From assembly GCF_018350175.1 (NCBI RefSeq), contig NC_058370.1:310001-374000 (forward strand): a DNA stretch of 64,000 nucleotides, written 5' to 3'. Under the pieces are notes generated by a model that saw nothing but the letters and a program-made list of their open reading frames with translations, was not told the origin of the DNA and did no database searches. The DNA comes from Felis catus (taxonomy: Eukaryota). Positions within the stretch are counted from its first letter, which is position 1; every line of letters begins with the position of its first letter. A program made the position numbers and the translations under genes. Shown here piece after piece: positions 1-64,000 of the stretch.

Positions 1-175
1 TGACCTGTCCCATGATGTCACCGGGCCCTCTGAAGCCACGGTGAAGTCTGTGAGTCCGGCGACGCTCAGGGCTCAGGTTGCCGTCAGCCTAGAGAGCAGT
101 GACCTGGGTGAGCTCCGTGTTGGGTGTGGACGGGCTCTGTGGGCTGACAGGCACCATGGGCAGGTCCACGCCTAG

Positions 176-2559
176 TCATGCGGGCCGTGGTACTGTCTCA
201 GAGGTCTTGCAGGCGAGGGCCACATCCTTGGCAATGCTGCGCACACGGTCAGACACCTGCATCTCCCGGCGCAGGGCAGGAGCACAGCAGAACTTTCGGA
301 AGCAGGCCTTGAAATTCTCGTCCAAGAAAGCGTAGAGGATGGGGTTGAGGCAGCTGTTGACGTAGCCGAGGGCCGTGCAGAAACGCAGAACGGCCACTGC
401 GGTCTCACTGCCCGGCTGAACGCCCAGCCCTTGGACCAGCACGAAGACCTGGACGGGCGTCCAGCAGCCCACGAACACCGCCACCACCACCAGCACCAGC
501 CGCGTGATGCGCCTCAAGTTCCGGTCCTTCTCCCGGGAGCCGGACAGCAGGCGGACGCCACGCAGCCGCCGGATCATGAGGCTGTAGCAGATGGAGATGA
601 TGAGCACGGGGATGATGAAGGAGAAGAGGAAGATGCCGATGGCAAACACGGGGCCCCAGTAGTCCTGTGGGGCGGGGATCTCCACGAGACACTCAATCTC
701 TGCAGGGAGAAACACAGGGTCAGGGTGAGCGAGCCGGCACGGGGCCCTCTGGGGCCAGAGGACGACAGCACGGGGGAGGGGGGCCACCCACCGACCTTCG
801 TCCTCGACCTGCGCCGAGCCCATGATGGCGACAGGAACACCAACGACAGACGCCAGAGCCCAGATGGCCACGTTGACGGCCTGGGCCTTGCTGGACGTCC
901 GGACATCGAGAGCGCGGATGGGGTGGCAGATGGCTACATAGCGGTCCACGCTCATGGCGGTCAGCGTGAAGGTGCTGGTAAACATGTTGTAATAGTCGAT
1001 GGCAATGACTGTCTTGCACAGAGCATTTCCAAATGGCCAGAAGCCCAGGAGGACATCTGTGCCCTGGAAGGGCAGCGTCAGCAGCACCAAAGTGTCCGCC
1101 AGAGCCAGGTTAAAGATGTAAATGTTGGTGGCTGTCTTCATCTTGGTGTGCCTGCGGAGAGCACAGGGGGAAGGAAGACCTGGCCCAGTCCCTCTGGCTG
1201 GACCCGGCGGCGGAGGCCCGGGGGCCTTTCTTGTTGCCACCACCAGGAGCACCCGCCCCGAGACCCGTGTGGGAAGGCGGGCCCCCGGGCCCGGCACGAG
1301 GGACTTGGGGCACAAAACTGTGCCTCTGGCACACACAGAAGGCTTCCGAACCCCCAAACCGGTCCGCTTTGGGAAGGCTGGGATGTCAGGCAGCAGCAGA
1401 CCACCCCTGTGACTCCACGTGGGAGCAAGGGGACAGGAATCTTCAGAAAAAGGACCAGTCCCCCTCCCTGCCTTCCAAGTCTTCCTGAAGACAGTCCACG
1501 GACTACGATGTGGGCCCTAGACACACCAGAGGTTCCTGAGGGCTCCAGGGTCTGTAAAAGCACATCAGAGGCCTTCCGGTCCATGTTGTGGTCCGGCCAT
1601 AGAGACAGGAAACGGCACCAGAAATGGGAGGTGTGCCAACAAGACCTGGCTGTATCCAAGGGACAGGTCCGGGGACCTTATAGTTACGGAATAAACACCT
1701 GTCGAGTGGGGCACCTAGGTGGCTCAGTCACTTAAGTGCCCGACTGGCTCAGGTCACGATCTCGTGGTTCACGAGTCTGAGCCCCACATCAGGCTGTCAG
1801 CGCAGAGCCTGTTTGGGACCCTCTGTCCCCCTCTCTCTGCCCCTCCCCCACTCGTTCTCTCTCCCTCCCTCTCTCTCTCTCTGTCCCTCAAAAGTAAATA
1901 TATATTTTAAAAAATAATAAATAGGGGTGCCTGGGTGGCTCAGTTGGTTAAGCATCCAACTCTTGGTTTGGGCTCAGGTCACGATCTCATGGCTTCATGG
2001 GTTCAAGCCCCGCATCAAGCCTGCGCTGGCCGTGCAGAGACTGCTTGAGACTCTCTCCTCTCTCTCTGCCCCTCCCCTACTCGCACTGTCTGTGTCTCTT
2101 TCAGAATAGATCAATCAACTTTAAAAACCATCAAAAAATAATAAATAGCAAATAAATGCTTGTTGAATGAATCAATAGTTATCATGGTGGCAATGGAGGT
2201 GGTGGTTGTGGTGGGGATGGTGGTGGAGAGAATGCTGGGGACGGTGGTGATGACGGTGATTGTTGTGGCAGTGGTGGTAATTAAGGTGGTGGTGATTGTG
2301 GTGGTGGTGGTCGCACAACGCCAAAGATGTTGCCGTCACCAGGAACACCAATGTTCCCTGTAAACTCAGCTGCCATAAGGGAATCTGGGGGTCAGTGCTG
2401 CCTCTCAGAGAAGGATTAGAAACAAGCACAAACAGACCTTAATTATGACCAGATAAGAGCAACAATGACCACAGTGGCAGACACCTGAGCCAAGCTCTCA
2501 CATGGATTTTATCTCATTTAAATTTCAAAGATGCGTTGAAAAATAAAATTTAAAAAAAA

Positions 2560-2594
<35 letters not shown>

Positions 2595-4556
2595 ATTTCA
2601 AAGATGCGGGGCGCCTGGGTGACTCAGTCAGTTAAGCGTCCGACTTCAGCTCAGGGCGTGATCTCACGGTCCGTGAGTTCGAGCCCCGCGTCAGGCTCTG
2701 TGCTGACATCTCAGAGCCTGGAGCCCGCTTCGGATTCTGTGTCTCCCTCTCTCTCTGCCCCTCCTCTGCTCATGCTCTGACATTCTTTCTCCCTCAAAAA
2801 TAAATAAACATTAAAATATTTTTTAATTTCAAAAATGCTATTTTGATCCCCACTCTATGCAAGAGGACCCTTAGGCTCAGAGGATCTAAGTGGCCTTGAA
2901 AAGAGCTGGCAAAAAAGCAGAGAGGATCAAGAGAACTAGAAGACGAGCCACAGACAGGAGGAAAGATTTGCCAAAGATGCATTTGATGCAGGCTGCTGTC
3001 CAGAATACACAAGAAGGCTTAAAACTCGACAATAAGAAAACTAAGACTTTAACAGACACCTCACCAGTGAAAACAGCAACGAGATTCTGCTACACACCTC
3101 TTAGAACGAGCCATTTCCAGAACACTGACACCACACGCCGGTGAGGGTGTGGGGCGGCGGGAGCTCTCATGCGTTGCCGGCGGGCATGCCAAACGGTGCG
3201 GCCACTTTGGGAGACGGTTCGTTGGTCTCTTACAAAACTAAACATACTCTTACCATACGATCCAGCAATCACACGCCTTGATATTTACCCAAAGTTGTTG
3301 NNNNNNNNNNNNNNNNNNNNNNNNNNNNNNNNNNNNNNNNNNNNNNNNNNNNNNNNNNNNNNNNNNNNNNNNNNNNNNNNNNNNNNNNNNNNNNNNNNNN
3401 NNNNNNNNNNNNNNNNNNNNNNNNNNNNNNNNNNNNNNNNNNNNNNNNGATAAAAAGACATGAAAAGATCTGGAAGAACTTAAGTGCATATTCCTCAGTG
3501 AAAGAAGCCAGTATGAGAAGGCTACACGCTGTNNNNNNNNNNNNNNNNNNNNNNNNNNNNNNNNNNNNNNNNNNNNNNNNNNNNNNNNNNNNNNNNNNNN
3601 NNNNNNNNNNNNNNNNNNNNNNNNNNNNNNNNNNNNNNNNNNNNNNNNNNNNNNNNNNNNNNNNNNNNNNNNNNNNNNNNNNNNNNGTAGATACATGTCA
3701 AAACCCACAGGATGTACAACACTAAGAGTGAACCATAATGTAAACTATGGGCTTTGGGTGATTATGATGTGTTAACGTAGGTTCAATTGTAAAACTGAGT
3801 TGTAACTCGTTATAAAATGTACTATTCTGGTGGAGATGTTGGTAACAGGAGAGACCATGCATGTTGGGGAGCAGAGGCATATGGGCAATCACTGTACCTT
3901 CCTCTCAATCTTGCTGTGAATCTAAAACTGCTCTAAAAATAAAGTATCTTTAAAAAAAGCAGGACTTGGGGCGCCTGGGTGGCTCAGCTGGTTGAGTGTC
4001 GGATTTCAGCTCAGGTCATAATCTCGAGGTTCGTGAGTTCGAGCCCCGCGTCGGGCTCTGTGCCGATAGCCCGGAGCCTGCTTCCGATTCTGTGTCTCCC
4101 TCTCTCTCTGCCCCTCCCCCCCTCACGCTCTGTCTCTCTCTGTCTCTCAAAGATGAATACACGTTAAAAAAAATTTTTTTTTAAAGAGCAGGACTTGGAG
4201 CTGAGGTCCGGGACTCCAGAGGCAGTCCACCCCAGTCCACAGGCTCAGAATACACTGTGCTAATACTCGGACCAGGCCCCACACACCAGTGTCTCTGGGG
4301 ACTGCTGTGGGCAAGACAACCTTCCCTGCCTGCTCTAATCAGGATGTGGCTCTGAGAGTCCTGATGCCACAGTGCGGAGGAGACACACAGAGAAGTGACG
4401 ACAGCAAGAGTGAATAAGACCACCCCAGAGCGCCCGGGTGGCCCAGTCGGTTAAGCCTCCAACTTCGGCTCAGGTCGTGATCTCACAGTTCATGAGTTCG
4501 AGCCCTGGGTTGGGCTCTGCGCTGATAGCCCTGGGCCTGCTTGGGATTCTCTCTTC

Positions 4557-4587
<31 letters not shown>

Positions 4588-6003
4588 AAAATAAATAAGA
4601 CTTAAGAAAAAAAAGACCACCCCAGGTTGCTGCACTTGTCACCCACAACCCACCCTCCAGCCACAGAGGGGCACGTGTGTGAGTCCAGTGCGCGGGGTCC
4701 AGCACTGGGCACAGCCAGCTGCTCCTCCTGGCCCCTGTGTGAGCACGTGCACCATGCACCTCGCACACATACGTGCGCACACTCGCATACGTGCACACGC
4801 CCGTGTTGACACGTGCACACGCTCACATACATGGACCTGTTCACATGCACGGACAACCCTAACCGTGCATGTACACACACTCATGCTTTCGTATGTGCAC
4901 ACACACACTCGTGTGTATACGCTGTGCATGCCTACCCCGCTTTAAACCACACACGCGTGCACGCACACATATAGCACACTGACTCATGTGCACCCACTCC
5001 CACACATACATGTACACAGGCACACGTGTATGTGTGTGGCTCACACTTGTGTGCACTCCTGCACGTGCGCATTCACCTTTTGTGTGCGCGCATGCCTGTA
5101 CACGCTTGGGCATGTGAACACACATGAACACACACACATGCGCACGTCCTCACGCTGTCCCCCCACACCATCCCCACACTGTTCCCCTACGATGGACCCC
5201 GACCCCACTCCCGGCCACCCCTCTTGGCCACAGGGGCTTTCCCATTCTGAGCACAAACATGCCGGAGTCAGCCCAGATGGCAGCAGCGAACACGATGCTG
5301 GAGCTGAAGGCAAGGGCTTCGGCACCTGCCCCGGCACGGGCCCCGGAACCGGCTGGCGAGAGCTGCCTCTTAGGCGCACGGTGAGGTCCAGGAGAGCCTC
5401 ACGCTGCGGCTCAGCCAGGAAGCTGGCCCGCGGCTCAGGTCAGGGAGTGTTATCTGCCAGGAGTCAGAGTGACAGTCCGTCTGGGGCACGGATGCACCCT
5501 CTGCCCCCATCAGGACGGGGGTGAGCAGGGCTGATCCTTTCCTCTCCCTCTCCCCCTAGTCAGGTGCCCCAACCCTGAGGACTCGGAGCATCCAGGACCC
5601 CGGCACTGACCCTGACCCTGACCCTGCCTGACAGGATGACCAGAAATGGAATGGGAAAAGTGGGAACCCCCCACCTGCCAGGCCCACCCAAAACAGCCCC
5701 CTGCCTCAGTTTCCCCTCTGCAGCAATGTGGGACTCACCAGTAGGGAACCTTGGCAGGTCCCCAGCCTACCTTAGGATGACATACATGACGAGGCAATTT
5801 CCCAGCAGTCCCCCAATGCAGACGGCCAGGTAAAGCCCCACGATGGTGACCTTGAGCCCAAGGGGCAGGAAGGCGCCGTGGCTGGCATTGAGCAGCAGGC
5901 TGGGGGGCAGCAGGCTGTGGTTGGGGCTCAGGAGGGACAGGTTGCCCTGCAGGTGGCTGCCGTAGAGGACCTCCCAAAATGGGGCAGGGAAGAGGGACTC
6001 CAT
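176..6003 (-). CDS. OPRL1: Nociceptin/orphanin FQ receptor (opioid receptor-like 1), class A GPCR, 370 aa. Coding exons 5771-6003, 796-1151, 176-699
   Basis: Translation [23 protein letters not shown]...[11 protein letters not shown]|[19 protein letters not shown]...DRY...CWTP...NPILY...[14 protein letters not shown] boundaries give 233+356+524=1113 nt, which closes the frame exactly. Confidence 0.98.
1708..2157 (+). mobile_element. Two tandem carnivore SINEC elements (1708-1923, 1924-~2157)
   Basis: GGGGCACC/GGGGTGCC-TGGGTGGCTCAG heads, GCTCAGGTCACGATCTC core, (CT)n tract and A-rich tails. Confidence 0.9.
2172..2312. repeat. Degenerate (GTG/ATG)n low-complexity repeat
   Basis: GTGGTG-rich run. 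It explains the Val-rich and His-rich ORFs in the track. Confidence 0.85.
2535..2824 (+). mobile_element. SINEC (2608-2824) plus a tail-only SINE fragment with (AAAT)n (2535-2593)
   Basis: GGGGCGCCTGGGTGACTCAG head at 2608. Three copies of AATTTCAAA(G/A)ATGC at 2521, 2594 and 2825. Confidence 0.85.
3000..3955 (+). mobile_element. Ancient L1 3' fragment (L1MC/L1MB-like), interrupted by two N gaps
   Basis: Recognisable L1 ORF2-end and 3'UTR motifs (CCATACGATCCAGCAATC, AGTGAAAGAAGCCAG, GGATGTACAACACTAAGAGTGAACC...TGTAAACTATGG) ending in AATAAAGT. Subfamily is from memory. Confidence 0.8.
3301..3686. other. Assembly gaps (N): 3301-3448 and 3533-3686. Further gaps at 43373-43512, 43525-43800, 44005-44136
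   Basis: N runs of non-round length. Confidence 1.
3968..4182 (+). mobile_element. SINEC inserted at the L1 tail
   Basis: Full head, core and (CT)n tract. TSD AAA(A/G)AGCAGGACTT on both sides. Confidence 0.9.
4428..4612 (+). mobile_element. SINEC
   Basis: GCGCCCGGGTGGCCCAGTCGGTTAAG head, (CT)n tract, TSD AAGACCACCCCA. Confidence 0.9.
4672..5145. repeat. Degenerate CA/TG-rich low-complexity tract (similar tracts at ~6130-6430, ~6830-7055, ~7830-8105)
   Basis: Dense CACA/GTGT/CACGTG units. These produce the His/Thr/Cys/Val-rich ORFs in the track. Confidence 0.8.
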
Positions 6004-6539
6004 GCCACCTCCCTGCGTGCAAAGCCACCTGGTACCTAGGAGAGGACAGGGACACATGACCACAGCACCCAACGCCCACCCAGCTGAGGCCTCTGAGCAC
6101 AGTGCGTGTGGCCCAGCAGGCACGTGGACCCCCCACACATACACACAGGCAGCCACAGACGCAGAGGCATACATCCACACACAGAAACAATGGAGACAAG
6201 CAGACACGTATGCACGGATGGGAACACGCAGAGAGGCATGTAAGTCTCGTCAGACTTGTAGACTCCCACATGGGGCGTGTGGATGTAGTTACACTCCGGG
6301 ACGTGTGTCCACCCACAGGGACTCATGGACACACGGCCACCGTGTGCACACATCACACACAGAGGTGTCCAAAGCTGACCTCGTGCACCCACAGGCACAA
6401 GAGGGTCAGAGACATACCCAGAAACACCTGCAGCACAGGGCCGAGGCTGATCGAGCACTCAGCTCCCTCCCACCCCTCCCCAGTCCTGCCTGAGAGCTGC
6501 AGTCTGTCCACACCCGGCCCCCAGCAGCTTAGGCCTTAC

Positions 6540-6694
6540 CTTAGCAACCTCCGTGGGAGCCAAGACTGTGGGGATGCTAACCGTCAGTGCTGGCAGAGCA
6601 GGGCTGGGATCCCACGGCCCTCAGCGCCGGATCTGGACAGGGCTGCGGCAGGCGGCTGCTCCTTCCCTGTAGCTGCCAGACCAGACGCAGCAGC
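6540..6694 (-). other. OPRL1: Probable 5'-UTR (non-coding) exon of OPRL1
   Basis: Strong donor AG|GTAAGG at 6540/6539. Pyrimidine tract with TAG acceptor at 6695-6697 (alternative CAG at 6706-6708). The next exon's acceptor is CTAG|GTACC at 6035, 32 nt before the ATG. Confidence 0.65.
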
Positions 6695-9121
6695 CTAGCG
6701 CGGAGCTGGGGGATGGGGAGGAGACTGCTGCTCCTGAGGGGGAGGGGCCACGCGGGGTGGAGGAGGGGGCCGCAGGGAAGGCGGGGGTCACCAGGCCCCA
6801 CACTGGATGGGGAGAGACCAAAGGACCAGGGCACACACTTAGAGATGAATGACAGACGGGCTCTGACACACGGACACAGGAACTGAGCCAGGGCACAGAC
6901 ATACACACAAGGACGCACGGGGACTCGGGGACGGGCACGGGGGACAGACACAGAGACACGGGACAGAGACAGAGCGGACACACGGGATGGAGACACAGGT
7001 AGGTGCACACACAGACTGGGACACAGACATGGGGGCTTGTCTAACACACAGAGACACTGCCTTGGACAGGCTTAGACCAGCCTCCGTCTGCACTCTGTGC
7101 CCAGAACAGCACCCTCAGCTGGGCTCCAGGGGAACTGAGGCACAGCAGGCCAATAGGTAGGTAGGTGGATACACAGTGCCCCCGCCCAGCCAGCCCCAAG
7201 CGGATCAGAGCCTTGTAGACAAGACGCCTAGACTCTACTGTGCACCGTGTCCCTGCTGTGTGCCCCGCACGTCCATCATGAACGCGAGCTCATCCGTCCC
7301 CATCATACCGGCTCATTGTCATCAGCATCCCCTTCGTGCAGACAGGAGCATTAAGCCTCAGAGGTGTGAAGTCACCTGTCAAAGTAGCAGAGACAGGGTT
7401 CAAACCCAGATCCACCTGCAGCTTTGAGACACCCCATGGGCGTCTCGCCACAGCAGGGTCCCAGGGCAACATCTGAGCATCATTCCGTCACAGCCTGGGC
7501 CCCCACACGGACGCAGCCAAAGGGCTCCAGTGGGGCTGCCTCCTTCCCAGCCCTGGGGTCACATGCCGTGTGGGAGATCTCTCAGATCAGCTACCAGCCT
7601 TGCAATCATGGGGTCATTCTTCCTGCACAGGCTCTACTCACATAGCCCAGACCCTGCTTGGAGCATCCGTCTCCAAGGATGGGGACCTGGTTGCTAGGCG
7701 ACTGGCAGCAGCGTCGCTAGGATACCTGGCAAATCAGAGAGGACAGGGCAGGCAGATGCCCCAGGACTCAGCATCCTAAGCTGTCCCCCAGGGCTTATCT
7801 CTGCATCTTCACTGCGGCTGACTCAGGGACACGTGTGGAGACATGGGGCACACCCACAGGGACACTCAGGACACAGGCTCACGTGCCTGCACACACACAC
7901 ACAAAGATGCCCAAACAGGCACACGAGTGAACACACAAACACAAGCTCATGCTCAGAAATGCACAGACACCCGCAGGCACAAACACACGGACCACACACA
8001 CGTGAACCCATGCCAACGTGCGCTCAAGGCACATGAGTAGACGGGACAGAACAGGCGGACACACAGACCAAGGCCTTCAGACACCCAGGGGCCACACACG
8101 AGCACCACACTCTCCAGGTGAAGCTTGAAGTATGATCCTGCTGACCTCGGGAGCCCAGCAGAGGCAGGAACCCAAGGAGGCCAGGCTTGGCCTCCTGCAG
8201 CCTCCCCCAGCCGGGCTGACCGAGGTCTGAGCAGCCAATCCCAGCCCCTCCTGCCCCCGCTGCCTGCGCCCACCTGCCTGCTCACCGGCCCACAGAGCTC
8301 GTTTCATAATGGCCTCCAGCTGCCTCCCAGCTCCGGCACAGACAAGGGGAAGGAAGGGCCATGAGGCTGGTCTGGAAAGGTATCCCGTGAGAGTGCACCC
8401 AATGCACCCAGTGCTAAGGACGGCTGGAAGCAGATACCTGGCCCCTCACACGGATAGTCTCAGCCGAAGGTCAGGCTTGGTCACCTGGCCCGTGGGGGGT
8501 CAGGCTGGAATGCTGACTGTACTCCCTGGGTGTGACAGCGGCCCAGCCTTGGACCCTAAAGGGCTCCCACAAAGGGAGCTGGCAGCACCGAGGAAATAGC
8601 CCCTGCACAGCCAGGGTGGGACGCAGAACACATGTGTCACACATGGGACAGCAGGGGACACGCTATGTGAGACAGCATTGGCATCAAAGCAGGACAACTC
8701 AAACTCACATCATATGCAGGCAAAAGGAAACACACAGGGGCACCAGGGACAGCCCAAGGCATGCGGCTTACGTGAATGACGGCACAGAACGCATGTCCAC
8801 AAATCATGGTTGTAGCTGCCTGGGCTGCACTCAGGAGTCATGGGTATTTGTGGCAGGACTTGGTCCCAGAGAGATTTCCACCCACAGAGTGGGGCGAATG
8901 CACCTCACTCTTGCCCAGTGAGTCACAGCCCGGAAATGCCGCTACTCGTGGCCTCGGGCAGGCTCGCCGTCTGCTTCCGTCCATCTCTGGGTGCTTTGCT
9001 ACCCCTGGGCGCGGCACAGGAATCCAAGCAAAGTCACCAGAGCCTAACAGGGAACAGCTGCCCTCCCCTCGGGGAATTCAGTCCCCAGGTCATTTGTGCT
9101 GTTAAAAAGCGAAAGACCCTC

Positions 9122-9583
9122 GGGGCACCTGGGGGGCTCAGTTGGTGGAGCAGTTGAGCGTCCGACTTTGGCTCAGGTCACAATCTCACGGTTGGTGAGT
9201 TCGAGCCCCGCGTCGAGCTCTGTGCTGACAGCTCAGAGCCTGGAGCCTGCTTCGGATTCTGTGTCTCTCTCTCTGCCCCTTCCCTGCTCGTGCACTGTCT
9301 CTGTCTGTTCTCAAAACTGCACAAACGTTAAAAAAAAAATTTTTTTTTTTAAGTTAAAGACCCAGGTTCCTGGGTGGCTCAGTGGGTTGAGCATCAGACT
9401 TTGGCTCAGATCAGGTCTCAAGGTTTGTGAGTTCAGGCCCCACGCAGGGCTCGCTGCTGTCAGCACAGAGCCTGCCTCAGATCTTCTGCCCCTTTCTGCC
9501 CCTTCCCCATTTATACTCTCTCAAAAATAAATAAATCCTAAAAAAAAATTAAATTAAAAGTGAAAGGACTCTTTCTTTCAAGT

Positions 9584-9622
<39 letters not shown>

Positions 9623-9891
9623 TTTTGAGAACGTGCACACCCAAGCAGGGAAGGAGCAGAGAGAGAAGGAGAATCTCAAACAGGTTCCACACTCAGTGGG
9701 GAGCCCGCCGTGGGGCTCAATCCCACAAACCCAGAGATCATGACCTGACCCGAAATCAAGAGTCTGATGCTTAGACTGAGCCACCCAGTGAGCCACCCAG
9801 ACGCCTCCAAGGATATTTTTTTTTAGTTTATTCATCCATTTTTTTAAAAGAGAAAGAACGTGCATGTGCACACGAGCACAAGCAGGGGAGG

Positions 9892-9931
<40 letters not shown>

Positions 9932-10045
9932 CCCAAGCAGGCTCCACGCCGATAGTGTGGGACTCGAACCCTCAAACTGTGAGATCATGACCTGAGCCAA
10001 GATCAAGAGTCAGATGCTTAGCCTACTGAGCCACCCAGGTGCCCC
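9122..10045. mobile_element. Cluster of four SINECs: + 9122-9352, + 9364-9550, - 9575-9808, - 9812-10045
   Basis: Two forward heads with A-tails, then two reverse copies with (ATTT)n/T tails, (AG)n and GAGCCACCCAG ends. Confidence 0.9.
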
Positions 10046-11304
10046 TAAGAAAAAAACAAAATGGAAGGATTTTATCGGTTGTGAGTTTCATCATAACAAA
10101 TTACTTTGTGTGATTTTGACTTTATAATATTTATATATGGCAACAAAAGAATTGACCTGTACATTTTCAATATAATGTTAAATTTTGTAGTCACTTCACA
10201 AGCGTCTTAATTTTTTTTGGAGTTTTATTCTCAGGCTTTGGCAGCAGTCAAAATGCTTTTAGATCCCAGCATTCCCATCAGCCCTTGAAAAACAGACCAG
10301 TCCTGGGCACAGAAATAGGTGGGAGACACCTACCTGGTGGCCTCGCACAGCTACTGGGCCCTAGACACTTGGGGATCCCCGCCCCACCCCCCTCCCCGCC
10401 CCCCTCCCCAGGAAACTGCAGGGCGTGCAGAGGAGGAGCCCCAGGAAGCTGCTTTCAGGAATATGAGCTGTGCAGGCACCAAGCCCTCCAAGGATTAGGG
10501 AGGAGGGGTATCAAGGGTTTTCAGTCCTACAAAAACAGAGGGAAAGTTACAAGTGCCTTCTTGCAGGAGAGCAGCTCCCACTGGCCCTATAAACCCCCCT
10601 CCACTGCCAGAAGCCAGCAAGTAACTCCCCTTCTGCGAATGCTCCTGGCCCAGACCTGGGAAGCTGAGAGGAGGGCCAAGATCCCCGTCTCACAGCACTC
10701 ACCGGGGCGGGAGCACAGAGTTGAACCTGAGGCAGCCCCTGCCTGGCTGTGGATATCGGGAGGACTGCCTGGAGGAAGTGGCCTGCTACGTCAGACTCCC
10801 TAAGCCGTCGCTGCTTCTGGATCCCAGAGGCCTGTGTCTTCAACAAGCCCCAAGGCTGGTGCTGAATCTCAAGGCCCAGACCACACCCCAAAGGCACGTG
10901 CTGGGCGGGAAGGGGCAGCACCCCAGGAACAGCTTGTGCAAAGCCTTGGGGGCCAGAAGGATGGACAGTCACTCCATGGAGCTTGGGGCTGGTGCAGGCT
11001 CTGATGTACAGGGGCACAAAGTCATAGTTTGCCCTTTCACCAGGAAGCCAGAGGAAGCTCCCAAAAACAAGGTGAACCGTCAACACCCTCCTGCACAAAG
11101 GCCAGGTCTCAGCTGAGACCCCATCCCCAGGACAGTTCCCACCTCAGGGCTGCAGGTCCTGAACCCCCAAAAAGGCATCATCATCCTTGGCACACGACCG
11201 TGAATGAAGGGGAGAGTTGTGCATGCACCATAACGAATTGTGTGGACTTAATGCAACAATTTTGGCCTAATGTAGCACCAGCACATGAATTAATGAGTTC
11301 TAAA

Positions 11305-11472
11305 GGGTTTTTTTTTTTAATGTTTTTATTTATTTTTTGAGAGAGAGAACGAGCAGGGACTGAGGATCCGAAGTGGGCTCTGTGCTGACAGCAGAGAGCC
11401 CCATGCAGGGCTCAAACTCACCAACTGTGAGTGAAGTCAGATGCTTAACCCACTGAGCCACCCAGGGGCCCC
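11305..11472 (-). mobile_element. SINEC
   Basis: Reverse head GAGCCACCCAGGGGCCCC. TSD TGAATTAATGA(G/A)TTCTA at 11286 and 11473. Confidence 0.9.
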
Positions 11473-12067
11473 TGAATTAATGAATTCTAGAATAAACTGA
11501 TGAGTGCATGCATGAGTTATAGAATTAATAAATTGAGAAGTGAGTTAGTTATGAAACATGATGACACTAACAAATACATTACAGAAATATAGGACCCAGG
11601 ACCCAGAAATTTAGAGTTCGGGAAAACCTGGCTCCGGTCTTGCGGGACCCCTGAGACTCCAAACTTGTCCTGGAAGAGGGTAGGTGTCCTCCTGAGCTCT
11701 GCCCCAGTTTCCCTTCCCTGTGAACGACAGTGGCAGTGAGAGCCCTTTTGGGTCCAGCAGCGGAGAACGCGTATCAGACAGGAAGGTCTCATTGCTACGC
11801 CCTCTGCCCCCCAAGCCAGTCCCCAAAGACTTCTCCAGCCTGGAAGCTGGGACCACAGCTCCCAGAGGAGTACGTTTGGGGCTCCCAGAAAGGAAAGAAA
11901 GGGCACCCGGGCTGGAAAAACTGGCGGTCACCTCCTCGGGTCTGCTGCAGGGATTTCGCCCGTCGGATGTGGGCGCCCTCCAAGCACCTGGATCCTGACT
12001 CTGCCGGTGCCCCTCCCTCCCCAGGGGCAGGCCCGCCCCCGCCGTGCAGGGGGAGGGCGGGACTCCC

Positions 12068-12082
12068 GGTTGCCAGGCAACC
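12068..12082. promoter_or_regulatory. RFX X-box among GC boxes, probable LKAAEAR1 promoter element
   Basis: GGTTGCC-A-GGCAACC palindrome fits GTNRCC-N0-3-RGYAAC. It is flanked by GGCCCGCCCCC and GGGAGGGCGGG. Confidence 0.6.
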
Positions 12083-13068
12083 GCGTCAACAAGTCCAGGA
12101 GAGTCAGGGCTCAGTTGGAGGCTGAGACCCCGGAAGGCGGAAAGTATGGGGTGTACGGATGGGGGACAAGAGCCGGCCCCTCGACCAATGTAGCAAGAAT
12201 GAGTTGGGGGAGGGTGATGGCCTCCGGCAAATGCCACGTTGTGTGGCTCTGCCTGCGGCCCACAGTGGGCCAGAACCTGGCCCAGGGTCCGGGGCCTGAG
12301 GTGCTGTGGGCTCGGAAGGAAGGAGTCCTGCAGGGCTGAACCAGGCGCCCTGGGCGTTCCCGTCTCCTCTCTCGTGGGTCCTCCCCGCCCTATCACCTCC
12401 GTGGGCTCTGCTGTCATCTAGACCCAGCAGGGGACAGGCTAGGAAGACAGGGTTCCCCCCAAACACGTCCAGGGCAGCAACTGTCCAAGTTGCTTTCGGC
12501 CTCCCACAGACACACACCTCCCAGAAGGACATGAGTCCTCTGCCCAGGGCAAAACGGAAGCCCACCTACTCTCATCTCCAGCCCCTAACACTAAGGCCGA
12601 GTAGAGCAACCCGCCCCCCCCCGCCCCCCCCCCCCCCCCCCCGCTCCCGGGGTTGCAGTGCGGGGGCGGGGGGAGACTGGAGGTTTGCTGACTGACCGTC
12701 AACCACAGACATGGGGGACTGGGGCACACTGAGGGTCCCAGAATTGTGGGGAAGGGCCTGCCAAGCTTAACATGTTCTCTACCCTGGGTAGGGCCCCAGG
12801 TCTCCGCATTTTCTCGGTGGACAGAGAACCAGCCGGTGGGCAGGAAGGGAATTTCCTGAAACTCGGCGGATCAGAAATGTCTGGTTGACAGCAGGGGTAA
12901 GGAGGACGGGTGCTAGGCCCGCGCAAAGGTGCTGAGTCTGCAGATGCAGGACCTAAGGCCAGCTGCGGGGAATCTAGAAGGGCCAGAGCTGGGAGTGCAC
13001 GAGGGGGGAGGGGGGGGCCGGGCCGGTGCCAGTGGGACTCACTCTTCCCTCGGCAGAGCGGGCCGAGC

Positions 13069-13936
13069 ATGCAGTCGCCAGCAGAGAAGGAGGCCGGGCT
13101 CCGGGGCCCGCGGGAGCGAACCGGAAAGGGGTCCCTTGAGGAACGCGCCCGGGGGGCGCCCGCGGCGCAACCCCCCAAGCCAGGGTGGGCCCTGACGCTG
13201 GAGGGGCTGGCGGCCATGAGCTCCGCGCAGCGTCACCGCCACCTGCTCTTCGGTGACCAGCTTGAGGACGTGGGCGCGGCCGCCTCTATCTTCCCGCGCG
13301 AGTCAGTGGAGCTGGGGAGCCGTATGCCCGACCCGCGTGCGTGGACGCAGTCACCGGAGCCGCCCGGCGTGCGCGAGGACCGGCTCCTCGGCGTCCTCAA
13401 GGCAGCCGAGGCCCAGGGACGAATCCGCGCCTTGCGGCTGCGCTACATCCGCATGCGGGTGAGGCTCGGGGCCGGAAGGAAGGGGCGCGCAGGCGAGAGG
13501 GTTGCGGGGCGGGGAGGGGACACCAGCCCGGGTGCCCCGAGGAAAGGGGTGGGGGTGGGGGTGGGGGTGGGGGGCGCCCTGCAGGAGGCGGCGGGCGGAG
13601 CTAGGGCAAAACATCGCAGAGGCTTGGAGACCCGAACCCCCGCCCCACGACCCGCAGGCGGAGGAGATCTCGCTCCTCACCTGGCAGCAGAAGTCCGCGC
13701 GCGCCGCCATCCGGCTGGAGCTGTTCCTACCGCCGCAGCTGAAGCCCACGCGGATCCCAGACCCCCTGGATCGTCAAGAGGTGCCCACAAGCCCGGGAGG
13801 GGGCGGAGCGCGGGGGAGGGGGGTGCGTCCCGGCCCGCGTCCCCGCACACCTGGCCCCAGCCGCTCTCGCCCACAGAGGAGGCGCGTGGAGACCATCCTG
13901 GAGGAGAAAGTTGACGGCAGCGTCTTCCCACGTTGA
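13069..13936 (+). CDS. LKAAEAR1: LKAAEAR motif-containing protein 1 (C20orf201 ortholog), 190 aa. Exons 13069-13458, 13658-13780, 13877-13936
   Basis: PPKPGWALT...QRHRHLLFGD...RLLGVLKAAEAQGRIRALRLRYIRMR|AEEISLL...SARAAIRLELFLPPQLKP...DRQE|RRRVETILEEKVDGSVFPR*. GT-AG phase-0 introns give 390+123+60=573 nt. An acceptor at 13055-13056 implies an upstream non-coding exon. Confidence 0.93.
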
Positions 13937-14546
13937 CGCGGCCCCACCCTTCCACATAAAGTTCTCACGGTTCAAGCGCCGCCTGGTCATTAAGACCCCT
14001 CTCTCCAGGTTCCCCGGGGAGGGAGGGGGGGGCGGGTATGGATGCCGCCTTCTCTGCGTCCGATGTCACAGACATCGGGAGACACAGAGTGGGGCCCCTC
14101 CAACAAAGTAGAAGTGTGCAAGTGGGCAGGCGTCAGATCAGCAGAGGACGCTGATGATCCCTCAAGCCCTGGGGCTGTCCCCATCCGGCAACCTGGTGCC
14201 CTGCAAGTCTGTGAGAGCCCCCAGTCTGAGGGGACAGGAGTAAGAATCTGATGGGCAACGGTCACACCTCCAGAAGAAGAGCAACCTCAGGGAGAAAGTG
14301 GGGCCCAAGTGGGGCCCCGGATTGGGGGTCATTCCATCAGGGATCAGAGAGGAGGGTGGCCTTCTGGGCAGGGAGAGGGACTGCACAAGCCAAAGGTGGT
14401 CTTTGGAACCAGCCGTGCCCAGGAGGTCCTCCAGAGGACGGAGACTGGGGAAGGGGAGACCCCCTCAGGGAGGCCTGCACTACCCCACAGAAAACCACCT
14501 TACCATCCTGAATGACCTCTTCAGTTCTGCTCGATCCCCCTTACGC

Positions 14547-14608
14547 CGCGCGCACACGCGCGCACACACACACGCGCGCGCACACACACACGCACGCGCG
14601 CGCATATG
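14547..14608. repeat. 62-bp perfect alternating pyrimidine-purine (CG/CA) tract
   Basis: CGCGCGCACACGCGCGCACACACACACGCGCGCGCACACACACACGCACGCGCGCGCATATG read directly. Confidence 0.9.
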
Positions 14609-17459
14609 GAAAGGAACCACCCCCCCACACACACACCGTGTCCCATTCTGGCAAACCCACTTCCGGCAAACCCTCTGGACTCTGAATAGTCTCCCAAGTT
14701 TCTGGATATGTCTCCCCTTAGAGAGCTTACTCTTCTCCCAGACACAAGCTCTTTGTAGAGCCTGGAACTTGGCCGCCTTTCCCTTTTCTTCCCTCCTGGT
14801 CTCTAGCCGGCTCCAGAGGTGGGGGCTGAAAGAACTCAGACAGGTCATGTCTGAGTGGGCCCACAGCAAAGAACTGATCCTGGCGGGGGGGGGGGGGGGG
14901 GGGGGGTCATGCTTTACCCACAGAGGTCAGAGCAGGGTCCAGTAAAGACTCCTGCTCAGTGGTGGTGAGTGCCCCTCCCTGACCCGGCTCAGGACGGGGA
15001 CCTAGCCTCATGGGGATGTGGGCCCTCTGAGCCCTCAGCAAGCCCTTCTCTCCTTGCACCTGACCCTTCACCCATTCTGGACTGTTGCTGCCCTGGCCTT
15101 GATCCAAGCCCAGAACTGTGTGTGGAAGCTGGCTTCTGTGGCAGCTCTGGGAGGGAGGGGAGGGCTGTGTGTGGCAGCTGTGGGTGGGGGCTGATCTTTT
15201 AGGCAGAGAGGGGGAAGGAGAAACAGGGGAAGAGAAGGTGGCTTGGGCTGAGGACAGAGATCTCTGTCCAGGAGTGGTGGCCACTTACACCCGGACACGA
15301 ACGAGGAGGCTGATAGCCAGCCCTGACTCCCCTGGCCAAGCCCCCTTGTGATATGGACCCAAGCATCCTGTCCCTTGGGGATGTGCTGATCACCTAGGAT
15401 GACTTCCTCTGCTTGGTAAACACGTATTTAATTTCATCACTTGTCTGAGTCTCCATTTCTTTATCTTTAAAATAGAGATCTGGAGGGTCTCACCCGGGCT
15501 GTGAGTGAACACAGTGAGTGTCCCATAAGGGTATGGTCACTCTGCATCAGGCAAACACAAGAGGACAGAGGCACAAGACAGACACACAAAGCCCTGAGAA
15601 GACCAGCAAGAGGCCTCACAGGTAGCTCTGCATTGAGCTGGCACGGGGCGGGGGGGGTGGGGGGGGGGGAATCGCTGCACCAGGGAAGGGGCCCTAGCTC
15701 TGCAGAGGAATCCAGGGAAAGTGGCTGAGGACATTTCTGCCGGGCCCAGAAGAGGCTTCTGCTATGGGAGAGTGCAGCATGTGGGCCAGGACTCAATGTC
15801 CTGGGGACTGTAAGGGATCAGGTTGGTCCTGGAGCTGGGATCCTGCTCATGCTCTGGACAGCGAGTGCTGGGTTCAAGTCCCATGTCCACCATTATCTGC
15901 TGCATGGCTTTGAACCAGTTCCTTCCCAGCCCATCTGGATCCCTCCCATGGAATATGGGGCACTCTCTGTTGAGACGGGCTCACCGGAGGAGGTGCAGGA
16001 GACCCAGAAAGGCCAGGGCAAGGGGAACAGAGTGCACAGCCAAGTGGCCAGAGGAGGTACAGTGTATGGAGGGCTGGGAGGGCAGAGACGCTGTAGAGTG
16101 GCATGAGTGCAGGGAGAAGCGTGTGACCCCACACTTGGTCAGCTGCCCCACACATCTCTCAGGAGGTGGGTGGAGACTCCACACCAAGCACAGTGGGATC
16201 CGTGTGGCTGTGTGACACTGACCAGGTGCTGACCTGTCCTTGTAGGACCTACCTCTCAGGACTGTTACCTAGGTTAAATAAGAAGCTTCTGGCCTCTGGC
16301 CTCCCCTGGCCAGCCCGTCAGCCAGATAGCTCTGTGGCCATGCCAGCCGAGGCCTCTGGGCACACAGCGTCAAGAGGCACCCCAGCCCCCAGGGCCCCTC
16401 TCGCCTCCCTGACCTTGTGCCACCCTCTCCTCCAGCGCGGCCCCCACTCTCCCAGGCCCCCGCACTGCTGTCCTGCCAACACCGTCCTTTGCTGAAGGAC
16501 ACCCCCCTCCTTGGCTGTATGGCTCTCCTTAGCCCTCCTCACCTCTCACCCAGTCTGCCAGTCTGTTTCTTGTCTGCTCCAGGGCTGGCCTATCTGACTT
16601 ACTGTTAGGTGCCACCGCCTGGCGCACAGGGAACACCCAGATGATCGCCGAATGAAGAGCACATACAAAAATCTCCACTTCCCTTTACATCTTGAAGAAG
16701 AGTTCTGAAAAGCGTGTGCATATCGGCTTGTGCAATTGGAAGGCATTTTGTGAGCGGGACCCGGGCATCAGGAACTGACCAAGCTGAGTCCCTGCACCGG
16801 GGACAGGAGATGCACATGGTCCAAGGCCAGGGGGACGCAGACACTCTGCAGCCCATTTCCAGAGCAGCGTCAGGGCTGCTCTGGCACTGGCCCAAAGCAT
16901 GCCAGGATAAGAAATTTAACTGACAGCTGTAACAGAGCAAAAAATATCAGGAGAGTCAGCCAAAGAGAAGGGACAGGGCATTCGTTGCAAAAGGGAGGGT
17001 GTGGCTTTAAGCTTGAGGACATCTCAGGGCAACTGGAGGGGTTGGAAAAGACTCAGGCCCCACAGACAGGAACATTTGGTGACTCCAGATGTAGGAACCC
17101 ATACCGCCAGTATCCACCAGCACCCGGGCACAGGACGCCCCCTTTCTTGGGAAGCCCCCTAGAACCCTGTGCCAGTGAGCTCTTAACCCCACTTTACAGG
17201 CGACAGCACATAGTCGCAGGGAGGCTAGGCCTGGGCCTGGAGGAACCACTATACAGTCCTTTCCAGGCTGGCAAGGAGCATATAGGACCGCAGGGTCTCA
17301 AGGGCTCTTGTGCCCAGGCACTGGACCAGAGTCTCAGGGGCACCCACAAGAGTGGCAAAGCTGGACCGGCCCCCCTGAACAGAGTGGAGGACACGACCAC
17401 ACCCCCATCTACTGCAGTGCCATTTCAGGCCGCCCTGCGTCCAGAGGCCCCATCATTAG

Positions 17460-17960
17460 CACCTCGTCTCCACGGGCCACCCTAAGCGACGGTGGGCACC
17501 TGGGTGCCCCGCCGAATCTAACGGGACGTGGGGAGGGGGCGGGTGGGGAGCAAGGCCAGCCGAGCGCGGGGCGGGGCGCGCCTGGCAGGGCGGGCCGGGC
17601 GCCTCCCCGCGCGAGGAAGTCCCGGCCCCGCGCTTTGGGGAAGTGCAGCCGAGGCGCCTGCGCACTGCACCCTGCGCCCCCTCCCCGACTATCGGGCCGG
17701 ACCTCGGGGCGCGCGGGCCGGCGGCGGCGGCGCGAGCGGCTCGGGAGCGCGGCCGGTGAGTGCGCGCGCGCGGCGCCGAGGACGGCGGCCCTGCCCCTCC
17801 CGACCTGGGGCCCGGGGGCCGTCCCGGGCGGGAGCCTCAGGACCCGGCACCCCGATCCGCACCCCCACGGACTCCAGCCGCGGGGTCCACGTGGACCCTG
17901 GGCCGCGGCGGGACGGGAGCCAGTTCCCCGCGCGTGGGGGAGGGGGCGCTGCAAACCGGT
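17460..17960. promoter_or_regulatory. CpG-island bidirectional promoter of OPRL1 (-) and RGS19 (+), including RGS19 non-coding exon 1 ending at 17755
   Basis: Dense CpG, GC boxes (GGGGCGGGGC 17569-17578), ETS-like AGGAAGT and GGGAAGT, and donor CG|GTGAGT at 17756. The head-to-head ORL1/GAIP promoter is established in human. The OPRL1 exon 1 donor is not certain (candidates near 17461 and 17499). Confidence 0.8.
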
Positions 17961-19227
17961 TCCCCTTTTTCTGCAGCTCAAAGCCTGGGGAAGTGATTGC
18001 TCAAAGGGGGGGGGGGGCCGGAAGAACCCAGGTTTCCGCGTCTCCCGCCCCCCGCCCAGCCTGTTGGGGAGGGGCCGAGGCGGGACACCCTGTCCGTCCC
18101 CACCCCTGCCCCCTTGGATCTGGCAGCCACTCACCCTGCGAGGCGCAGGGGAGGCACTGCGCCCCCGGCCCCAGCTGATCTGGGGCTCCCGGCGCCGGCC
18201 TCCCTCCAGAACGCCGCAGGAGTACCTCCTGCCGTCTGACTTGAGTCCCGGCTGCTGCAGTGCACGCCCCTTCGGCAGCCAGGGTGGGGCCCAGAGGGAA
18301 CCTGGCCTCTCCCGCCCCCACCTCGCCTTTGGGTCGATGGTGAGTGGGGCGCCGTGGCGAGTTCCTTGAGGTAGGGGTGGGGGCGTCAGAGGCTGGAGGA
18401 AGGGGCCCCTGAAGGAGACAAGCTCTACCAGGCCAGACCTTGCCAGCAGAGAGAGAAAGAGAGAGAGAAATGGGTCGCCCCCACCTCTGCAGTGGGGGCA
18501 AGGGTCATCAGGCTTAGGAAGACCTGGCCAGCCTTGGAGGAGCCAGGCAGGGGCTCCCCCACCAGCTGAACGGGGGTAGCCTAGGGAAGGTACTGAGTAC
18601 CATCAGAAGCAGGGAATGGAGCCCCTTTGTCCACCCTCCTCCCAAAGGTTATGGCATTTTTTTCTGGGATTGTCACATTTTCTTATTCTTTTTTTGGACT
18701 GGGCGGGCTCGGGGACGTTCTTTTTCCTTCTGTGGAGCAGAGTAGCAGCCGCTCCCAAGGGAGCCTCTCTGTCCCCAGAGGCCAGGCTTGCTGCCTGTCC
18801 AGCCCCTCCCATCCCAGACTTGGGGGCCAGAGCCTAAGGGGCTGGGAAATGCCAGCAAAATGCCAGGATGAGGGAGGGGCAGGGACCCTAGTTCAGGCCT
18901 TATGTGACCTCGGGGGGAGCGGAGTGGGGGGGGGGGGACGGGGCGGAAACAGGTGGCCCCAGTCAGCCTCAGGAAGGTGCAGGGAGCCAGGCCCAGGCCT
19001 GCAGCTAGGAGAGAAGACATTGACCCCAAAGTCAGCCTCCAGCCTCAGAGCCCCTAGCACGTGGGCCTGCACCCTCGGACGGGGCCCCTCCTCCAATTCA
19101 GAGCCAAGCCTCCGGGGGCTAGGGAGTGGAGTGGGGACAGAGCCCTGCCCCCACTCACGGTGGGTGGGGGCGCAGAGGAGGAAGAGCAGTTTTCTGCCTG
19201 GCTACCAGACCTCAGAAGTTGCCACAC

Positions 19228-19279
19228 CCCTTCCCTTCCCTTCCCTTCCCTTCTTCCCTTCCCTTCCCTTCCCTTCCCT
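19228..19279. repeat. (CCCTT)n microsatellite
   Basis: About 10 tandem CCCTT units with one interruption. Confidence 0.9.
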
Positions 19280-20867
19280 AGAAGCTTGACCCCTGAGGGA
19301 AGGGCAAGCTGTGGGGCTGCTGCTTCCCCATCTTCTCGCTGGGAGTCTGTGGGACCCTAGACTTTACCCTAGTTCTGGGTCAGGGCAGGGCCTCGGCATC
19401 CCCGCACCCGGGAGGAAAGGGGGCCCTAAGTAGTGCCTACCTCGGGCACTGCCGCCTCAGATCGCCGCTCACATGCAGTCCTGGCATCTCTGCTCCCAGA
19501 GCTGCCTGACCTGATTCTGCTGTGATGCCTACCCTAGAGCGTCCGCCTCCCCCTGCCCTGGGAGACCCCAAGATGGGCCAAACAAGGATAAAAAGACCAC
19601 AAGCTGAGGGAGGGGGGCAGCAGGGAGGATGGTAGTTAAATGAGAAAATAAAGTGAAAGCAAGTCACGAGGCTCCTGGCCACCAAGATGAGGGTGTGGGG
19701 GTGGGACTGGACGGCTCAGGAGGGCCCTTGTCAGCTGTGCAGGGGAGCACCCCAGGCCCTGGGGGTCCTCACCTAGGCCAAGAAGGACACAGGCAAATGC
19801 GGTGGTGGAAAGGCATTTAAGACTGCTCCCCAAGGGCACTGATGGGCCCTCCTGGCATGGATGCTGGGATCTATGGTTGGCCTCCCCTGGGGTGGGGGTG
19901 GGGGGATCAGACTCCTAACCCTGACTTGAGGCTTTGGTGCCCAGTGCCCCCTGCGCGCCTCCCCCATGAAACACGGGTGTGGACGCTGAGATGGAGGCTG
20001 GCCCTCACCCCTTCCAGGGACCCCGCATCTCTGACAGCCCAGCCCATTGCTGTCCCCCCCCCCGCTCCCCTCCCCCACCGGCACACCAGGCCCGGTTGGC
20101 CTCGGCAGCCTGGCAGGGGAGGGGGAAGGGAGGCCGGGAGACCCTGGGTGTGGTAAGGTGCCAGCTAGGGTTGGGGTGCCAGGGGCAGCGCCCAGGACCA
20201 AGGAGCCACAGGCCCCCAGGCCCTCCTCACCCATGCCCCGCTGCATTCCCACACCCTCAGAAAATCCTGCCCCAGTCAGATCCTTCACGCTGGAGGCCTA
20301 GTCAGCCGCAGACATGTTGGAACCCCCCCGGGGCCACCTGGCAAATCTGGACTCCTAGTGGGGAGCAATCCTCCTGCAGAAAACCCAGAACAGAGGGAGC
20401 TGAGGAAGGGGGTCTGAATGTCTGACCGCTACCCTTATGCGTTAACCTGACAGCCCCAGACTCCTGGGGGCCCCCAGCCCCTTGGGAGGGGCCAGGAGCC
20501 GGAAACCAAGAAAGAGGAACCCAGACTTCCGGCTTCCCAGGGACAGAGCAAATGGGGGTGTCCCGGAACCTTCTGTGGAGATCTCGTCTGGGGCCCCCTC
20601 CTCACTGCCCCTGCCCCTGCTCACAGCCCTGGTGTAGGCTGGGGGCAGAGGTAGGAGCCTGAACAGAGTGGTCTAAAGCGGGCGGCTGCTCCCCCCAGGG
20701 CTCCTGGAAGGAGGGAGAGACTCTCAGGACCCCTTCTAGGGGACAGTGGAGACTGTGGTCTCAGGTTCTCAGGGAGAACCTCCACCTCTCTTCTCAGACT
20801 CTCAGGCTGTGGTGAGAGGGTCCCGGAGCCAGCACCACGGAGCCGGGGCGGCCTCCACCACCCACCC

Positions 20868-23193
20868 ATGCCCACCCCACATGAGACTGAGAAGCAGGTG
20901 CACCACCTACACCCCTGTCTCTGCCCCCCTTTGTGGGATCGGGGAGGGGGGAGACCCTTGAACACCCGGGAGGCCGGGAGGGCGACCACCGAGGGGAGTC
21001 AGGGAAGAGGTGTGTGTGGGGCCCTGGGTTCTGGCCTGGAGCTGAGGAAGCCCCCATCTCACCAGCACATAGGGCCAGAGGAGGCAGACCAGCCCCCCTC
21101 GATGTCCAGTCATGACGCGGCCCCCCCGGCTGCCCCCAGCCGCAACCCCTGCTGCTTGTGCTGGTGTTGCTGTTGCGGCTGTTCCTGGTACGTGGGGATG
21201 GGGGCGGGGGGGGGGGGCAGGGGGGGTAATACAGGAGGGGACTGAGCAAGGAAGGTGGGCTGAGCAGACATAAGGCCCGGGGTCCTGCCGCTGGACCCTC
21301 GGATGGGTTCTGAGGGGTCACCTGAAGGCAGGACGCCTCTGCTGCCCACAGCTCTCTACAGGGGTTGTTGGGCCCTGGTGACCCGTCGCCGATGCCCCGA
21401 CCCCTCTGTACGTGTGACTTTCGTGCCTGGTGTGTGCCTGAGGGTGTGTCCATGTGCAAGCACCTGGCCGACCCACATGTGTGTGCACTCATTTGCTTAC
21501 TCAGCACATGCTTATTGAGGCCGCTGTGATCCAGCCTAAGCTGGCCCTGGGCACTTACAGAAGGACAAGACAGAAGCAGGTCCTACAGACTGTTAGGCGG
21601 GAGGACACTGGGCAGAGACCCGGCCCAGGGATGACAGGGACAGGCTTCCAGAGCGGCCATGCCAGAGGGCAGCTGTGGGGCCTCCCCGTGCTAACGGGCT
21701 TCTCTAGTGTGGAGAAGCTCTTGGGAGTTTTCACACCTTGCAGAGGCCTGGTCCTATTCAGGCTTCCAGCTCGTGGATGTTGAGTGGCCAGCGCCGTGGA
21801 CCCAAAGGGGGATCTGCTGACCAGTGAGCAATTCCAGCCCGGGGCGGGAGAAGGGCGGCCTGAGGGCAGAGGTGGGAGGCCATGAAGAATTAGGACGCAC
21901 TGAGAATTGGGCTGCGGGGGTCAAGGGAGAGTTTGGGGTCTAGCAGGCAGGGGAAGGGAAGAGGGCAGGTCTGTCTGGATGTTTGGGTTTGAGATGTCCG
22001 TTAGACATTTCACTGGCCCTACAGAGATCTGGCTGGAGGCATGGATATGGGAGCCAGCACTGACGCAGTGAGGAGCCAAGGGAGGGAAGAAGGCTCCCTG
22101 GGGAGAATCTGCAGTCACACTCGGAGGCTGGGGCTTTCCTACTGCATCAGCTGGGGCCTCTGGGAGAAAGGGGTCGGGGCTGAGGTCGGGCCAGGAAGGG
22201 AGGGGCACACCAGGAATCTGTGAAGTCCCAAAGGCTGCAAGACGGTAAAGGTCTCCCCCCAGCACCGGTGAAACTGCCTTGGCCCCAGGGGAGAGACCGG
22301 AGGGAGGGGCGAAGGGCAGCCCGTGCAGACACTCCTTCCCTGGAGGGTGTGAAGGGAGCAGACTCCAGGGCTGCCTACCTGCAGGGGGTTTACACCCGGG
22401 CCGAGAGCCCCCAGGCCACACGTTCACGTGGAACACATCTGTGTGTGTGTGTGTGTGCGCGCGCGCGCGCGCGCCAAGACCACGTGTGCCAAGGAGGCCA
22501 GCGCCACCTTTCCCTCTGCGGTTAGGAACGAAGAGCGGCGGCGAGCGTGGCGGGCCTCCCGGGAGAACAAGCTGCAGCCCCTCCCCAGCTGCGAGGCGTG
22601 GTAGGTGTGGCCAGCCGTGCGCGCGCGCGTGTCCGGGGGGCGGGGGCGCGCGCCTGACCTGGCCTGGCGGGGAATGCCCACAGCGCCACGCCAAGCCCAG
22701 AGGAGGTGCGGAGCTGGGCGCAGTCGTTCGACAAGCTGATGCACAGCCCGGCGGGCCGAAGCGTGTTCCGGGAGTTCCTGCGCACCGAGTACAGCGAGGA
22801 GAACATGCTCTTCTGGCTGGCCTGCGAGGAGCTCAAGGCCGAGGCCAACCAGCACGTGGTGGATGAGAAAGCCAGGCTCATCTACGAGGACTACGTGTCC
22901 ATCCTGTCCCCCAAGGAGGTGCACCGCCTTGTGGACCAGGGCTGGGGGCGGGGGCGGGGGTGGCGGGGGGAGCCTCCTGACGGTGGCATCCTGTCCCACA
23001 GGTGAGCCTGGACTCCCGAGTGCGGGAAGGCATTAACAAGAAGATGCAGGAGCCTTCGGCGCACACATTCGACGATGCGCAGCTGCAGATCTACACCCTC
23101 ATGCACCGGGACTCCTACCCGCGCTTCCTCAGCTCTCCCACCTACCGTGCCCTGCTGTTCCAGGGAAGCTCCCAGTCCTCCAACGAGGCCTAG
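20868..23193 (+). CDS. RGS19: Regulator of G-protein signalling 19 (GAIP), 217 aa. Exons 20868-20897, 21066-21187, 22526-22600, 22684-22918, 23002-23193
   Basis: MPTPHETEKQ|HIGPEE...NPCCLCWCCCCGCSW (cysteine string), RGS box SWAQSFDKLMHSPAGRSVFREFLRTEYSEENMLFWLACEELK...MHRDSYPRFL. 30+122+75+235+192=654 nt. Confidence 0.98.
22440..22474. repeat. (TG)9(CG)8 compound repeat
   Basis: Read directly. It ends 51 nt before the RGS19 acceptor at 22526. Confidence 0.9.
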
Positions 23194-24531
23194 GCTGCCC
23201 ACCACAGCGGCATAGACGTGGGACCCCTCTGGCGGGCACAGACTCGGTTTACCGGCACCAGTGTGCGTCCGCGGATGTCCCGCACACCAGCGGGGCCCAG
23301 CACCCCTGAGGGCAGTCCCAGACAGGAGCCCCTCTCTACCCCGGGGACCTGGGACCCGGAGGTCCTGCTGAGGGGAGGCGTGAGGGCCTCTTGACACCAG
23401 GCAGCCTCTCCCCAAAAGGCTCCCCGCTGGGCTCCTGCGTGGGGAGAGGGAGACCTCCCACGGGGTCTGGTGGACCCACCGGCCTCACTTAGGCCTCCTC
23501 CCCAAGCAGCCAGGGACCTTGAGAAATGCCTTTGGTGGGCAGTAGAGCCTCTGTGTGTCTAGTTGTGACAGGAGGAGACAGACCCTCTAATGCAAGCTGT
23601 CTGCGCCCGGATCAGACCCAGAACCTCAGAACTAGGCTCGAGGCAACAGGAGCCAGTTTCTTTTTTATATTTTCATTAATTTTAAACCTGGAAACATGTC
23701 CTTACTGTATTTTATCAAAAAAAATGAAAAAGATGTTTTCATATTTATCTCCATTCCTTCTCCATCCAAAATAGGATCTTTTATTGAAGATATTTTTAAA
23801 GCAAAAGTCTCTCCTTTCTTTCCACATTTGGGGGTGGGAGATTAGAGAATGAATTGTCCCAAACCTAGAGCAGGGAGCAGCGGGCTCCAAGGACACCTGG
23901 CCCCGGTGGGCAGCTGTGCTCAGCCTTGCCCTTGGGAGGGTGCCATGCCCCCTGGCAAGGGCGACCCCCACAGTGTCTCACCAAAGCTAGGGTTGGGCAA
24001 GGCATGTGCTTGCCAACCTGTTCCCTACATTTCTGGGAGGCAGAACATTTCAAACCTGCGGCAGATCCAGGAAACTGAGACTCTGGCCCAGAGTCCATCC
24101 AATCCGCTCCATCGGATTGGAGCAGACGATCATGGATGGCTTGGAGACCCAGACGTAGCCTCCTGCCCACGAGCCCTGGGCCCTGAGCTACAGTGGCTGG
24201 GGAGGCTCATGAGACCCTGGATCCTCTGTGTCCTAAGGCCCCCTCCCACCTGCACATGCTTATGCTGTGCGCCCCTGCACCTGTCCCTCCTCCATGGGCG
24301 CACACAGGCAGGAATCTGGGTCCCTCCTGGGATCACCAGGCCCCTCCGAAGGCCAGCGGGCTCTTCCCTCCACCTCTGTTCCACTAGGGCCAAACCTAAG
24401 TGTCACCTGATCCCAGGGAGGAGGGCTGTCCCCAGTGGTGGGGGGGCAAGGGCGGCCCAGGTCACAGCCCAAGACCGTGCATGGCCCACCAGAACCAAGG
24501 GCCAGGAACAACACCATGGCAAAAAGAAACA

Positions 24532-24537
24532 TTTAAT
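24532..24537 (-). terminator. TCEA2 polyadenylation signal ATTAAA
   Basis: TTTAAT on +, about 190 nt past the stop and followed by a T/G-rich stretch on -. Confidence 0.7.
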
Positions 24538-24723
24538 AATTTGGGGGAAAGAGGAAGAAAGGTGTACTGCAGGCAGGGTGGGGGGCAGGGTGCACAGCCC
24601 TCTGAGGAAGTTCAGGTAGGCACAGGGCAGGTCTCCAGAAGCTATGTCTGTCGACAGAGGACGCAGGGAAGGCCATGGCCAACACTGGGCACGGCCCAAG
24701 GCTTCAGACATGTCAACGAGGGC

Positions 24724-32846
<8,123 letters not shown>

Positions 32847-33639
32847 CGACACGGGGGCAGGGCCCCCAGCGCCCGCCGCGCCAGCCTCAGCCTCCGGGCC
32901 TAGACCCCCTGCCCCGGCCGTCGCCGCCTCCCGCACCCGTCGCAGCCGACGCAGCCCAGCCGCGGGCGGGAGACCCTCCGTTCAAACCCCCGGCCCCCGC
33001 GGCCGCCGCGCTGCGTCCTGGGACATGTAGTTCTCGCGGCCGCCCGCCTCGCGCGCCCTCGCCACGCGCTGAACCACAACTCCCAGAAACCATGCGGCCC
33101 TGCATGGCTTCCTGGGGAGTGTAGTCCTGACGCGGGCCGTCGCCGAAGGACGACGGGTCCGGAGGACTCACAATCCCACGAGCCCCCGCGCGAGGCGGTT
33201 AGCCGGCGGAGGGCGCTGCGGTAGCGCGAGGCCAGAACGTGAGTCCCGGCCCCTGCGCGACCCCGAGGAAGTCCCACCCCGGCCCTCCGCCCGGGAGCTG
33301 CCCGGGGTCCAGATACGTGGGACCCGCAAAGGCACCTTGGGGTCCGTCCCCTATCTCCATCCGCTTCGAACGCTCCTCTTCCACCTTCGGCCGTCCGGGG
33401 ACAGCCGGACCCGGCGGGAGACCCCCCGACCCCACCCCACCCCCAAGCCTGCGCGGACCCCCTGCGCTCTCTGGCCTGGATTCTGGCCCCTGAGCCCTGG
33501 TGCGGGGCGCCCGGAGGTGGGAGGGAGCAGTAGCCGGATGCAGGATTTGGAAGAAGCCGGGGCTGCGGTTCAGAAGGTGCCGGGGGACTTGGAGAGGCCG
33601 CTTGGGCAAGGCTCCTGCCTCAGGAGTCAGCTACCGGCT

Positions 33640-33790
33640 TGTGAATCCCGGGCTCTGCCCTTGAGACCAGTCGTTAACCGCTGTGCGCCTCGGTCTTCCC
33701 ATCTGTGAAACGAAGATGGTAACATTGTCTGCCTCAGAGGGCTGCTCTCAGGACGATGTGAGTTGATACAAATCATGCGTTGAGAACAAC
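33640..33790 (+). mobile_element. MIR fragment (weaker MIR-like pieces at ~7330-7415 and ~15430-15490)
   Basis: GCGCCTCGGTCTTCCCATCTGTGAAACG resembles the MIR core GCCTCAGTTTCCTCATCTGTAAAATG. Confidence 0.6.
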
Positions 33791-34080
33791 AGATCGGGGG
33801 ACACAGCGTGAGCAGTTCAGTGGTCACCTTTGCTGCTGGAGGTCCCTGAGAGTGGCCACACGGTACTCAAATCGGAGGGATGGCGCTGGCCGTGAGAGGG
33901 CTGGGGAGGGGCAGAGCTCGCATCCCCTCCAGATGTCTGCCCCTTCCTCAGTGATGCAGATGCTGAGTGGTTTGCTGGACAGGGCACAGTGCTAGGGAGA
34001 GGGTAGAAGCCAGAGAACTGACGTCTATAGCGTTGTGGGCCCCACATTCGCTAAATTTCAGGCCAAGTAATTGTGAGACC

Positions 34081-34300
34081 AGGTGCCTGGGTGACTCAGT
34101 CGGTTAACCTTCTGACTCTTGATTTCAGCTCAGGTCATGGTGTCCCTCTGTTGTCAGATCAAGCCCTGCGTCCGGCTCCATGGTGAGTGTGGAGCCTGCT
34201 TGGGATTCTGTCTCTCCCTCTCTCTCTCTGCCTCTCCCCTGCTCGTTTGCACGTGCTCTGTCTCTCTCTCAAAAAATGAATAAACCTTAAAAAAAAAAAT
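34081..34300 (+). mobile_element. SINEC
   Basis: GGTGCCTGGGTGACTCAGTCGGTTAA head, (CT)n tract, A tail. Confidence 0.9.
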
Positions 34301-37300
34301 GTGACTCTAACGCGTGACCTAGGGAGCTGGTGAAGAATGAAGACCTTTGCTTCTTGTAGCCCAAGGGTGGGGCCCTGAGGTCTTTGCCCTCTGTCCACAG
34401 GGGCAGAAGCACAGAACTGTGGCCAACCAGGGTGGACTCTGAACAGTGGGCACCCAGAGGCGGGCAGGGGCTCAGGAGGCCGGGGGGCTGTGTTCCAAGT
34501 GTGCAGACGGTGCCGATGGAGCCGTGACTGGGAGGTGGCTGGTGGTCTGGAGTTTGTGCCCAGCTCCCTGACCTTGTCCACGCTGCTGAGAAGAACAGAG
34601 GCAGTCACAGGACAGGGACTGTGGGGGGTTAGGGGGAGACGGGGCAGGTCTGGGAGCTGAAGAGGCGGACTTGGTGGGGTGGCAGGGAGAGCAGGACGCA
34701 GTCTCAGCCTGGGGCTCAGGGACCGACACCCTGTCAGGAAGAAGCCAGGTGGGAAGGAATCTTCACGTCCTTCCCGTTGACCTCTAGTGGAAGCGTATTG
34801 TCCCTTTGGTTTTGAATGAAGCGATGGCCCACATCTCACAGCAGTGCCAGGACTGGCCACAGCACAGACGGGAGCCACTTCCCTCCACGGCCATCCTGCC
34901 GATGCCCCAGGTGGTCACCGCTGCCGGAATCTGCAGCAGTAAAGAAGCGCTTAGGTTTCTGTGTCACACATTTTTTGTTTTTCTGTATCACACGTTTTAG
35001 GAAATCTTTCGGTAGCTGTGTTGCGCTGTAACTGGTTTCCTTTGTAACCCTATGAATTTTACTTTCTGCTCGGGCCCCATTACATGGCACCAGAGTAAGG
35101 TCATGGACCAGAGAAGGGGCTGTCAGCTGAGAACTAGGGCCCTTCCGCTACGCAGCCACAGTGGGAATCCTGGACCTCCTGCCTTGGACCCTTTCTCCCC
35201 CACGAGAAACCAGGTGGTCTCCAGCAAGAGACTGGGCTGCAAGGCTGCAGTGGGGTGGCCCAGGGTGGGGCAGGTGTTGGGGAGGAGGACAGAATAGGTG
35301 GGGCTGGGTGGCAGAGGAGGCAGGGTGCTTCCAAGCTGGAGACCTGGAGGCCACAGCCCTTCCCCTGTGACAGGAGCCCTGAGCCATGGTGCAGTCCAGG
35401 GTATGGCCCCATGCTGCATGCATGAGTGCCCGGGGACCAAGTAGGGTGATGCTGCCCGGAGGCCTCTGTGGCCCTTGCTGAACGAGCAGCGGCCTCTAGG
35501 TGGCGGGAGGGAGCCACAGACCAGCAGGCCAGCCAGCTACCCACCACCCTACCCCTTCGGAGGCCAATTCTGGCCACAACTGAGAAGTGGCCGGAGTGGG
35601 GCTGTGCTTAGTCGTGGAGAGAGACCCTCACCTGTGGGGCCTGTAGGTGGATCCCACCCTCGCTAGGGCAGCACCCACCAACCCCAAAATTCTCAGTATT
35701 CCGCTTCAGAAGTTCCTGGTCACGGGGCCCCTCATGAGTTCACGACCTTTGGAACCTTGCTTAGGATGATCACAGCCCACCGCAGACCCCTCGTGGACCC
35801 TCTTCAACCTTGGGAACTTACTCCCCAACAAGCCGCCTGAGCCCCTGGGGCCATCCAGCACCCTCAGAAAACTGGTCAAAGAGGGTAGCGTCACAACCAC
35901 GGGATTCTCCCGGGGGGAGTGGTATGTAAACCTCGCTGTATCCCTACTAGGGGGGTACCCCTCCTAGGGGACTCCAGGGCGGGGGCCTTCCTGGTCCCCT
36001 TCCTGGTCCAGGCCTCCTACCCTGACCCCTCTGCAAACGAAGAACTTCATTTCCCCCGTATAGCCACACGCAACAGGGGAGACAGTTGCTCACATGTGCA
36101 CACGCTGGCCATACCTGAGGGTGCACGTGCACAGACACTCAAAACCCCCTGGGACTGTCCACGAGCTGGCTCCCAAGGACTGTCAGCTGGGAAAACCAGG
36201 CCTTCATTCCACCCGCATCTTCAGCCCAAGACACCTAATAGCTGCTCAGTAAATATGTGTTTCATGAAGGAAGGAAAAAACAATAACCCGCAGTGGGTGG
36301 GCAGTAAGAGACCCACACTTACCAGCCACCACCCAGCAAGGGAGCCCTAAAGGCAGGCCCCACCCCCACCGGCTCAGGGCTGGTGGGCCAGCTCAGGGCT
36401 GATGTCTCCTGCTGCTTTAGGCTGAAGGCCTGACCCACAGATCTAGAACCAGATGGGGCCCTCCCTCCAGGACTCCCAGCATCTCCTGCTAAGATGGGCT
36501 GAAGCAGGGGAGGGGGCGTGGGGGCAGAGAGTTGAGAGCTGAGTCAAGGCTGGTCCGGGCTGGGCTGGGTTAGGAGACCATGAGCCGTGAAAATGTAGAC
36601 GTGTGGGTGGAGGTCCAGCAGCTCCCGATCGGAGGTCAGAGGTGAAGGGGAACCAGCAAGAAGCAGAGAGGAACCCCCAAGGGATGGAAGGCAGCGTGCA
36701 CTCCTTCCCAGACCCACCCTGCCTGTCTTACTCCAGAAGGCCCTCCCGGACCCTCCGCAGGCCGCCTGGAAGTGACGGTACCCAAGACGGCGCCATGGGG
36801 CAGCCCCCAGAGAAGAGAGATGCACGGGCCGGCCCTCAGGAGCCCTCCTCTGTGTGGAGCCCGGCCCTACCCTGGGGGCTCAGGGGGAGGCACAGCCCCG
36901 ACAGGGACCTGGGGACACCCCAGCGACACCCCCAGGGTCCACCACACATAGGCTGGACCACACCTTTGGCCCAGAGGCCTGCCCCTCCCCCATCCTCAGT
37001 CCGGAAACATCGGAAGCTCAGGCCATTTATTTTTCTATTTGTGTCCCCCGCCCCCTGCTCGCCCAAAGCCGGCCATGACCCAAGCAGGTCGCATCCGTGC
37101 TTCCTTTCTGGCTGAGGCAGGGGCCTCAGTGGGAAGGCCCAACCAACTGAACTCACATCGAGCCCCACCTCTTGCTTCCCATGGCCACAGGGTGTGGGGG
37201 CATCTTGCAGCCCCAGAAGCCCCCACACGTGGTCCACTACCCTTAGGCAGCTCTCCCCGGGCCTAGGTGACCAGCTGTTTCTACATCCACCAGACCCCCA

Positions 37301-38049
37301 GGCCGCCAGGGCAGCCACCACGGTGTCACTGCGGGGCCGTGACCCCAGCCAACCCCATCAGGGCTTCCCTCAGATCCTGGCCTCTGAAGTCGGGCAGGGC
37401 AGTGACCAGAGACTCATGCCCAGCAAGAGGCCTCATCCCGTGCACCAGCAGATATCTCGGCTCTGCCGCTGCAGCAGCCCTCTCTCTGGACCTCAGTCTC
37501 CCGGTCTGCAGAATGGGAAGAGCTGCCCACCCAGGGTAGCATCTATAGGAAAGTCCCCAGTCCAGCCCATAACCTTGGCCCAGGCCCAGCTCCCTCCCCC
37601 AGAGGCAGCACTTGGGGGAGGCAGAAGGCATCCCCCAGAGGCCACATGCAGTCCTGGCGGCCTGCTCCAGGCTCTAACAATGTGCTTCCCCCCACACAAT
37701 TCCCAGAAACGCAGCCTCCCTGCCCTGCCAGCCAGCCTGGCGGCCACTCCACCCTCCCCATCCCCAGGGGCCCCAGGCGGGGGGTGGGGGTGGGGGTGTC
37801 GGGGGTGGTCACGAGCCATGGGCGAAAGGAGGCAGTCTCACTCCCAGGGCACCAAACCCGGGGGTCCCCAAGGTAGCTTCTCCCGGGGGTCCAGGCACAC
37901 CAATCCTGCCCTCCTGGAGGGGGCCAAGGAAACTCCTCAGGGAGGCAGTTCGGCTGAGGAGCGAGGCCTGCTCCGGGAGCCGCCTCCTCCCCTTCTCTCC
38001 TGATGCTAAGTCCATCCTTCCTGAGCTGACATCTCTACACAGCAGCTGA

Positions 38050-38612
38050 GCTGAGGCTGTGAAAACTAAGTCACATCACACCCCTCCTCTGCTCAAAACC
38101 CTCCTAAAGTGACCAACTCTCCTTCAGAGGAAAAAAAAAAAAAGAGAGACCCTCCCAGGCCCCACACAGCAACCTGTCCCCTCCCTTCTGCACTCCCCAC
38201 TTATCCTACATACCAGCACACCTCTGTGACCCAGGGCCTTTGCACGTGCTGCTCATGCTGTGTAAAACACTCTTCTCTGTGCATCCCCTCATCTCTTTCA
38301 CGTGTTTCCTTCTGGGGTTGGCTCAAAAGCGACCTCATGGGACAACAGGTCGCAAGCCCCCCTGACACAGCCCCTCCTTCCTCTTCCACATCTGCCAGCA
38401 CCCTTCTCGCACATCACAGCCTGGCACCCCATATTCTAACCTGCTTGTGGATTTGTTGATTGTCCCTCTCTGTCGGAACAGGAAACCGCACTCCCAACCC
38501 TGGGCAAGGACCTGGGTCTGTTTTGTTCACTGCCAGACCCCCATCTCATAGAACAGAGCTGGGTTCGTAGCAGGCACATAGAAACAAACGAATGAATGCA
38601 TGAATGAATGAT
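38050..38612 (+). mobile_element. L2 3' end
   Basis: CTGCTCAAAACCCTCC, GGGCCTTTGCACGTGCTG, TCTGTTTTGTTCACTGC and a terminal (GAAT)n tail. Confidence 0.75.
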
Positions 38613-41600
38613 TCTTGCCCTTGAGTGAGGACCACTTGTCAAAGCCACTTGTCAGCAAAGCTAGGGCAGCAGCAGCAAAGAAGTATAGCTGCAGGGCCCT
38701 CGGGGGGCTCTGCGCCTTCTCTCCACCATTCCCAGGACAGCTGAGGACTGTCACCAGACCCTGGCAGGAGAGAGGCCCAGCCATCCGAGGGCAGAGAGGT
38801 CAGGGTGGGCACTGCCCGGGATACCCGCAGCCCCCCTCCCCACGCGGGACACACAGACAGCCCCCCCTCTGCTTCTCCAAGAGTCCCTGGGGGGCCGGGG
38901 GGGTGCAGGGCACAAGTCCTATAGGGCTAGGATACCGGCAGACCCAGGCCCAGGCCACGCTGATGTGAATACAGACAGCCATGCCAGCAGCTGCCCTGTG
39001 CCCTCACTGGGGGGCACTGGGGGCGCAGTGGGACAGAAGCTCCAGGCCTGGCCCGCCGGACGACCGGACAGACAGAGTGTCTGGCGCCTGCTCAGGCAGC
39101 CTGGCCCTCGGCTCCCTCCTCACAGCTGTGGCCTTCCTTCCTGAGCTGGCGTTTCCTGGCTCCTCCCTGCTGTTGCCACGGAAACCTAGAGCCCGGTTCC
39201 CATGGAGCCCCCGCTGAGCCTGAGTGGGGCCCACACAGCTCGCAGAAACCCCCAGGACACACATGGCCACATAACGCACCCCCCCCCAGGGCTCACACAG
39301 CCCAACACCCCAACTCAGCGCAACACCCCAGCCTGGGCACCTTGACCGTCTACGGAAGTCACTCCTCCCACATGGGACCCAAGGCTCATCTGTCGCCCTC
39401 CAGACACCCACAAGGCCCTGTGCCTCTCAACCCAGAGAAGCGCCCCCCCCACCTGCTCAGCCCTGCCAGCCCCCCCCCCCCCAGCACTCAGGGGCAGACC
39501 CTCCCCAAGCACCTGAAGGGCCCACAGTGACATCATCACGTCCACCCCCTCTGCTCATCCAAAAGGCTCGAGACCCGCAGCCAGTCCGACACCCCCCAGA
39601 GCACGCTGACACCCTCGTTCCCACAACACCCAGCCCAGCCTGTGGACTCAGGTCCACGCGACTGCGGCCAACTGTGACGCCAAAGCTGACACTCTCAAGA
39701 GCTGCTGCCTGTGAGCCTGAGCACCCAGACCTGCTTCCTCACCCCCACCCCCACCCCCACCTTCTCCCAGGGGCAAGGCCCAAAGTTCAGAACCCCCGTG
39801 GTTCTGCGCACAGCAGGCCCAGCATCCTAGGGCTGAGAGCAAGAAGGCACGGGGCGGGGCAAGCCAGCTGTCCTCAGGCATGAGCTCCGATGTCCACCTG
39901 AACCAGGCCTGTCGCTGGGCGAGGGACCCCCATGCACATGCATGTGCCCACTTGGTACTAGGCCATTGGGCAGCCTCCTCAGAAGCCCTGAGCCCTGCAC
40001 AAAGGTTGAGGCTGATCCTGCGCCTTGCCTCCCCCACCCCCCACCCCCGCCCCAGCCCCTGGAGCGGCCTCAAGGAGGACCGGGACGAGGGCCGGGCCCA
40101 GAGCCCTGGTCTCAACGACCACAGGGTGGGATCTGACTCGAGCAGCCTGGCTGTAAAGCCAAGGTCTCAGAAGACAAGAGAGTCCCTTCTACCTGGACCT
40201 GTGTCTAACAGGGACCCCCACCCCCACCCTCCAGGAGAAGGAGGGTCCGGCCCCAAGGGACTGGGTAATTGGTCCCAGCCTCCCTGCTCCTGCAGCAGCC
40301 AGGGCTGGGTGGGTGGGAGCCTGTGAGGTCTGTGCCCCGGGCAGCGCCTGGGAGGTCTGCCACTCCCAGAGCCCAGCCAACCCCCCACCCGGCACGGAGG
40401 GGGACTGCCCAGCATTCTCTGGTCCTGGCTGAGAGAGGAAGTGGGTGGAGGGCGGGGAGGGCAGTGTCCACTCGGCCCTCGGGCCAGCCCCACGCTTGCA
40501 GGGAAAGCTTGCCCCTCCACTCCCCCTTTCTGTCTGGGGAGCTGGGGGCTGCAGACAAGGCCCCCACAAGGGTGAGCAGTAGCCAAGCTGGGCCAGGTCA
40601 GACAGAGATGGGTTCTGGAGGCAGAGGAATGCCCCGGGCTCGCGACTCACCCCACTTCGGACAGAGCTGGGGCCACTCCGGAGAAGTCTTGGGGACCCCT
40701 CCCCTGGTAGGTGTTGAGGGTGAGGCCTTCACTGAGCAGGACCCCTATTCCACACCCTGTGGGACCCCATCTCACGGTAGGGTCCAGCCTCTGTCTGGCT
40801 CCTAAGGCCTTGGGCAGACTCCAACACTAGAGCCAACCTCACTCCACACTCAGGCAGACAGACACACAGACCTTCACCACCACGCAGACACAGAGACCAC
40901 ACACAAACACACAAACACGCACAGCTGATGCCCCTCCCCCCAGAACAGCTGACCACACCCACACCAGCCCTTGTATAGCGCTGGGGGAGTCCCCCAGCCC
41001 TGTTCCTCCGAGGTCAGGGCCACCCCGACTGCAGTCCCCACCCCCACCTCCGCCACTGTCTTCGTCCGGACCGTGGGCCAGAGCCACGGTCCTCACCCCT
41101 GCCAGGCAGCACACACAGGAGGGCAGCCTGACCCCAAAGAGGTAGGGGGCACCCCAAGAGGCTCTCCTCTTGCCCCACCCAGCCCCGGCCCACAGGACAC
41201 GACAGCTGGCCCCCCCTGAGCAGCACAAGGTGCTACTCTGCCAAGAGGGAGGGTCCTCAGCTGGCGCCAGATGAGGCGGCAACCCTGGGGGATGCGGGGC
41301 ACTGCCTTGGCGAGGTAACGCTCGCTGGGTGCTGCAACCGCCGGTGGGTAACCGCTTCTGGAGCAGCTCGGTCAAACCTGGGCTTTCGGGAGCTGCAGAG
41401 GGCCAGGCAGGGCCCGGGGTGGGGGGGGGGGGACTGAAAATCCATCCCGATGTGGGGGGAGGCCGCAGTGGAGGACCCAGTGGGCCTCCTCCCCGAGCCC
41501 CAGTGACCGTCATCCCAGAGAGCTGCTGCCCGCGCCAAGCCAGGCCCTGGGAAGCCCAGACCACACCCAGCAGGGCAAAGGTAGCCTCTGCCGGGTGCCG

Positions 41601-43239
41601 GCTCCCGGGACCCATCTTTCGACCCACAGTCTTCCTCGCGCATCGCCCCTCCCGTCAGGACGCCCAGTCCACCCTCTTACACTGGCCGGACGGGAGCTGG
41701 CCCTGCCAGGAGAGGCCTGTGGGCCTGTGGGCTCCCAGGCTGGGGAGGCCTGTGGGGCCACCCCAGGGCCCCATGTTCTTTCCTGCTAACCTTCCCCCTC
41801 GACCCAGAGAACCCACTTCTGGCGCCTTGACTGCTCCCAGTACACACCAGCACAGGCTCCACGTTGCGGATTAAGCTCTGGGGCCCGGGGCATCCGGAAA
41901 ACAGTCTGGGACGCACGACGCTCTAGTCCTCCGTCCAACGGACAAGACCCTACACGACAGAACCCCATGAGGGGACAGGACGGACATCCGACAGCCCTCG
42001 GGTTGAGGGACCCCTGTCGGGCTGTGGGCCTTTCCCACGGGGGGAAAGCTCAGGAGCAGGCAATGGGGGGAGCCATCCCACTCACAAGCACTGCCTACGC
42101 GCCCTAGCCCAGGGTCGCTGACACCCGTGGCCCTGAGCCACGGAGCTGCCAGCACCTGGGGCAGAGGCTCCGCGACATGGGAAGGAGGGCTGCCGAGCTC
42201 CCAGGCTGCAAACAGTTGTGCGGGAGCGAAAACTCAGATCCCACCCCAGAGCTGGAAAGCACACTCCTCCCACCCCCAAGAGAACGCCCCTCAGCAGGAG
42301 GGTAGGGAAACAGCCCTCAGGGAGACCCCTCGGACTCCCCAGCTTCTGGAGCCCAAGCCCCTCCTGGACTGCCAGGAAGCCCCTCTGGAAACGCTCGCAG
42401 GCCTGGCGGCCCAGGGGAGGGGCTCCCCCGCTCCCCTCCACCTGCCCCAGCCCTGGATCCAGCTTCACTCTAATGTGGCAGCGGTGGCCCCGGCGGGGCA
42501 GGGCAACCAGTTACCACTGGTCCCACCCCCTGACCCCAACGGGTCCGGAGGGGAGGAGGAACAAGGAACAAGGCCGCGCGGGCTCAGCGCCTTCCCTGGA
42601 GGCTCCTCTGCCCTCTGGGCTCCCTCCCACTGTGGGAAACGTCCGGGGCACCTACTGCTGAGGTTTGACCTGTTTGCAGTGGGTTTGGGAGTGATGGAGG
42701 GGGCACGAAGACCAACTCCTTTAACTCCATGGACAGGCAGGAGGAGCTCGAAGCCCCCAGTCGTGAAGACTCCACATGTACGGGAGGGGTGGGGGCCACC
42801 ATACCCTGGGGTTATCCAGAACACGCTCTCCCAAGACACAGGGCGCTTTTCCCAAAGTGCCCGGTACTTTTGAGCTAGACCCCAGGAAGCGTTCTTGGGA
42901 AGCTTCCCAGGAACGTGGGGTTAAAATATGACCCACTCACGGGGGGGCGTGGGGGTGGGCAGCCAGCCTCCCCCCCCCCCCCGTTGCCGTCCGGGGGTCT
43001 GACTCCGTGGGTGGGGACGGCACCTCGTCTCTGAAAGTCTGACAGTCCCCGCGAGGACGCCCCCTTCCAAGCTCCAGCCCACATCGGCGGCCCGTTCCCA
43101 CTGTGTGTGTGTGTTGGGAGGGGGGCGGGTGGCGGTCCCTCCTTCAGAGAGGGTGCGGGGGGCAGCCGCGCGAAGGAGGCTGCGGTGGAATCCGGAGGGC
43201 CGGAGAAGAAAGGGAGCCCCCGGGGAGGGGGCGGCCCCA

Positions 43240-43290
43240 GCCCGCCCCGCCCCGCCCCGCCGCCTATTGGCCCCGCGCCGCTATATCTGG
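43240..43290 (+). promoter_or_regulatory. SOX18 core promoter: GC boxes, reverse CCAAT (43266-43270), TATA-like CTATAT (43281-43286)
   Basis: CCGCCCCGCCCGCCCCGCC-TATTGG-CCCCGCGCCG-CTATATC lies directly before a GC-rich 5'UTR-like stretch that runs into the N gap. Confidence 0.65.
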
Positions 43291-43907
43291 GCGCCCACCC
43301 GGCCCGAGGCCACCGCCGTCTCCACCGCCGTCCGCCCTGCCCTCCGCGCCCGGCTCCCGAAGTGCCCGCTCTNNNNNNNNNNNNNNNNNNNNNNNNNNNN
43401 NNNNNNNNNNNNNNNNNNNNNNNNNNNNNNNNNNNNNNNNNNNNNNNNNNNNNNNNNNNNNNNNNNNNNNNNNNNNNNNNNNNNNNNNNNNNNNNNNNNN
43501 NNNNNNNNNNNNCTGAGCCGCGCGNNNNNNNNNNNNNNNNNNNNNNNNNNNNNNNNNNNNNNNNNNNNNNNNNNNNNNNNNNNNNNNNNNNNNNNNNNNN
43601 NNNNNNNNNNNNNNNNNNNNNNNNNNNNNNNNNNNNNNNNNNNNNNNNNNNNNNNNNNNNNNNNNNNNNNNNNNNNNNNNNNNNNNNNNNNNNNNNNNNN
43701 NNNNNNNNNNNNNNNNNNNNNNNNNNNNNNNNNNNNNNNNNNNNNNNNNNNNNNNNNNNNNNNNNNNNNNNNNNNNNNNNNNNNNNNNNNNNNNNNNNNN
43801 CGGGCGGGGAAGGGCGCGGGGCGGGGGTGGGGGGTGGGGGGAGGGACCTGGGGCCGGGCCGGGCGGGGGCCGGGCGGGGCCCGCTGACCCGCACCCACGG
43901 TCCGCAG

Positions 43908-44734
43908 GCAAGGCGTGGAAGGAGCTGAGCGCGGCGGAGAAGCGGCCCTTCGTGGAGGAGGCGGAGCGGCTGCGCGTGCAGCACCTGCGGGACCACCCCA
44001 ACTANNNNNNNNNNNNNNNNNNNNNNNNNNNNNNNNNNNNNNNNNNNNNNNNNNNNNNNNNNNNNNNNNNNNNNNNNNNNNNNNNNNNNNNNNNNNNNNN
44101 NNNNNNNNNNNNNNNNNNNNNNNNNNNNNNNNNNNNGGCGCCCGGCGCGGCCCGTGCCTTCCGCGAGCTGCCCCCGCTGGGCGCCGAGTTCGACGGCCTG
44201 GGGCTGCCCACGCCCGAGCGCTCGCCGCTGGACGGCCTGGAGCCCGGCGAGGCCGCCTTCTTCCCGCCGCCCGCGGCGCCCGAGGACTGCGCGCTCCGAG
44301 CCTTCCGCGCGCCCTACGCGCCCGCCGAGCTGCCCCGGGACCCCGGGGGCGGCTACGGGGCGCCCGCGGCCGAAGCGCTCAGGACCGCGCCCGCTCCCGC
44401 CGCGCCGCTCGCCGGCCTCTACTACGGCGCCCTGGCCGCGCCCGCAGCCGGCCCGTTCCCCGGCCCGCTGTCGCCGCCCCCCGAGGCCCCCCCGCCCGAG
44501 GGCGCCGAGACGCTGGGGCCCAGCGCCGACCTGTGGGCCGACGTGGACCTCACCGAGTTCGACCAGTACCTCAACTGCGGCCGGACTCGGCCCGACGCCG
44601 CCGGGCTCCCGTACCACGTGGCGCTGGCCAAGCTGGGCCCGCGCGCCATGTCCTGCCCCGAGGAGAGCAGCCTGATCGCCGCGCTGTCCGACGCCAGCAG
44701 CGCCGTCTACTACAGCGCCTGCATCTCGGGTTGA
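43908..44734 (+). CDS. SOX18: SoxF HMG-box transcription factor SOX18, exon 2 (gap 44005-44136). Exon 1 with the start codon lies in gaps 43373-43800
   Basis: Acceptor CCGCAG|[38 protein letters not shown] (HMG C-half), then [26 protein letters not shown]...[11 protein letters not shown]...[18 protein letters not shown]-type SoxF tail (here [19 protein letters not shown]). Confidence 0.96.
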
Positions 44735-44737
44735 GCG

Positions 44738-44764
44738 GCCGCCGCCGCCGCCGCCGCCGCCGCC
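44738..44764 (+). repeat. (GCC)9 directly after the SOX18 stop
   Basis: TGA GCG (GCC)9 read directly. Confidence 0.9.
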
Positions 44765-45010
44765 GCGCGTGCCCGCCCGGCATCTCTCCAGGGCGCCCGC
44801 GTTTCGGCTACTCCCAGGCGCCCTGCGAGGGTGCCTCCCACGTGCCCTGGGGCCTTTCCCGGAATCCCAGGCCTGGGACCTGTTGGCTGGCCCTGCTAGG
44901 GTTAACTCTTTGAAGCGTCTAATGCTTTCCTTGCAGCGTATTTTCTAGAATCAGGCTGTATTTTTCGCTTTGCCTTTTTTATACACGTAATACAACATAT
45001 TTAATTTTTA

Positions 45011-45504
45011 ATTAAACTTTTAAACTTTTTCTTCCAACGGGTTTCACTGACCAAAAGCACCAATGTAGCAATATGAGGAATACCAGTATTTGTTTGCTTT
45101 AAAGGAGGAGCAGGATCTGCACCCCCCCCCCCACCCCACCCGGGGCCAGGCGAGGCCACAATAAAGTGACTCGCTCTTTCCTCTGCACACCCGAGTCTGT
45201 GGTTGTTGGGGGAAGGGGGAATGGACCCTGGCCGTGCCGTTCCCCAGAGCCTCCTGGGAGACTGCCACCCAGCTTGGCCCCCAAAACACCCACCTCTCCA
45301 TCCTTCCAGGATGCTCCCCCCCCCCCCCCCCCGCGACAAGGTTGGTGGGAGGCATGAGGTGCAGGCACTCCCCACTCCCCCTTCCATTCCCCTCCTCTCC
45401 CAACCCCGCTTTTTAATTCGAGCGTAATAGGGGTTGGCGATGCCCCCACACCTCCACCCATGATTCATTATCCTCAGCTCTTTTAAAACTTTCTTCAAAA
45501 TAAA
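45011..45504 (+). terminator. Candidate SOX18 polyadenylation signals: ATTAAA 45011, AATAAA 45160, AATAAA 45499
   Basis: Hexamers in AT-rich patches downstream of the stop. The sequence alone does not show which is used. Confidence 0.55.
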
Positions 45505-47877
45505 TAAATTAAGTTAAATTAAAAATAAATACATAAATGCAACTTCCTTCCCACCTGGGGACTACTTCTCAGGACTGTGCTCCTCTCCAAAGGAGGCTGG
45601 CAGGGTGGACACCTATATGCCCACCCCCCACCCCCGCCGCTGGGCCCTGTCATTCTTAAACCAGTGTCCCCGGAGTGGGCAGCCCCACGTCACACCCGTG
45701 CTGCTTCCCGGTGACAGGTCAACGACCCGAGCAGGGAGGCTCAGGCCCGGATTCTGGAGCTCTCAGCCAGCCCTTCTCCCCTCCCAACAGAACTGGGCCT
45801 CCTCTTTCCACACTTGTGGTCTCCTAGCCCCTTTCTCTGCCCCCCTCCCTGGCGAGCTGACATGCAAAAGTCAGTCCTAGCTCGGTCTCCCATGCATCTG
45901 GGAGCACGGGCGTCTGTGAGTCAAGTGGGTTCTGTACGATGCTGAGTGCAGCTGAGCCCGATTCTCACCGCACACGTGTGAGCCAGTGTGTGCAAGCATG
46001 TGTGTGTACGTGAGGCTCTGAGCATGGGTGTGATGCTGTGACACTGTGACCATCCATGCTCACTGTGTCTGTGTGCACATGGTGCAATAACCCCGGGGCT
46101 GGATGTGCATGTGTCAGTGTGTAAACCTAGGTGTCCACACACACGGGTCTGCTGCCTGAGTGTGTGTGGGGAGGCAAACAGGCGGTGGGGCTGTTTCTGT
46201 AGGTATCCTGCTTCTCAGAGGCAGACTGACATCACCTCTATATTAAGTGGCACGGGCTACACACTTCACCTGGGTCCCCTACCCCTGCCTCGTCAGCAAC
46301 AAGTCTCAAAAAAACTGAGACAGAGATAGGAACAGAGACAGACAAGCTGAAAAGGACAGGATTTGGACCCAGAGGTGGAGAGAGACACACACTGGGTGGG
46401 TAGAGGGGCAGAAATAGCCCACAGGACGACAAGGACACCATCTGCCCCCTCCAAGTGGACACAAGCACGGTGCGTGGCAGGGATGCCGAGGCCCAAAGGG
46501 AAAAGGGTGGTCCGGTTCAGCCACGTTTGTTACGGCTTTGGAGTGGGAGTGCTCAGAGGCCCCAGTGCTGAGTCCCAGACTCATGCCTGGAGAGGGGCAC
46601 ATGACCCAAGAGTGTACCTCATCAGCTGTCATGGTCCTCCAGCTCCTGATCTGCTCTGGGCCTGCCCCCTGGTGGGGGGTCAGGTTGCCCACCCCCTCGA
46701 GCCCTGGGTCAGCTGGACCAAAGTGTGCCCCACTGAGGGGACCCAGAGCAGCCAGAGTCCAGGAGTCTCTACCCCGGGTGCGGACCCTCCTATCCCCTCA
46801 CTCCACCCACTGGCCAGGGCAGGTAGGAGGAGGCAGGTAGGAGGGAGGGAGGGAGGCCACGGCAGGTGGGAGCCCCCGTGAACAGCCCCACTAAGGGCCT
46901 CCCTGCCTGGGCTGAGGCACTGTCCATCGTCCCACCTGGGCCCCCGCCCCAGAGACACCCGTGGACACAGAAGATGCCAGACAAGCGGACACAGCCCGTT
47001 GTGTCTTTCTTTCCTGTTTTCTGGCACAGGCCGGGGCGATATTCTCCCACCCTCCGTTCTGGGCTCCTCACCCCACCCCCATGCCACCCAGAGGGCCCCT
47101 TGAGGTCAGTAGGATGGGGAGCCACAAGGGTGCTTCCGGGGGGCAGCACACACCATTGCCCCTGTAGGGAGAAGGCAGAGCAGCTGGACCCCTAGAAGCC
47201 CCTCCCACGGTAGCAAGGCAGGAGGCCAGTGGGGGGCCCCAATTTGGAGCCAGTCCCCATCGCCAGGGGCTGGGGGACTCCAGGAGCAGGATCTGAACAA
47301 GGACATGAGAGGGCCTCCCACAGAGAGCAGCTGTTTCCAATAGCAGCTCCTCAGCCATTGCCCTCAGTGGTGGGCCAGCGCAGGAGGGTGGGGAGGGGTC
47401 TCTTCAAAGGACCCTCTGCCCGGGGCCCTGCCTGGGGAGCTATCCAAGGGGACGGGCTCTGCCCTGCCTGGACAGAACAGCTGTCTCAGGCAGAACCACA
47501 GCCTGTCCCCCCTTCCCTGGCCTGGGCGGCTCCAGCCCTGGGTCAGGTTTCCCACCGTTCCCCCTCCTGGCTCCACCTACCTGCTTCCCCGAGGGTCAGA
47601 AAAGGGAAGTCCCCACCCCCAGCTCCCGCTGAGTCAGGCTGGCCAGGAACAGACCCTAGTGGCCTAGCTCCTGGCGGGAAGTTCTAGCAGCCCTGCCTGG
47701 CACAAGCCACAGCTCCCACGCCCAGGACTCAGCTGGGCCCTGGAGGGACCTGGGCCGGGGTGTTGAACCTTTCCCAGCAAGCAGCCCAGGGGAGGAGAGT
47801 CAGGGAGGGTGGGGCTGGGGGCAGGTTAGGGGCACCCTCTCCCTCTCAGGTCATCCCCTGGACACCTTTGGGAACAC

Positions 47878-47878
<1 letters not shown>

Positions 47879-47917
<39 letters not shown>
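47879..47917. repeat. (AC)n microsatellite, about 19 units
   Basis: Read directly. Confidence 0.95.
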
Positions 47918-47918
<1 letters not shown>

Positions 47919-48089
47919 CTAGACAACTAGTCACATAGCCTACCAAGAGATACATCGGGGCCAAGGCTCTGCTCACTCATATGCCCGATCCCAACGAGGC
48001 CACGCTGGGCAGGCAAGGATGGACCTAGGTCACCCTCCACTCGGCCGGACAAACGCTCTCAACGACCCAAGGGTGTCAGCCCACATTCT

Positions 48090-48545
48090 ACCAAACCTGC
48101 ATAGGTTTTCTGGCAGCTAAGTCAGTGGTTTTAGTACATTCCCAGGACTGGGCGGCCACCACGCCTCTCATTTCAGTGTATTCCCACCTCTTCAAAAAGA
48201 AACCCTCACTTGTTAGCAGTGACTCCCCAGCCCCCAGGGAAACATCACCTACTTTCCGTGTCTGTGGGTCTGCCTGTTCTGGACATTTCACATAAATGGG
48301 ATCGCACAAGAAGTGGGTTTGAGGCTGGCTTTGTTCACTGAGCATCAGCTTTCCTGGGTTCTTCCGTGTTGTAGCGTGTGAACTTCATTCCTTTGTAGGG
48401 CGGAGTACTATTCCACCGTCTGACCGGACCACGTTTTATCTGTTCACCCACCGGTGGCCGCTTAGATTGTTTCCACCCGCTGCGATTGCGAATAATGCCG
48501 CAGTGAACGTCGGTGTACCAAGGTTTTGCGTGGCGTGCATTTTCA
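48090..48545 (-). mobile_element. Ancient L1 3' fragment (L1MB-like)
   Basis: CTGCCTGTTCTGGACATTTCACATAAATGGGATC, GTTCACTGAGCAT, CATTCCTTT and TTGTTTCCAC...AATAATGCCGCAGTGAAC match the antisense L1M 3' consensus (from memory). Confidence 0.85.
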
Positions 48546-49391
48546 TTAAAATTACACAGATTTATATCTCTAATGACCATCCGAGCAAGTAGGTTCAGCA
48601 TGTTAGAGCCACGTATCCCAAGGCTCAGCCCTCCACCCAGCCACCCCCACTCCTGCCCCAGGCTGCGGAGGGGCCCCCAGGGACCAGGTGTGTGGGAACT
48701 CCTGGCCCCGGACCTGGAGAGACGGAAAGACGGGGGGGGGGGGGGGGGGGGGGGGGGGGGTGAACGCCGAGGCTCCTCCTCCTCTCGGGCTCCCTCCTCA
48801 CCTCCAGCCTCGCACGGAAGCCAGGCAGGGTGCAATGGGGCGGGCTCAGCATCGTAGGGGCTCCCCGTCCACCACCATGTTTCCTACGACCCCACGACCC
48901 CACTTGGCCCCCACGACCCAGTCCTGTCTCCGCGATCCTGCCTCGTGCCCAGCGACCCTGTCCCCTACCCTCATTACCCAACCTGTGCCCCACGACCCAA
49001 CCCTGTGCGCCATGGCCCCGCCCCATACCCCATGACCCCGCCCCGTATCCCACGCTCCTGCCAGCCTGCGCACCCGAGAAAACAGGAAGGGGCGCACAGC
49101 GGCGGCGCAGGGAGGAAATGCAGGAAGCGGCCGCCGGGTGCGGCGCTTATCTTGGGCCACAGCCGGGACCCCTGGCCTCACGCCCCGGCACAGGCCCGGC
49201 AGGGGACGCAGGGCGCGACCGGAGGACAGGGCCCGCTCACCTGGCGGGGAGCCCCGGCCACCTCACCCCCAAGATACGAAGGTCACAACTGGGCTGTGGA
49301 GGGAGGCAACGAGGCCAGTGACAGGATTTGACTGAGCCAGGCTGTGGCCATCCACAGATGTGAGCAGAAGTCCCGTTAAGACACAGCCCAC

Positions 49392-49495
49392 GGGCACCTG
49401 CGTGGCTCAGTGGAAAGAGCATGCGTCTCTTAATCCCAAGGCTGTGAGTTTGAGCCCCATGTTTGGGTGGAGAGATTACTAAAAAAATAAATGTA
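49392..49495 (+). mobile_element. Short older SINEC
   Basis: GGGCACCTGCGTGGCTCAGTGGAAAGAGCATG...GTGAGTTTGAGCCCCA...A tail, with no (CT)n tract. Confidence 0.7.
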
Positions 49496-51117
49496 AACAC
49501 ACACACCGCACAGAGGTGACCCAGGGGCCAGTATCCAACCCCAGGATGGCCCTCCCCCACAATACATGCCCCTCAAGGTCCTGACCTTCCCCCCCCCAAA
49601 AAAAAAGGGCTCACTTCCCCTAGCAAGTGTGGGATCCCTGCCGGTTCTTCAGGAGGGAGGCCGTGGAGGTGGGGGTTAGTTGGGGTTGGGGGGATGGTGG
49701 TTGTTGTTTGCTCCTGTGTTTACGAAGCTGGGTCTTTTCCTAGGGAGGAGACAGGATGGGGACTGTCCCTGAGAGCCCCCCAGGGTCCTGCAGGCCACTG
49801 GCAGGGACAATGGGCTGCAGCACCTGGCACCGCCCCCCCACCCCCCGGAGTATGTGCTTTGCTTCCTGGACTGGAGGCCCTTGTTTGTTTCCACACCAAC
49901 CACAGATGGATCAGGCAGCCTCCTTGCACACCTGCAGGTTGGGGGACCCCACACTCAGGCTCACATGCAAAGGCCAAGTGCCAGGCGGGGCCAGCGCACC
50001 CTTCAGGTCTGGGTGCAGGTGTTTCCTCCCAGGCTGAGTGTGGCCCCATGCCTTCTCAGCACCCAGCGCCAGATGCAGGGGCTGGCTAACTCACATCCTG
50101 TCCCACAGCCGTGGCTCCATGAACACCGGAGCTGCATCTGTCCAGGGTCCGGGCATGGCAGCCACTCGTCTTTCCCACTACCTCCCTTTGCTCAATCAGG
50201 CCGCACCGGTAAGGGAGGAGTCATGGAGGGCGGTGCTGGGCAGGGCACAGGCGATCCGTAGTAGCCCTCGGAAGGATCAGCACACTGGGCTGGTATGGCC
50301 CCACCCCCGCCTGCAGAGCAGCAGAGGTGGGAAGAGGGGGTGGGGAGAGAGTAGCGTGTGGGCGGGGGTGGAAAACACACAAGTGGCAAAGTCGGGATTA
50401 ACTTTTTGGTTTTCAAATCCAGAGACCAGTTTGCCAGTCGCCCATGTTCCAGATGTTCTTTCAAAGGCTCCCAGTCTGGGAAGGCCGTGGGACACAGGCT
50501 ACCCTTCAAAGTCAGCCTGCCCCCCCTTCTTCTGGTGCTGCACATGGGGGGTCTGGCTCCCTGGTTTCAGGAAGTTACACAACCCTGGCCAGTGCCCTGC
50601 GGCCCCATCTACCACCCTGGCACAGCCCCTCCTTCTGGGACCCAGCCCCCACCTCCCTGGAAGCAGTTGAGAAGGCTCGTGTATGGGACAGGACACCACT
50701 GGGTGCAGGACCCAACCCGACGATGCATGTGCCCCAGAAACAACGTTTTTTGCAGGGGAAGAACCAGGCTCAGGCCACACGCCCCGGACCTCGGCAAGGA
50801 GGGCAGTGCCTCATGCAGGACAGGCCAAAGGCTCTGTCCCTGGATGAGCACCCCATCGTCACTGGTTCCGGTCTGTTCCAGCCAGCAGTTCCTGTGCAAG
50901 CCACAGAAGGGGTCCTGGTGCTGAACACAAAAGCGAACATCTTGGGTTCTGCGCAGGGCATCCCTGGCTCTCCCTCTGGTCTGTCTTGGCTGGTCACTGT
51001 GGCTGTACACCTGTCCCCAGACCAGGTCTGGCTGGGCTATCCCCATGCTGGACAAGTGAACTTTGTCCCAGAAGCCAGAAGCCCCACTTGCTGCCATCCC
51101 ATGTGAGGAAAGACTCG

Positions 51118-51534
51118 ACAGTGTGTTGAATGGTGGCCCCAAGAACGAGATGCCCACCTCCCAGAACCTGGGAGTGGGATTCTTATTTAGGAAGAGGGTC
51201 TTGGCAGATAGGACTAAGGATCTTGAGATGAGATCAGCCTGGGTTATCCAGGGGCCCTAAGCCCAGGGCAAAGATCCTTGTAAGAAAGAGAAAGCCACGT
51301 GAAGCAGCAGCAGGCTGGAGCAATGTGGCCCCAGAGCACCTGGAGCCTCCGGACGCTGCAAGAAGCCAGGATGGGTTTGTCCTGGAGGGAGGTCAGCCCT
51401 ACAACACCTTGATTTCAAGCCCGTGATAATGATCTTGGACTTCTGATCTCCAGAACTGTGGGGAAAGAAACTTCTATTGTGTTAAGCCGCATGGCTTGTG
51501 ATCATTTGTTACAGCAGTCGTAGGAAACCCATAC
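51118..51534 (+). mobile_element. MaLR solo LTR (MLT1-type)
   Basis: TGTGTTGAATGGTGGCCCC...AAGAGGGTCTTGGCAGAT...GGACTTCTGATCTCCAGAACTGT...TTGTGTTAAGCC...TTTGTTACAGCAG...AAACCCATACA. Confidence 0.85.
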
Positions 51535-53287
51535 AGATGGTGTCTGAGATATGGGGACGGGGGCCCAGGTCCCTGTGCCCAGAATGCTGGCCTGCCATCA
51601 GCGTGTTGGCAGAGGCAGGACCCGGAAAGATGTGCAGGGCCTCCGCCCAGTGTGGAGGCCACTCATTCTGTCTGAGGTCTGAAGAGAAGGGGCAGTGGGC
51701 AGACAGGGTGCAGTGGGGTCTCATACCAAGAGCAACCTCGGTTCTGCTGGCTCAGGCCACAGGCCACCTCTAGTCCCTGACTCAACGTGCTGAATTTGCC
51801 AGGAAGGACCAGAGTTAGACTCCAGGAGGGCCACCCGCAAGTGGGGAGCTCTTCCAGGCAGGGGGAGGGCAAGACACACATGCACAGACCCCAAGGGACC
51901 CCATGCACAGACACACGCCCCCGCACGCACAGGAGAGTGCATGCACAGCTGTGTGCACATTCTCACGGGCAACCCCTCAGCACACCTGTGCGCGTGCTCA
52001 CCACACATACACACTACCAGATGGGCTCTGACAGGAGCGTCCAGGGAGGAAGAATGGGGTCAGAGTACAAGAGCACCTTGCCCCCTCGCGTGGTCATGGT
52101 CCAGGACTCAGGGATCGTGTCCCTAGGACTCTGAGGCCTGTGCTCCCCCTCCTACCTGCCCCCTCCACCCAGGACAGCCTGACTGCTCTCCACTGCAGGA
52201 AGGGGGTGCTGACAGATGGGTGGAATGGCCCACCACACTGCAGGCGGTCCCCGCATCACCACAACAGGGCCCCCAGGGCAGCTGCACGCTGTGGCCCGCG
52301 CACAGGGCACACACGGGGTGTAGCCACGCTCAAGGCCTGGGTCTCACCCCAGCCCTCACGCTTCCTGGCTGTGCCTCAGTCTCATCTACCAAACAGGGAC
52401 AACAGGCCCTGCTGCACACGTACAGCGGGGTGCTGGGCCAGGGGCTGGTTCTCATTCTGTGCTAATGCTGACTGCCCCACCATGAAGGCCTTTCTGTATC
52501 CCCCCCCTGTCTGTTCTGCCAGGGTACCCCAGAGGCAAGGCCTGCTCTGGGGTCTCCTTGGTCCATCCACCCGTCAGAAAGGAGTATGTGAGGTGGAGCC
52601 CGACAGGCACCCTTGTTGGCCGGGCGCTCTGCGGGCTCTACTTCCACTCCTCCACAGACTATGATTGGGGAGGGGGTCACAGACACCTGGCTACCTATGC
52701 AGCTGTGGGCAGGGGAGTTCAGGATCAGGACCCTCTCCCTGGCAAGCAAACATACGGTCCCAGAGCACAAGACAGCGGATCCCTGACCAGCCTGTCCAGG
52801 CCCACAGAGGGGGCCGTGGCCACCCCTCCCAGGGCCGCAGGAAATGGCCTGGCCCCACTTGCAGCCAGGGCCAGCGACTCTGGCTTCCCTTCAGGCCCGT
52901 TTCCTTTATCCGGTTGTTTTGCTCTGAGTTCACAAAGCTCAGCCTTCCCTTCCCCTCCATTTCCACCCCTTCCCCCATTCCAGAGAGGAGCAGGACGGAA
53001 ACCGGACATTTCAGGGCCCGGCAGAGCCCCTCCCCATCCACCCCCCCAAGCCTAGGGGAGTCCCATCCAGCGTCCCCACTCGCCCCCTGCTGCCTGAGGC
53101 TGGGAGCGCAGCTGGAAGGGGGTGGGGTGGGGTGGGGGCCGGCCTCGTCCAGGTGTGGCGGGTAGTCCTGGTTCCCCTACCAAGCGGCCTGTTGCCCCCA
53201 GCGCCCGCTCCTGGCCCAGGCCCAGATCCAGGGGTGGTGGGCCCCACCCCAGCAGGCGAAGAGAAGACCAGACCGAAGCACCAGCAG

Positions 53288-53293
53288 TTTATT
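53288..53293 (-). terminator. C20orf204 polyadenylation signal AATAAA
   Basis: TTTATT on +, about 165 nt past the stop. Confidence 0.75.
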
Positions 53294-53455
53294 GAGTCCT
53301 GGCTAGGTGCCTGGAGCACGTCCAGGGCCGTGACAAGGAGGGGCCTGGGCCCAGGAGTAAGCCAACAAGAGGGAGAGGAGGCAGTTGTCACCAAATGAAG
53401 CTCGTTCCCAGGCCCCGCGGCCCCGATGGCTCTTCTCCCGCCTGCGCAGGACGCG

Positions 53456-55702
53456 CTAGGAGTCCTCGGAGGCTGCTGCACGCAGCGCGAAGAGCTTCTC
53501 CCAGCAGGTGGCGACGGTGTCCAGGACACGCAGGAGGAGCCGCCTCCGGCTGTGGCTGCGGCTGCGGCGACTCCGAGGAGGGTGCCTCTTGGGCCACCGG
53601 CTCCTCCTCCGCTGTCAGGGGCAGAAAGGTCAGCGAGTGACCACGGTCTCTGCGCCCTCCCCTCCCCCTCCCAGATGGGGACACCGCGGGACGGTGGGAG
53701 GCTCAGGGGACCTGTGGAAGGGGAGGGACCCGGGTCTGGCCCCACACACCTGGCGCATCATCCAGCAGTGGCGCCGCATCACTGCTTCGGTGCGCAGGGC
53801 TACAGTCCACGCGGCTTTCTCCAGTGCCCCGCGGCGGTGGCCCCGGGCCACCACCCTGCGCAGGGTCCGACCCAGGGACGCAATGGACAGCAGGATATCG
53901 TGCTCCTGGGAAAGGAAGGGAGGAAATTGGGGGCTGAGGAGAGGAGCTCAACGGGGAGGCCCCGGAGGGGAACAGCGTGAGTCTCCCCCCATACCTTCTG
54001 GGCACCGCAGGAAGCTCCCACCCGATCCCGATCCCGCCATCCGAGGACTGCAGCTCCAGTCAGGTTTTTCTGGATGAAATGGAGGTGTCGGGAGCCTGGC
54101 CCGACCTGCCTCACAGCAGCCTGCAGGTCCTCAAAGATGACCACACGGTAGTGGCGGAGCACGTCAGGGATGCTGCAGGTGCGGAGCCCTGCCTGACCCG
54201 GTGCGAGCCCCAGCAGAGCCAGCAGGAGCGCCCAGAGTGCAGGCTTGGGAGGCACCTGGAAGGGACGCGGGGTCAGGGTGGGGTGCCCAGGCGGGCAGAG
54301 GAGACCTTCCCTACAGCAACCCCTCAGGCAATTTGCTTTGGACGGCCCCCTACCACAGCCACCAGGGACTCTCTGAACTACAGTAGAAAATGAAAGGTCA
54401 CTGTGCCATTCATCGCCCAAGCATGGGTCTAGCAGGACAAACCCCTTCCTGTTTCAAGTCTGAGGGAAGGATAGATAGTAGGCCTGCGAACCAGACAGCT
54501 CAATGCTTGATGCATAGATTGGCGGGCTGGAGGATGGCCAGGGGTGAGGGTGAGGGTGGGGGGAGGCGGGCTGGGAAGGCAGGCCCACTGAGCCCTGAGG
54601 GGCCAAGAAGGAGACAGAGGGCTCCAGAGCAGGAACTCTGTGCTCTGTGTGCATGGGAACTAGGGGCTCACAAGACTGGAGGGCAGGGCTGACCCCTAGG
54701 TCTAGGGGTCCAGCGGGAAACACTACCTGCCGGTATGGCTACACCCCTGGCTATCCCCTAACTCAACCCCACACCTCCCAGACATCAGTCCCCACCAGAC
54801 AGCCAGGCTCTCTCCTCCTGATGAGCACCCCCTGATCCCCAGAACGTTGCTCACCTCTGGGTCCCCAGAGCAGGGGCAGAACTAACCCACCCCCACAGCC
54901 GTGGGAAATGGGGTGCCCTTGTACCTCCAGCCCAACCAGGACAGGGGTGAGGGCTCAGAGCTCAAGGCCACACCCCTCTGAGGAGGGGAGGAAGTCTTGG
55001 GGAATCCCCCAGAGGCAAGGGAGAAAGGGGCCACACTGTGCCCCACCAGGCATCCCTTTCACGAGCCTCCCCCTCCAGAAGGGGCTGGCTTGGGGAGAAA
55101 CCCACCACCACCCTCCCCCTAGAAGCCCAAACATCAAAGAGAAAGACCGGCTAGTTCCCAAACAGCGACTAGAAAATTAATCATGTGAACCCAGCGAGAC
55201 GCAGGACTCGACTCGGCTTCCCAGCCCTGGGAGGGGAGCCTGACCGAGCTGGGGACCTGGGGTGCAGCGCTGGCAGGAGGAGTGGGTGCCTTTAGCTGTG
55301 GCCCCTCCTCAAATCTGCCCCCAGGCATGCTGGGGGTGGGGTCAGAGGTCACAGCAAGAACAAGAGCTGTGGGTGTGGAGAGCCGTCCACATGGGGGAGA
55401 TTGGCTGCCCAGCTCTAGGAAGGCCTGCCTGTCCCCCACCCCAGCCAGTGAGAACCGAGCAGCCCTGGTACCGCCGGGCAGACCCCCACCCTTCCCCCCC
55501 CCCCCCCCCCCCCCACTGCCGGAAGGACAGGCAAGAGCACCCAGGGCCAGGCCTGCCAGGCCCTCCAGGCCAAGGTGACAGGAACCAAGGGAGGTTTCCC
55601 AGTAGGGGACAGACGCTCAAGCAGCCTCCCCTGGACTATGCTCGGTCCCAAACCCTCGACCAGAGTGAGCCCCCTCCCCACTGGCCCCACACTGCTCACC
55701 AT
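53456..55702 (-). CDS. C20orf204: C20orf204 ortholog, predicted secreted 191-aa protein. Exons 55700-55702 (ATG only), 53995-54255, 53750-53905, 53456-53611
   Basis: M|VPPKPALWALLLALLGLAPGQA (signal-like) GLRTCSIPDVLRHYRVVIFEDLQ...SCGAQK|EHDILLSI...AVMRRHCWMMRQ|RRRSR...LLLRVLDTVATCWEKLFALRAAASEDS*. All introns are GT-AG phase 0 and total 576 nt. The ATG|GTGAGC first exon is inferred. Confidence 0.88.
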
Positions 55703-57986
55703 GGGCCTCTGAGGGTGAGGCCCTCCCTCACTCCTGCCAGTGGGCCTTGCACATGATCCTGGGTCCTCAGGTAGGGAGTGCGGCTGCCACTCCAAGTCCT
55801 GCTCCAAGCCTGGCCAACAGGCTTCCCAGGACAGGACACAGCAGGGAAGGCTGGCGGCAGGCAGACAAGGCTTTTGAAGTTGGCTCCTCTGAGCAGAGGA
55901 GGGAGGGAGCGGGAGGGAGGCCCCACAACCCCAGCCCTACCCCCTCCCTCTCCCCACCTCCTATCCAATTGCTTCTTCAATTAACCTGACCCTGGAGCCC
56001 GGCAGCTGCGGGCTCTCTTCCCATCCAGCGGGTCTTGGATTGAGCCATTGGCCCAAGAAGGTCTGTACTGTCGAGGGGCGGGTGGGGTGGGGTGTCCAGC
56101 GAGCAATGCTGGGCCCGCCGGGGTAGGGGAGCCAGAAGAGGCCAGGGGCCTGTCTGCACCCTCCACTGGGGCCTTCCTCAGCAGTCAGCAGGTGCTGCCT
56201 CTCCCAGGAACCCAGCTGCCGGCAGAACCAGGTGAGCTGGACCTAACTCGCCACAGCCACCAGCCCCCACACCCTGATGTCCTGGGGGGGGGGGGGCCCT
56301 GCCCCAGCTGGTCCTGGTGAGGGGCTTCCCAGGCTTCTCCTACTGCTCATCCCTCCTGGGCCGAGGGGGTCTTTTGCTGGGGGAGGTCACGGCCACTCGC
56401 CCAAACAGGCTCTCAACCCTGCAAGCACCACCTCAGAACAAGGGCAGTGTGCAGAACCCGACTTGCCTTGAGCTGGAGCTCAAGAAATCCCAGCTGGAGA
56501 CAAGCTGAGGTACATCTGTCCCAGGGAGAAAAGTCGTTTAACCACCTCAAAGCAAACAACCCCCACGCAAAGGAGGAGATATCCACACTGGATGATCCAG
56601 GTGCTCTGGAACATTCCAAGGGCTCTGCAGAAGGCCGCACCCGACACTGAGTTCAGAAATGTGTCCAGGAGAAGCCACATCCAACTCAGAGCACAGAAGG
56701 CTGCCAGCAGCCCCTGTGACTACAGCCAAGTCACCGTTCCTCCCTGGGCCTCGGTTTCTAGGTCTGTACAGGAATAGGCTGGCTTTCAGCCTCCTAAAAC
56801 TCCAGGAGTATCTCTTCGATGTGATAAATGTACCGGGCCGGATCCCTCCCGCCTCCTCCATGAGACAGAAGGAAACCCCAAAGACCCTGTGAACCTCCCT
56901 GCTCTGCTCCTCAGGCCTGGCCCACCTCAAGTGAGAGGCAGAAGCAGCATTTCCAGATTCACAGTCTGGGAGTAGGATCCAGGCCACGGGGGTGGTCCCT
57001 CCCCTGCTCTGGGACGGCAGTGTCCTTGTGGCTCCCGGAACACCAGAGGCGGACCCGGCAGGGCCTGACTCTCTAGGCACAGCTGCCCGTGCCTCAGGTG
57101 CTGACATCGAGGCATGTGTTCCCCAACCTTGGCTGCCTTGAGGGGGCTGAGCCGTGGGTCAGCGACTGATCCCCACAACAGTCTCCTCATCGGTGTCACC
57201 AGGAACCAAGAGGCACCAAGCAGCCTGTCTGGAATCTTCTCTAACATGAGCGTGTGGGAACGGCTGCCAGCTACTCCCCTCGTCACCATACGTAACAAGG
57301 AGCATCTCCTCTCCTTGGCCCACAGCCTCTGGACAACCCACGACCTCTGGCCAGATGTCTGCAGCCATGGCTGACACACCCCTCCGAAGAGAATCTGCTG
57401 GTTTCCAGTTGAACACACACACAGGGGTCCAAAGTATGAGGAAGTCCTTTACCCTCACACAGCATAAACAGGGCAAATATGCTAAGTCTCCCAGGTTATG
57501 CATTTTTCAATTCAGAGATGAGGACTTACAGGTGTTTTAGAACAAAATTGATTATACATTATTGATTATAAAAATAATGCCATGAGCAAATATGAGAAAA
57601 GCTCTTACCGGTAACATTTCTTTCCGACACACACCCGAGGGGCCTTCCCGTGAGCCCCTAGCAACACACTTGGGAGCCACTTTAGGAAGTTGGGCCCGCT
57701 GTCTGCACTCACGCAGGACGGTCACTTACCCGGGCAGGCAGACCTGGGAGATGCCCGGGGGAGCCCCAGCTGTTCCCAGAACGTGCACCGCCCCTCCCTT
57801 CCCACAGAATCTCAGGGGGTCCCACGGCTTCCCCTGCAGGGTTCAGGCTGTCTCCAAGAGCCCTAGTGAGCCCAGGACGCCGCCTGAGAGCACACGGGGG
57901 CAGCCAAAGCACCTACGGGAAGGCAGGGGAGAATGGCGCAGACAAAACCAGCAGGTCACCAACCCCAACAGGCTATCTGGAAAACC

Positions 57987-57992
57987 TTTAAT
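57987..57992 (-). terminator. PRPF6 polyadenylation signal ATTAAA
   Basis: About 105 nt past the stop, inside the palindrome CTTTAATTAAAG. Confidence 0.7.
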
Positions 57993-58096
57993 TAAAGAGC
58001 AGGATGGGTGGCTCAGGGCCCCTTCCACCCCCTTGTCACTACCACACGCTCCTCTACGCGCTGTCCTGAGGGCTGCCCCCTACAGGCACCGGAGGA

Positions 58097-63984
<5,888 letters not shown>

Positions 63985-64000
63985 CTGCAAGACAACCAGA

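What the first reader, a model, noticed from the sequence alone, without database searches (positions are those of the whole stretch)
53456..55702. C20orf204 looks like an unrecognised IL-7/TSLP-family four-helix cytokine
Seen: signal-like N-terminus, N-glycan site N65-L-T, four amphipathic segments (about 29-51, 87-108, 115-135, 163-185), exactly four mature Cys (28, 84, 135, 176), and all introns phase 0. Against recalled human IL-7: CGAQK|E versus CDANK|E, with the intron at the same K|E position. LLRVLDTVATCWEKLF versus LKRLLQEIKTCWNKIL, keeping the helix-D Trp implicated in gamma-c binding. The helix-C exon ends C-x4-Q| versus C-x2-Q|. The four Cys map to IL-7 C2, C47, C92 and C141, which pair among themselves, while both partners of the separate C34-C129 bridge are absent. 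Against recalled TSLP: CSIPDVLRHYRVVIFEDL versus CDFEKIKAAYLSTISKDL, and VALRTEAVMRRHC versus FAMKTKAALAIWC, both gap-free. Inference: a third family member that may signal through IL-7R-alpha, gamma-c, CRLF2 or an orphan class I receptor. The human protein has been reported as nucleolar in liver cancer cells, which this view would need to accommodate. I cannot confirm that this homology is unpublished.
Basis: partly seen in the sequence, partly recalled or inferred. Interest (0 to 1): 0.93.

Follow-up and report, generated by a model that had tools for sequence, protein, structure and literature searches.

The report
Orphan IL-7-like cytokine gene (C20orf204)
This cat gene, known only as "uncharacterized C20orf204", appears to encode a secreted four-helix signalling protein that is an ancient sister of interleukin-7; it is present in all jawed vertebrates including humans, and its receptor is unknown.

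Summary
A four-exon, minus-strand gene at 53456-55702 encodes a 191-aa felid C20orf204 orthologue. It has a signal-like N-terminus, an N65-L-T sequon, Cys 28/84/135/176 and only phase-0 introns.

Orthologues occur from skate and teleosts to mammals, always just downstream of PRPF6. They share the same exon plan, four invariant Cys and an invariant C-W.

An AlphaFold2 model (pLDDT 75, pTM 0.70) is a four-helix bundle. In an exhaustive structure search the top 26 matches are all helical cytokines. IL-7 scores Z 10.8, TSLP 9.5-9.7 and IL-11 11.3, which is a tie.

A 43-sequence profile searched against all PDB sequences finds only human IL-7 (E 0.0016), collinear over the whole protein. The cat IL7 gene has its introns at the matching positions. 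IL7 and C20orf204 also sit beside paralogous neighbours (STMN2/TPD52 versus STMN3/TPD52L2).

The TSLP link is weak at sequence level. The Pfam IL7 and TSLP models are not met. The receptor is untested, and the Trp argument for gamma-c does not hold.

Published work shows EndoH-sensitive glycosylation of the human protein (so it enters the ER) but mainly nucleolar localisation. A 2023 paper already noted an interleukin/growth-hormone likeness.

Verdict: a probable IL-7 ohnologue and a new orphan cytokine candidate.

The parts
55700..55702 (-). Coding exon 1: the start codon only, followed directly by a GT donor (ATG|gtgagc)
   Evidence: The same ATG|gtaagt split is seen in a teleost orthologue.
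53995..54255 (-). Coding exon 2 (aa 2-88): signal peptide, helix A, A-B loop, ending C-G-A-Q-K| in phase 0
   Evidence: In non-eutherians this stretch is two exons.
54190..54255 (-). Signal-peptide-like segment, aa 2-23. It has a Leu-rich core (ALWALLLALLGLA) followed by small residues (PGQA|G).
   Evidence: Sequence. The Leu core is conserved. The human protein is EndoH-sensitively N-glycosylated and partly ER-localised (PMC7969625).
54175..54177 (-). Cys28, at the N-terminus of helix A; aligns with IL-7 C2 and TSLP C34
   Evidence: Invariant in 43/43 sequences; alignments.
54070..54114 (-). Eutherian-only in-frame insert, aa 49-63 (VRQVGPGSRHLHFIQ). It begins gtgagg and ends catccag, so it looks like an exonised remnant of the ancestral intron after helix A.
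   Evidence: An intron sits at exactly this position in marsupial, platypus, turtle, teleost and skate. This part of the model has low pLDDT.
54058..54066 (-). N-glycosylation sequon N65-L-T67 in the A-B loop
   Evidence: A sequon is kept at this position in 37 of 43 vertebrate orthologues.
54007..54009 (-). Cys84, four residues before the K|E intron; aligns with IL-7 C47
   Evidence: Invariant; alignments.
53750..53905 (-). Coding exon 3 (aa 89-140): helices B and C, ending H-C-W-M-M-R-Q| in phase 0
   Evidence: The exon is equivalent to cat IL7 EAVFLY...NCTPK|.
53765..53767 (-). Cys135, at the end of helix C; aligns with IL-7 C92 and TSLP C110
   Evidence: Invariant; alignments.
53456..53611 (-). 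Coding exon 4 (aa 141-191 plus stop): polybasic C-D loop and helix D
53540..53611 (-). Polybasic C-D loop, aa 141-164 (RRRSRWPKRHPPRSRRSRSHSRRR). It is low-confidence in the model. It could be a proprotein-convertase site, as in TSLP, and it is the likely cause of nucleolar targeting when the protein is cytosolic.
   Evidence: A basic loop is present in all orthologues. The TSLP basic cassette and furin site are described in PMC5382266. Both the cleavage role and the nucleolar role are inferred.
53501..53506 (-). Cys176-Trp177 of the T-C-W-E-K-L motif in helix D; aligns with IL-7 C141-W142 (TCWNKIL)
   Evidence: C and W are invariant in 43/43 sequences; alignments.

Best explanation
The locus is the felid orthologue of human C20orf204. 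It most likely encodes a secreted, N-glycosylated, disulfide-stabilised four-helix-bundle cytokine of class I type. This cytokine is an ancient paralogue of interleukin-7, probably an ohnologue from the early vertebrate genome duplications, and more distantly resembles TSLP.

Shown here:
- The gene model.
- Conservation across all jawed vertebrates, next to PRPF6.
- The predicted helical-cytokine fold.
- A specific, collinear profile match to IL-7, including four Cys and the C-W motif.
- Intron positions and phases matching those of IL7.
- Paralogous neighbours at the two loci.

Inferred:
- After signal-peptide cleavage near A23|G24, the mature basic protein of about 168 aa forms two disulfides. 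By analogy with IL-7 and TSLP these would be C28-C135 and C84-C176.
- It is glycosylated at N65.
- It may be nicked in its polybasic C-D loop, as TSLP is.
- It acts outside the cell through helices A/C and A/D on a class I cytokine receptor pair that is still unidentified.
- The nucleolar, nucleolin-binding behaviour reported in hepatoma and transfected cells is best explained by the fraction that fails to enter the ER. Its Arg-rich loop would act as a nucleolar targeting signal.
For: Family range:
- Orthologues occur in eutherians, a marsupial, platypus, turtles, birds, a caecilian, newts, sturgeon, teleosts and a skate.
- PRPF6 lies immediately upstream on the same strand in teleost, skate, turtle and cat.
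- C4, C60, C111, C150 and W151 (mature numbering) are invariant in 43 sequences.
- The sequon is kept in 37 of 43.

Structure:
- The AF2 model has pLDDT 75.3 and pTM 0.70, with four long helices.
- In the VIA-align search of 48,161 chains the top 26 rows are all helical cytokines. IL-7 (3di2_A) scores Z 10.8, rmsd 3.0 A, 100 of 115 residues aligned. TSLP scores Z 9.7 and 9.5. Other short-chain cytokines score 7.4 or less or are absent.
- The top Foldseek rows are also helical cytokines.

Sequence:
- hmmsearch against PDB sequences gave no hit with eutherians only, IL-7 as the best of three hits at E 0.031 with 34 sequences, and IL-7 as the only hit at E 0.0016 with 43 sequences.
- Cat IL-7 scores 20.4 bits, against a maximum of 10.3 in 5000 shuffles.
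- Global hhalign gives P 8.4e-6 with all four Cys aligned.
- The hit survives a jackknife.
- There are weak Pfam hits to IL7 (E 0.045) and to TSLP (E 0.025, full length, sturgeon).

Gene structure:
- The exon plan is: signal plus helix A | A-B loop ending C-x3-K | helices B-C ending C-x(2-5) | C-D loop plus helix D. All introns are phase 0. This holds in C20orf204 from skate to marsupial and in cat IL7.

Paralogy in the window's own genome:
- IL7 is at C46:27.70-27.75 Mb, with a stathmin gene at 28.41 Mb and a TPD52 gene at 28.76 Mb.
- C20orf204 is at C10:363-366 kb, with a TPD52 gene at 504-510 kb and a stathmin gene at 685 kb.

ER entry:
- C-terminally Myc-tagged human protein gives 24 and 26 kDa bands that EndoH removes, and it partly co-stains with KDEL (PMC7969625).
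Against: - The same paper reports mainly nucleolar localisation and direct nucleolin binding, and it did not test secretion.
- The sequence evidence is borderline (E about 1e-3; hhalign probability 65% against a single IL-7 sequence).
- No curated IL7 or TSLP model is met.
- By structure, IL-11 and IL-6 tie with IL-7. Foldseek E-values are not significant and list long-chain cytokines.
- A language-model search points to EPO/TPO, IFN-lambda, IL-34 and IL-10 clusters, not IL-7.
- The third IL-7 disulfide is absent, and the extra Cys pair of anamniotes sits elsewhere.
- The mature protein is extremely basic (pI about 12 in cat), which is unusual for a cytokine.
- No RNA evidence was obtained for the cat.
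Confidence: 0.66

Rival explanations
1. It is a secreted helical cytokine, but not specifically a relative of IL-7. It would be either a long-chain, IL-6/IL-11/GH-like type or an independent lineage, and its IL-7-like motifs would be convergent features of disulfide-stapled four-helix bundles.
For: - IL-11 gives the highest Z (11.3, 139 residues aligned), and IL-6, CLCF1 and CNTF are within about 1.5 Z units of IL-7.
- The top Foldseek rows are CNTF, G-CSF, prolactin, IL-11 and IL-27.
- The helices are long, at 20-32 residues.
- The language-model neighbours are EPO/TPO, IFN-lambda and IL-10.
- The PROST paper aligned the protein to somatotropin (PMC9992864).
Against: - No long-chain cytokine in the PDB is hit by the family profile at E<=10, whereas IL-7 is.
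- All four Cys and the C-W align with IL-7.
- Intron positions match IL7 exon by exon.
- The two loci have paralogous neighbours.
Confidence: 0.16
2. Its physiological role is intracellular. It would be a basic nucleolar protein that binds and stabilises nucleolin and promotes rRNA synthesis, as published. The cytokine-like fold would be a relic or coincidence, and ER entry a minor side route.
For: PMC7969625 reports the following:
- Nucleolar co-localisation with nucleolin and fibrillarin.
- Direct GST pull-down of nucleolin.
- Growth promotion in HeLa cells.
- Nuclear staining in hepatocellular carcinomas.

In addition, the protein has 32 Arg and a pI of about 12.
Against: - A hydrophobic signal-like N-terminus, four invariant Cys and an N-glycan sequon have been conserved since the origin of jawed vertebrates. 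Such conservation makes sense only for a protein that folds in the secretory pathway.
- EndoH-sensitive glycoforms prove ER entry.
- Arg richness is a eutherian feature. Fish and amphibian orthologues have 4-14 Arg.
- The localisation data come from tumour cells and overexpression.
- The medium was not assayed.
Confidence: 0.13
3. It is not a real conserved protein-coding gene. It would be a lncRNA (LINC00176) with a fortuitous open frame.
For: It was originally annotated as a lncRNA in human, and reviews list it among 'lncRNA-encoded peptides'.
Against: The reading frame, exon plan, Cys framework and synteny are conserved from skate to cat.
Confidence: 0.02

Closest known systems
Interleukin-7 (Pfam PF01415; PDB 3DI2)
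   Same: - Predicted up-up-down-down bundle: Z 10.8, rmsd 3.0 A, 100 of 115 residues aligned.
- The only PDB sequence hit by the family profile.
- Cys at the helix A N-terminus, before helix B, at the end of helix C and in helix D, all aligned.
- The T-C-W-(E/N)-K motif.
- Phase-0 introns after helix A, after C-x3-K and after the helix-C Cys.
- Location in a paralogous chromosome block.
   Different: - Only 15-16% identity, and below the Pfam IL7 cut-off.
- It lacks the C34-C129 disulfide. Anamniote orthologues instead have a pair joining the helix B end to the C-D loop.
- Its helices are longer.
- It has an Arg/Lys-rich C-D loop and a much higher pI.
- The start codon is on its own exon.
- Its neighbour is PRPF6, not ZC2HC1A/PKIA (the latter from my own knowledge).
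- The receptor is unknown.
Thymic stromal lymphopoietin (Pfam PF15216; PDB 5J11, 4NN5)
   Same: - Structural match: Z 9.5-9.7 over 103-107 of 109-114 residues, 16-17% identity.
- Helix A motif C-x(8)-Y-x2-V-I-(F/Y)-x2-L.
- Cys at the helix A start and the helix C end, a pair that is disulfide-bonded in TSLP (C34-C110, PMC5382266).
- A polybasic cassette in a disordered C-D loop.
- Four coding exons with phase-0 introns, including a short A-B loop exon.
- A sturgeon orthologue aligns over the whole TSLP model at E 0.025.
   Different: - The sequence relationship is not significant: hhalign probability 6-20%, and the HMMER alignment is mis-registered.
- TSLP has L-W rather than C-W in helix D, and its helix D Cys is at the helix start.
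- TSLP has a different chromosomal context (C1 in this genome).
IL-6/IL-11/CNTF long-chain cytokines
   Same: They give the best or tied structural scores: IL-11 Z 11.3, IL-6 10.1, CLCF1 9.6, CNTF 9.3. The helices are of similar length.
   Different: - No sequence-profile signal at E<=10.
- From my own knowledge, which I did not test here, the Cys framework and gene structure also differ.
Published view of human C20orf204 / LINC00176
   Same: It is the same gene family. The glycosylation site, the Arg richness and the 189-aa product are as described in PMC7969625. PROST noted interleukin- and growth-hormone-like homologues (PMC9992864).
   Different: In the library I searched, the literature treats it as a lncRNA-derived, tumour-specific nucleolar microprotein. 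None of the papers that the C20orf204 searches returned proposes a signal peptide, secretion, an IL-7 relationship or its vertebrate-wide conservation.

Membership tests
IL-7 family (Pfam PF01415) | Scores above the curated gathering threshold of the family model (26.8 bits) | tested here: not met
   The window's exon pieces gave no hit. Of 34 orthologues, only 2 hit IL7, with a best E of 0.045. Teleost orthologues gave no hit.
IL-7 family (Pfam PF01415) | Significant sequence homology to IL-7 by profile methods | tested here: met
   - Human IL-7 is the only PDB hit of the 43-sequence profile: E 0.0016, 21.8 bits, collinear.
- Cat IL-7 scores 20.4 bits against a maximum of 10.3 in 5000 shuffles.
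- hhalign gives P 8.4e-6 and probability 65%.
- This is borderline. Deep IL-7 alignments were not available.
IL-7 family (Pfam PF01415) | Four-helix up-up-down-down bundle superposable on IL-7 | tested here: met
   Against 3di2_A: Z 10.8, rmsd 3.0 A, 100 of 115 residues. It ranks second of 48,161 chains and ties with IL-11. This uses a predicted model only (pLDDT 75).
IL-7 family (Pfam PF01415) | Cys framework: three disulfides, C2-C92, C34-C129 and C47-C141 (pairing inferred from a review, PMC7396566, which says the third bond joins the N-terminus to the end of helix C) | tested here: inconclusive
   Four Cys align with C2, C47, C92 and C141, but there is no counterpart of C34 or C129.
IL-7 family (Pfam PF01415) | Buried helix-D Trp in a T-C-W-N-K motif | tested here: met
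   C-W is invariant in 43/43 sequences. T-C-W-E-K aligns with T-C-W-N-K.
IL-7 family (Pfam PF01415) | Gene structure: phase-0 introns after helix A, after C-x3-K, and after the helix-C Cys | tested here: met
   Cat IL7 exons compared with C20orf204 exons in teleost, skate, marsupial, platypus, turtle and cat. The positions coincide in the HMM alignment, with the third within two residues.
IL-7 family (Pfam PF01415) | Binds IL-7R-alpha and gamma-c and activates JAK1/JAK3-STAT5 | not testable with these tools
   No receptor sequences were available by reference, so no complex prediction was run. This needs binding and signalling assays.
TSLP family (Pfam PF15216) | Scores above the curated threshold (27 bits), or a significant profile-profile match | tested here: not met
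   The best result is sturgeon P0202, E 0.025 and 15 bits, over model positions 4-125 of 125. hhalign against four TSLPs gives P about 1e-3 and probability 6-20%. The HMMER alignment to cat TSLP is mis-registered beyond helix A.
TSLP family (Pfam PF15216) | Four-helix bundle with a disordered polybasic C-D loop | tested here: met
   Z 9.7 (4nn5_A) and 9.5 (5j11_A) over nearly the whole chain. A basic, low-pLDDT C-D loop is present. The TSLP cassette is described in PMC5382266.
Secreted class I helical cytokines (general) | Cleavable signal peptide, entry into the ER, and secretion | tested here: inconclusive
   The signal-like N-terminus and the sequon are conserved. EndoH-sensitive glycoforms and KDEL co-staining of the human protein are published (PMC7969625). 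Release into the medium has never been assayed. No signal-peptide predictor was available here.
Long-chain IL-6/IL-11 type cytokines | Sequence or profile relationship in addition to fold | tested here: not met
   The fold scores are high (IL-11 Z 11.3, IL-6 10.1), but no such chain appears at E<=10 in the profile searches of all PDB sequences.

The most novel reading that the evidence does not exclude
C20orf204 is a third natural ligand of the IL-7R-alpha system, pairing with gamma-c, CRLF2 or an orphan chain. It could be the 'other IL-7R-binding cytokine' that would explain why inherited IL-7 deficiency is milder than IL-7R deficiency in humans (PMC11444196). From my own knowledge, not checked here, TSLP has not been found in fishes, so it could also be the ancestral partner of CRLF2-type receptors there.
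Probability: 0.15. Interest if true: 0.97.

Novelty: new member of a known kind. Interest (0 to 1): 0.8.

Why it matters
Class I helical cytokines are few, intensively studied and important as drug targets. A further one would be a notable addition, especially one related to IL-7 and conserved from sharks and rays to humans.

It would reclassify a gene now treated as a tumour-specific 'lncRNA microprotein'.

It would give a concrete candidate for IL-7-independent, IL-7R-dependent T-cell development (PMC11444196).

It would also supply a missing ohnologue for reconstructing how the IL-7/TSLP branch arose.

All of this can be tested directly with secretion, receptor-binding and STAT assays.

Tried and rejected
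- Pfam on the three exon translations gave nothing.
- The eutherian-only profile against PDB sequences gave no cytokine, only chance hits to ribosomal protein S15 and NRF1.
- The first AF2 run, with full length, signal peptide and 28 eutherian rows, was too poor to use (pLDDT 57, pTM 0.32).
- Foldseek against the PDB gave no match at E<=0.001, although the weak rows were cytokines.
- The ESM Atlas structure search gave only unrelated bacterial helical proteins at TM<0.45.
- The language-model atlas search gave the helical cytokine classes EPO/TPO, IFN-lambda, IL-34 and IL-10, but not IL-7. This supports the class, not the subfamily.
- The Pfam scan of teleost orthologues, prompted by the UniProt name 'Interleukin-7' for one of them, gave no IL7 hit.
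- TSLP relationship: only 12 carnivore, bat and pangolin TSLPs could be fetched. hhalign was weak, and HMMER aligned TSLP's C-D loop to the A-B loop, so I do not count that score.
- An IL-7 family alignment could not be fetched. The longest stop-free frame over a cat IL7 exon is 84 aa, too short for the length filter of the protein search. I therefore used the single cat IL-7 assembled from its exons.
Later work used other species' loci, other parts of the window, or local scripts.
- The search of earlier findings found nothing near the locus.
- Complex prediction was not used. No receptor sequence was available by reference, and I do not claim a specific binding partner.
- I rejected the idea that the teleost proteins are fish IL-7 rather than C20orf204 orthologues, because they lie next to prpf6.
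Full report
**What is in the window.**
The finding lies on the minus strand. Reading the reverse complement gives four coding exons with GT-AG introns, all in phase 0:
- 55700-55702, which is the ATG alone followed by gtgagc
- 53995-54255
- 53750-53905
- 53456-53611

The product is 191 aa. It has a Leu-rich, signal-like N-terminus, Cys at 28, 84, 135 and 176, one sequon (N65-L-T), and a 24-residue Arg-rich stretch at aa 141-164. It is 98% identical to the 'uncharacterized protein C20orf204 homolog' of cheetah and Geoffroy's cat, so the window comes from a felid.

**How widely the gene occurs.**
A first search found only placental mammals. A profile of 28 of these, run against 1.84 billion representative proteins, reached a marsupial, platypus, turtles, birds, a caecilian, a newt, sturgeon, lungfish and a skate. 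A second search with the non-eutherian sequences added many birds and turtles and eight teleosts.

In a 43-sequence alignment spanning all these groups, the four Cys, the Trp after the last Cys, and a few hydrophobic positions are invariant. The sequon is kept in 37 of 43 sequences, and all orthologues are basic, with pI 9.7-12.

Orthology is backed by synteny. PRPF6 lies immediately upstream on the same strand in a teleost, a skate and a turtle. In the window's own genome the PRPF6 N-terminal exons are at C10:412,645-414,038 and the gene is at C10:363,456-365,702. This is therefore an old gene of jawed vertebrates and not a lineage-specific lncRNA frame.

**Fold.**
A model built from the eutherian alignment with the signal peptide was poor (pLDDT 57). 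The mature protein modelled with the diverse alignment gave pLDDT 75.3 and pTM 0.70. It has four confident helices at model residues 6-26, 58-85, 91-110 and 133-164, and two low-confidence loops.

Foldseek against the PDB gave no significant E-value, but nearly all of the best rows were helical cytokines: CNTF, G-CSF, prolactin, IL-11, IL-27 and IL-6.

The exhaustive VIA-align comparison with 48,161 representative chains returned helical cytokines in all of the top 26 rows:

| Chain | Z | Notes |
|---|---|---|
| IL-11 | 11.3 | |
| IL-7 (3di2_A) | 10.8 | rmsd 3.0 A, 100 of 115 residues, 15% identity |
| IL-6 | 10.1 | |
| mouse TSLP | 9.7 | |
| CLCF1 | 9.6 | |
| human TSLP | 9.5 | |

Among short-chain cytokines, IL-7 and TSLP stand well above the next (IL-15 at 7.4). 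IL-2, IL-4, IL-21 and GM-CSF are not listed. By structure alone the protein is a helical cytokine, and IL-7/TSLP tie with the IL-6 family. A language-model search agreed on the class (EPO/TPO, IFN-lambda, IL-34, IL-10) but not on IL-7.

**Sequence relationship to IL-7.**
No Pfam family is met. Profile searches against all 177,635 distinct PDB sequences became steadily more specific as the profile grew more diverse:

| Profile | Result against PDB sequences |
|---|---|
| Eutherians only | No cytokine |
| 34 sequences | Human IL-7 first, E 0.031 |
| 43 sequences | Human IL-7 the only hit at E<=10; E 0.0016, 21.8 bits |

The 43-sequence alignment is collinear, from profile positions 11-137 to IL-7 residues 12-149. 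It pairs C-x3-K-E, the helix-C Cys, and T-C-W-(E/N)-K.

I assembled the cat's own IL-7 from the exons found in its genome. It scores 20.4 bits, and none of 5000 shuffles exceeded 10.3 bits. Global hhalign gives P 8.4e-6 and puts the four Cys on IL-7 C2, C47, C92 and C141.

The signal survives removal of the felid row or of the one sequence that reads TCWNK. It needs the full vertebrate diversity, as a true remote relationship would.

Weak hits in the other direction exist: Pfam IL7 at E 0.045 for two members, and Pfam TSLP at E 0.025 over its full length for a sturgeon orthologue.

**Gene structure.**
In skate, teleost, turtle, platypus and marsupial the gene has this plan, with every intron in phase 0:
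- M
- signal peptide plus helix A, ending ...L
- K-N-x-T ... C-x3-K
- E ... helices B and C ... C-x4-(Q/K)
- C-D loop plus helix D

Cat IL7 reads ...ISINYL | DTMIKNRTNC...CDDNK | EAVFLY...NCTPK | ... | EDSKSL...TCWNKIL, also all in phase 0. In the HMM alignment the first two introns coincide exactly and the third falls within two residues. Cat TSLP has the same general plan, including a short A-B loop exon.

**Paralogous chromosome blocks.**
In this genome:

| Locus | Position | Stathmin-family gene | TPD52-family gene |
|---|---|---|---|
| IL7 | C46:27.70-27.75 Mb | 28.41 Mb | 28.76 Mb |
| C20orf204 | C10:363-366 kb | 685 kb | 504-510 kb |

Each of these families has only three or four multi-exon loci in the genome. 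The window also holds a single-exon rhodopsin-type receptor and LKAAEAR1.

From my own knowledge of the human map, these are the 8q21 and 20q13.33 parts of a well-known paralogon from the early vertebrate genome duplications (STMN2/STMN3, TPD52/TPD52L2, SOX17/SOX18, TCEA1/TCEA2, OPRK1/OPRL1, NPBWR1/NPBWR2). That IL7 and C20orf204 themselves descend from that duplication is an inference, but it fits the sequence, Cys and intron evidence.

- *Disulfide pairing.* A review states that the IL-7 disulfide not traced in the crystal joins the N-terminus to the end of helix C (PMC7396566). The pairs are therefore C2-C92 and C47-C141. The first pair matches TSLP C34-C110 (PMC5382266). The expected bonds here are therefore C28-C135 and C84-C176. 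I could not check this because model coordinates are not provided.
- *The Trp.* The same review says IL-7's single Trp is buried in the core and linked to folding. Its conservation supports common ancestry of the fold and not gamma-c binding.
- *TSLP.* The sequence evidence is not significant. The link to TSLP rests on structure, helix A, the shared Cys pair and the polybasic C-D loop.

**Secretion versus nucleolus.**
The only functional paper (PMC7969625) reports mainly nucleolar localisation and nucleolin binding of the human 189-aa protein. It also reports that the C-terminally Myc-tagged protein gives 24 and 26 kDa forms that EndoH removes, and that part of it co-stains with KDEL.

N-glycosylation happens only in the ER lumen, so the N-terminus does work as a signal sequence in at least a fraction of molecules. 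The medium was not examined.

A hydrophobic leader, four invariant Cys and a conserved sequon are hard to explain for a purely nuclear protein. I infer that the Arg-rich loop drives nucleolar accumulation of the fraction that is not translocated. That loop is far less Arg-rich in fish and amphibians.

**Prior knowledge.**
Forty papers in the library mention C20orf204, and most treat it as a lncRNA-derived peptide. [quoted passage not shown] UniProt's automatic name for one teleost orthologue is 'Interleukin-7'. I found no paper proposing an IL-7 relationship, a signal peptide, secretion or the deep conservation. The library does not cover all journals.

**Limits.**
- All structural evidence rests on one predicted model.
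- The sequence E-values are near 1e-3.
- No deep IL-7 alignment could be fetched.
- No receptor test was possible.

**Verdict.**
- The best-supported reading is a secreted helical cytokine that is an ohnologue of IL-7 (confidence about 0.66).
- The main rivals are a helical cytokine of another lineage (0.16) and a chiefly intracellular protein (0.13).
- It is a new member of a known kind. Interest is high because it points to an orphan cytokine shared by all jawed vertebrates.

Noticed in passing
window 54070-54114 (-): The 15 codons between helix A and K-N-L-T exist only in eutherians. They begin gtgagg and end catccag, and they sit exactly where marsupial, platypus, turtle, teleost and skate have a phase-0 intron. 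This looks like an intron that shrank and became coding in the eutherian stem. It is 45 nt in this felid and about 72 nt in most other eutherians.
   Followed up: partly
window 55700-55702 (-); L016:10001-10003: The start codon is alone on the first coding exon (ATG|gt) in both the cat and a teleost. This odd split is therefore ancient. Many database models replace it with longer upstream exons, which would bury the signal peptide.
   Followed up: partly
alignment A4, columns 95 and 143/147: All 13 teleost, sturgeon and amphibian sequences carry an extra Cys at the end of helix B together with one in the C-D loop. No amniote has either. This is probably a third disulfide lost in amniotes. It is not at the positions of IL-7 C34-C129.
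   Followed up: partly
protein P0218 (Zoarces viviparus, UniProt A0AAW1DZ67): UniProt names this teleost C20orf204 orthologue 'Interleukin-7', while NCBI calls it hypothetical. Pfam IL7 does not hit it, and the rule behind the name is unknown.
   Followed up: partly
window 176-1357 (-) and 12910-13914 (+): There is a single-exon rhodopsin-family receptor ORF (7tm_1, E 2e-64) and an LKAAEAR-family ORF (E 9e-24). From my own knowledge these are probably NPBWR2 and LKAAEAR1, which fits a 20q13.33-type region.
   Followed up: no
window 3301-3448, 3533-3686, 43373-43512, 43525-43800, 44005-44136: These are runs of N (850 bases in all). I left them as they are.
   Followed up: no
L004 (G000:C46, IL7 signal/helix A exon): The frame upstream of VSFRYIFG reads ...LFNL, with no ATG where other mammals start IL-7 (from memory). 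The cat initiator was not located.
   Followed up: no
The stretch encodes the T-C-W-E-K-L part of helix D.
   Followed up: no
L009-L011 (G000:C1:170.50-170.51 Mb, TSLP): Carnivore TSLP has a short A-B loop exon (VKSTEFNNYIYCEDP) between the helix A exon and the helix B-C exon. All of its introns that I read directly are phase 0, so its plan parallels those of IL7 and C20orf204.
   Followed up: partly
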